From: Desulfosudaceae bacterium
Lineage (GTDB): Bacteria; Desulfobacterota; Desulfobacteria; Desulfobacterales; Desulfosudaceae
Direction of reading: 5' to 3'
Assembly: GCA_963674745.2 (NCBI GenBank)
Contig: CAXXDV010000003.1
Location: 2,144,001-2,208,000, forward strand
Length of the DNA stretch: 64,000 bases
Positions 1-64,000 of the stretch are shown here, one piece after another; within the stretch, counting starts at the first letter, position 1; each line of letters begins with the position of its first letter. Position numbers and translations under genes: made by a program. Below the pieces are notes generated by a model. It had not been told where the DNA came from. It saw only the letters and a list, made by a program, of their open reading frames with translations, and did not search any database.

Positions 1-615
1 TTTGTTATTGTGGCCGGTATTACACTGGGCTGGTTATTCACGAAAGTGTCCGGCGGAAAATTAATCGTGGCCAAGGAGGTTGGCCTGATTATCTCTCTGT
101 GCGCAGGCAATCTGATGGTCTGGCGCGCCAACACGCTGACCCGAAATGATATCCGCAAAATTATCATCAACCCCCATGTATTTAATATGGTTTACATGAT
201 CGCCGCCATTCTTATATTCAAACAAATACTTGAAAGCAGCGGCGCAGTCCACGACATCTGTTCTGAACTGATACGTTTGAAAATCCCCTTGATACTGGTA
301 TGGGGTATTCTGCCCCTTGTTGTCGGCCTTTTGACCGGCATCACCATCGCCTTTGTGGGCAGCACTTTCCCTATCCTGATCACCCTTACCACCACCCAGG
401 GGCATGACCAGTTGATGATGCCCTATATCATGCTGGCCCTTACCTGCGGTTTTTCAGGGGTCCTTCTTTCACCGGTTCACCTGTGCCTGTTGTTGTCGAA
501 CAATTTTTTCGGGACCACCCTTCGTCCCGTGTACAGATTGCTCTGGTTTCCCTGCACCTGCCTGGCCGGATGCGCCTTCATCTATTTTTTTCTTATACAA
601 CACGTTCTGGGTTAA
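1..615 (+). CDS. DUF401-like polytopic membrane protein (ion-transporter superfamily), 5' end outside the window
   Basis: Frame is open from base 1. Many hydrophobic helices; C-terminal GVLLSPVHLCLLLS motif typical of DUF401. Confidence 0.7.
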   Translation, partial: FVIVAGITLGWLFTKVSGGKLIVAKEVGLIISLCAGNLMVWRANTLTRNDIRKIIINPHVFNMVYMIAAILIFKQILESSGAVHDICSELIRLKIPLILVWGILPLVVGLLTGITIAFVGSTFPILITLTTTQGHDQLMMPYIMLALTCGFSGVLLSPVHLCLLLSNNFFGTTLRPVYRLLWFPCTCLAGCAFIYFFLIQHVLG

Positions 616-631
616 CCCGGATATTTCAGAT

Positions 632-2944
632 TTACAGAAGGGCCTTGTTGACATGATCATAGATCAAGGGGCTGGTACATACCTCGTAATACCGCTCCGA
701 AGACATTCCTTCCAGCCGGAATGTCTCGGGATGGATGATCGGAATCGTGGCTTCTCTGATGATAATCCGCTCATACTGCCGTGAATGGGTGGGATATATA
801 CCGGTGTAGACATTTATTTTGCTTTTGCTGACCTCGGGTATACTTAATACCATCTGCTTCAAATCAATTTCCCGGGACAACTTGTGAAAAGCGAAATTGT
901 CCAGCTGGATGCCGTTTACATTATATCGCAGATATTCCGAATCATCCGGTACAAGGCTGGCGTAGGATGACAGGAAAACAAACAGATTAAAGGTGTCCAT
1001 CTTTTTTTCCAGATGCTTGCGAAGCCCCTTATGGCAACCGGAGAGCCGATCCGCCCGGCTGATGGCAGAAGATATCATAATGCGATTGTCCGCATCAAAA
1101 AGATAGGTCGGCGGCGAGTCAAGATAACAGATCCCGATCCCTTGTTCCAGCACCGGCAACTGGTTTTTTCTGCTTTCTTCGTTGTGCTGCCTGACGATAC
1201 GTAGAATACGCGTTGCCAGGCCGCAGGCCCGGGCTACGGCATACCAGTCCTGGGGCGTTTCTTCCTTTTCAACAATGGACAGAATCAACGCGTCTCCCTC
1301 GATAAACACTTTGGACGCGTCATACTCCGGCAGAACACCGGTTATAGGATCAAAAAAATTCAGACTAAAGTATGAGGCCGGGTTCAGCCGCTTGTCGCTC
1401 AAACGGCTGGTCAGTTCCGTTGATCCTCTCACATCAGCCTTTAATATCACGTGATTGCGGACGGGACGACGCTCCGGAACCTGCTCGTCCATCCGATAGA
1501 ACTCATACAAGGTCCGGTTAACGCGAGACAGGTTAATTCGTTTTTCATCATCAAGCAGATTGACCCACTGCAGGTTTTCAGAAATCAATCGAAAATTCTT
1601 AAGATCCCGGTGATACATAACAAACGCCCTTAAAAAGGCCAGCAGGTATTCAAACTTTTTGGATCTTGCCACCCGTCGATATGCCTTGGCAGCCTTTGAA
1701 AGGGGTTTGAGTTGAATTTGATAACCGGCCCGGCTTTTTAACCGCGTCAGCTTTTCGAGCACTTTTTTTCGTTCTACCTTGTTCACAAAATAATTCAACA
1801 GATCATTGGGTAAAAGCGGGGGACAATAAACAGAAAGCACCGGTTGCATACCGTAATAAGCCATAATGGGATCCATCAATCCGCTTTTCCGGCAATGTTC
1901 ATAAAAAGCACCGAGCAGTTTTTTCTGCGCTGCCGCGATTTGTTTTAACTGCTCCCGTTCTTCCCTTGACGCTTTCTGATTTTTCTTTTCGTCACTGCGG
2001 TCCAGCGTAATAAAAAAATTAAACAGGCGGTCAATATTGTCCACGCTGCACAACAGGTTGTCCAGTTCACGATCCCTTTCGTCCGTGATATCCGCTTCAT
2101 TATTCTTGGACTTGTTAAGCATAAGCCGGACGCGATTATCCGCCAGGGATTCTTCCGCCGTCAGATCCGGCGGCAGGGTCTCTGACAGAAACGACTTAAT
2201 CATGGTCAATACCGCGTCATACCGGAGCGGGTCACTCATTCGATGCCCCAACAGCACATATTCCCTGATCATGAAAAAATCATCTATCGCGCCGTTGACG
2301 AACAGCACCGGGTTATAAAAAAACTCCCGGGGGACCAGAACTCTGCTCCCGAAATTGGAAAGATAGCTCTTATGGATATCCCGCTCCCAGGCCTCCAGAA
2401 TATTTTTCATTAACGCTCTGGCGACATGACTGGTAATGGGGATCAGGTTCTGCTGAAGCAGGGCCATATTTTCTTTTGAACGAATCAGGCTGGTGAGGTT
2501 TTGTGACCGGTTGATTTCATGTTTTCGAATTTTCTTCCGGTATTTCTTGACCAGCGTTCCGAACTGGGACTGGATTGATTCGCGACACATTTTGGTTACC
2601 GCGGCCTGAGCCAGTGCCACAATCTGAGGATCACGGACCTGCTTGGCTCTGTTTACGGCGCTTAACAGAATTTCAGAAAAACCTTTCTGAAACTCATTCC
2701 ATTCCGTATCAATCCTGAAATTGTCTTTTTCTATCAGATCACCGGCAATCTTCTGCGCCTCGGCAACCGTCAATTTGCTGATCAGTTGAGTGGTTGTATT
2801 ACGGAAAGCGGAACTGATATGTACATCATAACGGACATTGTCGATACCGGGAGTCAGCTTATCAAGGCTGAAAAAAACATGATAATGATGAAGCGGACCG
2901 TTGTTGTCCAGAATTTCCTTAATATATTCTTCAAGCCCGTTCAT
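632..2944 (-). CDS. 770 aa protein with a C-terminal class III nucleotide cyclase-like domain
   Basis: ILKADVRGST and FIEGDALIL match the two metal-binding Asp motifs of adenylate/guanylate cyclases; GIGI strand and SAISRADRL helix follow; long helical N-terminus. Confidence 0.65.
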   Translation of the reverse strand: MNGLEEYIKEILDNNGPLHHYHVFFSLDKLTPGIDNVRYDVHISSAFRNTTTQLISKLTVAEAQKIAGDLIEKDNFRIDTEWNEFQKGFSEILLSAVNRAKQVRDPQIVALAQAAVTKMCRESIQSQFGTLVKKYRKKIRKHEINRSQNLTSLIRSKENMALLQQNLIPITSHVARALMKNILEAWERDIHKSYLSNFGSRVLVPREFFYNPVLFVNGAIDDFFMIREYVLLGHRMSDPLRYDAVLTMIKSFLSETLPPDLTAEESLADNRVRLMLNKSKNNEADITDERDRELDNLLCSVDNIDRLFNFFITLDRSDEKKNQKASREEREQLKQIAAAQKKLLGAFYEHCRKSGLMDPIMAYYGMQPVLSVYCPPLLPNDLLNYFVNKVERKKVLEKLTRLKSRAGYQIQLKPLSKAAKAYRRVARSKKFEYLLAFLRAFVMYHRDLKNFRLISENLQWVNLLDDEKRINLSRVNRTLYEFYRMDEQVPERRPVRNHVILKADVRGSTELTSRLSDKRLNPASYFSLNFFDPITGVLPEYDASKVFIEGDALILSIVEKEETPQDWYAVARACGLATRILRIVRQHNEESRKNQLPVLEQGIGICYLDSPPTYLFDADNRIMISSAISRADRLSGCHKGLRKHLEKKMDTFNLFVFLSSYASLVPDDSEYLRYNVNGIQLDNFAFHKLSREIDLKQMVLSIPEVSKSKINVYTGIYPTHSRQYERIIIREATIPIIHPETFRLEGMSSERYYEVCTSPLIYDHVNKALL

Positions 2945-2989
2945 TCAAGAGCGCCCTATTGGTTTTTTCAGATCAAAAATAGGTCCGTT

Positions 2990-3826
2990 TCAGAGATTTT
3001 CAACAAACGCCTTTACACCAGACACATAGTCATCCAGCCCGTAATAAAAAATGGTGTTATGATCCGCTTTTCGAATCGTGATAAAACGTTTATTCTCAGC
3101 CGGGCTGCTTTCAAAAATCAACCGCCCGTCAGAAAAAGGAATAATATGATCATATTCGGCATGGATTACCAATAACGGCAAATGGCTGCGGGCGGCTTTG
3201 TCGATATTTCGGAACCCTTTTTCTTCCGTCAGCCCCAACCGGTCCGTATCAACCCCCATCAGCCTGAGCAACGGCAGCGCGTAGGCGAAACCACTTTCAA
3301 TGATTAAGCCGCTGATTTCCGAAGTTCTTTCAGCGGCCAGTTCCAACGCGCAGGCACTGCCCAGGGATCTACCCATGACAAATAATTTCCCGGAATAACC
3401 GGCGTCGGCAAGCCATTGCTTCACATAGTCAAAAACAGTATGCCCGTCTTTTATCATCGCAGATACGGTAGGCTGTCCTGACGAAAAACCGTATCCACGG
3501 TAATCCGCCACAAAAAAATTGATCCCCTGCCGGACAAATACGGCACCGATATCATCATAATCGAAAGCGATTTCACCGTTTCCATGAAAAAAAAGGATTG
3601 TCGGCTGCCGGCTGCCGGCCGTATGAAACACCGCACCGACTGCTTCAGCTTCATCTACGGTAATCAGGACCGGATCCATGGTTGCAGAAAAATCCTTGCG
3701 GACAGCTTCTCTGCGAGGATGAAAAAGAACCGAAATGATATCCGGATGATCAAAAATCGAATCGTCCGACCTGACTGTATCGGGCATGAGCACTCCGTAA
3801 TCATCAATTATGTCTGATTTAGCCAT
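2990..3826 (-). CDS. alpha/beta-fold hydrolase
   Basis: FFHGNGE, DYRGYG, nucleophile elbow GRSLG, HAEYD and ADHN (Ser-Asp-His triad). Confidence 0.9.
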   Translation of the reverse strand: MAKSDIIDDYGVLMPDTVRSDDSIFDHPDIISVLFHPRREAVRKDFSATMDPVLITVDEAEAVGAVFHTAGSRQPTILFFHGNGEIAFDYDDIGAVFVRQGINFFVADYRGYGFSSGQPTVSAMIKDGHTVFDYVKQWLADAGYSGKLFVMGRSLGSACALELAAERTSEISGLIIESGFAYALPLLRLMGVDTDRLGLTEEKGFRNIDKAARSHLPLLVIHAEYDHIIPFSDGRLIFESSPAENKRFITIRKADHNTIFYYGLDDYVSGVKAFVENL

Positions 3827-3902
3827 ATCCGCAAAACACTGTCAACAGTTTGCACGCCGATCAACCCATTTACACAAAATCCGGTTTACTTTCAATACAC
3901 TA

Positions 3903-3931
3903 TTGACATCCACAATAAAATTAAATATCTT
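3903..3931 (+). promoter_or_regulatory. candidate sigma70 promoter of the M23 gene
   Basis: TTGACA-17 bp-TATCTT in an AT-rich divergent intergenic region. Confidence 0.45.
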
Positions 3932-4045
3932 AATAGAGATAATGTATTGCCAAAATAAAAATATATATTCAACCGATTGACAGGCAAAAAGTTTTTTGTT
4001 TCTTTAAATTAAAGTAAAAATTACGAATAATCAGCTGTTGAGAGA

Positions 4046-5023
4046 ATGACCTTGAAATCTCTGACAAATAAACAGATCAGTTTTTCGGTTTTCAACGAGG
4101 CCGATCATTCCAGTCAAAAATTTTCTGTCTCACAATCGTTCTTTTTCCTTTCGGTTTTCTTTATATGTGCCTCGGTCTGCCTGACAGGCTTTATTGCGAT
4201 CAGAAGTCATACCCTGAAAAGGGCACTCCCATCACCGGTATTACTCAAAGAGGCCAAAAGCAATCAGGCCCACCTTATTTCCCAGCAGAAAGAACAGATC
4301 AGTCTCTTGACGGCAAAACTGGAAACCCTGAGCGATAAATTTGAACAACTTCAGGAAATGAAAAATGAAATTTGTAAAATCGGAAGAATTGAACAACCCG
4401 TAAAACGAGAAAACCTCTTTGGTATTGGTGGTTCCAGGGCAGAGACCATAACCGGTAATGTCGATTCTGAAATTGGCAATAACCCGGACTGCAGATTCGA
4501 TGCCGGCCAGGCTTCCCCGGAAAGCCTCCACAAAGATAAAAGTTTTGATCCGGGTGTCTTAAACGGGCGCACGCTTGTTTTGGATCGTTCCGACTTTTTT
4601 ATCAATCCCATTGCATGCATTCCATCATCCTCCCCCATAAACGGAGACATGACTCAGGAACTTCAGAAAAAACGGCAGTTGATCACGCAGACCAATGACG
4701 ACAGTAACCGGGGAGTACTGCTGGAAGTTTTACAGGGTAGTGACGTTATGGCGCCGGCCAACGGTATCATTACTTTTGTTGACCATGATAACGATTCAGG
4801 GGAGACCGTCATTATTGACCACGGTCACGGCTATATCACCAGATATACCAGTCTTAAATATGTAGCCCAAAAACGGGGAGCGCTTGTTTTAAAAGGAGAT
4901 GTTATCGGCCAGGCACAAACCGGTTCTTCTGAAGAACCGGCACAATTTTATTATGAAATAATCTTAAACGGCCTGCCCGTCAATCCGGAAAAATATATTA
5001 GCCACTACGCTTTTCTGTTATGA
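4046..5023 (+). CDS. M23/LytM-family protein (TM + coiled coil + M23 domain), probably catalytically inactive
   Basis: VMAPANG, VIIDHGHGYITRY, VLKGDVIG, YEIILNGLPVNP. Zn ligands HxxxD and HxH are replaced (NRGVL, QFY). Confidence 0.8.
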   Translation: MTLKSLTNKQISFSVFNEADHSSQKFSVSQSFFFLSVFFICASVCLTGFIAIRSHTLKRALPSPVLLKEAKSNQAHLISQQKEQISLLTAKLETLSDKFEQLQEMKNEICKIGRIEQPVKRENLFGIGGSRAETITGNVDSEIGNNPDCRFDAGQASPESLHKDKSFDPGVLNGRTLVLDRSDFFINPIACIPSSSPINGDMTQELQKKRQLITQTNDDSNRGVLLEVLQGSDVMAPANGIITFVDHDNDSGETVIIDHGHGYITRYTSLKYVAQKRGALVLKGDVIGQAQTGSSEEPAQFYYEIILNGLPVNPEKYISHYAFLL

Positions 5024-5074
5024 CCGTTTTGCCGATAATATCCTCCGTATGTATTTGGCCAGAATGCTTTCAAC

Positions 5075-5103
5075 TTGACAGATTTCAGCAAACAATTTAA
5101 TAT
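5075..5103 (+). promoter_or_regulatory. candidate sigma70 promoter of the CheY-CheC pair
   Basis: TTGACA-17 bp-TAATAT. Confidence 0.4.
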
Positions 5104-5188
5104 AATAGTTTAATTTAATCTCTTAACAGTATTTTCAACAATACTGTCAAAAAATTGACGTTCAGACGTTACACAAAGGGACAAGGTT

Positions 5189-5572
5189 ATGATTCGAAAA
5201 ATTCTGATTGTCGATGACTCCCCGGTTGCCCGTAAAATGCTCAAAAATTCCATACCCAAAAACAAAGGGTATGAAATATTTGAGGCAACGGACGGACAGG
5301 ACGGCATTAAAAAATATCAGATGTTGAAACCGGATGTTGTCTTTATGGACTTAACAATGCCCGGAGTTGACGGGTACACAGCGCTTGAGGAGATCCGAAG
5401 CCTTGACGGCAATGCCATGGTTATCGTCACAACAGCAGACGTCCAGCCGAAATCCATATCGACCGTTATGGAGCGCGGCGCCTTCACATTGTTAAAAAAA
5501 CCCGCCAAAGCCAATATTATTGAAGAAGCCCTGAACAAAGCGGAGTTAGCAATAAAGGAAAATAATGGATAA
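5189..5572 (+). CDS. single-domain response regulator (CheY-like)
   Basis: ILIVDD, FMDLTMP phospho-Asp, TTAD, KKP. Confidence 0.92.
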   Translation: MIRKILIVDDSPVARKMLKNSIPKNKGYEIFEATDGQDGIKKYQMLKPDVVFMDLTMPGVDGYTALEEIRSLDGNAMVIVTTADVQPKSISTVMERGAFTLLKKPAKANIIEEALNKAELAIKENNG

Positions 5573-6236
5573 TCATCCTGGCAACTCGGATTCCTTTTTT
5601 AGTGGCGAAGAAAGAGACATTCTTCAGGAAGTAATGAATATCGCTTTTGGAAACGCTACGGCTGATCTCGCCGAACTGATTGACATCCACACTGTTTTGA
5701 GTGTTCCGGATATCCGACTGATTGATTTTGACGAACTTACCGATTATCTGAAAGAGTCAATACCCCAGAACCAAGTTAACAGCGTTGCCGGTCAGAAATT
5801 CTGGGGAGACTTCAACGGATCGGGTTTGCTGTTCCTGCCCAGCGGCTCCGAACGCGCCTTGAGTAAATTTCTGAATCTTTCCAGACTGGATTCGCCGGTT
5901 GAGGTAGGCATTGTCAAAGATTTAGACGACACCATGAAAAGCGGCCTGTTGCTTGAAATAAGCAACATCCTTATCGGCGCCTGCGTGGGTAAAATATCCG
6001 ACTTGCTGGACACGATGGTGTCGTATACGCCGCCGGAACTGTTAAGCCTGGAAAAAACCGACTATTCGTTTTTAATTAAACATTTTGATACCGAGCAACG
6101 CGCCATTGTCATGAAAACACTTTTTCAGTTCGACCAGCAGAATATTAACGGGCTACTGCTGATCATGACAAACGACAAGTCTATTGACTGGTTAAAAAAA
6201 GCGCTGCATGCTTTTTTAAACGCTTACGAAAACTAA
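5565..6236 (+). CDS. CheC-family phosphatase-like protein
   Basis: Two ExxN motifs (LQEVMNI, LLEISNI); overlaps the receiver gene by 8 bp. Confidence 0.85.
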   Translation: MDNHPGNSDSFFSGEERDILQEVMNIAFGNATADLAELIDIHTVLSVPDIRLIDFDELTDYLKESIPQNQVNSVAGQKFWGDFNGSGLLFLPSGSERALSKFLNLSRLDSPVEVGIVKDLDDTMKSGLLLEISNILIGACVGKISDLLDTMVSYTPPELLSLEKTDYSFLIKHFDTEQRAIVMKTLFQFDQQNINGLLLIMTNDKSIDWLKKALHAFLNAYEN

Positions 6237-6241
6237 TCAGA

Positions 6242-6691
6242 TCATCCGCTCTTTAAGGCATCCATCAACTCAATTCTTCTGATATGGCGATGGTCGTTGG
6301 TGAATTCGGTTTCCAGCCATTTATTGGTAATAGCAATATTCTCATCCAAGGTAACTTTCCGGCCGGACAGGCACAGGATGTTGGACCGGTTATGTTCACG
6401 ACTGAGTAAGGCCATTTCTTCAGACAGGCAAAGAGCGGCCCGAACACCCGTAAAACGATTGGCCATCATCGACATCCCCAGGCCGGTTCCACAAACGAGT
6501 ATTCCCCGTTTGCACTCACCACGGGAAACCCCTTCAGCGACTTTATGCGCGTAGATAGGATAATCAACAGACGTATCGTCCTCCGGCCCCAGGTCTGAAA
6601 TATGCCAGGTCGAGTGGTTCCGGGACAGATAGTCAATAATGTCTTTTTTCATCAAATAGCCGGCATGATCACTTGCGATCCAGATGTCCAT
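6242..6691 (-). CDS. rpiB: ribose-5-phosphate isomerase B
   Basis: IASDHAG, SVDYP, CGTGLGMSM, SREHN, RHIRRI. Confidence 0.95.
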   Translation of the reverse strand: MDIWIASDHAGYLMKKDIIDYLSRNHSTWHISDLGPEDDTSVDYPIYAHKVAEGVSRGECKRGILVCGTGLGMSMMANRFTGVRAALCLSEEMALLSREHNRSNILCLSGRKVTLDENIAITNKWLETEFTNDHRHIRRIELMDALKSG

Positions 6692-6717
6692 TTATTTCCT
6701 CCCGTTTAGAACGTTTT

Positions 6718-7287
6718 TTAGCGGCCTTCACCGGGGAAACCGGGCAACCGCTCATCAAGCTGAACACCAAATGTATTCAACGCCATGGAAACCATATTGT
6801 ATTGTCCTACCGTAAAAACCAGATCCATGAGCTGTTCGGTATTATAATACCCTCTGAGGCAGGTCCAGGTCTGGTCACTAATGAACGCCTCCTGATACAG
6901 CTCATCAACCGCCCGGATCAGTGCGGATTCCAGTTCCGTCCAGCCCTCTGCCTGATCACCCTTGGTGATCCTGATGATTTCATCTTCAGACAGACCGCAC
7001 CTGCGACCGATCTTTGCATGCTGGGCCAGCTCATATTCGGAGTGGCACAGCCATCCGATTCTTAATATAACCATTTCCCGGTCACGCGGCGGTAAAGTTG
7101 AACCGGCAAGGATATAACTGCCGAAAACGATGAAATTCTTAAAAAGAACGGGATGCCGGGCAAACGTGGTGAACACATTATCCGGGTGCTTTTTACTTTT
7201 CGATCCAGAAAACCCCAAAAGCGCTCTTGTCTCTTCATCCAGTTCATCATATTCCGCGGGAGATATCCGCGGTTCTGACAGTTTCAT
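6718..7287 (-). CDS. carboxymuconolactone decarboxylase/AhpD-like protein
   Basis: LPPRDREMVILRIGWLCHSEYELAQH and LVFTVGQY are typical of this family. Confidence 0.85.
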   Translation of the reverse strand: MKLSEPRISPAEYDELDEETRALLGFSGSKSKKHPDNVFTTFARHPVLFKNFIVFGSYILAGSTLPPRDREMVILRIGWLCHSEYELAQHAKIGRRCGLSEDEIIRITKGDQAEGWTELESALIRAVDELYQEAFISDQTWTCLRGYYNTEQLMDLVFTVGQYNMVSMALNTFGVQLDERLPGFPGEGR

Positions 7288-7342
7288 CTACACCTCGGCG
7301 TTTTGTTGGTCGACAGACGACCTGTTTTTTATCCCGTTTTTC

Positions 7343-7374
7343 AAAAAACCGACTTGCGAACAAGATAAAGTCGG
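7343..7374 (-). terminator. terminator-like hairpin in the leader of the CMD/AhpD gene
   Basis: Minus strand CCGACTT-12 nt-AAGTCGG followed by T6. Confidence 0.4.
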
Positions 7375-7399
7375 CGGGGAAAGCCTCTGCCTTTTTTGG

Positions 7400-7428
7400 G
7401 TTATAGGAAATAGGGGGGGCTGTGTCAA
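7400..7428 (-). promoter_or_regulatory. near-consensus sigma70 promoter
   Basis: Minus strand TTGACA-17 bp-TATAAC. Confidence 0.6.
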
Positions 7429-7452
7429 AGATTTTTTAGTTCAAAAGAGCTC

Positions 7453-7481
7453 TTGAGTACACAACCCCGGCGTGGTAATAT
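7453..7481 (+). promoter_or_regulatory. candidate sigma70 promoter of the PilZ gene
   Basis: TTGAGT-17 bp-TAATAT with a TGn extended -10. Confidence 0.45.
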
Positions 7482-7508
7482 TATAAAACTTTTTTAACAG
7501 GATAAACG

Positions 7509-7865
7509 ATGGAAATTGAAAAAAGACAACATGTTCGTATTGATATGATTAACCCGTCTGAAGTACGGATTTACAACGACAGCGTTCTGGCCAAAGAAGG
7601 AACGGGACGGACAATCAATATCTCAAAAGGCGGCGTACTTCTGGAAACATCCTTTCCCATTGAAAAAGGGGAGAAAGTTGCGCTGGTGATCACGCTGGCA
7701 AAAGAATTTGTTTATATCAGCGGCAGTGTGGCACATGCACGTCGGGAAAATGACAATTGTTACAAAACCGGCGTGGCATTCCAATCAATCGACGACCGTG
7801 GCCTGGTTATCCTGGACAAATATATCAAGATGTTCATGAAAAATCGCTCAAAAGATAACAGCTGA
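7509..7865 (+). CDS. PilZ-domain c-di-GMP receptor
   Basis: RQHVR (RxxxR) and NISKGG ((D/N)xSxxG) motifs are intact. Confidence 0.9.
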   Translation: MEIEKRQHVRIDMINPSEVRIYNDSVLAKEGTGRTINISKGGVLLETSFPIEKGEKVALVITLAKEFVYISGSVAHARRENDNCYKTGVAFQSIDDRGLVILDKYIKMFMKNRSKDNS

Positions 7866-8262
7866 CCTTTTTCGTCTCAACGCGGCCTGACTTTATTTAA
7901 CACTTTTTCCAGTGCCCGGACATGCATTCAGCCGTATTTTTCACCACTTTGCTTAATGGTCCTCAGCCCAGCCGAAACCTTTTTCCAGGATAATGTCGCC
8001 GCGATCAAAACCACTCAGGCGTCCTAAAAAAGCCAGAACCTGAGTAAACCGGGATGCGATCACTGAAAAACAATGATTTTTATTTACATCGGCTGCAACT
8101 TCCATGGCAAACAAAAAACCGCCTGTCCCGGGTTTTTATGTCCAACTTGTTATCAATGTTGACTTTGACCTTGATTTTTCCTGTTTCTATGATAATATAC
8201 CGAAAATTATTGTTAAAAAATGTCATCACGATCCCGGCCCAAACTGATATAAAGAGGGTTCT

Positions 8263-10644
8263 ATGAAAAAAATTCTTGCGGTTAATGTTGATGCCTTTAA
8301 CCTGAACATCATTTCAAACATGTTAACCGAATATACTGCTGATTTTGAGGTTCTTACCACAAATAAAATCAAAGAAATTGATGACATAATCCGGAAACTC
8401 GCGACGGACGTTTTAATTGTCGATCTGGACGACCCCAGCCCGGCGGATTTGAAAACGCTGGCCGGGATTTCCAAAGCCTATCCCAGGCTGCCGCTTATCA
8501 TCATGACGGCGTTTGAGACCGGTGAAATTGAATCCGGGGTTAAAGCCATCGGCACAGCCCAATATTTTGAAAAACCGGTTGACACCAAAGAAATTGTCGA
8601 ACTGGTCTGGGAAAAAATTGAACGCAATGTGGGTGGCGAGGTGCATGGCATCAGTCTGACTTCTTTTCTCCAGATGTCCGAAATGGAGAAGACCTCCTGC
8701 ACACTGAAGGTAAAAGCCGGAAAAAATGAAGGGGCGCTTTACATGCAAAAAGGGGCCCTGATTTCCGCTGAAACGGGCAAACTGCAGAACGAAGAAGCGG
8801 TATTAGAAATCCTTTCCTGGGACAACCCGGGCATTGAAATTGATGATTCACCGGTTAACCGTAGAAAAGAAATCCAGGCGCCACTGATATCTCTTCTAAT
8901 GGAGAGCGTTAAACGAAAAGACGAAAAGAAAACACCCGCTTCCAAAAAAGCCGCGGCACCAAAGAAAAAACTGGGAAAACAGGCACCTGATGCCCTTGCA
9001 GCTGAAACGCCCGCTAAAGCAGCGAAAAAGAAGGCTGATGCGGCGCAGGGCACCCCTCCGCCTGAAGCTGAAGAACCCCAGTCTCTGGCCAAAATAACAG
9101 ATGCCAGCAAGGCATTAAAGCGTAAACAACTTTTCAAACAGGCGACTATCGTTGCGATGGTCGTCCTGGTTCTTGTCATAGCCGCCTGCGTGTGGCAATT
9201 TATATTCAGCCCCTGGCAGGCGGAAAAAAGATTCAGCCAGGTTGTAGGCGACGTTACCGCCGCTCAATCATTTAAGAAAAAAATCGACCTGCTTGACGCG
9301 TTTCTCGCATCCAACCCGAAAAGAGATTATGTCCTTAAGGCTAAGCAACTCAAACAAAACTATGCCGGTCAAATGGAAGTCGAAGAGTATGAGCGCATAA
9401 CACGAGAAATCAATGCGCTTCCCATTAACGACAATTTTGAGGAAACGGCCCGAAAAAAATATTTAACTTTTCTCAAACAATATCCAGGTACCGATTTAAA
9501 GGATGAAATCAATAAACGTATCGAGACCATTCCGTTTATGATGGATGATGCCGAATATGCCAGGTTAAAAGAAATTCCTCGGAATCATTACAGTCAGCGC
9601 CTGATGGCTTATCAGGCTTATCTGACGAGACATCCGGAAAGCGTAAATGCGGATAGTGTCAAAGAGATGAAGGATAGCCTGGGAGAGGCGTTCTACAACC
9701 ACATCAGAATGCAGAAAACCTGTTGTGACGAGGAGCAGTCGTGGTTGAAATGTATCAAGCTCTGCGACTATTTTCTCAACAACTTTGAGCAGCACGTGAG
9801 AACCAAGCAGGTCTCCATGCTGTTAAGTGAAATGAAAAGCCGGAACTCATACATTAAAATCTCGGAAGAGATCGAAAAAGCGGGGCCAATGTCAAAAACG
9901 GCGGAAAAACTGTTTGAGAAATTTCTTGATGACTATCCGGCCTCACCGCTGAGGGATACTGTGGAAAGCCAGCTGGCGCAAATCAGAAAAAGCGTAAACC
10001 AGGAAAAGACATGGCAGGAACTGATTAATTACGTCAAAAATGATCAGAACAGTATTTTTGACCGGGTAGACCGTATGGCCGATTATTTAAAGCATCAACC
10101 GCCGGATAGCCACAAAGAGGATGCTGAAAACATCCACACCTGGTTGTTGAGGGAAAAAGACAGAACACAGTGGCAGATGAATCAGCAGGCCCAGGCCCAA
10201 AAACAGAAACAACAGCAAAAAGTCTATATCGCACAGGAACAAGAACGCGTCTCCCGTCAAATTCAAAACTCAGAGGGACGGTATAAAATCAAAAAAAGAG
10301 ATACTGTTTACGACCGGCGGACCGGATTGACCTGGTGTATGCTGGACTCCTATATTTTGTCAAACAAGTGCATGGATTACAATACCGCAAAACAGTATGT
10401 CAAAAATCTGGATATCGGTGGATATAATGACTGGCGCCTGCCTGATCCAAATGAATTGCTGTTTTTATTTAACAGCAAACCGGCTTTCCCCATGAGTGAC
10501 GCCGCATGGTACTGGACATCGGAGGCCTTTCACGCCGCCTGGTCAGAAAAAGTAAACACGGTCGTGCGGTCTGGTTCGGGCACATGGGAAAAAGTCGAAA
10601 AAAACATGGAACAATGCGGTGCCGTAAAAGCGGTGAGGCCATAA
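8263..10644 (+). CDS. receiver + DUF4388-like + TM + helical repeats + DUF1566 protein
   Basis: Receiver motifs LIVDLDDP, IIMTAF, FEKP; GISLTSFLQM...EILSW segment; Lys/Ala linker; one TM; C-terminal DRRTGLTW...DWRLP...YWTS...AVR. Confidence 0.75.
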   Translation: MKKILAVNVDAFNLNIISNMLTEYTADFEVLTTNKIKEIDDIIRKLATDVLIVDLDDPSPADLKTLAGISKAYPRLPLIIMTAFETGEIESGVKAIGTAQYFEKPVDTKEIVELVWEKIERNVGGEVHGISLTSFLQMSEMEKTSCTLKVKAGKNEGALYMQKGALISAETGKLQNEEAVLEILSWDNPGIEIDDSPVNRRKEIQAPLISLLMESVKRKDEKKTPASKKAAAPKKKLGKQAPDALAAETPAKAAKKKADAAQGTPPPEAEEPQSLAKITDASKALKRKQLFKQATIVAMVVLVLVIAACVWQFIFSPWQAEKRFSQVVGDVTAAQSFKKKIDLLDAFLASNPKRDYVLKAKQLKQNYAGQMEVEEYERITREINALPINDNFEETARKKYLTFLKQYPGTDLKDEINKRIETIPFMMDDAEYARLKEIPRNHYSQRLMAYQAYLTRHPESVNADSVKEMKDSLGEAFYNHIRMQKTCCDEEQSWLKCIKLCDYFLNNFEQHVRTKQVSMLLSEMKSRNSYIKISEEIEKAGPMSKTAEKLFEKFLDDYPASPLRDTVESQLAQIRKSVNQEKTWQELINYVKNDQNSIFDRVDRMADYLKHQPPDSHKEDAENIHTWLLREKDRTQWQMNQQAQAQKQKQQQKVYIAQEQERVSRQIQNSEGRYKIKKRDTVYDRRTGLTWCMLDSYILSNKCMDYNTAKQYVKNLDIGGYNDWRLPDPNELLFLFNSKPAFPMSDAAWYWTSEAFHAAWSEKVNTVVRSGSGTWEKVEKNMEQCGAVKAVRP

Positions 10645-10700
10645 GCCTTCGGTCAGAATGGTTTTCATCTGCCCCAAACAGCGTCTGAAAAAAACACTAA

Positions 10701-11930
10701 ATGCCCGTTTATGAATACACAGCAATAAATGCCGGAGGTAAAACCGTTACCGGCATTATCGACGCTGATAACAGTTTCGATGCCAGGGAAAAATTGCGTG
10801 CCGGCAATATATTTCCGTCATCCATAACAGAAGCATATGATAGTCGCCAGGCCCTTAAAAAACGGCGGTGGTTCCTTGATGTCCGGCTTTTTTCCGGAAT
10901 CAAATCCAGAGACTTGACCTCCATAACCCGCCAGCTGGCCACGCTGGTAGGTGCCGGTTTCCCCCTGGTCTCAGCTATTTATGCGCTTATTCCTCAGACG
11001 ACTTCAGTGGGGCTGAAGAAAATCCTGTCCCGGGTCAAGGACGCCATAGAAGAAGGCAATAGCTTTGCCGTGGCCCTGGCTGAATTTCCGGATATTTTTC
11101 CGCCACTGTATGTCAACATGGTAAGAGCCGGTGAAGCATCAGGTACACTGGACATCGTTCTGGAACGCCTGGCCGAGATCAATGAAAACCGGCAGATTCA
11201 AAAAAACAGAATTATTTCCATTCTGGCCTACCCGGCTGTTATGACAGTACTGGCCTGCGGGATCCTGACTTTTCTGTTGGCCTCTATTGTCCCCCAGTTC
11301 ATCTCCATTTTTTCAGACATGAAGCAGGCGTTACCTCTGCCGACACGGATTATCAAGATCATCAGTGATATACTGGGATCATACTGGTGGATCGCGTTAA
11401 TACTGTTAGTGGGCGGTTATTTCGTATTCAGGCACTTTAAAAAGACAACCCGCGGCAGATATTGGATCGATAATACCATCCTGCGATTGCCCGGCATCAA
11501 CATCCTGGCGACAAAAAGCGCCATTGCCCGGTTTTCGCGCACACTGGGGTCCCTTCTGGAGAACGGCATTCCCATGCTGACCGCTCTTGATATTGTCAAA
11601 AATATTGTCGGCAATGTACTGATATCCGAAGCGGTGCAAACCGCCTCCCAAAAAGTTGAAAAAGGCATGGGGCTGGGCGTAAGCCTGGAAGAAGCCGACG
11701 TGTTTCCGCCGCTATCCATTCAGATGATCAAGGTGGGTGAACAGAGTGGTGAACTTGAAAAAATGCTCTTGAAAACGGCCGATGTATTTGAAAATGAGGT
11801 TGAATCAACGCTGATCAGCCTGACCGCGATTCTTCAGCCGCTGCTGGTCGTGTTCATGGGGCTCATTATTCTGTTTATTGTTCTGGCCATTATCCAGCCG
11901 ATCTTTCAAATGAACCAGTTGATCGGCTGA
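10701..11930 (+). CDS. gspF: type II secretion inner-membrane platform protein F
   Basis: MPVYEYTA start, TRQLATLV, AGEASGTLD, VGEQSGEL; GspF/PilC fold next to the gsp operon. Confidence 0.92.
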   Translation: MPVYEYTAINAGGKTVTGIIDADNSFDAREKLRAGNIFPSSITEAYDSRQALKKRRWFLDVRLFSGIKSRDLTSITRQLATLVGAGFPLVSAIYALIPQTTSVGLKKILSRVKDAIEEGNSFAVALAEFPDIFPPLYVNMVRAGEASGTLDIVLERLAEINENRQIQKNRIISILAYPAVMTVLACGILTFLLASIVPQFISIFSDMKQALPLPTRIIKIISDILGSYWWIALILLVGGYFVFRHFKKTTRGRYWIDNTILRLPGINILATKSAIARFSRTLGSLLENGIPMLTALDIVKNIVGNVLISEAVQTASQKVEKGMGLGVSLEEADVFPPLSIQMIKVGEQSGELEKMLLKTADVFENEVESTLISLTAILQPLLVVFMGLIILFIVLAIIQPIFQMNQLIG

Positions 11931-11948
11931 TTGCCCGCCTGGAGATGG

Positions 11949-12938
11949 TCAGAAAGGCACCCGAAAGCGGACAGCAATGCCATCACGGCCGGTCGCGGGC
12001 AACGCCTCCACCCGGATTTCTTTTAAATTATTCAAAAAGTTCATGGCATTTGCCCGATTATACTTGTGGGCCGCCGAGACCGAGCCGTAAACACTTCCGG
12101 CATAAAACCCGAGACCCGTTATTCCGATCAAACTACCCAGCGCCTCGAGATCGGCGTCAACGGCCTCATAGGCCGCATACGCCATGGCGGAATTAAATAG
12201 AAAACTCATCAAGGCATCATGATATCTGCCGCAATACACGTAACCGGCACCGGGAAACACGGCCAGGATACCGGCCATGGTGGGATTCTTTTGGGATAAC
12301 AGCGGCCCCTGCTCATCTTCCTTCACCGCCCGCAGCCTTTCCGTCAACACCCCCACCTTGTAAAAAGCACTGTTTTTATCGCTGATCCTGGCAAAAAAGG
12401 CATCGGCACGGTCGATCCCCCCGGCATCCACCAGGGGATCGGATGCGAGATATATCCACCCGAGCTGATAATATGCCCTGTCCCGCACATCAATATCATC
12501 TACATTCGAAATCAAATTGTTTAAAACCGCCACTGCCGCTTCCTGCCTGCCCAGCGCCAGACAGCATCGACTGATCATGAAACGCGCTTCAATGCCATAT
12601 GGGCTGTCAATACCCAGCCCGGCAATGGTCTCAAAATGAGTTAACGCTTTTTCATGGTTCCGGTTTAAAAAATATGACAGTGCGATCCGGAATTCGGCAT
12701 AGTCCACCTCGGGATGATCCGGGAAGAAACAGGAAAATCGGCGGTATTCGGAAATGGCATCAGCATATTCGGCCCGGCTGAAAAGCCCGTCGGCCAGGCC
12801 CAGCTGTTTCTCTGCGGAAATAATTAGTGTAGAACCGGTGGCCGGAAACACGACCAGGCAGAACGACATGGAAATCAGTGCAATTGTCGCCCTTATTCCC
12901 AAAAATCGACCCGTCTTACCTTTCCCACCAGAAATCAT
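11949..12938 (-). CDS. exported TPR (BamD/YfiO-like) protein with a C-terminal hydrophobic domain
   Basis: Signal-like N-terminus; TPR helices (AISEY..F...FP, AYYQLGWIY); KNPTMAGILAVFPGAGYVY; start codon uncertain. Confidence 0.7.
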   Translation of the reverse strand: MISGGKGKTGRFLGIRATIALISMSFCLVVFPATGSTLIISAEKQLGLADGLFSRAEYADAISEYRRFSCFFPDHPEVDYAEFRIALSYFLNRNHEKALTHFETIAGLGIDSPYGIEARFMISRCCLALGRQEAAVAVLNNLISNVDDIDVRDRAYYQLGWIYLASDPLVDAGGIDRADAFFARISDKNSAFYKVGVLTERLRAVKEDEQGPLLSQKNPTMAGILAVFPGAGYVYCGRYHDALMSFLFNSAMAYAAYEAVDADLEALGSLIGITGLGFYAGSVYGSVSAAHKYNRANAMNFLNNLKEIRVEALPATGRDGIAVRFRVPF

Positions 12939-13335
12939 TGTTTTCCACTGAATCATAACACCGCTGCCTGCCATTAACCATGATCCGGGGGGCTGACGTC
13001 ATCTCATCTCTTCCGCAGCGCAAAAGCCGGTCGCAGGTCATGATCCAACCCATCAAAAGGCCATGCTTATTGAAGGCATCCAGGCTATATTGCGAACAGG
13101 ACGGATACATGGGGCATCTGTCACCATCAATGGGAGAGATATGCTTTTTAAACAACTCAACTGTTGCGGGCATTAATGCCGTGTCGTTTGTTTTAGTAGC
13201 GCCGACATGAGCGGTGCCCCCCTGCTCCGGACGATCTTGCTCCTGGCCGACAACCGGAAAAGATATCAGCAAGATAGCCAGGACAATAAAAAAAACCCTC
13301 CCCGACTTGTGCCGCCTGTATATGATCCGGCTCAT
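12916..13335 (-). CDS. yidD: YidD-like (membrane protein insertion efficiency factor) protein with a signal-like N-terminus
   Basis: ISPIDGDRCPMYPSCSQY...HG...DRLLRC with the three conserved Cys. Confidence 0.75.
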   Translation of the reverse strand: MSRIIYRRHKSGRVFFIVLAILLISFPVVGQEQDRPEQGGTAHVGATKTNDTALMPATVELFKKHISPIDGDRCPMYPSCSQYSLDAFNKHGLLMGWIMTCDRLLRCGRDEMTSAPRIMVNGRQRCYDSVENNDFWWER

Positions 13336-13365
13336 CTTCTATACACCCATAAAAAAATAATTTTC

Positions 13366-13549
13366 TGATGGCTTCGTAAACAGTTCAAGCCCCGTCTTAA
13401 AATTGGGGGCGCGCAAATCCTGAGGAATGCAGCGTACTTAGTCGTACGTGAAATTCCGAAGGATGCAGCGCAACGCAGTCGGCCGCCTGGCCCCCGGCCG
13501 CCTGGCCGCCGGCCGCCTGGCCGCATTTGGACTTTTTACGAAGCCATCA
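13366..13549. mobile_element. 184 bp MITE-like element with 23 bp terminal inverted repeats
   Basis: Left end TGATGGCTTCGTAAACAGTTCAA; right end (reverse complement) TGATGGCTTCGTAAAAAGTCCAA, 21/23 identical; no credible ORF inside. Confidence 0.7.
13480..13524. repeat. 3 x 15 bp GC-rich tandem repeat inside the MITE-like element
   Basis: CGGCCGCCTGGCC(C/G)C three times. Confidence 0.9.
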
Positions 13550-15259
13550 CCTCTGGGTAACCCGTAAGACTTCGGCAATGCTGGTCACACCTTCCAGAAC
13601 TTTCCGGATACCGCTTTCCCGCAACGTTTTCATGCCGCGCCGCGCCGCCTCCGCCTCGATGCGACCGGAATCGTGCGTGGTTAAAATCAATTTTTTAATC
13701 GATTCATCCAGCACCATGATTTCAAATATGGGCACCCGGCCGCTATATCCGGTATTCAGGCATTTCGAACATCCTTTTTTTCGATAAATGATAACATCCT
13801 TAAACATCTCGGGGTCCCCGCCGATACTCCTGATAGCCTGCTCATCGGGTATATATTTCTCTTTACAGTTCGGGCAAAGGACGCGGACCAGACGCTGGGC
13901 CATAACCGCTATCACGGACGAGGAAATCAGAAACGGTTCTACGCCAATGTCCACCAGCCGCGTAATGGCACTGGCCGAATCGTTGGTATGCAGCGTGGAA
14001 AAAACCAGGTGCCCGGTCAGCGCTGACTGCACTGCAATTTCTGATGTCTCTTTATCCCTTATTTCACCGACCAGAATGACATCCGGATCCTGCCGGACGA
14101 TCGAACGGAGCCCACGCGCAAAAGTCAACCCGATCTTCTGATTCACCTGGATCTGATTGATACCGCTGATCTGATATTCAACCGGGTCTTCAATCGTAAT
14201 GATGTTGATATCCTGGGTATTGATGGAAGATAAAGCCGCGTAAAGGGTTGTTGTTTTTCCGCTTCCGGTAGGCCCGGTAACAAGAATGATACCATTGGCA
14301 TAACGGATCAGCCGGTACATCAGTTCATAGTCCTGCTCCGGCAAACCGATCTCCTGTAATCTGAGCAGGGTTCCCGATTTGTTCAACAATCTCAAGACCA
14401 GACGTTCTCCGGATGTAATCGGTATGGATGATACCCGGATGTCGATTTCCTGGTTGCCTGTTCTCACCTGCAGGCGGCCGTCCTGGGGAAGTCGTTTTTC
14501 CGCGATATTCATATCGGCCATGACTTTTATGCGTGATACCAGGGCCGGTTGAATTCTTTTCGGCGGGGTGAGAAAATCGTATAAAATACCGTCCACACGA
14601 AAACGGATTTTAAAACTGTCCTGGTAGGCTTCAAGATGAATATCACTCGCCTGGGCCTTAACCGCTTCGGCAACAATATGATTGACCAGCCGGATGATCG
14701 GTGCGGAACTGGCATCATCCATCAGATCGGCGGTACGATCGATTTCATCAATAATATCCCCGGCGCCTTCCATGTCCCGGACCAGGTCTTCGGCCGCCGC
14801 GCCGCCCTTATCATACAAATGGGTGATAGCGGCACGGATATCATCCCGTGTGGCCAGTATCAGGGAGAACTGTTTGACACCGAGAATGCGGACAAAATCG
14901 TCAATTGCCTCAAGATTTGCCGGATCATTAATGGCGATCAGGCATTCGTCATCAGCGGCACGATCCCTGGGAGAGCGCCTGACGGGAACCAGAAAATATC
15001 GTCTTAGAAACTGGGCCGGAATCGTTTCCACAATCCCGTTAAAATCTTCAGGCGCCGGCGATTCTTCAGGAAACGGAATGCCGTAAAGCACGCTTCTGGC
15101 CTCGAGCAGCTGGTTTTCATTGATGATTTTTCTTTTAATCAACTGGTCGGCAATATCCGGGCGCTCATCTTCAACCAGCCGGTCAATCTTGTCCAGCTGC
15201 TGCTGGGAAAGTGCCGTCCGTTCCTTGATAATCTGTAGTAAGCGTTTACTCATCAGCAT
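13547..15259 (-). CDS. gspE: type II secretion ATPase E
   Basis: GPTGSGKTTT, TIEDPVE, RQDPDVILVGEIRD, TGHLVFSTLH, CxxC...CxxC. Confidence 0.97.
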   Translation of the reverse strand: MLMSKRLLQIIKERTALSQQQLDKIDRLVEDERPDIADQLIKRKIINENQLLEARSVLYGIPFPEESPAPEDFNGIVETIPAQFLRRYFLVPVRRSPRDRAADDECLIAINDPANLEAIDDFVRILGVKQFSLILATRDDIRAAITHLYDKGGAAAEDLVRDMEGAGDIIDEIDRTADLMDDASSAPIIRLVNHIVAEAVKAQASDIHLEAYQDSFKIRFRVDGILYDFLTPPKRIQPALVSRIKVMADMNIAEKRLPQDGRLQVRTGNQEIDIRVSSIPITSGERLVLRLLNKSGTLLRLQEIGLPEQDYELMYRLIRYANGIILVTGPTGSGKTTTLYAALSSINTQDINIITIEDPVEYQISGINQIQVNQKIGLTFARGLRSIVRQDPDVILVGEIRDKETSEIAVQSALTGHLVFSTLHTNDSASAITRLVDIGVEPFLISSSVIAVMAQRLVRVLCPNCKEKYIPDEQAIRSIGGDPEMFKDVIIYRKKGCSKCLNTGYSGRVPIFEIMVLDESIKKLILTTHDSGRIEAEAARRGMKTLRESGIRKVLEGVTSIAEVLRVTQR

Positions 15260-17577
15260 TAATCACTATTTTCGGCAGAAGCACCTTGTCCATGAACGCC
15301 TTCAGTGGGCGCCTGATCGTGTCTCGTTCGCCTGATATCCGGACCGTCGGCAGAGATATCCCTTTCATCAATCACATCTCCTTTAAGAAGGACCCCTTTG
15401 ATCACGTTGTCATCTTCATCCTCGGGAATATTGTCTTCGGACATATCCTGCTCCACCGCCGCATCACGCCCCTCATCTGCCGCCAGGGGCTGTTCCGTAT
15501 CGGGCAGATCGGCGACATCACCGGAGGATTTGTTCCCCTCAATCGCCTGTTCTTCGGCCGGAAGTGCCTTCCGGGCCGGGAAAAGATCGAACCCGCCGCT
15601 TTTAACCGCGTCCAGTTCCGCCTCTTTATCCTGAAGCACGGCATCGGCTTCACTCATATTTTTGATCACGTGGGGTGTCAGAAAAACAAATAAATTGGTC
15701 CGATCACTGGAATCAGATATGCTTTTAAACAACCAGCCGAACAGGGGAATGTCGCCAAGGCACGGCACCCTGTAATCGATCTTTGTCAGGCTGTCGTCGA
15801 TCAATCCGCCGATAACAACTGTATGCCGATCATGGACAATGACATTGGTCTTGATTGTCCGTTTTAAGGTTGAAGGCCTGTCGGCAGCAAGTGTCGACAA
15901 TGAATCCAGCCGGGTCACTTCCTGGGAGATATCCAGGCGAATAAGCCTGTTTTCATTAATCTGCGGTTTTATGGTCAGCGTGATTCCGACATCATTATAC
16001 TCATAATTGCTATATGTTTCGGAAGCGTCGGTGGTTCCGATTCTCGTCAGATAGGGAATGTTTTTCCCGACGGTGATCGAAGCTTCGGTATTATCCGTGG
16101 TCATGATCTGCGGCGTGGACAAGATGTTGATATCCTTATCTTTTTTAAAGGCCTGGACAATGGCAGCCACATTCGGGAAGATCACACCGCCGATGGTAAT
16201 GGTTTCATAAAAAGCGCCGACGGAGAATCCGGCCGGCAGGGTCGCCACACCGGTACCGGAACCGGCCAGGCCATAGATATTCGAATAACCGGTGTCACTG
16301 CCACCACCAAAACCACCGGCATACACGCCATCATGGTCATCATAACTCGTTTCATTGCCGGCCATCCACTCTAAACCCAGGTTGAAGTTCTTGTTCACGT
16401 TGACTTCAACAATCAGGCACTCGATATAAACCATGGATCGGGGGATATCCAGCTTGTTGATGATTTCCTCCAGTACCAGGAAATCGTCTCTTTCAGCCAT
16501 GATAATCAAACTGTTGGTGGCACTGTCCGCCGTGATGCTGACATCCTGTGAAATAACCGGCGCCTTTCTGGCCCCAGGCGCCTTTTTATCCTCTCCCTTG
16601 GGCAGATTCGTCAACACTTCCGCCAGTTCTTGGGCATCGGCGTTTTTCAGATAAACCACATGGATACGCTCCTTACCAAGGGGTACTTTTTTATCCAGCA
16701 GGGAGATCAGTTTTTTGATCTGTTTGGTTTCGATCTCACTGGCCAGCAGAACAATGGAATTGGAACGGTCATCGGCCACCATGCGCACGCCGTCATCCGC
16801 GTTTTTTCGTCGCGGTTGCTGGTTTTTAAAAATATTTTCCAGAATCGGCACCACCTTGGTGGCATCGGAATATTCCAGCGGTTTTACCGAAACCTGCCGG
16901 CCGATTCCGGTTACATCAATGACCATGAGAATATCCACCAGACGTTTGATGTTGGAATGGTAATCGGTCACGATCAGCATGTTGGTCGAAGGATAGGACA
17001 GAATAATTCCCGCTTTGGAAACAAGCGGCACAAAAAGCTGTTTGACTTCGTTGGGATCCGCGTATTTCAGGGGGATTATCTGCGTTACGACTTTGTCTTC
17101 CTGTAATTTCGCGCCTTCATCGTTCAACAGACCGGTTTCAATACTTTTACTGCGAGCGTCCATGTCCTTGACGATCTTGGTAACCGCCCCGGACTTGACC
17201 GTGGTATAACCATGAACTTCCAGTACCGCCTCAAAAACCTGATAAGCTTCAGCCACGGAAATCTTGGATGGTGAGATAATCGTCACTTTCCCTTTCACAT
17301 TCTGATCCACAACAAAATTTCTGCCGGTAATCTCACTGATAAACTTAACGAAAACGGTAAGATCAACATCATTAAAATCAACCGACACAAGCCTGCCGTC
17401 ATCAAGCTCGACCGATGCCGGAACCGCCGTTCCCGGCTCTTGCTGTCGGACCTCTTCGGCCCGCACAGGGGCAGTTCCCGAAAAAAGTATACCCGTCAAC
17501 AGTGCCAAGGCACATGTTGCAATCATTACATATTGTCTCATTTTATCTGTCAACAAAATGACCTCCTGCGTTTTCAA
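15259..17577 (-). CDS. gspD: type II secretion secretin D
   Basis: N0 domain VDFNDVDL...GRNFVVD, N-domain repeats, secretin domain VPCLGDIPLFGWLF, LFVFLTPHV; acidic C-terminal tail. Confidence 0.96.
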   Translation of the reverse strand: MKTQEVILLTDKMRQYVMIATCALALLTGILFSGTAPVRAEEVRQQEPGTAVPASVELDDGRLVSVDFNDVDLTVFVKFISEITGRNFVVDQNVKGKVTIISPSKISVAEAYQVFEAVLEVHGYTTVKSGAVTKIVKDMDARSKSIETGLLNDEGAKLQEDKVVTQIIPLKYADPNEVKQLFVPLVSKAGIILSYPSTNMLIVTDYHSNIKRLVDILMVIDVTGIGRQVSVKPLEYSDATKVVPILENIFKNQQPRRKNADDGVRMVADDRSNSIVLLASEIETKQIKKLISLLDKKVPLGKERIHVVYLKNADAQELAEVLTNLPKGEDKKAPGARKAPVISQDVSITADSATNSLIIMAERDDFLVLEEIINKLDIPRSMVYIECLIVEVNVNKNFNLGLEWMAGNETSYDDHDGVYAGGFGGGSDTGYSNIYGLAGSGTGVATLPAGFSVGAFYETITIGGVIFPNVAAIVQAFKKDKDINILSTPQIMTTDNTEASITVGKNIPYLTRIGTTDASETYSNYEYNDVGITLTIKPQINENRLIRLDISQEVTRLDSLSTLAADRPSTLKRTIKTNVIVHDRHTVVIGGLIDDSLTKIDYRVPCLGDIPLFGWLFKSISDSSDRTNLFVFLTPHVIKNMSEADAVLQDKEAELDAVKSGGFDLFPARKALPAEEQAIEGNKSSGDVADLPDTEQPLAADEGRDAAVEQDMSEDNIPEDEDDNVIKGVLLKGDVIDERDISADGPDIRRTRHDQAPTEGVHGQGASAENSD

Positions 17578-17616
17578 CCGGCCTTACCGAATCGAAACAA
17601 AATTATTCGTCAATCA

Positions 17617-18495
17617 TCAGCGAATGTTATATTGAATAAAACGGCTCTGCTCCCCTCTTTTGACCTCAAGCATCAGTTCAGAAGCAGAACTTAAATTACG
17701 GTAAACTTCCATACAATCGTCAACTGAATTAATCCGCTTGCTGTTGACACCGACGATTACATCCCTGTTTTCAAGTCCCATCTCTCTGAAAATCGATCCC
17801 GATGTCACATTATCCAGACGCAACCCGTCAGGCTTGCCGCCTGAAAAATGGGGCCGGACACGCACGGTCCGCATCAACTCATTAACGTTATTAAATGCGC
17901 TCTCCACGTCAGCCCGGTTTAGGTCTATATGGGTTACATCACCGTCCACGTCTTGCCTGGAAGGACTGTCCCTGTCGTCGCCGCGCTTACTGTCGGCGGT
18001 ATTCGTCATGGCGTGCAACCGTTCTTCGGGTATTTCCAGAACTTCATCCCGGCCGTCAATCGTTAAAACCACCTTTTTCCTCAATATCAGTTTGATCCGG
18101 GCCTGCTCGATTGAATCTCCGACCTTGTAAAGCGCCTGGTTGCGGCGCCGGGTCTGTTCGATAACCGCGTATGAATCTTTCCCGAGACCGGAAATCGTGC
18201 CCAGCAGCCGTAAATCAAGATCCGTCTTTTTAAGTTTTTCAAGATCAACCGAAAGGGGTTGTGCCGCCGTCTTTTCTTTGGCCTTGAAGATATTCCGCCC
18301 GGTAATGACAGCGTAATCCTGAAGCGGCCGACCTGCTTTTGCGCCTCGCGGAAGTTGCTGGCTGGCCTGGGAAAAATTCACCTCAAAGGCCGCATCCAGT
18401 TTACTGCCAATTACCTTATAAAAAAAATCCACTCCCAGGTAGACGGCAAGAGTCAACAGTACAATGTTTACTATACTGACTATTTTTCTGACCAT
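17617..18495 (-). CDS. gspC: type II secretion protein C (HR + PDZ)
   Basis: N-terminal TM, LRLLGT...AVIE, PDZ-like C-terminus; operon position. Confidence 0.88.
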   Translation of the reverse strand: MVRKIVSIVNIVLLTLAVYLGVDFFYKVIGSKLDAAFEVNFSQASQQLPRGAKAGRPLQDYAVITGRNIFKAKEKTAAQPLSVDLEKLKKTDLDLRLLGTISGLGKDSYAVIEQTRRRNQALYKVGDSIEQARIKLILRKKVVLTIDGRDEVLEIPEERLHAMTNTADSKRGDDRDSPSRQDVDGDVTHIDLNRADVESAFNNVNELMRTVRVRPHFSGGKPDGLRLDNVTSGSIFREMGLENRDVIVGVNSKRINSVDDCMEVYRNLSSASELMLEVKRGEQSRFIQYNIR

Positions 18496-18531
18496 AATTT
18501 AAACACACCGCTTAATAAAGACACCCAACGG

Positions 18532-19395
18532 TTATCTGAGCGATAATTGAGGTTCCTGCAATGTCCCTCTCAACATTATCGGAAACCCTTTCCCATCGGA
18601 ATCTTTTTTCATCAATATATCAAGGGGCAATGTTTTGCCCGCATTTTTAATAAATGCCGCCTGGGGCTTAACAAACCCTTTCAGATTAATGATACTGCTT
18701 TCCAGAGGCGCCCGGATAATCACATAACCGGTAAATGTACCACTGAGCGCCTCTCCTTCAAAGGTACTTGACGTGACCTGCAACCGGCGTGGTGTAACCG
18801 AAAGTTCGGCTTTAACCGTATGAAACATAATACGGTCCATGTCAAAAAAGGGCGTGGCCAGTTCAATGCTAAAATCTTCAAACTCGATATTCGAATCCGC
18901 TTTAATGCTGTTGTTCAGCGCGTTGACGGTCATATCTCCGTCCAGGAGGCCGGTTATGCGATGAGGTGATATTGCCCGCAACTGTTTGATGTCTTCCAGT
19001 TTGATACCGGTAATACGGATATCGGCATTTGTACTCCGATCGTCCATTACCTGACAATCCCCATGGATGATGCCGCCGAAGACGTTTGTTTTGAAAAAAA
19101 AACGAGGCGACTGGCCGAACAGAGAGAGCAGGCGAGGAACGGTACGGATATATGCCGGGGTTGCCACCGGCGCCCCTTTATATTGCACTGAGATATCTTT
19201 AAGTTTGAGCCCCGGCGGGAACAAGGGGCTGACGCCACCGATATCGACGGAGATGTCCGAATCAACGTGCGCCACGCCTCTTTTGACAAAATTCCGCACC
19301 TTGTCCTCAGGGAAAAGCCAGAAGAGAAAGGCAACCGTAACAACGGTCAGATAAATAAAATAAATAATTTTTCTGTATTTAACGGGAATTTGCAT
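18532..19395 (-). CDS. gspN: type II secretion protein N
   Basis: N-terminal TM ending FLFWLFP, beta-rich body, C-terminal LRGTLQEP; lies between gspM and gspC. Confidence 0.78.
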   Translation of the reverse strand: MQIPVKYRKIIYFIYLTVVTVAFLFWLFPEDKVRNFVKRGVAHVDSDISVDIGGVSPLFPPGLKLKDISVQYKGAPVATPAYIRTVPRLLSLFGQSPRFFFKTNVFGGIIHGDCQVMDDRSTNADIRITGIKLEDIKQLRAISPHRITGLLDGDMTVNALNNSIKADSNIEFEDFSIELATPFFDMDRIMFHTVKAELSVTPRRLQVTSSTFEGEALSGTFTGYVIIRAPLESSIINLKGFVKPQAAFIKNAGKTLPLDILMKKDSDGKGFPIMLRGTLQEPQLSLR

Positions 19396-19436
19396 ACCTT
19401 TATAAAAAGCCTTAACAATTGTCCGTTTAATGGCTG

Positions 19437-20003
19437 TCAGCCCGTGACGGTGACAACCTGCATTATCGCGTCAACCCCGCCAATATCTTTCTCCTGTCTG
19501 GAAATAGACAGCCTTTTGACAAACACCATGGTCCGAGATGTTTCAATTTTATAAATATAGGACACCAGGTTCTCCAGGCTCACGGCTTCGAGCTTCATTT
19601 CCACCAGTGACAACCGGTAATCCCCTGCTTCTGATTCCTCGGTGCTGGGCTTCATATAGCTGATGGTATCTTTTACCCCGGATTCCCCGGCCAGCCGATC
19701 CAGAAAAGAAAACAGGGTGAAACCGTCATCCCTTCTATCTAAACCGGTCATGGCATTATGCATTTTATCACTGAAGACCATGACTTCTTTCTGTAAAGCG
19801 GACATTATCTGTAGCTTCGCTTTTTCATTGGCCAGAGACTGCTCCAGACGGCCCTGCTGGCCGGACAGGGGGATAATGACAAACTGGATCAGTGAAAAGA
19901 TCACAATAAAACAGATGGCTGAATTGACAAATATCCGTTCCCGTCGATTCAGCCCGACCATGATACCGGAAAGGTTCTGCCACCAGGCGCGAAGCCGTTC
20001 CAT
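19437..20003 (-). CDS. gspM: type II secretion protein M
   Basis: LNRRER + TM + coiled coil + ferredoxin-like C-terminus; follows gspL. Confidence 0.82.
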   Translation of the reverse strand: MERLRAWWQNLSGIMVGLNRRERIFVNSAICFIVIFSLIQFVIIPLSGQQGRLEQSLANEKAKLQIMSALQKEVMVFSDKMHNAMTGLDRRDDGFTLFSFLDRLAGESGVKDTISYMKPSTEESEAGDYRLSLVEMKLEAVSLENLVSYIYKIETSRTMVFVKRLSISRQEKDIGGVDAIMQVVTVTG

Positions 20004-20027
20004 GTTATTTAACCCTCTTTTTCTTCA

Positions 20028-21476
20028 TTACCGTAACTCCAACCGGAGTTTAAAGCTGACACGCTTGTCAATTTTACTCATCGTGGCGGTACTGATATCA
20101 ATCTTATCAAACAGCTCGCTTTTGCCGAACTCGCTTTTCAAGGCATCAACGGAATTAAACGAATCGGTTGTGCCCGAAAGGATCACATCATCCGAGCCGA
20201 CCACCAGCCTTTCAACCACAACATCACTTCCAGAAGGGACAAAACGGCTTATATCATTCAATATATCAATACAATACGCCTTTCTGCCCATCTCCGGAGG
20301 CAATCCGATTTTCCCTTTTAACCGCCCGGATTCCGCCCGCATCTGGACAAGCGGATCATCTATAAGGGGAACTTCAGGAAAACTTTCTTTGAATATCTCA
20401 ACTCTTTGGGCGTAAATGGATGCGATCTGTTCCCGGTAGCTCTTCAGGTCGTAAAAAAGACCGGATAACCCGATGACGATGACCATGGCCGCAATCAGGC
20501 CGGTCCGGATAATAATATCACTGTACTGACGCCACTTACCGGTAATGGCAAATTCATCCTTTCGGAAGTTGATCAGTGGCTTGTTCACCCGTTTTAACAG
20601 CGCCAGGCAAAGGGCGATATCAAAACCACAGGCAGGCGACTGGTCCTTACCCCGGTCGGGTAATGCCGGCAGATTAGCCAGACCGGCAGCCTCCATTTTC
20701 ATGGTTTTCAAGCCCAAAGAAGACGCAATCACCTCGCTTACCCCCTCATGTTGGTAAAGGGCATCAGCCAGATAAACAGCCTCCGGCTTAAAGGCGTCCT
20801 GATATTTTTCTTCATCGGTGATCAGCACATATTTGAGCGCCTCTACAAGCGCCCGGGAAGGGTCCCCGTTCTGCCGGCCAAGGGGCAATGAATAAACGGA
20901 CCGGACCTTACCTTCGGCGAAGCAGCAGGCAATCATATGCCGGTCATCGCCATCAACAAAAAGGCCGTCTTGTCTGAATGCGGACAAAGCACAAGCAGCC
21001 GCAAAACCCCGGGTGGTGATAGCTTCCGGCTCCAGTCCCAGGGCGTTTAATTTATCAATATAGTCCTTTAATCGGGTTTTGGATACAACAGCCGTAAAAA
21101 AATCGGTCCCGCTGTCTGACGCCCGGGATCCCATCAGGGGCTGAAAATCAACGATCAAGCCGTCAACGGGAAACGGCAGCAGGGGTTCTATTTCATACCG
21201 GATAATCTTGCTGATTTTTTTCCTGTCGGCAAAGGGCATAGTAACCGTACGATGGGAGACCCAGTCGTCCGGTATGGCGGCGATACAGGCCGCGTCACGA
21301 AGATCAACCTCTTCCCGAATCCGGGCAATTGCTTCGGCGACGTCACCCCAGTCTTCATTGTCCGCGAAAAAAGCCTGTTCGCAGGCAACGACCCGATACT
21401 CCCCCTTGCCATAAGTCAACACGACCATGGATATGGCATTACCGGAATAATCCACCCCGATGACTTTAGTATCCAT
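20028..21476 (-). CDS. gspL: type II secretion protein L
   Basis: Actin-like N-domain (VIGVD, YEIEPLLPF), INFRK, TM, PilN-like periplasmic domain. Confidence 0.85.
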   Translation of the reverse strand: MDTKVIGVDYSGNAISMVVLTYGKGEYRVVACEQAFFADNEDWGDVAEAIARIREEVDLRDAACIAAIPDDWVSHRTVTMPFADRKKISKIIRYEIEPLLPFPVDGLIVDFQPLMGSRASDSGTDFFTAVVSKTRLKDYIDKLNALGLEPEAITTRGFAAACALSAFRQDGLFVDGDDRHMIACCFAEGKVRSVYSLPLGRQNGDPSRALVEALKYVLITDEEKYQDAFKPEAVYLADALYQHEGVSEVIASSLGLKTMKMEAAGLANLPALPDRGKDQSPACGFDIALCLALLKRVNKPLINFRKDEFAITGKWRQYSDIIIRTGLIAAMVIVIGLSGLFYDLKSYREQIASIYAQRVEIFKESFPEVPLIDDPLVQMRAESGRLKGKIGLPPEMGRKAYCIDILNDISRFVPSGSDVVVERLVVGSDDVILSGTTDSFNSVDALKSEFGKSELFDKIDISTATMSKIDKRVSFKLRLELR

Positions 21477-21567
21477 ATTCGCTTGCCATCGTCCTGAATA
21501 TCATATGATTCTCTGCCTGACTCATTATCTGCCTGCCATTAGTGCCTTTAATGTCATGTATATATTA

Positions 21568-22650
21568 TCATTCGGAATAACTCAACACCTGGCAGACAAT
21601 TTTACCGCTTTCCGGATCCTTTTGTCTGCGCACCGCAACTGTTCTCGAAAACTGGATGTTGTGTAAAAACGCGACCGCCGTTATTTCAAAAAAATCACTT
21701 CGATTGGTTATCAGGTCGGAATTGATGGTCAAATCTTCACACCCGGGCACGTTTTTATACCATTCCTTGCTGCCAAGATCATGGACATAATTTTCATCCG
21801 ACATTTCCGTTCTGTAGGCAACCAGTTCAGCGCCGAGAAGCGCGTCTTCCAGGGGCAGAAGCGCCGACAATACAAACAGCGGCGCGGTATTGATATTAAT
21901 CCGGCCATCAAAAGTAAAGCCCTTTTTACCGGCCGTTTCCATACACCCATAGGTCGTCACGCAGGTGGACAGGCCGTACGCGACATCAGGAGAATTAAAA
22001 ACTTCCGGTGATATCCCTTTTATCAGCGACATCTCAGTTATATCAATTATCGGGCCGTTGCGACAGGCATAGGGCGGGGTCAATTCCAGGTAATAATCCG
22101 ACTCAGCCCCATCCAGCCCCGTCACGGCATCGTCATCACCGGAATCAAGCCAGTCCTTTACGGCATTGATAATTGAAACCGGTTTGACATCACTCTCCAT
22201 GGCCTGGCTGATATTGACCAGTTCAAAAAAACGATACCACAATAACCGCTGGTTCTCATTAAAGGCCCGGCCCTCGGGATATTGTACCAGTGCGTTGACC
22301 TGCAGCCTGCCCCGCAAATCGTTAATCTGCAACCGGATCACGCCTTCTTCAAACGGGAATTCCCCGACAATGCTTTCCAGGGTCGATGTATTTGCCCAGT
22401 CTTCCTGAATTGAATCGGTATCATTTTCATTCCTGTCACTGATCAGGATAGCCTGCCCGATGTTGATTCCCGACAGCGCCATCTGTGACAGGGTTATCCG
22501 GTCACGGAAAAGTGAGGCGGAATCGACGGTTATCCGAATACGCCTGTTGAGCTCCACCACCGCCACTGTCAGGAGGGCCACAACCATCAGCGTAATGATC
22601 AGTGCCATCCCCTTGTTGCTGGAGAGTATTGTGGGGCTTTTATATCGCAT
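21568..22650 (-). CDS. gspK: type II secretion minor pseudopilin K
   Basis: KG|MALIITL, DWLD.D, ININTA. Confidence 0.92.
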   Translation of the reverse strand: MRYKSPTILSSNKGMALIITLMVVALLTVAVVELNRRIRITVDSASLFRDRITLSQMALSGINIGQAILISDRNENDTDSIQEDWANTSTLESIVGEFPFEEGVIRLQINDLRGRLQVNALVQYPEGRAFNENQRLLWYRFFELVNISQAMESDVKPVSIINAVKDWLDSGDDDAVTGLDGAESDYYLELTPPYACRNGPIIDITEMSLIKGISPEVFNSPDVAYGLSTCVTTYGCMETAGKKGFTFDGRININTAPLFVLSALLPLEDALLGAELVAYRTEMSDENYVHDLGSKEWYKNVPGCEDLTINSDLITNRSDFFEITAVAFLHNIQFSRTVAVRRQKDPESGKIVCQVLSYSE

Positions 22651-23371
22651 CCGGTTCCTTCTCCCGAAAAACAGGCAAACTCACCGTGGTTTCAAAGGGG
22701 TAAACGGCATCTTGCCCCTGAAACGCGATATTGACGCGAACGGCAACCGGTGTGGCCCGTGAAAAATCGCCGGAGTCAGAATCCCAGGAATCATGTTCCG
22801 TGCCATCTTCGTCAAAACAGACGATATTAAATGTTTTGACGTGCCGGCACAGAATCGGATCCGTTCCTGTTTCCTGGTCGGAAAAGCGTTCCGCCTCCCC
22901 GTCTGTTTTCAATGTCGTGTCACGTCTCATCAACACCATACCGTCTTCATCCGTCTCATACAGATAATACGTAATGTGTCCGGCTTTGGCCGGAACGCCG
23001 CCGCCCAGGGGAAGGTGCGAAAAAGCGGTGAATTCCAGCCGGGCACCCTCATCCAGCGCGTTTTCACAAACAAAACGATAAGGATCCGGGTCATCATCCA
23101 GCCCCGGCGGGTCATATTCCGGCTCAACCGTTACGTAAACCGCTCTTAAATCGGCCGATATCAAATCCAGGCAAATCCGTGCCTCCTCATACGTCGTGAG
23201 CCCTTCTTTTATCGAAGCGGTTTTTGACAGCAGAAAGGACAGGGAACCGAGCACGATGGACACCAGAACGGCAAACACCGATATCGCCACCAGAATTTCC
23301 GCCAGCGTAAAGCCGGCGTCGGGTTTTGGGGATTGCCGGCAATAGACGCCCGTCAAATTTTTTCTATCCAT
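22640..23371 (-). CDS. gspJ: type II secretion minor pseudopilin J
   Basis: Prepilin motif AG|FTLAE; operon order. Confidence 0.82.
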   Translation of the reverse strand: MDRKNLTGVYCRQSPKPDAGFTLAEILVAISVFAVLVSIVLGSLSFLLSKTASIKEGLTTYEEARICLDLISADLRAVYVTVEPEYDPPGLDDDPDPYRFVCENALDEGARLEFTAFSHLPLGGGVPAKAGHITYYLYETDEDGMVLMRRDTTLKTDGEAERFSDQETGTDPILCRHVKTFNIVCFDEDGTEHDSWDSDSGDFSRATPVAVRVNIAFQGQDAVYPFETTVSLPVFREKEPDAI

Positions 23372-23768
23372 CCCGCAAAAAGACATAAGACCTCAATGAA
23401 AAATTTCTGGTATCATCCTGTCCGGAAATAATGATATCCACCTGTTTCAGGTCGGACACCGCCTTTCCCAGCGATTCGGATGTCAGGTCTGTTATCCGGG
23501 CCTGCCAGGTATATTCCGCATGATTTTCAAAAGCCCCTGTCTCACCGTCAGTCGCAGAAATGATACCACCATTTATTTCATCCATTTTCTGCTGGGCCAG
23601 AAGCGGCGCCACCGTATAGAAGCGGGCGGCACCATCAGCACTGATGGCCTGGGAAAAAAGTTTGTAAAAAGAAACAAACACGATGGCCACGACGGCCAGC
23701 GCCACCATTATTTCGATCAGCGTAAAGCCCTGCGAATTGCGAAGGCCGGTGCCCGAGTTTTTTTTCAT
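23364..23768 (-). CDS. gspI: type II secretion minor pseudopilin I
   Basis: QG|FTLIE; ATGA overlap with the gspH stop. Confidence 0.82.
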   Translation of the reverse strand: MKKNSGTGLRNSQGFTLIEIMVALAVVAIVFVSFYKLFSQAISADGAARFYTVAPLLAQQKMDEINGGIISATDGETGAFENHAEYTWQARITDLTSESLGKAVSDLKQVDIIISGQDDTRNFSLRSYVFLRDG

Positions 23769-24382
23769 GAAAGGCCCTTCCACAGTTGACCGAATTTGAT
23801 GTTACCCTCATATACAACGACTCTGGGCAAAAAAGGCTCGATATGGATGGAAAAACGGTCATCCCCGTCCTTCATCTGGATGATTGCCTGCTGGCAATAT
23901 CCTCGTTCAAAGAAAACGATATCAACCGTACCGGACAGAATCGTTTCATCATCCGGTAATACCACCGAAATAATTTCCAGGTCTCCGCCGCAGGTATATT
24001 TCTGCCGGATCTTTTTTGAGGCCGTTTCCCCGTTACCATCCGCGAACAAATCATCACCAGAGGCAACCGTTCCGGCCAGGGGCATGGTCGACATCTGGTT
24101 GTCGCTGATATTCACCCTCAATAAATAGGGCGCCTGCTCTCTGACCGCACTGGTTCTCAGGATGGTGCGCTGGGCGATAAGCCATCGGATTACCTGATTT
24201 TTGTTGTCGACTGACAGAAAACCGGAAAGTTTGGGAAAAGAGAAAACAAGCATGAGGGCGATCAGCGAAACAACAACGACGATTTCGATCAGCGTAAATC
24301 CGCCTTTTTCAGACCCTGCTGATTCTTGAAAAGATATCGAAATTTTGTATCCGCCCGTGTTGTAATGTTGAGACAATGGCAA
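23765..24382 (-). CDS. gspH: type II secretion minor pseudopilin H
   Basis: GG|FTLIE; directly follows gspG; start uncertain. Confidence 0.78.
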   Translation of the reverse strand: MPLSQHYNTGGYKISISFQESAGSEKGGFTLIEIVVVVSLIALMLVFSFPKLSGFLSVDNKNQVIRWLIAQRTILRTSAVREQAPYLLRVNISDNQMSTMPLAGTVASGDDLFADGNGETASKKIRQKYTCGGDLEIISVVLPDDETILSGTVDIVFFERGYCQQAIIQMKDGDDRFSIHIEPFLPRVVVYEGNIKFGQLWKGLS

Positions 24383-24485
24383 TAATCACTGTCGGCACAA
24401 ATAATAAAGCCTGTCCGGATCCGGTAAAATAACGACGATCGTCATTATTGGTGTTCACACACAATTCAGGAACGGCTCACAGGAA

Positions 24486-24950
24486 CTACTCAATTTCCCA
24501 GCTTTTGATATCCTGATTCTCGCCTTCCCCCCCCGATGAACCGTCACCGCCATAGGATACAATATCACAGTCACCATGAACACCGGGGCAGAGATAGATA
24601 TAGTCGTTTCCCCAGGGATCTCTGGGAACCGTTCCTTTTTTCAGGTACCCGCCTTCACGCCAACGGTCGGTTCCGGATCCTGACTCCGGCCTGGACACGA
24701 GCGCATCCAGTCCCTGGGAAGTCGTCGGATAGCTGCCGATATCAAGCTTGTAAAGATCAAGCGCGGTTTGAAGCGTTTCAATGGTCATTTTCGCTTTCAA
24801 CTGCCTGGCTTCACTGGGTCTGTTCAGAATTTTGGGTGCCACCGTAACCGCCAGAATACCCAGAATGACCAGAACGACCATCAATTCGATAAGCGTGAAA
24901 CCGGCCTGCCGATTATGTTGAGAATCGTCTTTCCCGCTGTTTGGAAGCAT
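24486..24950 (-). CDS. gspG: type II secretion major pseudopilin G
   Basis: AG|FTLIELMVV, YPTTSQGL.AL, DPWGNDY, SYGGDG. ATG at 24950 is preferred over the longer ORF that overlaps ihfA. Confidence 0.95.
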   Translation of the reverse strand: MLPNSGKDDSQHNRQAGFTLIELMVVLVILGILAVTVAPKILNRPSEARQLKAKMTIETLQTALDLYKLDIGSYPTTSQGLDALVSRPESGSGTDRWREGGYLKKGTVPRDPWGNDYIYLCPGVHGDCDIVSYGGDGSSGGEGENQDIKSWEIE

Positions 24951-25039
24951 ATCAAAAACACCACACATACGTCTTGTACGTAAAAAAACGGGAACGATTC
25001 CGGACAGTTCATCGTTCCCCTGATCATCTTCCGCAACGA

Positions 25040-25324
25040 CTAATGACTGTTGATTTTTTCTCTTAAGCTCTGAGAGCACTTAAAGGTAATGACTCTTCTT
25101 TTGCTGAGCATCAGGTCTTCACCGGTGGCCGGGTTTCTGCCTTTTCTTTCGTTCTTGTCTTTAACGCAGAACTTTCCAAAGCCACTGATCATCAGGTCCT
25201 CACCTACTTCAAGCGTGCCCTTGATCAGTTCCAGCAGGTCTTCTACCAGTTCATCACATCGTTTTCTCGGAAGCCCGGTCTCTTCCTGGACAGAATCAAT
25301 AATGTCGCTCTTTGTCAAAGTCAT
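25040..25324 (-). CDS. ihfA: integration host factor alpha subunit
   Basis: MTLTKSDI, ISGFGKF, GRNPATG, RRVITFK. Confidence 0.9.
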   Translation of the reverse strand: MTLTKSDIIDSVQEETGLPRKRCDELVEDLLELIKGTLEVGEDLMISGFGKFCVKDKNERKGRNPATGEDLMLSKRRVITFKCSQSLREKINSH

Positions 25325-25500
25325 ACCATACTCCTTTAGGTAGCATTGTGTCTTACAAACTTATATGATGAAATCTTTTCCCTTTATTGCGGTAACTGAA
25401 AAATAAATTTTAACAAAAGTGGCTCGGTATGTCCAACTGTTTGATATAGATAAGCTTAAATATCTCCTTTGTCAAGTAATTTGATAAGTTTATATATCGT

Positions 25501-27510
25501 TCAGGCCAGTCCTGCCTCCCAATTCCATATACCCGGTCTTTTCTTTATGGCAACCCCTTCGGGTACTATATCATTAAACCTTATAAACACTGAATAGCCT
25601 TTCCTTTCAAGCTGTTTCCGCTTGTCCAGAAGGTCCAGCGGCCAGTTGGGATAAACCCAGAAACAGGCGTCATTTTCAGCAACCCAGGCCGCTTCCTTTC
25701 TGGGGCTGAAAAAAAGCTGCCCCGGCTTGATATGGTCGGGGCAGGACCTGGCCAGACAGAGCGGCCATAATCCGGATAAAACGATGCCAAGCGGCAGAGG
25801 GCTTTGGCCGGGCAAAGGGGAAAAATCATCCCCGCTCATTTCAGGGCTGACAACTGCGCCGGAACACCCCAGCCCTTTGACAAGGTTCAAAGCGCCGGCG
25901 TTGGTCAGGTTGCAGAACGGACCCGCCCACAATTCAAACGACTTCGGCTGGTCAAACAACGCAAACTGCCAGGGGGCATTGACAACAAATCGCCGGGCGC
26001 GGCGGCCCAGCGCCTGTTTTAAAAGGTCCTGAACATTATCAGCATCATTCTGCCATATGACCGGCGGCAGCCACCACCAGCAATCCGACTGTAATTTGCG
26101 CGAAACGGCCTGGCGCAGACTCTTCTCAGAAAGCCAGAGCCCGGTTTCAGACCGGGCGGTTACGGATTTCGGCAGAATACGATATACGTCCATCTCCCGT
26201 GTCGACCGCCGGGTCTGCCTGGCGGCATACGAAACCGGCTTTGTCCTGGCCGGTTTGTATGGCGACACCGTTATTTTGTCAAAAACCGCTTCCAGTTCCT
26301 TGATGCTTTTAGAAAGGATGCGCTCCATTCTGTCGATAAGAAACACCGGTGTGCCTTTTCCGGGCGGTCTTTTTGACGAACTTTTCAAATTAAACCGGCC
26401 GTTTTTGGGAACGGAGCGGTTGACCCGGCAAATGCTGTGACCGGGCCGGTCTTCATATCCGATTCTCAACAGATCGCCGCTCAACAGACTGAACCGGGGT
26501 GACACATAACTGCTTTTACCACCACCGGCCACTTTGCCGACCAGAAGGCCGGAAGCGGTTTCCGCCTCATTGCTGGTCGGGGGATACTTCCGCTGCGGAA
26601 GAAAATAATAATGGGTCGGTTTTCTGCCCAGGGCCTGCTCCAGATATTGCAGCGCCGTTTTTTTCATTTTCGGATCGGCACCCTCATCTCTCAATATTTT
26701 ATAAGCTGTAACCGTATAATAAACATAATGCGGGCCTTTTTTCCGGCCTTCGATTTTCCAGGTGGTAATTTCGGGAATGGAAAGAAGCGGTTTCACCAGT
26801 ACATCCAGGCACAGGTCCAGGCAGGAAAAAGAACGCCCGTCCGTTTCTTTTTGAGCATACATTCTACGGCAGGGCTGGACGCACTGTCCGCGCAGGCCGC
26901 TTTTCCCCCCCAGAAAACTGCTCCAGTAGCACCTACCGGAAACAGCGTAGCAAAGGGCCCCATGGACAAAAACTTCCAGCCCCAGGCCGGGTGGGCAGGC
27001 AGCGGCCATCTGCTTGATTTCATCGATGGTCATTTCCCTGGGAAGGACCACCTGGGTGACACCCGGCAGCCGGGCGGCTGTTTTCAGGCCTTCGGCAAAG
27101 GTCACGGCCGCCAGGGTAGAAAGATGGATCTTTCCGGAAAAACCGTTTCTCCGTAACAGTTCGACAAAGCACAGGTCCTGGATGATCACGGCATCAGGGC
27201 GGACATGATGACTCAGGGCGGCGGTCACCGCATCGGCCTGTTCGAGTTCATCGGGTTTTACCAGCGAATTGACGGCCACATGAACGGCAACGCCCCGTTC
27301 ATGGGACATGGCAACCAGTCGGGCCAGTTCATCTGTGGTAAAATTCTCGGCCTTCATTCGTGCTGAGAAATGCTTCAAGCCGCAATAAACAGCATCCGCA
27401 CCGGCGGAAAGGGCCGCGAAAAAAGACGCCCTGTTGCCGGCCGGCGCCAGAATGAGGGGCTTTTTCGCATCAGAGCCTTTTTTTTGGTCTTTGGTATTAT
27501 TTCGTTCCAA
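25501..27510 (-). CDS. U32-family protein (RlhA/TrhP-like Fe-S hydroxylation protein)
   Basis: ILAPAG, GADAVY, EVFVHGALCYAVSGRC, RGQCVQPCRR, KIEGR. Confidence 0.9.
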   Translation of the reverse strand: MERNNTKDQKKGSDAKKPLILAPAGNRASFFAALSAGADAVYCGLKHFSARMKAENFTTDELARLVAMSHERGVAVHVAVNSLVKPDELEQADAVTAALSHHVRPDAVIIQDLCFVELLRRNGFSGKIHLSTLAAVTFAEGLKTAARLPGVTQVVLPREMTIDEIKQMAAACPPGLGLEVFVHGALCYAVSGRCYWSSFLGGKSGLRGQCVQPCRRMYAQKETDGRSFSCLDLCLDVLVKPLLSIPEITTWKIEGRKKGPHYVYYTVTAYKILRDEGADPKMKKTALQYLEQALGRKPTHYYFLPQRKYPPTSNEAETASGLLVGKVAGGGKSSYVSPRFSLLSGDLLRIGYEDRPGHSICRVNRSVPKNGRFNLKSSSKRPPGKGTPVFLIDRMERILSKSIKELEAVFDKITVSPYKPARTKPVSYAARQTRRSTREMDVYRILPKSVTARSETGLWLSEKSLRQAVSRKLQSDCWWWLPPVIWQNDADNVQDLLKQALGRRARRFVVNAPWQFALFDQPKSFELWAGPFCNLTNAGALNLVKGLGCSGAVVSPEMSGDDFSPLPGQSPLPLGIVLSGLWPLCLARSCPDHIKPGQLFFSPRKEAAWVAENDACFWVYPNWPLDLLDKRKQLERKGYSVFIRFNDIVPEGVAIKKRPGIWNWEAGLA

Positions 27511-27535
27511 GCTTATTTTCCCATATACGACTCAA

Positions 27536-27833
27536 AAGGGTTCAAGGGGCCAAGGTTCAGGAGCCATCGGTCGTTCGCAAATGTTGTAGGGGCACGGCGT
27601 GCCGTGCCCTTTTGTCAAGGTTCGGGGTTCAGGGGCGCTTACCATTCATGAAAACCCGACACCTGAAACCTAAAACGCTAACACCTGACACTTTAAAACC
27701 CTAAAACTTTAACACCTTAAAACCCGACCACAATCGGGCACGGCATCGCCGTGCCCCTACATAACCACTTAATCACTTAACCACTTAACCACTTAACCAC
27801 ATAATCACATAATCACATAATCACATAACCACC
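27536..27833. repeat. composite intergenic repeat: GGTTCRR heptamers, inverted pair of GTAG REP hairpins, C-rich heptamers, 9 x octamer TAA(C/T)CAC(T/A/C)
   Basis: REP GTAGGGGCACGGCGTGCCGTGCCC at 27586-27609, inverted copy at 27736-27760, octamer array at 27762-27833. Confidence 0.88.
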
Positions 27834-27956
27834 TAAAACGCCAACATCTTCCAAGCCCGGCAATTAACCCCTTGCCATAAATTATCCGCCAATGATATAT
27901 CACAATTATATGTAAATTCGCTATTAAAACCGAGATTTCAAGATGGAGCAGATAAA

Positions 27957-28715
27957 ATGAAAATCGCCATAAGCGGCAAGGGTGGTGTCGGCAAAACAAC
28001 GGTTGCGGCGCTTCTGATCAGGGCTTTAAATGATGACAACAAAAAAATACTGGCCATTGACGCCGACCCCGACGCCAACCTGGCGGCGGCTCTGGGTATC
28101 AGGGACGCGGATAAAATCGTTCCCATTGCCGAAATGAAAGAAATGATCGCGGAACGGACGGAATCGATGCCTGGCTCCATCGGCGGTTTTTTCAAACTCA
28201 ACCCCAAGGTCGACGACCTGCCCGACGCTTTGTCCGCCAAGCTGGGCAACATCAAAATGATGAAGCTGGGCGGCGTCAAAGGCGGGGGCGGGGGATGCAT
28301 ATGCCCGGAAAGCACGCTCTTAAAAGCACTGGTAACGTATATAACGCTTCAAAGGGATGAAGTTGTGGTCATGGACATGGAAGCCGGGCTGGAGCATCTC
28401 GGCCGGGCCACGGCCATGGCTGTGAACCGGCTGATCGTGGTGGTCGAACCCGGTCAACGGAGCATTGAAACCGCATTTCAAATCAAAAAAATGGCCGCGG
28501 AGATCAAACTCACCCGCGTATCTGTTATCGGCAATAAAATTCGAAATGAAGCGGATGAGGCCTTTTTACGGGAACGCCTTGCGGATTTTGATATCGCCGG
28601 CTTTTTAAAATATGACAACGCGCTGGTGGAGGCGGATCTCAAAGGCATATCCCCGTATGATACCGACTCACCGCTGAAGCTGAAAGTCAAAGAGATAATG
28701 GACCGTTTGATTTAA
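27957..28715 (+). CDS. cooC: CooC-like nickel-insertion ATPase (CODH maturation)
   Basis: SGKGGVGKTT, DADPDANL, GGGCICP (CxC), DMEAGLEHLGR. Confidence 0.9.
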   Translation: MKIAISGKGGVGKTTVAALLIRALNDDNKKILAIDADPDANLAAALGIRDADKIVPIAEMKEMIAERTESMPGSIGGFFKLNPKVDDLPDALSAKLGNIKMMKLGGVKGGGGGCICPESTLLKALVTYITLQRDEVVVMDMEAGLEHLGRATAMAVNRLIVVVEPGQRSIETAFQIKKMAAEIKLTRVSVIGNKIRNEADEAFLRERLADFDIAGFLKYDNALVEADLKGISPYDTDSPLKLKVKEIMDRLI

Positions 28716-28733
28716 CCTGACAGGTCAACCCAC

Positions 28734-30839
28734 TTGAAAAAACGATATTATCCGGATAAATCCGGACGGAAATCGCCGGCCGCGGCCAAGTTCGCCAGGA
28801 AAAAGACGCCCCGGCAGCGGCTCAAACCCGGCAGTGATCCTAAATTGAAGGCCGTATTTTCGATTATCGGCATTCCGGAAACAGCCGACTGGGTTCCGGA
28901 CGCTTTTCAGTTAAAAGCCATTTCCGCTGTAAAAAACACCGATTGTATCGTGACCGCGCCGACCGGCGCGGGTAAAACATGGATCGCCGAACAGGTGATT
29001 GTCCGCATGCTGGAAAGCGGCAAAAAAACCTGGTATGCCTCACCCTTAAAGGCCTTGAGCAATGCCATTTTTGAGGCTTTTTGCAACCAGTTCGGCCCCG
29101 AAAACACCGGCATCCTGACCGGTGACAGAAAGGAAAACCCGAACGCCCCCATCATTATCGGTACCACCGAAATATTGCGCAACCAGTTGTATGACTCCAT
29201 GCACACCGGAGAAGACCTTGATACCGACATGGTCATCCTTGATGAAGCCCATTTCCTGGGTGACACCGAACGCGGCGTGGTCTGGGAAGAGACCATGATC
29301 TACCTGCCCCGTCGGATTCCATTGCTGCTGCTCTCCGCCACCATCGGCAACCCCGACGAGATCGCCGGCTGGTTGTCGACCATCAGGGAAAAGCCCTGTG
29401 AGGTTGTCAAGGAAACGAAACGACCGGTAAAGCTGTACCCCCTTTTTCTTCATCCCACGGGAACGCTGTTCCCCCTGATGACGGAAACCGGCCAATCCGG
29501 AAAACGGGAGCTTTACAAAAAAGCGTTACGGGCACTGCAGTCGGACACCGTAAAAAAGACATCGTTCAGGGGATTACCGCCCATGAACGAAATTCTCCGC
29601 GTGCTCAGGCGTTATAATCTGCTGCCGGCCATTTTTTTCATGAAATCAAGGTCCGACTGTGACAGGGCGCTGGAACTATGCGACGGGGCCGGCCTTGATA
29701 AAACGCCGGATCGCAAAATGTTACTGGCCGAGACCATCAGTGACATTATCGCCAGAAACCCCTACCTGGCCAAACATAAACAACTGCATTACATCCGGGA
29801 CAGAGCGGTAGCGGCCCATCACAGCGGCCATCTTCCCATATGGAAAAAGACCGCTGAGCAGTTCATGAACAGCGGGCTGCTCGATGCCGTGTTCGCGACA
29901 TCCACGGTTGCCGCCGGCGTCAATTTTCCGGCCAGAAGTGTGGTGATTTTCAATTCCGACCGCTTTAACGGCAAAGAATTCATGCCGCTGTCATCCATTG
30001 AATTTCACCAGATGACCGGCCGTGCCGGCAGAAGGGGAATGGACAATATCGGTTTCGCAGTCATGGTTCCCGGGAAATTCATGGACATCAAACACGTCGC
30101 CAGACTGATCAACTCAACGCCTTCGGGCATCAACAGCCAGATCCGGATCAATTTCTCCATGACGCTCAACCTTCTGCTGGCATTGTCCCTGGATCAGATC
30201 AAAAACCTGCTGCAACACTCGTTCGCCCGTTATCAGCAGGAGCGTTCCCTGCACGCCGACCAGAAACCGGCGACCGACTTATGGCAGGACCTTCTGGATC
30301 ATATTGATTTTTTACATGAAACCGGTTACGCGGAGGCCGGCGGCCGGCTCACGGATGACGGGCAATGGGCTTCCCAGTTGCGGGTGGACCACCCCCTGAT
30401 GATTGCCGAGGGGTTTCGCCTGGGGCTTTTTCCGGAATCCGATCCGGCCCTGATTGCGGCCATTATTGCTTCTTTTGTTAATGAACGCCAGACCGACGAC
30501 CCTTCCAGGAGACCGGAAAATATCCCCCGGAAGCTGCGTTCGGCCTTTTCCCGGGTGAAAAACAAACTGACACCTTTCTTAAAACACATGACACACTGTG
30601 GATTTGTCCCCTCGGAACTGCACCTGGCCCCGGCCATCGCCATTTACAGGTGGTCGACCGGAACGGCCTGGGAAAAGGTCGTCAAAGAAGCCGGTATAGA
30701 AGAAGGTGACCTGGCCAACCTTGTTTTCCGTACGGCCGACAACCTGCGGCATATTGCCTCCCTGAAGCATGTTTTTCCGAATGAGGCCATGGCCGCCAGC
30801 CAGGCCGTGGATATGATCATTAAGGAACCGCTGGTATAA
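28734..30839 (+). CDS. Ski2/HelY-like DEAH-box helicase
   Basis: APTGAGKT, PLKALSN, DEAH, LSAT, QMTGRAGRRG, C-terminal EEGDL (DSHCT-like). Confidence 0.92.
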   Translation: MKKRYYPDKSGRKSPAAAKFARKKTPRQRLKPGSDPKLKAVFSIIGIPETADWVPDAFQLKAISAVKNTDCIVTAPTGAGKTWIAEQVIVRMLESGKKTWYASPLKALSNAIFEAFCNQFGPENTGILTGDRKENPNAPIIIGTTEILRNQLYDSMHTGEDLDTDMVILDEAHFLGDTERGVVWEETMIYLPRRIPLLLLSATIGNPDEIAGWLSTIREKPCEVVKETKRPVKLYPLFLHPTGTLFPLMTETGQSGKRELYKKALRALQSDTVKKTSFRGLPPMNEILRVLRRYNLLPAIFFMKSRSDCDRALELCDGAGLDKTPDRKMLLAETISDIIARNPYLAKHKQLHYIRDRAVAAHHSGHLPIWKKTAEQFMNSGLLDAVFATSTVAAGVNFPARSVVIFNSDRFNGKEFMPLSSIEFHQMTGRAGRRGMDNIGFAVMVPGKFMDIKHVARLINSTPSGINSQIRINFSMTLNLLLALSLDQIKNLLQHSFARYQQERSLHADQKPATDLWQDLLDHIDFLHETGYAEAGGRLTDDGQWASQLRVDHPLMIAEGFRLGLFPESDPALIAAIIASFVNERQTDDPSRRPENIPRKLRSAFSRVKNKLTPFLKHMTHCGFVPSELHLAPAIAIYRWSTGTAWEKVVKEAGIEEGDLANLVFRTADNLRHIASLKHVFPNEAMAASQAVDMIIKEPLV

Positions 30840-30840
30840 C

Positions 30841-30947
30841 GGGTTTGGGGTTCGAGGTCGAGGTTCAGGGTTCAGGGTTCGGCCGTAGGGGCACGGCGCG
30901 CCGTGCCCTTACAGGCGGGTGGCACGGGTTCAGGTTCGAGGGGCGCT
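30841..30947. repeat. GGTTCRR heptamer run plus GTAG REP palindrome
   Basis: GTAGGGGCACGGCGCGCCGTGCCCTTAC at 30885-30912. Confidence 0.88.
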
Positions 30948-30957
30948 GAATGACACG

Positions 30958-32034
30958 ATGAAGCCATTCTTATCGACAAAATATATTCAAACAGCAGTTA
31001 TTGTATTTTTCCTGCTGGCGTCTACATGCCTGCCCGTCGGGGCCGGGACCATAAAGGTTGCCACCTATAACGTCAACAACCTGTTTGATGCCGTGGCTGA
31101 CGGGACCGAATATCCGGATTATGACCCCCGGGGCCCGTATGGCTGGGACCGGAATATGGCCGACATCAAAGCGGCCAATATCGCCCGGGTACTGACCGAA
31201 CTGAAGGCCGACATCGTCTGCCTGCAGGAAGTGGAATCCCGACGGGCACTGGCCCTGCTCCTGGCCAGGCTGAGACGAAATAACGTCATCTATCCTTTTT
31301 CCGCTATTGCCGACAACGCCCGGACGACGGTTAAGTGCGCCCTTGTTTCAAACTGTCCGATTATTGACAAGCAGGAAATATCCCCCGGCAAAGACATGAG
31401 AAACATCCTTCAGGTCACGGTCAAACAGGACCGGCACCCGTTGGTCCTTTTTGTCAATCACTGGAAGTCGAAACAGGGACCGGAAAGCCGGCGCATCGTT
31501 TACGCCAGGGCATTGAAATCAGCCGTTGACCGGCTTGACCCGGGGACGGATTACATTATTGCCGGCGATTTTAACACCAACTATGACGAATTTATCTCCA
31601 TCGCCGGGAATGACCGCCTGAACGACACCAACGGCCAGACCGGTATCAACCATATCCTCGGCACCATTAAGCATAACCGGCTGGTCATGGAAAAAGACCT
31701 CAAACACCCGGAACGGGACACAAAACACTACAACCTCTGGCTGGAACTGCCGCCGTACCGGAGATGGTCCTATAATTTTTTCGGCCGCAAAAACAGCCTG
31801 GACAGTCTTATTCTTCCCGCAAGCCTTTATGATGACAAAGGGTTTTCCTATATTGACGACTCTTTCGACCGGTTTGTGCCCGGCTTTCTGTTCGATCACA
31901 GGGGCGCCATTTTTCGCTGGCAACAGGCTGACAAGGGCCGGGGCAGGCATCTGGGGAAAGGTTATTCAGACCATCTGCCGATTTTTGCCCTGTTTTCCAC
32001 TGAACCAGTGCCATCAAAACAGACCCATCCGTGA
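30958..32034 (+). CDS. exported endonuclease/exonuclease/phosphatase-family protein
   Basis: Signal peptide; ATYNVNNLFD, LQEVE, NHWKS, AGDFN, YSDHLP. Confidence 0.9.
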   Translation: MKPFLSTKYIQTAVIVFFLLASTCLPVGAGTIKVATYNVNNLFDAVADGTEYPDYDPRGPYGWDRNMADIKAANIARVLTELKADIVCLQEVESRRALALLLARLRRNNVIYPFSAIADNARTTVKCALVSNCPIIDKQEISPGKDMRNILQVTVKQDRHPLVLFVNHWKSKQGPESRRIVYARALKSAVDRLDPGTDYIIAGDFNTNYDEFISIAGNDRLNDTNGQTGINHILGTIKHNRLVMEKDLKHPERDTKHYNLWLELPPYRRWSYNFFGRKNSLDSLILPASLYDDKGFSYIDDSFDRFVPGFLFDHRGAIFRWQQADKGRGRHLGKGYSDHLPIFALFSTEPVPSKQTHP

Positions 32035-32040
32035 ACCCGT

Positions 32041-33093
32041 ATGACAACCTACCTGTCAAAACTGATAGAAAACCGGAATTTTCAGCAACTGGCGGCCCTG
32101 AAACCGGAAGGGATCTGCCCTTTCCTAAATTATACGATCTCGCCTTATGTGTTCACCCTGGCCAATCAAGGCTGGTTTTCATGGATCAAGCGGACAACTG
32201 ATCCCACTGACCGGGAACCGCCGCTGATAAAAAAACCAAAAGACAAAAAGACCAATCGCTTGTTTAAGAACGAAGTGCTGGTCAGGTGTCCCAATCCGAA
32301 ACGCAATGTTATCGCCGGTATCGGGCCGTGGGAAAAGGATCAGATCGCCGTCCGTATTCTGCATGGAAGCGGTGAATGCCCTTTTCATCATCAGTCGGGC
32401 CAGCTGATCATTCAGACAATTGCTGCCGGACAGCAGTCTTTGGACTACTCCCGGCTGTTTCCCGAAGTGCTGCTGGAAGCCATGTCGGAAACGTCCGCAG
32501 AAGAAGCAATCGGGCTGTTTAATACCGGCCGCGTAAAATCAATCTCCCCGGTCAATATCATCAACCCCTGCCGCTTTCACAATCACCCGGTCGTTTATGA
32601 CGCCCGGAGTCTGCTGCCGGACGATTGCTGCCCCCATGTCTTTCAACAGATCTATCCCCATATCCTGGCGATCATGTATGAGGCCGCTGTTCACCGGCGG
32701 GTCTCCATTCAACATCCCGGAGACAGCACTGACCTGACCATAAAACTGGAAAAAAGGCTTCGAAAGCGGCCCCGCCTGATAAAACAGCTGGCAGATGGTT
32801 TTTATCGTCTCTACGGTCATTTTTTTCATCCCCTGGAGCGGCTGGATTATAACTTTTTCCTGACGGTTACCGACGGTAATCCCGGTATCGGCTGTTCCAT
32901 GCATCAGGGACGCCGGATGACCATTAACCTGCACAGCCCTGATTTTCTATGCCCGGCCGGACTCCACGCTGTCTACCCCTACCTGATGATGGCGGCTGCC
33001 GGCACGCAGATGGACTGGGGAGGAGATATTTCCGAAAACCGCATCCCCTGCCCGGACTGCGCCGGCATTGTTTACGGAATTGAAACCACTTAG
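32041..33093 (+). CDS. Cys-rich protein with repeated TIGR04076-like modules
   Basis: Recurring CP...(Y/S)P segments (GICPFLNYTISPY, CCPHVFQQIYPH, LCPAGLHAVYPY) and CPNP/CPDC ends. Confidence 0.55.
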   Translation: MTTYLSKLIENRNFQQLAALKPEGICPFLNYTISPYVFTLANQGWFSWIKRTTDPTDREPPLIKKPKDKKTNRLFKNEVLVRCPNPKRNVIAGIGPWEKDQIAVRILHGSGECPFHHQSGQLIIQTIAAGQQSLDYSRLFPEVLLEAMSETSAEEAIGLFNTGRVKSISPVNIINPCRFHNHPVVYDARSLLPDDCCPHVFQQIYPHILAIMYEAAVHRRVSIQHPGDSTDLTIKLEKRLRKRPRLIKQLADGFYRLYGHFFHPLERLDYNFFLTVTDGNPGIGCSMHQGRRMTINLHSPDFLCPAGLHAVYPYLMMAAAGTQMDWGGDISENRIPCPDCAGIVYGIETT

Positions 33094-33333
33094 GGTTCAA
33101 AGCGTCGAGGATTCAAAGGGTTGAGGTTCGAGGTTTGGGGTAACCCGGGGATATTGTAGGGACGGCCCCCCGTGCCTGCCCGGCAAAAGGGCACCCACAG
33201 GGGGTGCCCCTACGTGTGTCAAGGCCCTGGGTTTATCTTGTTAAAATTGTTCGAGGTTCGGGGATAATGGTGGGTGTTGTAGGAGCGACCGGCGGTCGCC
33301 CGTGGGCTCAAAAACCGGCGGGTCGCCCGGGTT
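33094..33333. repeat. heptamer runs, GTAG REP doublet and a third REP
   Basis: GTAGGGACGGCCCCCCGTGCCTGCCC (33156-33181), inverted GGGCACCCACAGGGGGTGCCCCTAC (33189-33213), GTAGGAGCGACCGGCGGTCGCCC (33279-33301). Confidence 0.85.
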
Positions 33334-36300
33334 TCAAAAGCGTTTGCCGCCGTTGCCCCTGAATCCGTTTCGTCTTGGTTTTCTCTTTTGGCCCCACTGC
33401 TCCGCGCCGGGTAACAACTGGCAACCGGCACGAACCGATTTATAGCCGAGCAGGGCCTCGACCCGGTCCGACAGGACCGTGCCCGGCGACAACTTCAGGG
33501 TTTCAGGCAGCGCAATCACTGTTTCCTGCTTTCCGGCAGATACCAGATGCAGAAATCCCTTACAGGTCCCCGCGTTTTCGTCAAAAATGGTTTTCAGTTC
33601 CGACAGCATTTCCCTGGTGGTAATTTCGGTATCAATCGTGCAGTGCACACTGGGCTGCCAGGCTTCACTCGCTTTTTCAATGGGCACAATACGTTCGGCC
33701 TGGAGCGTAACGGCCGACTCGGACTTTTCCAGGTTCCCTTCCACGAAAACCGGTGCGTCTTCAACCAGCAAATCTGCCACCAGCTTGAAAAGGGTGGGAA
33801 AAACAATCACCCGCAACGGGCCATAAATATCCTCAATAGAGATGTCGGCCATCAACAGGTCTTTTTTGGTCCGCTTGCGATTCACCGTGGTAATGGTGCC
33901 GCCGATGATCACATGGGCTTTGTCTTTCATCTCCCGGATGCCGACCGAATCGGCATTGGCGTATCTGGCCAGCTGATCCCTGTAATTGGAAAGCGGGTGC
34001 CCGGTCACATAAAAGCCCAGGGCTTCTTTTTCAAAAGTAAGTCGTTGTTTTTCAGACCATTCCGGGATATCCGGGAGAACCGGCGCGTTAATGGTTGTCT
34101 GGGTTTCTTCCAGATCAAAAAACGTCATCTGGGCATCCGCGCGTTCACGCTGGATTGTCTGACCGTGGGACAGGGCATCCTCGGCAGCCGCCATCATCGG
34201 TGCCCGTTCCGCACCGGTTGAATCAAAGGCGCCGCACTTGATCAGGCTTTCCACCACTTTTTTATTTACCTTGGCCAGGCTGACACGTTCACAAAAATCA
34301 AACAGTGAAAGATAGCGCCCATTATTCTCCCGTTCTTCGACCAGCACTTCGATAGCGGCTTCACCCACATTCTTGACCGCCAGCAGACCGAAACGGATAC
34401 GGCCGTCGATAACGGTAAACCGTTTCTCGCTTTCATTGATATCCGGCGGAAGAATCTCAATCCCGGCGGTACGGCACTCGGCAATAAACTTGACCACGTC
34501 ATCCGGATGGGCCATGGCACTGGTCAACAGGGCGGCCATGAATTCCACCGGAAAATGCGCCTTTAAGTAAGCTGTCTGGTAGGCGATCAGGGCGTATGCG
34601 GCGCTGTGAGACTTGTTAAACCCGTACCCCCCGAAGTATTCCATCTGCCCGTATATATCCCGGGCGATATTCTCACTGATGCCGTTCTTGACCGCGCCGG
34701 ACACAAAAATATTGCAGTGCTCGGCCATCTTTTCCATATTTTTCTTGCCCATGGCCTTGCGGAGGTCATCGGCCGAACCCATGCTGTAGCCGCCCAGCGA
34801 CTGGGCGATCTTCATCACCTGTTCCTGGTACAGGATCACACCGTAGGTTTCTTTCAGAATCGGTCCCAACTCAGGCGCGAGATATTCAACCTTTTTACGT
34901 CCGTGTTTTCTTTCAATAAAATCTTCAATCATACCGCTGCCCAGCGGGCCCGGCCGATACAACGCCACCAGGGCGACGACATCCGAGAAAACGGCCGGTT
35001 TCATCTTGACCAGGATTTCCTTCATGCCGGAACTTTCAAGCTGGAATACACCGGTGGTATCCCCCCGGGAAAGCAACTGATAGGTCAATTCATCATCCAG
35101 TTTCAGACGGGACATATCAGGCGCATCCTGGCCCTGCCCCGATATCAGGGTAAGGGCGTCCTGAATCACCGTGAGATTGCGCAACCCCAGCAGGTCCAGC
35201 TTGACCAGTCCGATGCTTTCAACGCACTTCATATCAAACTGGGTGGACACCTCCCCTTCTTTCACTGAATACAGCGGCAGGTAAGTCGACAACGGTTTGT
35301 CTCCGATCACCACCCCGGCCGCATGGGTCGAAGCGTGCCGCGGCAGCCCTTCCAAGGCTTGACCGGCTTTCATCAACTCACCGAATTCGGATTTGGATGC
35401 GATCATGTCCTTGAGCGCGGGTTCCTTTTTCATGGCATCTTCAAGGTCGTCGCTGTCAGGGGGTATCAACTTGGCAATGGCGTCGACTTCATAAAGCGGA
35501 ATATCCAGCACCCGTCCCACATCCCGGATGGCAGCCCGGCTTTTCATGGAACCGAAGGTAATAATATGGGCCACAAACTCCTCGCCCCGTATTTTTCCAC
35601 CAGGTACTTATAAACGCGATCCCGGCCGTTGATGCAGATGTCCACGTCAATATCCGGCATGCTCTTGCGTTCGGGGTTGAGAAACCGTTCAAACAACAGC
35701 CCATGCTCGATGGGATCAAGGTCGGTGATTTTCAGACAGTATGACACCAGGCTGCCTGCGGCCGACCCGCGGCCGGGACCGATGGGAATGCCATTGTTTT
35801 TGGCAAATTCGATAAAATCCGATACGATCATGAAATATCCCGGAAACTCCATATTTTTAATAACGGATATCTCATATATCAACCGCTCTTTATAAACCTG
35901 CTCGTCAGCCCCGGGATTATTGACCTGGATGCTCTTTTTCCTTTGTTCAAAACCGGCCCATACTTTTTCTTCAAAATAATCTTCGATTGATTTGTTTTCA
36001 GGGGTCTCAAAGCGTGGAAAATGGAGGGTTTTAAAATCAAGCTCGACATTGCATCGCCGTGCGATTTCTACCGTATTGTCGGCCGCCTGCGGAAAACTTT
36101 CCAGAAAAGCCCGCATTTCGTGGCCGGGCTTGAAATTAAGCTGATTGGTCTCAAACTTCATGCGATCGGTGTCATAAATGGTTTTCCCGGTCTGCAGGCA
36201 TAAAAACAATTCATGCATGCCGCTGTCCTCAGGATCCAGATAATGACAGTCATTGGTGCCCACCAGGGGTATTGAAATCCTCTGGCTCATGTCCCTTAAG

Positions 36301-36890
36301 GCATGGTTCAAGGTCTCCTGCTTGTCGATACCGTTGTTCTGGACTTCCAGAAAAAAGCGGTCTTCACCGAATATTTCGCAGAACGACCTGGCCGCGGCAT
36401 CGGCCTCATCGGTTCTGCCCTGCATCAGCAACTGGGGGACTTCTCCTCCCAGGCAGGCGGACAGACCGATCAGCCCTGAGCTGTATTCCCTCAGCACTTC
36501 CTTGTCGATCCGGGGTTTATGATAAAACCCCTTTAACGAAGAGAGGGTGACCAGACGGCAAAGGTGTCGATAGCCTTCCATATTTTCCGCCAGCAGCACC
36601 AGGTGGGAAAGTCCTTCGTGGTCCTGGGGGGTTTTATCGGCCATTGTTCGCGGTGCCAGGTAACATTCACAACCGATGATGGGCTTTATTCCGGCCTTTA
36701 CCGCCGCTTTGTAGAAATTGACCACGCCGAACATGTTGCCGTGATCGGTAATGGCCACTGACGTCATACCGTATTTTACGGCGCGTTTTACAAGGGATTT
36801 GAGACGGATGATACCGTCCAGAAGGCTGTATTCGGTATGGACGTGAAGATGGACGAAGTTCGCGGCTTCAGTTTGGGACATAGTTTCCAC
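33334..36890 (-). CDS. dnaE: DNA polymerase III alpha subunit, interrupted by a 1 bp frameshift (ORFs 35544-36890 and 33334-35574)
   Basis: N-part: [31 protein letters not shown]-part: [25 protein letters not shown] fold. Adding one G to the G4 run (35585-35588) restores [15 protein letters not shown] and a ~1185 aa protein. Confidence 0.95.
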
Positions 36891-36928
36891 AAAAAACTTT
36901 TGGGGGTTAACGGATAGTCCGTTTTTTA

Positions 36929-37490
36929 AGGTTTTAGAGTTTTAGGGTTTTAGGGTTTTAGGGTTTTGGTGATTATGTGGTTAAGTGGTTAAGTGTTTAA
37001 GTGGTTAAGTGTTTAAGTGGTTATGGGGTTATGGGGTTATGGGGTTATGTGTTTAAGTGGTTAAGTGGTTATGTGGTTATGGGGTTATGGGGTTATGTGG
37101 TTAAGTTAAAAACGGATTCGATCGTTTTTAAGTTAATCGAACTTGATCGTCTGGATGACTATCTGCAAAAGCATTTTTCCGGACAGCCTGTGTATAGACA
37201 AAATAATTTGCCGTTTGTGCCATATTGAATTGCAGGTTGATCTTCCCTGATGCAATCCCGCCGATCTGCCACGCCCCCTTAAACACGTAATCACTTAAGC
37301 ACCTAAACACAAGACACTTTAGAACCAATTGCTTAAATGCCAGGGCTGCACGAGCGCCGAACACTTAACCACTTAATCACATAAACACTTAAACACTTAA
37401 ACACATAATCACATAACCACTTAATCACATTATCCTTAAACGTCTAAGCAACCCAACGCCCCGACGCTTAAACATTTAATCACAAAACCA
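36929..37490. repeat. composite element copy A: 22 phased G-rich octamers, 174 bp core, inverted C-rich octamers
   Basis: 5 x (G/A)(G/A)GTTTT(A/G) plus 17 x G(T/G)G(G/A/T)TTA(A/T) at 36929-37104; core 37105-37278; (T/A)TAA(C/T/A)CAC units 37279-37490. Confidence 0.9.
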
Positions 37491-37504
37491 CCTGAGCCCG
37501 CCGC

Positions 37505-38965
37505 TTATTCAACCCGATAGTTGGGTGCCTCCTTCGTGATAATGACATCATGGACGTGGCTTTCCCGCAAGCCGGCGGCGCTGATCTTCACAAAGCGGCC
37601 TCTTTCCCTGAGTTCATCAATTGTCCTGCAGCCAAGGTATCCCATACCGGCCTTCAACCCGCCGATCAGCTGGATAATGTTGTTCCCAATGGTTCCCCGA
37701 TAGGGTACCCGGCCGACAATCCCCTCCGGGACCAGGAGCGTATCATCCACATCGTCCGTCTGATAGTACCTGTCCTTGCTGCCCTGTTTCATGGCCTCGA
37801 CCGAGCCCATTCCCCGGTACACCTTGTAACTCCGCCCCTGATAAAGGACCGTTTCCCCCGGACTTTCTTCGGTCCCGGCAAACAGGCCGCCGATCATAAC
37901 GGAATGTGCACCGGCCGCAATCGCCTTGGTCACATCACCGGAATATTTGATACCTCCGTCGGCAATCAGCGGCACACCCGACTTGTTGGATACGGATTTG
38001 CAGTTCATAATGGCCGACAACTGAGGCATGCCTACGCCCGCCACCACCCGGGTGGTGCATATCGACCCCGGGCCGACACCGATTTTAACACCGTCAACGC
38101 CGGCTTCGATCAGGGCTTCCGCCCCCTTACCCGTGCAGACATTACCGGCAATGACTTCCGCATTTTTAAAATCGCCTTTAACCATCTGAACGGTTTTAAT
38201 AACGTTTTGCGAATGACCGTGGGAAGTATCAATAACGAGGACATCCGCACCGACATTCAACAGTGCTTCCACCCGCTGGGGTGTATCTTTGCTGACGCCA
38301 ATGGCGGCACCCACGCGAAGCCGGCCCAGATTGTCCTTGCAGGCCTGGGGAAATTTTTTCACTTTTTCAATATCCTTCATGGTAATCATGCCGACCAGGC
38401 CGCCGGACTTGTCCACCACCAGCAGCTTTTCAATTTTATGCTGATGAAGCAGTTCCTTGGACTCTTCCAGGGTGATGCCTTCCGGAACGGTCACCAGGTT
38501 TTCGCTGGTCATGACTTCGGACACTTTCCTTTCAAGATCGTTTTCAAAACGCAAGTCCCGGTTGGTCACGATGCCCACCAGCCGGCTGCCCTGGGTCACC
38601 GGCACACCGGAAATGTTATACTCACGCATCGTTTTCAACACACTGCTGATCGGCAAATCCGGAGAGGTGGTCACCGGGTTGACGATCATGCCGCTTTCTG
38701 ATTTTTTCACACGGCCGACCTCAAGGGCCTGCTGTTCAATACTCAGATTTCGATGAATAAAGCCGATACCCCCTGCCCGGGCCATACTGATGGCGGTTGC
38801 CGACTCAGTGACGGTATCCATGGCCGCACTGACAATGGGAATATTCAGTGAAATATTTTTAGTCAGATGGGTGGCGGTAACAACATTTTCCGGCAGCACA
38901 TCTGAATAGCCGGGAATCAACAGAACATCATCAAATGAATAAGCTTCATCAGGGGATATTTTCAT
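37505..38965 (-). CDS. guaB: IMP dehydrogenase
   Basis: [11 protein letters not shown] pair, [31 protein letters not shown] before the ATG at 38965. Confidence 0.98.
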
Positions 38966-39187
38966 AATCTTTGAACCTCCGAACATACTGTTATTATAAC
39001 GAAATCGTCGCAGAGTTGCGCGCACACAATAAAAAGCGACCTTCTGAAAGAAGCATTTTACATCAAATAACAAAAGATAATTTACTTTACAATCTTTTTT
39101 ATTTAAGGTTTTATGGCCGAATTAAAGAAAAAAGACGATAGCGCCTGGACCTGAAACAAAAAATCAACCGACAACGGACCGAACGAC

Positions 39188-39796
39188 ATGATTTTTCGTA
39201 TTAACCCGGATAACCCTCAGAAACGACTTATTAATAAAGTAGTGGAGATCCTGCGTGAAGGCGGCATAATCGCTTATCCCACGGATACCTTTTACGGCAT
39301 CGGGTGCGATATTACCTGCAAAAAAAGTGTGGAAAAAATTTACAACATGAAACAGCGCACCCGTACCAAACCATTCAGTTTTATCTGCAGTGACCTGAAA
39401 AACATCAGCCAGTACGCCAAGGTGAGCAATTACGCTTACAAAACCATGAAACGGTTGTTACCAGGGCCCTATACCTTTATCCTGGAAGGTTCACGACCAC
39501 TTCCGCGAATTATGGTTTCCAAGCGCAAAACAGCCGGTATTCGCGTGCCCAACCATAAAATATGTATTGATATTGTACGGGAACTGGGCAATCCCATTAT
39601 CTCGACCAGTGCCACCAGTCCGGATAAAACCGTGTTTGATGATCCTTCTTTTATTGATGAACACTACGGTCACCAGATCGATGTGGTCATCGACGGCGGT
39701 CCGGTACCGTCAAAGCCCTCGAGCGTTATCTCACTGATTGGTGATGAACCGGAAGTGATCCGCGAAGGGCTCGGGGATGTGAGCATATTTGTTTGA
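39188..39796 (+). CDS. Sua5/YciO/YrdC-family protein (YciO-like; threonylcarbamoyl-AMP synthase fold)
   Basis: AYPTDTFYGIGC, KQR...KP, PGPYTFIL, GIRVP, STSA, IREGLG. Confidence 0.9.
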   Translation: MIFRINPDNPQKRLINKVVEILREGGIIAYPTDTFYGIGCDITCKKSVEKIYNMKQRTRTKPFSFICSDLKNISQYAKVSNYAYKTMKRLLPGPYTFILEGSRPLPRIMVSKRKTAGIRVPNHKICIDIVRELGNPIISTSATSPDKTVFDDPSFIDEHYGHQIDVVIDGGPVPSKPSSVISLIGDEPEVIREGLGDVSIFV

Positions 39797-39858
39797 GGCC
39801 AGGCTCCGGATAAAGTACTGCAAAGCTAGAAGCCATTATGTCATAACAAACGTTTTAG

Positions 39859-40086
39859 GTGATTATGTGATTATGTGTTTATGTGGTTAAGGGACGGGGA
39901 AAACCGGCAGGATTGCATCAGAAAAGATTAACCGACAGATTCAATAACGGCGCAAATCATTCAGGCTATAGGCTGTCCGGAAAGGTATCTTTGCAGATAG
40001 CCATTCAGACGCCCAGGTCCTATTATTACGAATATTCCCGAACCCGGTTGCCACCTAACCACTTAATCACCTAATCACTTAACCAC
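39859..40086. repeat. composite element copy B: 4 G-rich octamers, 164 bp core, 4 inverted octamers
   Basis: Core 39891-40054 aligns by eye to the reverse complement of 37105-37278. Confidence 0.88.
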
Positions 40087-40089
40087 ATA

Positions 40090-40995
40090 CTAAGGCTGAT
40101 ACAAATACCCGCCGTAAAAGGTTCGTTCGGCGGCAACGCGATGGATCAACTCAGCCGTTGACATGCCGGTCAGCAGTTCAATCATGGACAGACTTCTTTG
40201 CTGCGGAGGATAGACAGGAACGATTTTTCCTTTTATACCGGCCAGCCGCCCGGCCATTTCAATCGCATCTTCCAGATTGCCCAGTTGATCAACTAGGCCG
40301 ATTTCCGTTGCTGTCTTACCGGAGAATATACGGCCGTCGGCTATTTTTTTAACGGCTTCAACCGTCATACCGCGTCCCTGAGCGACATCAGAAATAAACT
40401 GACCATGCAGGTCATCGGCAAAGGCCTGAAGGAGCGCCTTCTCCTCTTCGGTCATCTTCCTGACCGGAGAGGCGATGTCTTTATACCGCCCGCTTTTGAT
40501 GACCACCGGCGAGAGACCAATTTTACCGAACAAATCTTCAAGATTGGTATAACTCATGATCACGCCGATGCTGCCGGTAATCGTTCCCGGGTTGGCCATA
40601 ATCGTATCTGCGGCCGAAGCCACATAGTAACCGCCGGAAGCGGCCAGCGAGCCCATGGAAGCCACAATTTTTTTCTTTTCTGATGCCTTGCGGATTTCCC
40701 GGTAGATTTCCTGTGATGGCCCCACACCGCCGCCCGGGGAATCAATTCTGACAACAACCGCCTTAATTGACGGGTTTTCACGAAAGGCTTTTAATTGATC
40801 AACCGTATCTTCAGCGTCCATGATGGCGCCTTCGATTTTCACCACTCCCACCTTTTCTCCCAGTTCAAAAGTGGTGGTCTTTCCTGAATAGGTAAACATG
40901 GTGGAAAAAATAGCGGATATAAGAATGATACCGCCCAGAGTCATGGCGGTAAACATCAGGATAAAAAAAAGAAAAGGATGCCTTCTGGAAAACAT
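40090..40995 (-). CDS. sppA: signal peptide peptidase SppA (36K type)
   Basis: RIDSPGG, AASGGYY, TGSIGV, KSGRYKD, DGRIFSG. Confidence 0.95.
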   Translation of the reverse strand: MFSRRHPFLFFILMFTAMTLGGIILISAIFSTMFTYSGKTTTFELGEKVGVVKIEGAIMDAEDTVDQLKAFRENPSIKAVVVRIDSPGGGVGPSQEIYREIRKASEKKKIVASMGSLAASGGYYVASAADTIMANPGTITGSIGVIMSYTNLEDLFGKIGLSPVVIKSGRYKDIASPVRKMTEEEKALLQAFADDLHGQFISDVAQGRGMTVEAVKKIADGRIFSGKTATEIGLVDQLGNLEDAIEMAGRLAGIKGKIVPVYPPQQRSLSMIELLTGMSTAELIHRVAAERTFYGGYLYQP

Positions 40996-41031
40996 AATGA
41001 CGCTCCGTCCGGGCACTCACAGCGCTAATTA

Positions 41032-41066
41032 CAGAACCGGGAACCGCAAAACGGCTCCCGGTTCTG
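41032..41066 (-). terminator. 15 bp stem-loop downstream of rpsA
   Basis: Minus strand CAGAACCGGGAGCCG-TTTTG-CGGTTCCCGGTTCTG with one G.U pair; weak U tail. Confidence 0.55.
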
Positions 41067-41125
41067 AATATCAGTTCAATTATATAAATTCAAACAAATA
41101 CAAATTTTATCTGAGAGGCACCGAA

Positions 41126-43009
41126 TCAGGAAGACGCCTCATCATCATCGGTTGATTCCGGGGCTGAACCGTCTGGTTCCGTCACCTCTTCCGGAGCGGC
41201 GTCTTCAGCAGCCGGTACTTCGTTCTCTTTTTCAGCCGTTTTGGCGGCCTCGTTCAGCCCTTCCTGAAGATTTTCCCTTAACAACTCACCAAACGCCGAC
41301 CGGGCCGGCTTGGAGTTGTCCACGTAATCTTTGAGAAGACTTTTTTCGTCATCGATTTCAAGACGCTTGATGGAAAGACCGATCTTTCTTTCATCGGCAT
41401 TGACATTCATGACCCGGGCCGTTATTTCCGTGCCCACCTCATACTGTCCGACCGGTGTCTTGATCCGCTCGGCACTCACTTCGGACACATGTACCAGGCC
41501 TTCTATGCCTTCTTCAAGCTCGACAAAAATTCCGAAATCCGTCACATTGGTGATCATTCCGGATACTTTTGTGCCGATGGGATAGCGTTCCCTGACACTT
41601 TCCCAGGGATCCGCCTCAAGCTGCTTGACGCCCATGGAAAACCGTTCGTTGTCTTTATCGATCTCGAGTACGACCGCCTGAACGACATCGCCCTTTTTAT
41701 ATATCTCGGAAGGATGTTTGATGCGCTTGGTCCAGGAAATATCAGAAATATGAACCAGCCCGTCGATATCATCATCAATGCCGATAAACAGGCCAAAATC
41801 GGTGATATTCTTGATCCGGCCCTCAATAACCGTACCCACCGGATATTTTTCACTGACGACTTCCCAGGGATTGGGTTCAATCTGTTTCATACCCAGTGAA
41901 ATTCGTCTATTATCCGGCTGCACGTCCAGAACAACCGCTTCGACTTCCTCTCCGACATTAACGACACGGGAAGGATGGCGGACTTTACGGGTCCAGGATA
42001 TTTCTGAAACGTGAATCAAGCCCTCAACGCCTTCTTCCAGTTCAATAAAAATGCCGTAATTGGTAATGCTGACCACTTTTCCGGATACCCGTTTACCGAC
42101 AGCGTATTTCTCGCTGACAAAGGTCCAGGGGTCAGGTGTTAACTGTTTCATGCCCAGAGAGATCTTTTTCTTTTCCAGATCAAAGGACAGTACTTTAAGC
42201 GTAATGTTGTCCCCGACCGTAAACATCTCGGCCGGATGCCTGACCCGTCCCCAGGAGATATCCGTAATATGAAGCAGGCCGTCAACACCGCCCAGGTCAA
42301 CAAACACACCGTATTCGGTAATATTTTTGACGATACCTTCCAGGACCTGCCCTTCGGCAATATTTTCCAGCACCTCGGCCCGTTTGGCTTTCAGATCCTG
42401 TTCGAGCAGTACACGCCGTGACAGAACGATATTGTTACGACGGCGGTTGTATTTTAATACCTTGAACTCATAGGTCTGACCGACCATTTCATCAAAATTC
42501 CGGATGGGTCTAAGATCAGCCTGAGAGCCCGGCAGAAAGGCCTGAAGCCCGACGTCAACTGAAAAACCGCCTTTGACTCTGCTGACGATCACGCCTTCAA
42601 TGACACCGTCGTCATCATATGTGTCCTTGATCGTTTCCCAGACCTTGACCTTGACGGCTTTTTCCTTGGACAGAACCAGCGTCTCATGCTCTTCGTCCCA
42701 GTACTCGATCATCACATCGACAGCATCGCCGACTTTCAGTTTCACTTTACCTTCTTCATTTTTGAACTCGCTGGTTTTAATCTGGCCTTCGGATTTGTAT
42801 CCGATGTCCACCAGCACATAGTCCCTGTCCATGGAGACAATGGTTCCGGTAACCACTTCGCCTTCGGCAAACTGTTTGATACTGTCCTCATACATCTCCA
42901 TCAGCGCTTCCATGCTTTCTTCACCCGATTCGTCAAAGTCAGCTTCCTGCGCTTCTAAATCGTCCTGCTCTTCCATCGTGTTGTCATTTTCTGTTAATTG
43001 ATTAACCAT
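41126..43009 (-). CDS. rpsA: 30S ribosomal protein S1
   Basis: Six S1 repeats (e.g. GVDGLLHITDISW, EGLIHVSE); follows cmk. Confidence 0.98.
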   Translation of the reverse strand: MVNQLTENDNTMEEQDDLEAQEADFDESGEESMEALMEMYEDSIKQFAEGEVVTGTIVSMDRDYVLVDIGYKSEGQIKTSEFKNEEGKVKLKVGDAVDVMIEYWDEEHETLVLSKEKAVKVKVWETIKDTYDDDGVIEGVIVSRVKGGFSVDVGLQAFLPGSQADLRPIRNFDEMVGQTYEFKVLKYNRRRNNIVLSRRVLLEQDLKAKRAEVLENIAEGQVLEGIVKNITEYGVFVDLGGVDGLLHITDISWGRVRHPAEMFTVGDNITLKVLSFDLEKKKISLGMKQLTPDPWTFVSEKYAVGKRVSGKVVSITNYGIFIELEEGVEGLIHVSEISWTRKVRHPSRVVNVGEEVEAVVLDVQPDNRRISLGMKQIEPNPWEVVSEKYPVGTVIEGRIKNITDFGLFIGIDDDIDGLVHISDISWTKRIKHPSEIYKKGDVVQAVVLEIDKDNERFSMGVKQLEADPWESVRERYPIGTKVSGMITNVTDFGIFVELEEGIEGLVHVSEVSAERIKTPVGQYEVGTEITARVMNVNADERKIGLSIKRLEIDDEKSLLKDYVDNSKPARSAFGELLRENLQEGLNEAAKTAEKENEVPAAEDAAPEEVTEPDGSAPESTDDDEASS

Positions 43010-43208
43010 TAAACTAAAACCCCCTTACCTATTTTTAATACAGCTGTCATGGCGCCGAACAACCAACCGGCTGCCATACAGCTAAACAATCTACGCAAAT
43101 TACCAATAAGATATTCAAAAAGCAAATAAAAAATTCGTTTATCGGGACGCGGGGGTTTTTTTGATGCGGTCAGGCGCACAGATCGTTCTGTCCGGGCAAA
43201 AAGGTAAA

Positions 43209-43332
43209 GTGATTATGTGGTTATGTGGTTAAGTGATTATGGGAGCCATCCGCAAGGCGCAAGATGAGTACACGTAGGGGCAGGCCCCTGTGCCTGCCCT
43301 GATGAAGGGCAACCACGAGGGGTTGCCCCTAC
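43209..43332. repeat. 4 octamers plus GTAG REP doublet (REPIN/BIME-like)
   Basis: GTG(A/G)TTA(T/A) x4 at 43209-43240; GTAGGGGCAGGCCCCTGTGCCTGCCC (43274-43299) and inverted GGGCAACCACGAGGGGTTGCCCCTAC (43307-43332). Confidence 0.88.
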
Positions 43333-43355
43333 AACATTTACGAACGGCCTGCGTC

Positions 43356-44021
43356 CTAACCTTTGGCCTCAATATACCCCATCATGAACTCAATCACCTC
43401 ATCCGGGGTCTGGTTCGTCGAATCCACCATGATGGCGTCTTCGGCCGGCTTCAAGGGGGCGAGGGCCCGGGTACTGTCATTTTCGTCACGGCGCCGGATA
43501 TCGGCTTCCACCTGTTCCAGCGTCAACCCGTCGTCATGGGGCAGCTCGTTAAAACGCCGCCTGGCCCGTTCCTCGACAGCGGCGCTGAGGAAGAACTTGA
43601 CATCCGCTTCCGGAAAAACAACCGTGCCCATATCCCGGCCTTCAAGCACGACACGTTTTGACTCACCCAGCCGGCGTTGAAGCCCCAGAAGGAACTCTCT
43701 GACCACGGGCCTGGCCGAAACCGCCGAAGCCAGCATGGTAATTTCAGGTGTCCGGATCAGGTCGGCAATGTCCACCCCTCCGGAAATCAAACGGGAGCCG
43801 TTTTCAGCAGCCACCAGTTCGAGTTCCAGGCCGGCACATAAATCCGATAGGCCTTTGTCATCCGTGGGCTGAATGCCTTTTTCCCGGGCCGCGTGGGCAA
43901 CGCCCCGGTACAGGGCACCGGTATCCACATAACGATAACCGAGACGTCCGGCCAGCCGGCGGCTGACAGTGGTTTTACCCGCTCCGGCAGGCCCGTCAAT
44001 GGTAACAACCATATCTTTCAT
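43356..44021 (-). CDS. cmk: cytidylate kinase
   Basis: IDGPAGAGKTT, DTGALYR, EGRDMGTVVFP, RRDENDSTRALAPL. Confidence 0.97.
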   Translation of the reverse strand: MKDMVVTIDGPAGAGKTTVSRRLAGRLGYRYVDTGALYRGVAHAAREKGIQPTDDKGLSDLCAGLELELVAAENGSRLISGGVDIADLIRTPEITMLASAVSARPVVREFLLGLQRRLGESKRVVLEGRDMGTVVFPEADVKFFLSAAVEERARRRFNELPHDDGLTLEQVEADIRRRDENDSTRALAPLKPAEDAIMVDSTNQTPDEVIEFMMGYIEAKG

Positions 44022-45106
44022 AACAGCACCTTTTCCAGCACTTCGATAAAACGGGCGTTTTCTTCAGGCAGGCCCGCGTTAATGCGTAAATACGTGGGGT
44101 ATCCATAAGAGGACATGGACCGTACGATAACGCCTTCTTTTAAAAAGGACTCAAAGACGTCGTCAGCGTTTTTTTTCACATCCAGGAGGAAGAAGTTGGC
44201 CTGGGTGGGAAAACAGGTTACCCCCAGCCTGGCAAGAGCGGCAAACAGATAGTCAAGCCCTTCATGAACGACCTTACGGGTTTCATTTAAAAAGGCATCA
44301 TCATCCAGTGCGGCAACTGCCGCGGCCTGGGCAATGGAGCTGACGTTAAACGGCTGCCGAACCCGATTCATGAGGCTCACCATCTCAGCCGGCATAAATC
44401 CGTAACCCACTCTCAGCCCTGCTAATCCATATATTTTGGAGAATGTCCGCAACGCCACCAGGGGCCGATTGTCATCAAGGAAATCAAGGCTGTCGGCGCA
44501 GGTTTCATCCCGCGCAAACTCCACATAAGCTTCATCCAGAACGATCACCACGTTTTCCGGGACCTGCTCCAGAAAATGGCCGAACCGGGCCGAAGAAAAA
44601 ACGGTCCCCGTGGGATTATGCGGGTTGGTCAGAAAAATCATCCGGGTCTTATCGGTAATCGCACCGATTATCGTATCAAGATCAACGGCCAGTGATTGCA
44701 GGGGCACATAAACCGTCTTGGCATTGGATATACGCGTCATGATGTCGTACATGGCAAAAGACGGTTGCGTCATGATCACTTCGTCACCGGGATAGAGCAA
44801 AGCCCGGGTCAACATGCCGATTATGTCGTCGGACCCGCTGCCTAAAACAATATTTTCCGGCTTGACACGGAATTTTTCGGAAAGCTTTCTGACCAGGTAA
44901 TATCCGCTGCCGTCCGGATATCGATTCAGCCGTGAAAGGACCTGACCGATCGCGTCCAAAGCCCGGGGTGACGCGCCCAGCGGATTTTCATTGGAGGCCA
45001 GTTTTATGGTACCGCTCAGGCCGTATTCTCTTTCCAGTTCCTCTATCGGTTTACCCGGCGAATACGGCTTGACGGATAGTATATAGGGCGGGGGTTTCAA
45101 GTCCAT
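44018..45106 (-). CDS. hisC: histidinol-phosphate aminotransferase
   Basis: KLASNENP, NPHNPTG, DEAY, RTFSKIYGLAGLRVGY; RBS before the ATG at 45106. Confidence 0.95.
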   Translation of the reverse strand: MDLKPPPYILSVKPYSPGKPIEELEREYGLSGTIKLASNENPLGASPRALDAIGQVLSRLNRYPDGSGYYLVRKLSEKFRVKPENIVLGSGSDDIIGMLTRALLYPGDEVIMTQPSFAMYDIMTRISNAKTVYVPLQSLAVDLDTIIGAITDKTRMIFLTNPHNPTGTVFSSARFGHFLEQVPENVVIVLDEAYVEFARDETCADSLDFLDDNRPLVALRTFSKIYGLAGLRVGYGFMPAEMVSLMNRVRQPFNVSSIAQAAAVAALDDDAFLNETRKVVHEGLDYLFAALARLGVTCFPTQANFFLLDVKKNADDVFESFLKEGVIVRSMSSYGYPTYLRINAGLPEENARFIEVLEKVLL

Positions 45107-45298
45107 CTGTCTCCACTCCATGACGGTTTTGCAAAAGCTCACCTTGGTTTTGAACTTTTCCCGAACCATCTAAAATATTTTTTTACAAATAAATCAATTA
45201 TGATACCATTTTAAAAATTTTAACGAAGCCATCGCGTTTGAAACAGGTTATAATATGCCCGACTTTCTTTGTAAATATTTTTTACCGGAGCCGAACCC

Positions 45299-46471
45299 AT
45301 GCGAACCCGAACCGGTTTAGACGTTTTTTGTGAAAATCCTTCCAGATTTCAACCGGGTAAACGACTTGGTATCCTGGCCAACCCCGCTTCGGTAGATGGC
45401 CGCTTTCGACATATCCGTGACCGGATCAATGAATTATTTCCCGGCAAAGTGGTTGCCCTGTACGCGCCCCAACACGGTTTTTTTGCTGAAAAACAGGACA
45501 ATATGAAGGAATCGGACGATTTTACGGATCCGGACCTGAAAATTCCCGTTTACAGCCTGTACGGTAAAACACGCGCCCCCACCCCGGAAATGATGGCCCC
45601 CATCGACACCCTGATCATCGACCTGCAGGACGTCGGCACCCGCGTTTACACGTTTATATATACCATGGCCTATTGCATGGAAGCCGCCGCGTCACACGGC
45701 GTCCGGGTTGTTGTACTGGATCGGCCCAACCCGGTTGGCGGTGCGATTGTAGAAGGCAACCTCCTGCGTCCCGACTTCGCCTCGTTCGTCGGCCGGTTTC
45801 CCATTCCCATGCGCCATGGCCTGACCATCAGTGAGTTGGCACTTTTGTTCAATGACCATTTTCATATCGGCTGTGACCTGACGGTTGTGCCCATGGATAA
45901 CTGGCGGCGGGATATGTTTTTTACGCAGACCGGGCTGCCCTGGGTGGCACCGTCACCGAACCTGCCCACCCCCATGTCCGCCATGGTATATCCGGGACAG
46001 GTGATCTGGGAAGGAACGAACGTGTCGGAAGGCAGGGGCACCACCCGGCCGTTTGAACTTTTCGGCGCGCCGTTTATTGATCCCCGGAAAATCATGGCGC
46101 ATATCGGGCCCGAAGGGGTTCCCGGAGCCATCTTACGGCCGGTTTTATTCGAACCGACCGCCAACAAATGGGCGGGACAGTCCTGCCGGGGCTTTCAGAT
46201 TCATCCGGTTGAACCGGAACGCTACCGGTCTTACGCCACCTCTCTCCTGCTGCTGCAGGCCATCATCAAGCTTTATCCCGATTGTTTCGCGTGGAGTGAG
46301 CCACCCTATGAATATGAATACCACAAAAAACCCGTTGACCTGATCCTGGGGAACCCGGAAGTCCGCCAGCGGCTGGAAAACATGGAACCGATCAACAGTC
46401 TGGAATCATCATGGCAAAGGGAACTGGCGGAATTTCAACGCCTCTCCGGAAAGTACCATCTATACAAATAA
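45299..46471 (+). CDS. DUF1343 / NamZ-like exo-beta-N-acetylmuramidase
   Basis: PQHGF, YSLYG, DLQDVGTRVYT, LDRPNP, PSPNLP, SEGRGTTRPFE. Confidence 0.88.
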   Translation: MRTRTGLDVFCENPSRFQPGKRLGILANPASVDGRFRHIRDRINELFPGKVVALYAPQHGFFAEKQDNMKESDDFTDPDLKIPVYSLYGKTRAPTPEMMAPIDTLIIDLQDVGTRVYTFIYTMAYCMEAAASHGVRVVVLDRPNPVGGAIVEGNLLRPDFASFVGRFPIPMRHGLTISELALLFNDHFHIGCDLTVVPMDNWRRDMFFTQTGLPWVAPSPNLPTPMSAMVYPGQVIWEGTNVSEGRGTTRPFELFGAPFIDPRKIMAHIGPEGVPGAILRPVLFEPTANKWAGQSCRGFQIHPVEPERYRSYATSLLLLQAIIKLYPDCFAWSEPPYEYEYHKKPVDLILGNPEVRQRLENMEPINSLESSWQRELAEFQRLSGKYHLYK

Positions 46472-46484
46472 AGGCAGGCAAGTT

Positions 46485-47162
46485 GTGACGGATACGAAAC
46501 CGGGCTGGAAACGAATGGGGTTCAAGGGCAACAAGGTCTGGATGGCGGTTGATGAAAACCGGCAGCCGATTGAAAAGGACGGCAAGGTGCTCATTAAATA
46601 CCAGACCGAACAGGATTATGAGTACTGGGTGTATCAGAGCAGCCTCGTCACCGTCGATCAGCTCGGCACGAAAGACAAACCCGGGAAAGGGAAAAAACCG
46701 GGGCAAAAGAAAAAGGCGCAGCCGGAAAAGTCCGCCAAAGACATAAAAGCAGATATCCCCGATGACGCCGTTCTGGTGTACACGGACGGTGCGTCTTCCG
46801 GAAATCCGGGCCCTTCCGGCATCGGTGTGCTGCTGTTGTACAAAGAAAACGAAAAACGCATTTCCAGGTTTATCGGCCAGGCAACGAACAATATCGCCGA
46901 GCTCGAAGCCATAAAGGCCGGCCTGATGGAAATTAAAAACAAAAAGCTGCCGGTAAGGGTGTTCACGGACAGCAGCTATGCGCTCGGCCTGCTGTCACTG
47001 GGATGGAAAGCCAAAAAAAACGTTGCCTTAGTCCAGGAAATACAAAAAATCCTGGCCACCTTCAGGGATGTGAAGCTGATTAAAGTCAAGGGCCATGCCG
47101 GCATTCCGGAAAACGAAATTGCAGACAGGCTGGCCGTGACCGCCATTGAAAAAGCCACCTGA
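46485..47162 (+). CDS. rnhA: ribonuclease HI with an N-terminal extension
   Basis: YTDGA.SGNPG, TNNIAEL, TDSSY, VKGHAG, NEIADRLA (intact DEDD). Confidence 0.9.
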   Translation: MTDTKPGWKRMGFKGNKVWMAVDENRQPIEKDGKVLIKYQTEQDYEYWVYQSSLVTVDQLGTKDKPGKGKKPGQKKKAQPEKSAKDIKADIPDDAVLVYTDGASSGNPGPSGIGVLLLYKENEKRISRFIGQATNNIAELEAIKAGLMEIKNKKLPVRVFTDSSYALGLLSLGWKAKKNVALVQEIQKILATFRDVKLIKVKGHAGIPENEIADRLAVTAIEKAT

Positions 47163-47179
47163 AATCGCACCAGCAGGGC

Positions 47180-47211
47180 AAAAAAAAAGCCCGCGTTTTA
47201 AACGCGGGCTT
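47180..47211 (-). terminator. intrinsic terminator
   Basis: AAGCCCGCG...CGCGGGCTT stem followed by a T9 tract on the minus strand; lies between convergent genes. Confidence 0.85.
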
Positions 47212-47311
47212 GTAAAGCAATATTGCAAGATACCCTTAAGTCTTCATGCCGCAACGAAGACGGCTGTCAGTTACATGATATGGATAACACCTTTTTAAGC
47301 TTGCCGCCTGT

Positions 47312-47527
47312 TTACTGGTCTTCATCCTCGGCAGCCATGCTTTTGCCCTCATTTCTCCAAGTATCTTTCAATTCATCAAACCCGAGGTAAAGGGCCAGGC
47401 AACCAACCAGCAGGAGTACCAACGGAATGGTTCCCGCCAGGATCTGCAAAAAAGCGCCAAACCAAACGGCCAGCAGAATAAGACCAATTACCGCCGCAAT
47501 CGCACCGCCAACAAGAGTTTTCATCAA
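47312..47527 (-). CDS. small two-TM membrane protein
   Basis: GGAGG RBS, two hydrophobic helices, acidic tail, downstream terminator. Confidence 0.8.
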   Translation of the reverse strand: MMKTLVGGAIAAVIGLILLAVWFGAFLQILAGTIPLVLLLVGCLALYLGFDELKDTWRNEGKSMAAEDEDQ

Positions 47528-47712
47528 ATGCCTCCTTTTTTCCTTCTTATTTGTCTGTTAACCTTTATGATAATTCAATATCTTTTAAACGCCTTCATGA
47601 AACAGGATTTTGAATTATAGCATAACGGAAATCACTTACAAGGCAAAAATCGCTTTTTGCCGCAAAAAATTTTATAATCAGATTTGTCACCAACCCTTTC
47701 GAGGAGGATATC

Positions 47713-48567
47713 ATGCCACAGCCCAAAAAACGCGTCAGCCTGATTTTGGCTGCCCTGTCCATTATCCTGTTAATCTCGGTTACCGCCGGTTCCGGGTATT
47801 TCCAGACAACCAGCGAAAAATACATGGCCGACACATTAAAAAAAGCCTCTATTACCTTTGCCGGGGCCCGGGCCATTAATGCCCTCGTATCCGTTGCCCA
47901 GAAGATTGAGACCGGCGGTTCCCTGAAGCTGCTCGGAACGGGAGGTTCGGCTTCTCTTGCGCCTTTTGAATGGTTGGACCCGCTAAACGACCTGGTGGAA
48001 CGTTTTTCCCTGGTCATGCTGGTCTGCTGCGTGGCCATGGGGATCCTGCTGTTTTTAAACCAGAGTATGCCCTGGTTCGGCTTGACGGTGCTGCTGCCGG
48101 CTTCGGTCCTGCTGTTGCTGATGTCTCTGGGGATACGAAAAAGCCGGCTGGGAAGCGGGCGTCGATTGTTCAGAACCGGTTACAAGCTCCTGATCATCAC
48201 CGCCATCGCGACAATAATGGTGCCGGTGATGGCGGCGGTGAACTTTTGGGTCTACTCGTTCTTTCTGGAGCCGTCATATGAAACGGCTTCAATTTCCATG
48301 GACGACACCCGAAAGACCCTTTCGGCCTTAAAACCGGAAGGCGGCCTAATGGATACGGTTGAAAAATTACAGCAGCAGGTCAGCTCATTGAAAGGAAAGA
48401 CAGAAAGGGTGATCGACCACATGCTTGACCTGATCACCGTGTTTCTGATTCAGACCATCCTGCTGCCACTGGTGATGTTCTGGCTGGTCACCAGGCTCAT
48501 CTCATATATTGCCGCCGGTAAGGCACCACTGCCGGCGGAATCGTTTTTTTCCGATGCAGCCGTTTAA
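47713..48567 (+). CDS. hypothetical membrane protein
   Basis: GAGGAGG RBS; several TM segments; ARAINALVS and LDPLNDLVERFS segments. Confidence 0.75.
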   Translation: MPQPKKRVSLILAALSIILLISVTAGSGYFQTTSEKYMADTLKKASITFAGARAINALVSVAQKIETGGSLKLLGTGGSASLAPFEWLDPLNDLVERFSLVMLVCCVAMGILLFLNQSMPWFGLTVLLPASVLLLLMSLGIRKSRLGSGRRLFRTGYKLLIITAIATIMVPVMAAVNFWVYSFFLEPSYETASISMDDTRKTLSALKPEGGLMDTVEKLQQQVSSLKGKTERVIDHMLDLITVFLIQTILLPLVMFWLVTRLISYIAAGKAPLPAESFFSDAAV

Positions 48568-48571
48568 ATAT

Positions 48572-48714
48572 GGGTTCAAGATTCAAGATTCAAGATTTGA
48601 GGTTTGAGGTTTGAGGTTCAGGGTTCGGGGTTCGAGATGACGCTGTAGGGGCACGGCGTGCCGTGCCCGATTGCGAATCACATCGATTCAAGGCAACCCT
48701 GCGGGTCGCCCATA
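48572..48714. repeat. about 9 GGTT(C/T)RR-type heptamers, GTAG REP and degenerate inverted REP
   Basis: Heptamers 48572-48636; GTAGGGGCACGGCGTGCCGTGCCC at 48645-48668, identical to 27586-27609. Confidence 0.88.
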
Positions 48715-48740
48715 GGCATTCGCGAGCATGTTGCAACAGA

Positions 48741-49496
48741 TCAGATGGTGCCGATCGTGTCTTTACTAACCCAACCCACCTTATCCTTTCCGAACCGGAT
48801 ACGGTAAAAATCATTTCTTTGCTGCTCGATGGTCACCCGGCTTCCGGCGTGCAGCACAAACAATTCCGTAGACGGGTCTGAAAGCCCCGATTTGGCGGAT
48901 ATGGACTCGGACAAAACAACGCCCTGGCGGCTATTCTGATCAAAATAGAAATTGCCGGAAGCCGTCAGGGCAAAAAGAAGGAAAAATAACAGGGCACCAT
49001 AACGAACAAATGCCGGCACATTTAATGACAGGTGTTTTTTGACAAACATCACGAGACAGAAGATCAGGCCGAATGCTGCCGCCAGAAAGATCACCGTCTT
49101 TCGACCCAGCCAGTAGCGCCAGAAAAAAAGCATCTGCGGCAGTGAAACCAGGTCCGGTGCCTTATCTTTCACCCGGGTGCGGGCATATTCCAGATTAAAC
49201 CGCAAATCCGGGTCATTGGGCATCAGGCGGAACGCTTTTTCATACCACAAAACAGCCCGGCCGATATCCCCTGCCTTAAAACAGGCATTGGCAATGTTAT
49301 AGTACAGCTTGCCGTTGACAATGCCCTCTTGTGCGATGGAAAGAAAACCATCGGCCGCGGCCTGATAATGCCCCTGCTCATAATCTTTTACGGCGTCCAG
49401 AAACACGCGCGCCCGCTCCTGGGCCAAAGCCGTATACGGCAGAAGCATAACGGTCAACAGCAGAAAAATCGTTACCATCCTGATGGGCTTATTCAT
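48741..49496 (-). CDS. batE: BatE-like TPR + SH3b protein
   Basis: YYNIANACFKAG..GRAVLWYEKA, LFVLHAGSRV, GWV; last gene of the bat operon. Confidence 0.8.
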   Translation of the reverse strand: MNKPIRMVTIFLLLTVMLLPYTALAQERARVFLDAVKDYEQGHYQAAADGFLSIAQEGIVNGKLYYNIANACFKAGDIGRAVLWYEKAFRLMPNDPDLRFNLEYARTRVKDKAPDLVSLPQMLFFWRYWLGRKTVIFLAAAFGLIFCLVMFVKKHLSLNVPAFVRYGALLFFLLFALTASGNFYFDQNSRQGVVLSESISAKSGLSDPSTELFVLHAGSRVTIEQQRNDFYRIRFGKDKVGWVSKDTIGTI

Positions 49497-51262
49497 GGCA
49501 TGATCCTCCTTATCAACCGTCCTGTTGATGCCAGTGCCCTGTCAAAAAAATCGGTATTAACGTCCCGGCCGCCGTAACGGGCCTGCTCAATTTCCTCGAG
49601 CAGCCGGCAGATCTCATCCGTCAGCGATTGGTCACAACCGTTATCCAAAAGCACCTGCCGGGCTTCACGGTAGGTCAGGGACTCGCCCCTTCTGCCCGCC
49701 CTGGCGTAAACCGCGTAAACGACCGCCTTGAACAAATGATCCAGACGGGTCTCAGGGGCTAATTTATCCTGTCCGGCCGATTTCAAAGCGGTTTTCGATT
49801 TTCTGGACATCAGGGTTGTATCGTCTATCTGCCGCCGGATCCGGGTTATCATGACCGCAGCCAGAAAGTACAGCAGAAACGGGCCACCGACCAGAAGGAT
49901 AAAAACGTTCAGCGGGACAGGTCCCTGATGATTCAGTGCCGAAAGGTCCTGTTGAATCGGAAAAATGTCATGGCCAGTGAATTCAACCGCCTGCTTGCGC
50001 ACGGGCAGGGGGAGATGCTCTTGCTTGCCGGTGTTTGTCCCGGTGAGATCTACCGTCTGACTTTTGTCGGAAGGGTTGACCGTTACTTCGATAGGCACCG
50101 TGGAAATGGTAATATAGGATTTACGGCTGACGTCAAAATAGGTCAGTGAAAAAGGACCGACGGTATAAGATCCGGGTGTCAGGGCCACCAGTGCCGCCGG
50201 GAACCGTTTCTTGCCGGACACGCCGGCATCACTGGCGGCGATATCTTCAACCGGCGCGTCTTCATATATTTTAAAGGCATCCGGGAGATTGAACCCGGGA
50301 TTTGATGCCGACTGGATGTTGCCCCGGCCGCTGATAATGATGGCCATATTGGCGGATTCACCTTCGACAAGGGTTGTCTGATCTATTTCAGCTGAAATGG
50401 CGAACTCTCCCACCAGGCCGGAGAAGGGGTCTTTACCGGTATATTCCGGCAGAGGCCGGACCGTCACTTTAACGGGATCGGCGGTCAGTCGCCGGGACTC
50501 GAGATTAAGTCCCCTTCCTAAAAAAGGATCATTAAAAAAAGAGTCAAACATGGACCGGCCCCGGGACGTTTTGCGGGAAACCACATCGCAGGAAATCACG
50601 GCCGGGCCGATGGCCTGCTCCCCGGCCTGCTCCGGCGTCAACACATAAACGATTTCGGTCACGTCGAACCGCCGACCGCCCACTACTCTTGAATAACTCC
50701 GGTTATCCTCCAGTTGCTCCGCCGAAAACCCGGGAAATTTCGGGGCCAGGGTAAGGCTGGCATTGGTGATACGGACAGCATTGTACAGGCTCAACCGGCA
50801 GGTGATCTGTTCGCCCAGCCAGGGTGAGTCATCCGAGACCGACAGCCGGATGAAAATGTCGGCGTCTTTTGGGCCACTGTCCGTTTGCGGGCTGTCGGAA
50901 ACTTCGATGGTAATCATTTCGGTGTAAAGCGTCTTATGGCCGATCGTCACCGGCAGGGCCGGGATCACCAGCGGTCCTTTTTTTAACGGTATCAGGGAAT
51001 AGGTATATTCGGTCCTGCTGGACACATTGCCGTTAATGATGTTGTAGGACGAGGAAGTGCCCCTGGAGGCCACCTGGAAATCGCGTATGCCGGCGACATT
51101 GACCTCTCCTTTACTCCCTTCTACGGTAACCGTCAGGGTCAGACTTTCGCCGCCAACCACACGGGTCCTGTCGACCGTGGCGCTGACACTGGCGGCCCGG
51201 ACCGGGGCAGCCGCAACCGTCACCCATAGCAGTAACGTTATTATTATGGCAAGGCGCTTCAC
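49493..51262 (-). CDS. batD: BatD-family protein
   Basis: Signal peptide, ATVDRT, repeated Ig-like domains, GLVGEF, C-terminal TM. Confidence 0.88.
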   Translation of the reverse strand: MKRLAIIITLLLWVTVAAAPVRAASVSATVDRTRVVGGESLTLTVTVEGSKGEVNVAGIRDFQVASRGTSSSYNIINGNVSSRTEYTYSLIPLKKGPLVIPALPVTIGHKTLYTEMITIEVSDSPQTDSGPKDADIFIRLSVSDDSPWLGEQITCRLSLYNAVRITNASLTLAPKFPGFSAEQLEDNRSYSRVVGGRRFDVTEIVYVLTPEQAGEQAIGPAVISCDVVSRKTSRGRSMFDSFFNDPFLGRGLNLESRRLTADPVKVTVRPLPEYTGKDPFSGLVGEFAISAEIDQTTLVEGESANMAIIISGRGNIQSASNPGFNLPDAFKIYEDAPVEDIAASDAGVSGKKRFPAALVALTPGSYTVGPFSLTYFDVSRKSYITISTVPIEVTVNPSDKSQTVDLTGTNTGKQEHLPLPVRKQAVEFTGHDIFPIQQDLSALNHQGPVPLNVFILLVGGPFLLYFLAAVMITRIRRQIDDTTLMSRKSKTALKSAGQDKLAPETRLDHLFKAVVYAVYARAGRRGESLTYREARQVLLDNGCDQSLTDEICRLLEEIEQARYGGRDVNTDFFDRALASTGRLIRRIMP

Positions 51263-53136
51263 CAGTCCTGTTCAACCTCCCGTTTGTGATAGTCGGGCAT
51301 CAAGATAGCCGATCCCGGGATATCCTGCAACCGGTCCAGCCGCTTTTGCCCATGGTCGGGCAAACGTGACAACGCCCCTTTCTGCCCCTTTTGCTGATCG
51401 TCCTGATTGGCCGCTTGCCCGGCTGCCTGCTGTTGCTGCTGTTCCCGGTCTTCTTCACGCTTTTTCGCAGCGCTGTCACCCTGTTCATCCGGTTGTTTCT
51501 TTCCGGCTGCGGAAGATTTTTTCTGTTGCTGTTCATCCTTTGTTTGGTCGGTGCTATTGTCTTTGGACGTCTGACCGCTGTCCTGCTTCTGCTGTTGATC
51601 GCCCCGGGCCTGGTCCTGATTCTGGCCCTGCTGTTTCTGATCGCTTTGCTGCTGTTGATCGCTCTGCTGCTGCTGATCGCTTTGCTGCTGCTGCTGTTTT
51701 TTCTGCTCTTCAAGTGCTTTTTTGGCCAGGGCCAGATTTTCTTCGGCTTCCTTGTCGGCCTTATCGATATCCAGGGTCTTCTGGTAAGCGTCAATCGCGT
51801 TTTTAAAATCACGCTGCCGGAAGTAAGCATTACCCAGATTGTACCAGGCGTCTTTTTTCAAAGACTTATCCGGTTGCGCGTTATCCTTGAGCAGTTCCAG
51901 GGCCCTTTTATAATTACCGGCCGCTTCGTCATATTTTTCCGCCTTGTAATAAGCGTTACCGATATTATAATACAGCTCACCATTGTCAGGGTCGGCCAGT
52001 TGCGCGTCGATAAAGTGTTTGAGGGCTTTTTCATACGCTCCGCCATCATAAGCCGTCCGCCCCTTTTCCACATCATTGTAGACGTTGCCCGCCCGGGCAT
52101 CCGGCGTGCCGATTCCGAGTATCAGTAAAACCAGCAGCGTCGTCACCATCCGGCCTCTTGGGATCAGCATTTCTACTGCCAGAAAAACCAGGGCCAGGGC
52201 CAGGAACCATTGAAAACGGTCTTCTAAAATTTTTTTCCTGCCGCTTTCGAGGGTGGTCTGCTCCATTGTTTTCCTGATTTTATCTTTGTAAATCATCTCC
52301 AGGTCCATGTCACCGGCCACTGAACGGACATAAATCCCGCCGGTGACGGCCGCCATCTGCCGCAGGGTTTCCTCGTCCAGTCGGGTGAGCACGATTTTCC
52401 CGTCCCGGTTTTTCGTAAATCCCCCGCTGTTCTCAGGAACCGGTGCGCCCTGGTCGTTGCCGACACCGATGCAGAATATCTTGATATTCTTTTCAGCCGC
52501 CTTGCGGGCGGCCTCAACCGGGTCGGGACCGCTGGTCTGCTCACCGTCGGTGATCAGAATAATCGCCTTGTCGGAAGTATCGGCTTCATTAAAACCGGAA
52601 ACAGCCGTCATCACCGCATCACCCAGATTGGTACCGCCCACCGGCAGCATGTCCGGCGACAGGGATTCCAGGAACAGGTGAAAAGCGCTGTAATCCATTG
52701 TCAGGGGGCACTGCATAAAGGCGCTTCCGGCAAATGCCACCAGCCCGATACGGTCTCCGGTCAGCATGCCCAGAAGGTCGATAATTTCATATTTGGCCCG
52801 GGTCAACCGGGTGGGCTTAATGTCCTCAGCCAGCATGCTCCGGGAACAGTCCAGGGCCACGACGATATCAACCCCTTTGCGTTCGATCTTTTCCCAACGA
52901 AAACCGTAACGCGGACCGGCCAGCGCGATCAGGGCCATGGCCGCGGCCAGAACCAGCAGGATCGCGCCGATTGTTCTCCGGAAAGGAGAGGCCTCGGCAA
53001 TCAGCCGGGTCAGCCCTTCACCGCCGGCAAATCCGGTCAAAATTTTATTTCGCCGGGATATACCCCAGTAAACCGCCAGCAGCAAGGGTAAAACCGCCCA
53101 TAAGAACAAGAGCATATAAGGATAGGCAAAAGTCAC
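51259..53136 (-). CDS. batB: BatB/BatC-like fusion: VWA + TPR + Gln-rich tail
   Basis: MIDAS DCSRS, LITDGE, TPRs (YYNIGNAYY), Q-rich region; GTGA overlap with the batA stop. Confidence 0.85.
   Translation of the reverse strand: MTFAYPYMLLFLWAVLPLLLAVYWGISRRNKILTGFAGGEGLTRLIAEASPFRRTIGAILLVLAAAMALIALAGPRYGFRWEKIERKGVDIVVALDCSRSMLAEDIKPTRLTRAKYEIIDLLGMLTGDRIGLVAFAGSAFMQCPLTMDYSAFHLFLESLSPDMLPVGGTNLGDAVMTAVSGFNEADTSDKAIILITDGEQTSGPDPVEAARKAAEKNIKIFCIGVGNDQGAPVPENSGGFTKNRDGKIVLTRLDEETLRQMAAVTGGIYVRSVAGDMDLEMIYKDKIRKTMEQTTLESGRKKILEDRFQWFLALALVFLAVEMLIPRGRMVTTLLVLLILGIGTPDARAGNVYNDVEKGRTAYDGGAYEKALKHFIDAQLADPDNGELYYNIGNAYYKAEKYDEAAGNYKRALELLKDNAQPDKSLKKDAWYNLGNAYFRQRDFKNAIDAYQKTLDIDKADKEAEENLALAKKALEEQKKQQQQQSDQQQQSDQQQQSDQKQQGQNQDQARGDQQQKQDSGQTSKDNSTDQTKDEQQQKKSSAAGKKQPDEQGDSAAKKREEDREQQQQQAAGQAANQDDQQKGQKGALSRLPDHGQKRLDRLQDIPGSAILMPDYHKREVEQDW
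51638..51691. repeat. 3 x 18 bp coding tandem repeat (QQQQSD)
   Basis: TGATCGCT(T/C)TGCTGCTG(T/C) three times. Confidence 0.9.
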
Positions 53137-54128
53137 GGTACCTCCAGGTAAACCGTATTTTCCAGCACGATCCGCATGACCAGCAACAACAGGGCCAGCG
53201 ATACCAGCCACGGATACAGGTCATTATAAACCGCATAAACATTCGATTTGGCTTCGGTTTTTTCCATGTCATCAATGGTGTCATAAATCCGTTTCAAGGC
53301 TTCTGTGCTTTTAGCGTTGAAATAAAGGCCGCCGGTCTTCTGGGCGATGTCTTTTAAGGCCGCTTCGTCCATATCGACTATGCCATATTCATAATGAGGG
53401 ATCGGGCGTTCGATCAGAAACGGTACCTTTTTCCCGGCCGTGCCGACGCCGATGGTGTAAATTTTAACCCCCTGCTCGGCGGCAAAGGCGGTGGCGTCTG
53501 TCGGCGACAGCTCACCGGTGTTACTATCACCATCGGTCAGCAGAATAATCACATTGGATTTGCTTTCAATGTCCCGCAGGCGTTTTAATGAAATGCCGAT
53601 GGCATCACCGATGGCGGTACTCTGGCCGGCGGCACCGATCCGCAATCGGTCCAGAATGAATTCAACGGTGCTGTAATCCCGGGTCAAAGGCACCTGGGTA
53701 TAGGCGTTGGTGCCGAAAACAACCATGCCGATACGGTCGCCGTTTCTTCCGGCGATAAACTCGGACACCACGCTTTTCACCGCCTCCAGCCGGTTGACCA
53801 TTTCGCCTTTGAGCTTAAAGTCAATGGCGGCCATACTGCCGGAAAGGTCAACCGCCAGTATGATGTTGATGCCCTCGGTAATGGTTTCAACTTTCTTTTC
53901 CCCCCACTGGGGACGACAGAGCCCGACGACCATGGCAGTAAAGGCAAGTCCCGAAAGCATGGGGATAATCCAGCGGGTTTTCACCCGGAATGAAACCGGC
54001 ATACGGCTGATCGAAATCGTCTCGGAAACCGCCAGCGACGGCTGTCGGTCCCGGCGCTTTTTCCAGTAATAAGCCGCCGGCAGCAGAATCAGCAACAGCG
54101 CGAACCATGGATCGGCAAAGCGGAACAT
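53133..54128 (-). CDS. batA: BatA-like VWA membrane protein
   Basis: MFRFADPW, MIDAS DLSGSM, TAIGDAI, LLTDG, KIYTIGVG. Confidence 0.9.
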   Translation of the reverse strand: MFRFADPWFALLLILLPAAYYWKKRRDRQPSLAVSETISISRMPVSFRVKTRWIIPMLSGLAFTAMVVGLCRPQWGEKKVETITEGINIILAVDLSGSMAAIDFKLKGEMVNRLEAVKSVVSEFIAGRNGDRIGMVVFGTNAYTQVPLTRDYSTVEFILDRLRIGAAGQSTAIGDAIGISLKRLRDIESKSNVIILLTDGDSNTGELSPTDATAFAAEQGVKIYTIGVGTAGKKVPFLIERPIPHYEYGIVDMDEAALKDIAQKTGGLYFNAKSTEALKRIYDTIDDMEKTEAKSNVYAVYNDLYPWLVSLALLLLVMRIVLENTVYLEVP

Positions 54129-54865
54129 CAGTGTTCACCCCCGGTTTCCGCGGTTGCGTCCACCGCTTTGTAGTGGTTGACAATATTTTTAACCAACCCC
54201 AGATGCCCCATCATGTCGGCCGTATCAGGTAATACCCGGGCGAACTTGACCCGGTCACCGAAGGTCAGAAACTTTTTAATACCGGCCCGGTTTTCCCGAT
54301 CAAATTCCAGGCGCCCCAGACAGGGCAGAAGCTCTTCGGTGGTCATCTCCATCGCGTCTATGTCAAACCGCCGCTCCAGGTAACGACGGAAAATGGCCGA
54401 CAGGCGGAAATAAAAAACGGCCGGTTGATCGGGCGGGGTGGTTTCAAGCAATGCCAGGTCATCCAGGGCTTCGGCTTCCGGTGTCTTGAATACCGTGGCA
54501 GACACATGCGGCATATCTTTGTCCCGCATTTTTTTCCGGCGGCGGATGAGCCACCACAGCCCTGAGGCTGCGATCAATAACGCCACACCTCCTGCTATCC
54601 AGTAATATATGGCCGGATTGACACCGACCTGCACCGGATCACGAATATCATGAATATCCGTGGCCCCGGCAGAGGCCGGCTGAGCGGTCATAGCGGAACC
54701 CGGGGGCACGACCGTGGCCGGCTGACCGGTTATGCCGGAACCCTGGAGCACGGCGCCGGACGCCGGAGGGCCGGTTGTTGCCGCCGAAACGGCCATACAG
54801 AGACCGAAAACAACAGCCGCTGTCAAAAGAAGTTTTTTTATACCGGACAAAACCATTTTAAACAT
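54128..54865 (-). CDS. DUF4381-like membrane protein of moxR/bat operons
   Basis: DIHDIRDP + TM + RRYLERRF...EMTTEE...DRVKFA. Confidence 0.75.
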   Translation of the reverse strand: MFKMVLSGIKKLLLTAAVVFGLCMAVSAATTGPPASGAVLQGSGITGQPATVVPPGSAMTAQPASAGATDIHDIRDPVQVGVNPAIYYWIAGGVALLIAASGLWWLIRRRKKMRDKDMPHVSATVFKTPEAEALDDLALLETTPPDQPAVFYFRLSAIFRRYLERRFDIDAMEMTTEELLPCLGRLEFDRENRAGIKKFLTFGDRVKFARVLPDTADMMGHLGLVKNIVNHYKAVDATAETGGEH

Positions 54866-55762
54866 TTATCGAATCCGCCTTTCCCGCATGCGGAAATAAG
54901 CGGTCAGGGCATCGGCCACGTGGGTTTCCCGACCGGCGGCCGTATCCGCCGAAAGCGTCATGCAATCGATATCACTTTTTTTCAGCATATCAAAAACAGC
55001 CTGCCGTTTTTCCGTTTTGATCCCGGCCAGCGCCCGGCGGCCGGCAGCCGACGAAGCATCAAAGACCACCTTTTGGCCGGTTTCCAGATCCCGCATATGA
55101 ATAAGGCCGCCCGTCGGCGGCTCCAGGTCGCCCTTATCGGAGACGAACAGGCTGACCAGTTCATGCCGCCGCGAAACCGTACGCAACCCCCTGGCACTGT
55201 CATGGGCAAAAAAATCGGAAATCAGAAACGCCACTGTTTTCCTGGGGCAGACATTGCCCAGATAGGTCAGGGCCGCCTGGATATCGGTACCTTCATGTTC
55301 GGGACGATAGGTAAAGATTTCCCTGATCAGCCGCCATATATGAGCCGATCCTTTTTTGGGGGGAATGTATTTTTCCACCCGGTCACTGAACAGGATAGCC
55401 CCGACGCGGTCATTGTTCCTGATGGCGTTGAAAGCCAGAATGGCGGCGGCCTCAGCAGCCAGGTCCCGCTTGCGGACACCGGTGGTGCCGAAAGACATGG
55501 ATCCGCTGACATCGATCAGCAGCATCACCACCAGTTCTCTTTCTTCCCGGTAAAGCTTGATAAAGGGCCGGCCCATGCGGGCCGAGACATTCCAGTCGAT
55601 GCTCTTGACATCATCACCGATGGCGTATTCCCGGACTTCTTCAAACTCGATCCCGGAACCGCGGAACACCGAGCGGTAGTTGCCGGCCATGACGGCATCG
55701 ACCATCCGGCCGCTCTTGATGTGGATCCGTTTTATTTTTTTTATGACTTCAGGCGAAAACAT
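54866..55762 (-). CDS. DUF58 protein
   Basis: GSGIEFEEVREY..GDD...IDWNVSAR, DVSGSM, ISDF. Confidence 0.93.
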   Translation of the reverse strand: MFSPEVIKKIKRIHIKSGRMVDAVMAGNYRSVFRGSGIEFEEVREYAIGDDVKSIDWNVSARMGRPFIKLYREERELVVMLLIDVSGSMSFGTTGVRKRDLAAEAAAILAFNAIRNNDRVGAILFSDRVEKYIPPKKGSAHIWRLIREIFTYRPEHEGTDIQAALTYLGNVCPRKTVAFLISDFFAHDSARGLRTVSRRHELVSLFVSDKGDLEPPTGGLIHMRDLETGQKVVFDASSAAGRRALAGIKTEKRQAVFDMLKKSDIDCMTLSADTAAGRETHVADALTAYFRMRERRIR

Positions 55763-55789
55763 TGGTCAGATACCCGGTCAGCAGGATTG

Positions 55790-56770
55790 TCAGGGAACTT
55801 CCACGCCGTCAAAAATATGACCGATAATATCGTCGGTGGTCAAATCCTCGGCTTCGGCTTCGTAGGTCAGGATGATCCGATGCCGCAGAATTTCAGGAGC
55901 GATGGATTTTATGTCCTGGGGCGTGACATAGGCCCTGCCATGAAGAAAGGCGTAGGCCCTGGCGGCCAGGCTCAGGTAAATGGTGGCCCGGGGAGAGGCG
56001 CCATAGCGGATATACGGGGCCACATCGATCTTATAATCAGCCGGGTTGCGGGTGGCGAAGATCAAATCCACGATATAATCCCGCAATTTCTCCTCCATAT
56101 AGATATCCTTGACCAGTTGGACAAGGCTGTTCAGCTCTTCAGGACGGAGAATGCGGTTGACCGCGGCTTCCTGTTCGAACCCCACCCGGCGCATGATCTC
56201 CTTTTCTTCATCCCGGCTGGAATAATTAACCGTTACCTTGAGCATGAACCGGTCCACCTGGGCCTCCGGAAGCGGATAGGTACCTTCCTGTTCAATGGGG
56301 TTCTGGGTGGCCAATACCAGAAACGGATCATCCAGCTTAAAGGTATTATCCCCGATGGTAACCTGCCGTTCCTGCATGGCCTCGAGCAGGGCGGACTGCA
56401 CTTTGGACGGTGCCCGGTTGATCTCGTCGGCCAGAATGATATTGTTGAATACAGGCCCTTTTTTAATGGTAAAGTCGCCGGTCTTGGGGAGATAAACCTC
56501 GGTACCGATCAAATCCGCCGGAAGCAGGTCCGGCGTGAACTGAATCCGTTTAAAAGAGGCATCCACCGTTCCGGCCAGGGCCTTGACGGCACTGGTTTTG
56601 GCCAGTCCCGGCACCCCTTCTATCAGAATATGCCCCTTGGTGAACAGCCCGATCAATAACCCGTCGATCATATCGTTCTGGCCCACAATCACCCGGGCGA
56701 TTTCCTGACGGATACTGCTGACAAGGGAATGGGCCTCTTCAACCCGGCTTTTCAATTCTTCGACAGTCAC
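55790..56770 (-). CDS. moxR: MoxR-family AAA+ ATPase
   Basis: EGVPGLAKT, RIQFTPDLLPAD, DEINRA, ATQNPIEQEGTYPLPEAQVDRF, GASPRA. Confidence 0.96.
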   Translation of the reverse strand: MTVEELKSRVEEAHSLVSSIRQEIARVIVGQNDMIDGLLIGLFTKGHILIEGVPGLAKTSAVKALAGTVDASFKRIQFTPDLLPADLIGTEVYLPKTGDFTIKKGPVFNNIILADEINRAPSKVQSALLEAMQERQVTIGDNTFKLDDPFLVLATQNPIEQEGTYPLPEAQVDRFMLKVTVNYSSRDEEKEIMRRVGFEQEAAVNRILRPEELNSLVQLVKDIYMEEKLRDYIVDLIFATRNPADYKIDVAPYIRYGASPRATIYLSLAARAYAFLHGRAYVTPQDIKSIAPEILRHRIILTYEAEAEDLTTDDIIGHIFDGVEVP

Positions 56771-56861
56771 GGCTCCTCCTTCTATTCAGTCATTCTTTAT
56801 CAAATCAACCCCTTAGAAACAACCCGGTTCAAACAATAAGACCGGTGCCGGGGCTTGTCAA

Positions 56862-56897
56862 GTCATGGGATTCCTGTTGCGACAGGAACCCCATGAC
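56862..56897 (-). terminator. 16 bp stem-loop between yfdX and moxR
   Basis: Minus strand GTCATGGGGTTCCTGT-CGCA-ACAGGAATCCCATGAC with one G.U pair; no long U tail. Confidence 0.5.
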
Positions 56898-56905
56898 ACA
56901 GAAAT

Positions 56906-57913
56906 TCAGCCGTTAACCGGTTTGTCGATAACGTGTGCCTGCCCGGATTCCTTTTTGAAAAGGTTCACCGTACGTTCCCAATAATCACGGATCTTTTGGG
57001 CCGTGTCTTTTTCGCCGGTTTTACTCATCAGGCCATTTATATCATCCTCAAGTTGCTTAATCCTGCTGTCGTTTTCCCGGCCGAGAAGCTCACGATAAAG
57101 TTCCAGCTGGGCCCTGGCAATTTTCAAATTTTCCCGGGCAGCCGTTTCATTACCTTCGGCAGCCATCCGTTCAGCTAAACGCAAGGCCTGCTGAACCTGC
57201 ACCAGGGGCGCGTCGGTCGGATTGGCCACAAACTCAACCCCTCTGGACTGGGCCAGGAGCAACTGGTTCAGGGCGGCTTCGGGGTTTTCAATCAGCGCGG
57301 CGGCCCGGTTCATTTTCCGTTCAATATAGTTCAAATCCGCCAGGACAGCCGTATTGATAACTTCCGTTCTGTCCATACGCAGTCCTTTTAAATCAGCCTC
57401 GTCCTTTTTGGCTTTTATGATCGGCTCGACAACTTCCATTGCGATCATCCCCTGATACAAGGGAATGCGATCGTCCTGGACCTTGTCCATCTCGCGATAA
57501 ATTTCTTTTCCCTTGGCATCCTTAACAATGGTCGTCACTGTCGTTACGGGCAGCAGGTCCCTGACCAGTTTAACCAGTTTTTGAGCATTTTCCAGTTCAT
57601 TTACGGCCCCCCGGGTATTTTGATCAAACAGTTTTTGCACGGCCGCGTTGATATGTTTCACGACATGCGATGTCAGCAGAGAAGCCTGGTTTAAATCCGC
57701 TTCCGACAGTTGGCCTTCGGTTCGTCGTTCGACCACCGTCTGATAGGTGCTTCCGCTACCGGTCGTAATTGTTGATTTCGCTTTTTGGGGCCTGTCGGCA
57801 ATCCTGGTTGCCGCAGCAAAGGCTTTGCCGCCCCCTGCGATGGACAGCACCAGGGCCAGTACAAGAGCGGTTCGCGCCCATTTTTCCCTGTAAAAAAAAG
57901 TAACCGTTTTCAT
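56906..57913 (-). CDS. exported YfdX-like helical protein
   Basis: AAGGAGG RBS, Sec signal (AFA), helical body, PLVQVQQALRLA...LKIARAQLELY. Confidence 0.6.
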   Translation of the reverse strand: MKTVTFFYREKWARTALVLALVLSIAGGGKAFAAATRIADRPQKAKSTITTGSGSTYQTVVERRTEGQLSEADLNQASLLTSHVVKHINAAVQKLFDQNTRGAVNELENAQKLVKLVRDLLPVTTVTTIVKDAKGKEIYREMDKVQDDRIPLYQGMIAMEVVEPIIKAKKDEADLKGLRMDRTEVINTAVLADLNYIERKMNRAAALIENPEAALNQLLLAQSRGVEFVANPTDAPLVQVQQALRLAERMAAEGNETAARENLKIARAQLELYRELLGRENDSRIKQLEDDINGLMSKTGEKDTAQKIRDYWERTVNLFKKESGQAHVIDKPVNG

Positions 57914-57956
57914 GGCTTATTCCTCCTTTTAATCTGCCGATTTAAAATCGCAATTG

Positions 57957-58376
57957 TTATTGAAGGATCGATTTTACCGTCCCCAACAGATCATCAAGAT
58001 CAAACGGTTTATCAAACATGGCGGCGGCGCCTAATGCCGCCGCCATGTCGTGGGTTTCATCGTCCCCGAAGGCGGTAATCAATATCATTGGGGGAAAGGT
58101 TTTCTGTCTGGGTTTGCCTTCCAGTACCTCCATTCCGGAAATACCAGGCATACGGATATCGGAAATGATCAGATCAAACTGCTCGGGGCCGAGTTCTTCA
58201 GGTAACAAAAAATCGGCCAGATGGGTCAGCATGGCCATACCATCCGGACATGCCACAACGTCGTATCCGCAATTACGCAACGCCTGGGCCAGCAAACGCC
58301 TCATCTCTTTATCATCTTCAGCCAATAGGACACGAAATTGGGTGTTGTCATCCCGGTTAACCCTTTGTGCATTCAT
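57957..58376 (-). CDS. single-domain response regulator
   Basis: LLAEDD, ISDIRMP, ITAF, FDKPF; GGAGG 7 nt before the ATG. Confidence 0.92.
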   Translation of the reverse strand: MNAQRVNRDDNTQFRVLLAEDDKEMRRLLAQALRNCGYDVVACPDGMAMLTHLADFLLPEELGPEQFDLIISDIRMPGISGMEVLEGKPRQKTFPPMILITAFGDDETHDMAAALGAAAMFDKPFDLDDLLGTVKSILQ

Positions 58377-58429
58377 CGCCACACCTCCATTTTGTATTAA
58401 TTGCCCCGGTCATTTATGCCATGGCAATT

Positions 58430-58558
58430 ATCAAATTTCGTGCCAACATAAATTATACTTTAAAATCAATATGTTGATCCTTTTAAAGGAAACAAGGGTG
58501 GCTCATTGTGGGTAAAAAATACCCGATCAAGAAGGCTGGGGTGGAAAAAAATACCCAC
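58430..58558 (-). promoter_or_regulatory. sigma54-type promoter with IHF site and two enhancer-like palindromes
   Basis: TTGGCACGAAATTTGAT (58446-58430); AATCAATATGTTG = WATCAANNNNTTR (58464-58476); GTGGGTAAAAAATACCC (58508-58524) and GTGGAAAAAAATACCCAC (58541-58558). Confidence 0.7.
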
Positions 58559-58614
58559 CATTAAAGGGGCAAAAGACAGCTCGAATACACTTTTTAAAAT
58601 TTTAACCCGAGTGG

Positions 58615-60078
58615 CTACGATGGGCTGTCGAGCGGGAGAAAAACAGTGAAACAGGCGCCCTTCCCGGATCGGTTTTCCGCCTCAATCCATCCCCCATGCT
58701 CCTGGATGATGCCATATGCAATGGAAAGTCCCAGGCCGGTTCCCTCGCCCACATCCTTGGTCGTGAAAAAAGGTTCAAACAGGTGAGAAAGATGTTCCAA
58801 CGATATACCGGGGCCTTCATCTTGAACATGGATTGCCAGATATGACTTTTCATCCATATCCGCTTCCGGATGCTGCTTTTTCTCTTCGGCCAGCACCACC
58901 TCCAGGCAGCCGCCGGCAGCCATGGCCTGAATCCCGTTTAAAACCAGGTTGGTCAGCACCTGCTGAATCTGTAGCACGTCAACTGAAACAGATGATATTT
59001 GGCCCTGCCTGATGATTTTAAAGACGACTTTTGACTTATCCGCAGCCTCCCTCAACATATCCAGCACCTGATTTACAATGACTTCCATATCCTGAAGAGA
59101 CCGTTTCGGTTTTCTGCGCCGGGCAAAGGCCAGCAGATTGTTCACAATTTTTGTGATACGCTGCGCCTGCTCATCAATAATATTAGAAAATTCAATAACT
59201 TCAACAGACCCAAGCGCACCGGAGCGAATCTGTTTGGCCCGTCCGGAAATGACATTCAAGGGTGTTCCCAGTTCATGGGCCATACCGGCGGACAGCCGGC
59301 CAAGCACTGCCAGCCGTTCAGAATGGCGCAACTGCTCCATGGCCTCGATACGCCGTTCATTTTCCAGGCGTACCGCCTCCCGGCTGGCAGACAGATCCCT
59401 GCACATGGAATTCAGTGTCTGCCCGAGCGTGGCGAACTCATCGTGCCCCTTGACCACCAGGTCCGGAGCCAGGTCCCCCTGCCCTATTTTCCGTGATTTC
59501 TCAATAAACTGCATCAACGGACGATTTATCCAGTGACGGAAATGGAACCATAGAAGTCCGCCGGCCGCCAGCATGATCATTAGCCCTGTTATCAAATGAT
59601 ACCGCAGGGTATTTCTGGTGTAAGCCGTCAGGGGCATTAATGACTCACAAAGCTCTATGGCACCCTGAAAATCATCACCTGTTTTAACCGGTACATAGGT
59701 AAGGCGGCAGGGTGATTGTTCCCCGCTTTTAACAACCAGGGATATGGAACGGCCCTGTAAAACCGGCTTGAGTCTTTCCGGAGGGGCTATGGGCACATGG
59801 GATCCGTTCACCGAAGGCGTCAGGTTTACCCAGCGAATACTGATACTTTCCGCCTTTGAATTGGCGTCACGAATGAGTGCGACGGCTTTCTCCGGGCCCG
59901 AGTGTTTCCAGGCATGCCCGACCATGCCGGACATGGCCTCTCCAAGAATCTGTGCGTCCTTTATCATATCATTATGAAAAAGTTTGGTTTCACGATGGTA
60001 ACTGAAATAGCCGGCGCCAGCCAGGATGAACACGAGCAGGACAATTAAAAAAGCGTATATTTTATAAAAAAGTTTCAT
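58615..60078 (-). CDS. HAMP-domain sensor histidine kinase (NtrB/ZraS-like)
   Basis: Two TMs, HAMP, H-box AHELGTPL, N-box NLVLNG, DEGPG, FEPFFTTK, GTGLGL. Confidence 0.95.
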   Translation of the reverse strand: MKLFYKIYAFLIVLLVFILAGAGYFSYHRETKLFHNDMIKDAQILGEAMSGMVGHAWKHSGPEKAVALIRDANSKAESISIRWVNLTPSVNGSHVPIAPPERLKPVLQGRSISLVVKSGEQSPCRLTYVPVKTGDDFQGAIELCESLMPLTAYTRNTLRYHLITGLMIMLAAGGLLWFHFRHWINRPLMQFIEKSRKIGQGDLAPDLVVKGHDEFATLGQTLNSMCRDLSASREAVRLENERRIEAMEQLRHSERLAVLGRLSAGMAHELGTPLNVISGRAKQIRSGALGSVEVIEFSNIIDEQAQRITKIVNNLLAFARRRKPKRSLQDMEVIVNQVLDMLREAADKSKVVFKIIRQGQISSVSVDVLQIQQVLTNLVLNGIQAMAAGGCLEVVLAEEKKQHPEADMDEKSYLAIHVQDEGPGISLEHLSHLFEPFFTTKDVGEGTGLGLSIAYGIIQEHGGWIEAENRSGKGACFTVFLPLDSPS

Positions 60079-60149
60079 GTGTTTCCCGTTCCAACCATAG
60101 GTTAACCCGAAACACACCCGGGGTGATCAGATCATCTCAGGGACTGTGC

Positions 60150-61056
60150 TCAATTGCCGGGCATATAAATCACCCACCAGAGGGTAATGATCCACAGCAG
60201 CACAAAAATCTGCAACGGCCTGTCCCTTAAAAGAACGGAAACAGGCGAGCAGTCATCGACCGGTTTGGGTTTGATCCGTAGATACCGGAAAAGGCCCGGG
60301 GCCACCCAGACAAAGGTCAGGTAAAGGTACGGTGCGTTGTGCTCCCGGATCACAGCCGGCCAAAGGGTATAGGCCAGATAACCCGCCAGGCAGGCCAGGG
60401 CCAGAAGATACACTGCCAGTCCGGAAAAGAGGTGTTTATCATGCGTGGCCACCCCGCCCATAATTTCACACCGGCGTTTTGAAACGGACAGGAATAGGGC
60501 CAGCAGGAAAGTCAACCCCGCCAGCCAGCATGAAACCGGAACATCGATTATCGCGGCACCGGCAAAAACGCGCAGGACAAATCCCATGGCCACGCTGACG
60601 GCATTAATACCCGGTATTTTTTGAAGCTTAAAAGAATAAAGCAGGTTTAGAACGATATAAAGCCCAACAACCAGGCAATATTCCAGTCGAAACACCAGCA
60701 GGCAGAACAGGCCGGTCATGGCCAGCAAAAGAAGACAAAATACCACTGCCTCGTGAATACTGACCGTGCCTTCCGCTATCGGCCGGGCACGCTTAACCGG
60801 ATGAGCCGCGTCTTTTTTTCTGTCCGCGATATCGTTTACCACATAGACAACGCTGGCCGCCATGCAGAATCCAACAAAACCCATGAAAACCATCGCCAGG
60901 GGCATCAAATCGGTCAGCCGATGGGCAAAAAACAGGGGCACAAAAACAAAACCGTTTTTGATGTAATGGCTTGGCCGGGCCAGTAAAATGAACCGTTTCG
61001 TTTTTGCCCGGAACGTCTGGCCGTGTTTTAATTGCTGGTTGATAAATTGCCCCCAT
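60150..61056 (-). CDS. UbiA-family prenyltransferase (polyprenyl-phosphate phosphoribosyltransferase-like); start unresolved
   Basis: ARP.HYIKN, YVVNDIADRKKDAAHPVKRARPIA.G, GFVLRV.AG, KRR.E. The frame is open to 61211, but the nearest plausible ATG (61056) is out of frame by one base. Confidence 0.8.
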
Positions 61057-61155
61057 TGCCTGTTGTTACAAGAAGCTATATAGTAGAGAGAATCTAACGC
61101 TTTTTCAAGCCTGATGGTTTTAAAACAAGTTTGACGCTTCGGGGAAAGGCTTGGC

Positions 61156-62244
61156 ATGCAGCAAAACATCGTAAACGCGTTGCGCGGATACCGCCAGACG
61201 GCAGAAACCATCCGCCGGCTTCTGTTGTACAGGCAGATGGCATTTCACAAGCTGACCGGCATCCCCGTCAACCTGGCGGCCTATCTCCTCAACCGGCCGC
61301 CGCCCTGCCCGCCGCCGGTGCTCCAGTTGGACATCACCGACATGTGCAACCTCAAATGTCCGGGATGCCTGACGGGTATGGGGTATAACCGGGGAAGGCA
61401 GGGCATGATGTCTTTTGAGGTCTTTCAGACCTTGATAGACGAAGCCGCCCGCTCCACGGCGCTGGTGGTGCTTTACAACTCCGGTGAACCGCTGCTTCAT
61501 CCGGATGCGCCGAAAATGATCCGCTACCTTTCTCAAAACCGTATTGCATCCATCATCAGCACCAACGGTCATTTCATCAATTCCCGCCGGCAGGCGGAAG
61601 CACTTGTAGAAGCCGGCCTGTCGGTCATGGTGGTGTCACTTTCCGGCGCCACCCAGGCGACATATGAACGATATCATCGGGGAGGACGACTCGGCCAGGT
61701 CCTTGAAGGCGTCCGGTTAATAAGAGACGCCAGGGCTCGCCTGCAGAGAAGAACCCCGATCATCATTTTCCGGTTTCTGATCATGGATCATAACATAAAC
61801 GAAACAGCGGCCATGAAATCGCTGGCCAAAAACGCCGGCTGCGACTGGTTTGAATTCAGAAAAGTAAACTGGCAGGCGCGCCTGGTCGAGAGACCGTCAG
61901 ACATTTCGGGCCATGGCATGGGGCCGCCGAACCGGGAACGACCCGGGCGCTGCCTGTGGCCCTGGTTGATCTCCGTTGTCAACTGGAACGGGGATGTCTA
62001 CCCCTGCTGTTTCTACCGGCTGAACCTGCCGGACATGGGCAACACCATTACCGGTAAAGGGATAAAATCGATCTGGAAAAACAAAGCCTACAACCTGTTC
62101 CGGAGAAAAATGAGAACCGGCCGCAACCGGCCGGCGGCCTGTCTTGAATGCCCGGCGGAAACAGGGTTTCAAACCCGGTTCAGCCGCCAGGACAGGACCG
62201 TATATGTTTATCCCAGGAGCACCGGAACCACCCCTGACAGGTAA
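61156..62244 (+). CDS. radical SAM protein with a SPASM/twitch domain
   Basis: CNLKCPGC, GEPLLH, STNG, C.WPW...NGDVYPCC...GN, C..C. Confidence 0.92.
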   Translation: MQQNIVNALRGYRQTAETIRRLLLYRQMAFHKLTGIPVNLAAYLLNRPPPCPPPVLQLDITDMCNLKCPGCLTGMGYNRGRQGMMSFEVFQTLIDEAARSTALVVLYNSGEPLLHPDAPKMIRYLSQNRIASIISTNGHFINSRRQAEALVEAGLSVMVVSLSGATQATYERYHRGGRLGQVLEGVRLIRDARARLQRRTPIIIFRFLIMDHNINETAAMKSLAKNAGCDWFEFRKVNWQARLVERPSDISGHGMGPPNRERPGRCLWPWLISVVNWNGDVYPCCFYRLNLPDMGNTITGKGIKSIWKNKAYNLFRRKMRTGRNRPAACLECPAETGFQTRFSRQDRTVYVYPRSTGTTPDR

Positions 62245-62276
62245 TAATGGTTATACGACATTACTATCTATAAAAG

Positions 62277-62361
62277 GTGGTTAAGTGGTTATGTGGTTAT
62301 GTGATTATGTGGTTATGTGAATATGGTCGGGTGATAATGTTGCGGAAGGCTTTAGCCTTCC
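62277..62361. repeat. 6 G-rich octamers plus REP-like hairpin
   Basis: GTG(G/A)(T/A)TA(A/T) x6 at 62277-62324; GGAAGGC-TTTA-GCCTTCC at 62344-62361. Confidence 0.85.
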
Positions 62362-62416
62362 AGAGCTAAGGGCAGGTTCAGGTACCAGATGTTTGGGCAG
62401 TAGTGCAGCAACAACG

Positions 62417-63979
62417 TCAATCAAATTTCCTGATCACTGCCATGACCGGTTTTGTCAAAAGCGCCGCCAGCAAGCTGATCAGGGCCAGGAGGCTGTAATT
62501 ACCCAGTGGGATATGCTGCAGCAGAAAAGGGCCGCGGCGGGCTTCCAGCAAAAAAAGCAACGGCGAGGCACGCCAGTTAAAATAGATACGGTTATCCGAT
62601 ATAATGGAAACGCCTCTTTCCAGATAATGCTGTTTGATTAAATAATAAAACGAAATCGGTTCTCCCAGGCAGAAATAAATCTGCTGGACAATGCAAGCCA
62701 GAAAAAACAAGGCCCACAGACGGCGACCCCACCTTCCAGATTCTTGTTGGTGGTCCGTAACAGCCTGTTCGGATAAAAAAGTCGCAACCGGCAGCAACAG
62801 AAAGGGCACAACCGGCATCAGGTATCTCGGCCCCAGGCAGAACCCGCCGTGCCAGTCACTTCGGCAGGCGAGAAACACCCAATGAAACACGATTGTGTTG
62901 GCCAGCACCCAGGACAGGAGCCGATTAGTGACATGAAGGCGGCGCCACCATATAAGGCAAACGAGAACGATCGGGCAATACCATAATAGCCCTTTTCCGG
63001 GACTGACCAGAAGACCGGACAGCCCTTCCCAGGGCGAAACAAATGTGCCGTAAGTAACAGGAGAGATCAACCGCCCGGTTTTCAGAATATGACCGAACCG
63101 GGCGTAGTTCAACCAGCAGAAAACAGCAGCAAAAACAGAAAATCCACCGGTAAATACCAGGGCAGCCGCCAGCCCTTTTTTTATCCGCCTCATCCCCTTG
63201 CCTGTTTTAACGCTGGGATAAACACCATACACAAGAAAAAAGGGTACAAAAAGAACGGCCCTTAGATGAACAAAAAAGCCCAGGCCGATAAACAAACCAG
63301 CCCCTGCTAACCACAAATATCCCTTCATTTCTTCGCCATCAGAGGCGGCATTGCGCATGAGGCAGTAAAAAGAAATCAGCGTCCAGAGCATGGTCAACGG
63401 CTCTCTAAACATGGTCCCGGAATAACTCCAAAAAGGCGTCGCCAGGGCCAGGAGTAGCGTAGTAGTCAGTGCGACGGAAAGGGAGGGGACAAGCTGTCGG
63501 ACAATAAAAAAGAACACCACCATTACAAACGCGCTGACAAGCGGTGTAAAAAAAGAGACGAGAAAACGCAGGGCATGTTTTTCCGGATATTCCGGTAGGG
63601 TTTCATGAATGTAGTCTTTCAACGAATCCCCACTGACCGCAAAACTGATCGGAATACTAAAGGTCTCCGTTTCAAACCATCGGGACCGGTTAATCTTCAT
63701 GGCCAGCTTGATCATCGGGACCATTAATATGGATTGACCCGGTGCGTAACCTGTATAAAGTTGACCGTCGAGCCCGCGGGCGACACCGAATCCCCGCCAT
63801 GCGGCCAGATCATATTTCAGGGCCATGGAACCGTTTGCTGCCAGCGCCTCACCGGTTCGAAAGATAATTTCCCCATCGGGACTTCGTATCCCGCCATAGG
63901 CCATCAAACAATACGCCCCTATGCAAAACGTAAAAAGCAGTAACGCCCCGGCCATCTGTCTGTATCGTACAGAACTCAT
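62417..63979 (-). CDS. polytopic membrane protein, probable GT-C (ArnT/PMT-like) glycosyltransferase
   Basis: Acidic motif after TM1 (SPDGE), ATPFWSYS..FREP, LLVSPGKGLLWYCP, WHGG..GPRYL; about 11-13 TMs. Confidence 0.65.
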   Translation of the reverse strand: MSSVRYRQMAGALLLFTFCIGAYCLMAYGGIRSPDGEIIFRTGEALAANGSMALKYDLAAWRGFGVARGLDGQLYTGYAPGQSILMVPMIKLAMKINRSRWFETETFSIPISFAVSGDSLKDYIHETLPEYPEKHALRFLVSFFTPLVSAFVMVVFFFIVRQLVPSLSVALTTTLLLALATPFWSYSGTMFREPLTMLWTLISFYCLMRNAASDGEEMKGYLWLAGAGLFIGLGFFVHLRAVLFVPFFLVYGVYPSVKTGKGMRRIKKGLAAALVFTGGFSVFAAVFCWLNYARFGHILKTGRLISPVTYGTFVSPWEGLSGLLVSPGKGLLWYCPIVLVCLIWWRRLHVTNRLLSWVLANTIVFHWVFLACRSDWHGGFCLGPRYLMPVVPFLLLPVATFLSEQAVTDHQQESGRWGRRLWALFFLACIVQQIYFCLGEPISFYYLIKQHYLERGVSIISDNRIYFNWRASPLLFLLEARRGPFLLQHIPLGNYSLLALISLLAALLTKPVMAVIRKFD

Positions 63980-64000
63980 GAATGGATGATCTCTTATGAC

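Follow-up and report, generated by a model that had tools for sequence, protein, structure and literature searches.

The window analysed here, a stretch of 64,000 nucleotides, contains two non-coding loops (cores A and B), each framed by tandem octamer arrays in inverted orientation (units A and B), which bracket two protein-coding genes. These genes were identified as guaB (37505-38965, minus strand), which encodes a 486 aa IMP dehydrogenase (PF00478, E = 1.7e-159), and a Sua5/YciO/YrdC-family gene (39188-39796, plus strand) encoding a 202 aa protein (PF01300, Sua5_yciO_yrdC; E = 3.2e-57), in agreement with the initial annotation of this DNA. Next downstream of unit A in the minus-strand direction comes the N-terminal part of dnaE (35544-36890, minus strand), with PHP and DNA_pol3_alpha domains, and an S49 peptidase gene (40090-41016, minus strand; PF01343) lies beyond unit B.

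Core A (37105-37278, minus strand) is a 174 nt loop defined by its alignment to core B, its fold and the lack of any coding or Rfam signal. On its dnaE side lies an arm of 17 GTGGTTAW/GGGGTTAT units (36969-37104, plus strand; TRF score 158, and a regex run of 17 units), next to an outer array of 5.5 copies of TTTTAGGG (36924-36967, plus strand; TRF, 91% matches) that adjoins the start of dnaE. Outer arrays of the TTTTAGGG type also flank several other units in the genome. On the guaB side the locus is nested: the core is abutted by about four reverse-type WTAARCAC units, read from the sequence (37280-37311, plus strand), followed by a unique spacer of about 47 nt (37312-37359, also read from the sequence), which base-pairs with itself when the entire unit is folded, and by an outer arm of 8.6 WTAAYCAC copies (37360-37430, plus strand; TRF, and a regex run of 8 units). 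Beyond 37430, decayed WTAAYCAC units can be followed as far as about 37495, running up to the stop codon of guaB (37505). Unit B is simpler, with a left arm of 4.4 GTGRTTAW copies (39855-39890, plus strand; TRF at 39855-39889, and regex), core B (39891-40054, plus strand; a 164 nt loop defined by alignment to core A and by its fold), and a right arm of four YTAAYCAC units (40055-40086, plus strand; regex, and 4.5 copies by TRF at 40051-40086), which ends 3 nt short of the stop codon of the S49 peptidase gene.

Cores A and B, which lie 2.6 kb apart and are inverted relative to each other, are homologous, as the initial annotation had proposed from an alignment by eye. Blastn aligned them with 72% identity over 146 nt (E = 6e-14), and their global alignment contains 122 identical positions, 25 transitions, 13 transversions and 18 gap columns, with a score of 122 that is far above those of 500 shuffles (mean -40, sd 10, maximum -14). 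Re-reading the two conserved blocks from the sequence and the alignment gave 25/29 identical positions in block 1 and 35/42 in block 2, and all 11 mismatches in these blocks are transitions. Two anchor motifs have two exact matches each in the window, corresponding to the two cores. Short-read contigs from run X1, which probably represents the source sample, reproduce the sequence with 0 differences over 36978-37401 and 38816-40600. Contigs from sediment runs X3 and X4, about 90% alike, track the sequence as far as 39894, where the left arm of unit B ends, and differ beyond it, an observation from which nothing firm follows.

The core is present in two copies in the 5.55-Mb genome, both by blastn (word size 7) and by nhmmer --max with a profile built from cores A and B, for which the next genome match had an E-value of 0.17. 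Among 40 relatives the genome search recovered no core, only matches of 19-32 nt (E = 0.006-0.009) to core B in G019 and G028 and to core A in G008, G027 and G032, which are read as chance; the BLASTN search for further copies suggested in the initial annotation therefore returned nothing beyond A and B in this genome and these relatives. Scans of genome_contigs and metagenome_contigs with two patterns per collection gave 0 matches, and since such scans demand exact fixed letters they would miss diverged copies. There was no match in the plasmid and phage collections, and the searches yielded no longer related copy carrying an ORF. The core is probably a species-specific non-coding stretch of which A and B are sister copies.

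A regex scan of the genome identified 194 GTGRTTAW arrays (93 on the plus and 101 on the minus strand) with a total of 1007 units, compared with 0, 0 and 2 arrays when the three contigs were read backwards. At units A and B, TRF resolves the arrays into head-to-tail units of period 8 with 83-91% matches. All of the arrays are intergenic (0/194 inside ORFs, based on a crude ORF map), and they occur on all three contigs, with a hot spot at 0-250 kb of contig C1 and a replication-strand bias that is inconsistent between contigs. Neighbouring arrays located up to 1.5 kb apart are convergent in 32 cases and divergent in 3, with 10 plus-plus and 6 minus-minus pairs, which confirms that the layout of array, core and inverted array described at the two loci is real and non-random. 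The middles of the 32 convergent pairs range from 28 to 913 nt and, A and B aside, have in common only other small repeat families; no Pfam family was matched by the ORFs within units U13, U14, U28 and U30. The same arrays thus bracket 30 other, unrelated middles, and many of them also stand alone, so the proposal that the arrays are the termini of the core was not sustained: the arrays are probably the repeated entity and the core one piece of cargo. A 70 nt module, M1, has eight copies, six of which abut an array in fixed orientation, indicating that array-linked dispersed modules do exist in this genome. The arms themselves are not mirror images, an idea that we rejected because unit-by-unit matching of their order (959/1200) is no better than with permuted order (970 +- 7), which fits independent slippage of each arm.

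One further feature of the octamers concerns integrons, whose attC sites have the core consensus GTTRRRY. The junction between octamer units, GTTAAGT, fits this consensus. Three integron integrase genes score over the cut-off in the genome, and none of the arrays in our list lies beside them.

Comparison with two congeners, G001 and G002, in which the gene order rpsA-sppA-sua5-guaB-dnaE is kept, provided an empty site for unit B. The sua5/sppA spacer, 293 nt long here, measures about 20 nt (G002) and about 18 nt (G001) in the congeners; unit B, taken as the arrays, the core and about 58 nt, is thus missing at the same site in both congeners, the outcome of the comparison of orthologous loci that had been suggested earlier. 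Since both have a spacer of about 20 nt at this site, unit B with its arrays would most simply represent a lineage-specific insertion. Its absence from the congeners could also reflect one precise hairpin deletion in their common ancestor, and the outgroups are uninformative on this point, as G003 has 3.4 kb of other DNA between sua5 and sppA and G061 lacks sppA. No target-site duplication was seen by eye at the edges of unit B, where array edges are hard to define. The whole of unit U13 (1 kb) is likewise missing from G002, which has a 216 nt spacer without arrays, and the guaB-dnaE spacer of G002 has its own inverted arrays around an unrelated middle. Of four orthologous spacers compared with G002, two carry other arrays and two carry none. 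Array presence and copy number differ between close relatives.

Taking these observations together, we consider it likely that A and B are a duplicated loop within foldbacks that have convergent GTGRTTAW arms, and that the arrays belong to a genome-wide class of intergenic simple-sequence repeats. The core would be one piece of cargo copied once, locally and in inverted orientation, with unit B inserted into a sua5/sppA spacer of about 20 nt, either when the entire foldback inserted duplicatively or when homology between arrays guided recombination; the copy number of each arm would then change independently, by slippage. Both units are predicted to fold into arm-to-arm hairpins, with -183.5 kcal/mol for unit A (z = -8.2; 0/100 shuffles as good) and -70.6 kcal/mol for unit B (z = -3.3; 1/200 shuffles as good). 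Transcription may let the arms pair, giving the guaB and sua5 messages a long imperfect stem at their 3' ends, which by analogy with rRNA intervening sequences could plausibly serve as an RNase III target or a 3'-end structure. We count against this explanation that the arrays are linked to no enzyme, and also that no target-site duplication was seen at unit B.

A different and unlikely reading takes the cores as two paralogues of a functional structured RNA, or of a strand-specific ssDNA motif, with two hairpins selected on the guaB/sua5 sense strand. Two hairpins fold in each core, at about 37235-37258 (hairpin 1) and 37157-37188 (hairpin 2) on the minus strand in core A, and at 39910-39933 and 39971-40002 on the plus strand in core B. 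RNAalifold confirmed the block-2 hairpin, its compensatory A-U to G-C pair and the G.U pairs, all of them noticed earlier; of the 30 pairs that it predicts over the two cores none is broken, 1 shows a compensatory change and 5 show one-sided G-U/G-C changes, and the G.U pairs work on the guaB/sua5 sense strand only. Substitutions are fewer in the two hairpin blocks than in the remainder of the core and disrupt none of their pairs, which could mean that the core is under selection. When the 46 substitutions were placed at random, survival of all 20 pairs of the two hairpins had a P-value of 3e-4, a post hoc result that mainly reflects fewer substitutions in these blocks. The structure derived from core B keeps 32/39 pairs in core A (P = 0.024; antisense controls, P = 0.90 and 0.28), whereas retention of the structure derived from core A is at chance (30/45 pairs, P = 0.70), and folding of each core by itself on the sense strand does not surpass the shuffles (z = -1.44 and +0.36). 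Our search of Rfam 15 for a known RNA family gave no match to the core at E-values up to 5, the rows obtained in the region being two snoRNA chance rows inside guaB (E = 0.13 and 3.3). Neither promoter-like sites (8, versus 4.7 +- 2.3 in shuffles) nor terminator-like sites (3, versus 3.8 +- 1.9) are in excess. Furthermore, both copies belong to one species whose congeners have no core, and two sequences are too few for a covariation test. Retention of the overall structure of the core is not significant, and one hairpin keeps one compensatory pair. With only two copies and no significant covariation, the core fails as a mobile family or as a structured RNA by the very rule that the initial annotation had set.

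That earlier reading, in which the core defines a MITE-like family of non-autonomous transposons with tandem arrays as its own termini, is improbable. MITEs and REP/BIME elements are small, non-coding, intergenic and hairpin-prone, and a MITE is further recognised by fixed inverted repeats at its ends, by a target-site duplication and by a single body present in many copies. Such hallmarks were not seen at units A and B: the ends are arrays with unmirrored unit order, no target-site duplication was noticed by eye at the edges of unit B, and the core has two copies, 2.6 kb apart. The presence of unit B here and its absence from the congeners, the similar size (about 4 units each) of the 5'-side arrays beside both cores, and the fixed orientation of M1 beside six arrays would agree with such a family, but arrays of the same kind occur around 30 other, unrelated middles and also singly, a longer ORF-bearing relative of the core was not recovered, and the core is absent from the public contigs, plasmids and phages searched.

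It is comparably improbable that a plain spacer was first duplicated locally, in inverted orientation and long ago, and that arrays later grew independently around each copy. The independent evolution of the arms would fit this order of events, as would the difference in array content (17 and 8.6 units plus outer arrays at A, versus 4.4 and 4 at B). However, more steps are needed than for a single insertion of the whole unit, and no older spacer copy is visible, given that both congeners have about 20 nt between sua5 and sppA. Finally, an origin of the cores by decay of a protein-coding gene is hardly credible: short ORFs of 53, 78 and 63 aa run through both cores, and the two conserved blocks remain in a common frame owing to a net length difference of 9 nt between them, but the mismatches lack codon periodicity, tblastx of A against B shows no frame that stands out, tblastx against the remaining genome and the orthologous loci gives no match below E = 0.01, and neither of the two genes in the genome for PF05635, the 23S rRNA intervening-sequence protein (IVP), is at units A or B. 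The cores look non-coding, as originally described.

A claim to a new mobile element or RNA gene is not sustained by these results. As the arrays are genome-wide mirror-image intergenic repeats, A and B are one local duplicate within a class of repeats already published for heptamers. The value of the locus is that of a clean example, with a complete genome, about 190 arrays, a 32-to-3 orientation bias, two cases of whole-unit presence or absence with respect to congeners, and one loop that was demonstrably copied.

Several repeat systems invite comparison. Long simple-sequence repeats of prokaryotes, reportedly treated by Mrazek et al. in 2007, resemble the units described here as MITEs and REP/BIME elements do, in being small, non-coding, intergenic and hairpin-prone. 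Drosophila Foldback (FB) elements have long inverted arms of short tandem repeats in variable copy number, with heterogeneous loops; they are eukaryotic and known to transpose, and they are not known to be homologous to the units described here. The closest described relatives are the convergent heptamer pairs of Xanthomonas, of which the GTGRTTAW arrays would be the octamer counterpart. The GGGAATC heptamers of Xanthomonas and the GGGGA(C/T)T heptamers of Nostoc are described as intergenic tandem units of variable copy number, with hundreds of arrays per genome and, in Xanthomonas, 70-75 convergent array pairs per genome with one array per strand; they are reported to have no link to insertion sequences and no assigned function (Rehm et al., 2015; PMC4692102). 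The arrays described here share with this class head-to-tail units of 5-11 nt, intergenic and dispersed location, convergent pairs and variability between relatives. They differ in that the unit is the octamer GTGRTTAW, most variants of which are unable to form G-quadruplexes (G runs are limited to the GGGGTTAT and TTTTAGGG variants), in that many units are two-tiered, with TTTTAGGG-type outer and GTGRTTAW inner arrays, and in that the loops reach 913 nt and may hold small ORFs or a duplicated segment. The initial annotation recognised no described family, but convergent pairs of 7-nt arrays have been described in Xanthomonas (PMC4692102). The TAACTGA heptamers of marine Beggiatoaceae likewise form numerous intergenic arrays that are patchily distributed among lineages; 169 direct sets and one indirect repeat are reported (PMC4679880), so that, unlike the arrays described here, they do not form convergent pairs.

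A last comparison is with the intervening sequences of 23S rRNA, which have terminal inverted repeats that form a long stem and a loop with or without an S23p/IVP ORF, and which in Coxiella include variable tandem heptamers beside an ORF whose decay is reported (PMC4990558). Units A and B resemble them in having inverted ends that are predicted to form a long stem, and differ in their location, which is between protein-coding genes and outside any 23S rRNA helix, and in having no ORF or relic of the IVP four-helix bundle in their loops, based on the PF05635 search and tblastx. The two PF05635 genes of this genome are located at C1:232504-232809 and C3:569937-570227. Inverted arrays of 5-11 nt units bracket 18 of 30 sampled PF05635 loci, and 8/11 in the family Desulfosudaceae plus G061, and arrays occur in 38/44 IVP-adjacent spacers versus 8/16 other spacers, a small control. 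Across relatives, the presence of PF05635 does not correlate with that of GTGRTTAW arrays: G006 and G007 have a PF05635 gene and no such arrays, and G084 has three pattern matches and no gene. In the literature searched, which included few subscription journals, we found no published link between IVP genes and flanking tandem arrays. We tentatively raise the possibility, itself doubtful, that array-bracketed foldbacks are a widespread class of mobile cassettes with tandem arrays of 6-9 nt units as termini in place of fixed inverted repeats, in which the autonomous form carries the IVP/S23p gene, the IVP pentamer reads the units, and GTGRTTAW brackets such as unit B and U13 are non-autonomous members that capture and copy arbitrary loops. 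If the brackets are indeed the ends of IVP-linked cassettes, a common orphan protein family would acquire a function, and rRNA intervening sequences would be explained along with a large part of the intergenic microsatellites of bacteria.

The initial annotation had described core A (37105-37278, minus strand) and core B (39891-40054, plus strand) as homologous along their full length, and our analysis reproduced the end-to-end alignment (blastn: 72% identity, 146 nt, E = 6e-14), with block 1 at 25/29, block 2 at 35/42 and transitions accounting for 11/11 mismatches inside the blocks. The global alignment comprises 122 identical columns, 25 transitions, 13 transversions and 18 gap columns, and its score of 122 compares with a mean of -40 for shuffled sequences (sd 10, maximum -14; n = 500). 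Period-8 arrays in opposite orientation (TRF) flank each core on both sides. The resulting units A and B bracket the genes encoding IMP dehydrogenase (guaB) and a Sua5/YciO/YrdC protein (sua5), with dnaE located beyond unit A, and the S49 peptidase gene (sppA) and rpsA beyond unit B. Contigs from a sequencing run that probably corresponds to the source sample span core A and the whole of unit B with 0 differences. Locus A is nested: approximately 4 units abut the core on the guaB side (likewise at B), and a 47-nt spacer separates them from 8.6 more units, an arrangement that fits an inner unit inside an older bracket.

Both blastn and a two-sequence core profile (nhmmer --max) were run against the genome; the former returned no third copy, and the best match of the latter beyond A and B had an E value of 0.17. 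In 40 relatives we found nothing beyond matches of 19-32 nt (E = 0.006-0.009), taken as chance, while two exact-anchor patterns gave 0 hits in genome_contigs and metagenome_contigs, and plasmid and phage collections gave no match. That the two copies in 5.5 Mb of genome are separated by just 2.6 kb suggests that the copying was local. The cores look non-coding, as proposed: tblastx showed neither a preferred frame nor matches elsewhere, and the mismatches between the cores have no codon periodicity. Promoter-like or terminator-like sites are in no excess over shuffles.

Comparison with two congeners showed that the order rpsA-sppA-sua5-guaB-dnaE is kept in G002, and rpsA-sppA-sua5-guaB on a shorter contig of G001. 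The sua5/sppA spacer measures 293 nt in the genome under study, about 20 nt in G002 and about 18 nt in G001; thus, unit B and its arms are absent there as a block, a presence/absence difference that bears out part of the initial interpretation. In G002, about 310 nt separate guaB from dnaE, and this spacer has inverted arrays too, built from a related unit and enclosing a short middle of unrelated sequence, indicating that the spacer has borne arrays for a long time and that core A is lineage-specific. As for other bracket units, G002 lacks U13, a 1-kb unit that contains small ORFs, and its spacer at that site is 216 nt long and array-free; the U12 spacer there holds one six-unit array. Sediment metagenome contigs (runs X3 and X4; about 90% alike) match window positions 39671-39894, i.e., sua5 and the left arm of unit B, and diverge past 39894 into unlike sequence; they may represent a relative with the bracket of unit B around a different loop. 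In the same region, dnaE (33334-36890, minus strand) is broken near 35544-35580, where the frame changes at a G run (TACGGGGCGAGG), giving two ORFs (448 and 746 aa) that overlap. The parts form a single frame in G002 and in a further relative (G007), and the break reflects either a genuine frameshift or an assembly error in the homopolymer.

The architecture described in the initial annotation is real. The arrays had been interpreted as the termini of this core, a part of the proposal that did not hold, since they are a genome-wide property: a regex for at least three units identified 93 plus and 101 minus arrays (194 in total) across the 5.55 Mb of the genome, against 0, 0 and 2 in the three contigs read backward. 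These arrays total 1007 units, among which four variants are near-equal in number (GTGATTAA, 179; GTGATTAT, 167; GTGGTTAA, 160; and GTGGTTAT, 158). No array lies inside an ORF according to a crude longest-ORF map, and the bracket units occupy their spacers almost gene to gene. Among arrays at most 1.5 kb apart from a neighbour, 32 pairs converge (unit, middle, reverse unit) and 3 diverge, with 10 and 6 pairs in direct orientation. The 32 bracketed middles span 28-913 nt and, A and B aside, the sequences they have in common all belong to other small repeat families, mostly to a GTAGGGGC-type palindrome of about 60 nt. In many units, TTTTAGGG-type arrays lie outside as a second tier, and the array is directly followed by a junction rich in G (GTGGKCSGGGTTT...). 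Exact runs of four consecutive units were detected in 4/201 genomes of a sample of the order (130 matches in the genome under study, 24 in one congener, 41 in a complete genome of another family and 3 in one more). We favor, with some reserve, the reading that the cores arose by local duplication of a loop belonging to this genome-wide class of octamer foldbacks.

Several other features were observed around the arrays. On contig C1, 48/90 arrays lie within the first 250 kb, and a minus-strand gene run (C1:221500-241000) has octamer arrays in nearly all of its spacers, most of them oriented alike. Further window arrays, of the GTGRTTAW octamer family and the CCTAAAAC type, lie in spacers at 27651-27836, 43209-43241 and 62277-62325, all lacking a reverse-complement partner array; GC-rich palindromes adjoin the first two. 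Palindromes of a separate multi-copy family (GTAGGGGCA/GGGCACGGCGTGCCGTGCCC type; about 25-60 nt), frequent within array brackets, occur at 27590-27620, 27735-27760 and 43275-43340 and in at least 12/32 unit middles. The 70-nt module M1 has 8 copies on C1, C2 and C3 (80-100% identity; one at C3:220564-220633), 6/8 of them immediately behind an octamer array of the reverse type and oriented alike relative to it, making M1 an array-linked dispersed repeat. Small orphan ORFs (66-144 aa) with no Pfam match are carried by the middles of U13 (C3:273089-273289), U14 (C3:411346-411609), U28 (C3:2269033-2269359) and U30 (C3:2590313-2590747), three of them with hydrophobic stretches as judged by eye. 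Three integron integrase genes score above the TIGR02249 cut-off (C3:2348261-2349205, C1:2117407-2118342 and C3:27977-28915); the integron attC core consensus is GTTRRRY, with which the two-unit octamer junction GTTAAGT agrees.

It seems rather unlikely that the brackets are the termini of mobile cassettes akin to intervening-sequence elements (IVP/IVS). The 23S-rRNA intervening-sequence (IVS) protein, PF05635, is a four-helix-bundle protein, and two genes for it are present in this genome. One (C3:569937-570227) is flanked by (GTTGAGGG)n and (CTCAACCC)n; the other (C1:232504-232809, within the gene run on C1) has 19 tandem GTGGTTAW units at one end and, directly oriented relative to them, TTTTAGGG and GTGRTTAW units at the opposite end. 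Inverted arrays of 6-8-nt units bracket 8/11 PF05635 loci in five genomes of the host family and G061, each locus having a private unit. In a phylum sample, 86/151 genomes carry the gene, and among the 30 best-scoring loci arrays occur within 350 nt on both sides in 22, on one side in 7 and on neither in 1, with an inverted relation, under a lenient rule, in 18 of the 22. Taking both sets together (8/11 and 18/30 loci, from this and other genomes), PF05635 genes usually lie inside inverted arrays with 5-11-nt units of locus-specific sequence. Arrays are present in 38/44 PF05635-adjacent spacers vs. 8/16 other spacers of the same loci, a small control (Fisher P = 0.006). Our literature search found no published statement of such a general link; for Coxiella, PMC4990558 describes an IVS whose terminal inverted repeats form a stem that RNase III cleaves, and variable tandem heptamers preceding the S23p ORF. 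The cores contain no PF05635 relic, and the occurrence of the gene is uncorrelated with that of GTGRTTAW arrays, both of which count against a direct link here.

We consider it improbable that the core is a hairpin motif under selection as RNA or single-stranded DNA. RNAalifold on the two cores predicted 30 pairs with 0 broken, 1 compensatory change and 5 one-sided G-U/G-C changes. When the structure was derived from one core and the pairs kept in the other were compared with random placement of the same substitutions, 30/45 pairs were retained from core A (P = 0.70) and 32/39 from core B (P = 0.024), with antisense controls at P = 0.90 and 0.28. The two conserved hairpins alone gave P = 3e-4, a post hoc value for hairpins picked after data inspection and due mainly to a lower number of substitutions in them. 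In isolation, neither core folds more stably than its shuffles (z = -1.44 and +0.36 sense; -0.73 and -0.18 antisense), and Rfam (36800-40200, E up to 5) returned no family for the core, only two snoRNA rows within guaB, taken as chance. With two copies and non-significant covariation, the grounds for rejection named in the initial annotation itself, the mobile family or structured RNA initially suggested was not borne out.

Returning to the octamer foldbacks, whole units are predicted to fold arm to arm in unit B (-70.6 kcal/mol, z = -3.3) and through nested arms in unit A (-183.5 kcal/mol, z = -8.2). Perfect pairing between arms is not maintained: 959/1200 positions match unit by unit vs. 970 ± 7 with permuted unit order, so each arm seems to drift independently, as predicted by slippage.

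A comparable class is formed by the GGGAATC arrays of Xanthomonas, for which the published account lists 70 and 75 intergenic convergent pairs and reports no insertion-sequence link and no known function (Rehm et al., 2015; PMC4692102). The GTGRTTAW arrays share every feature tested of this class and differ from it in unit length, an octamer taking the place of GGGAATC.
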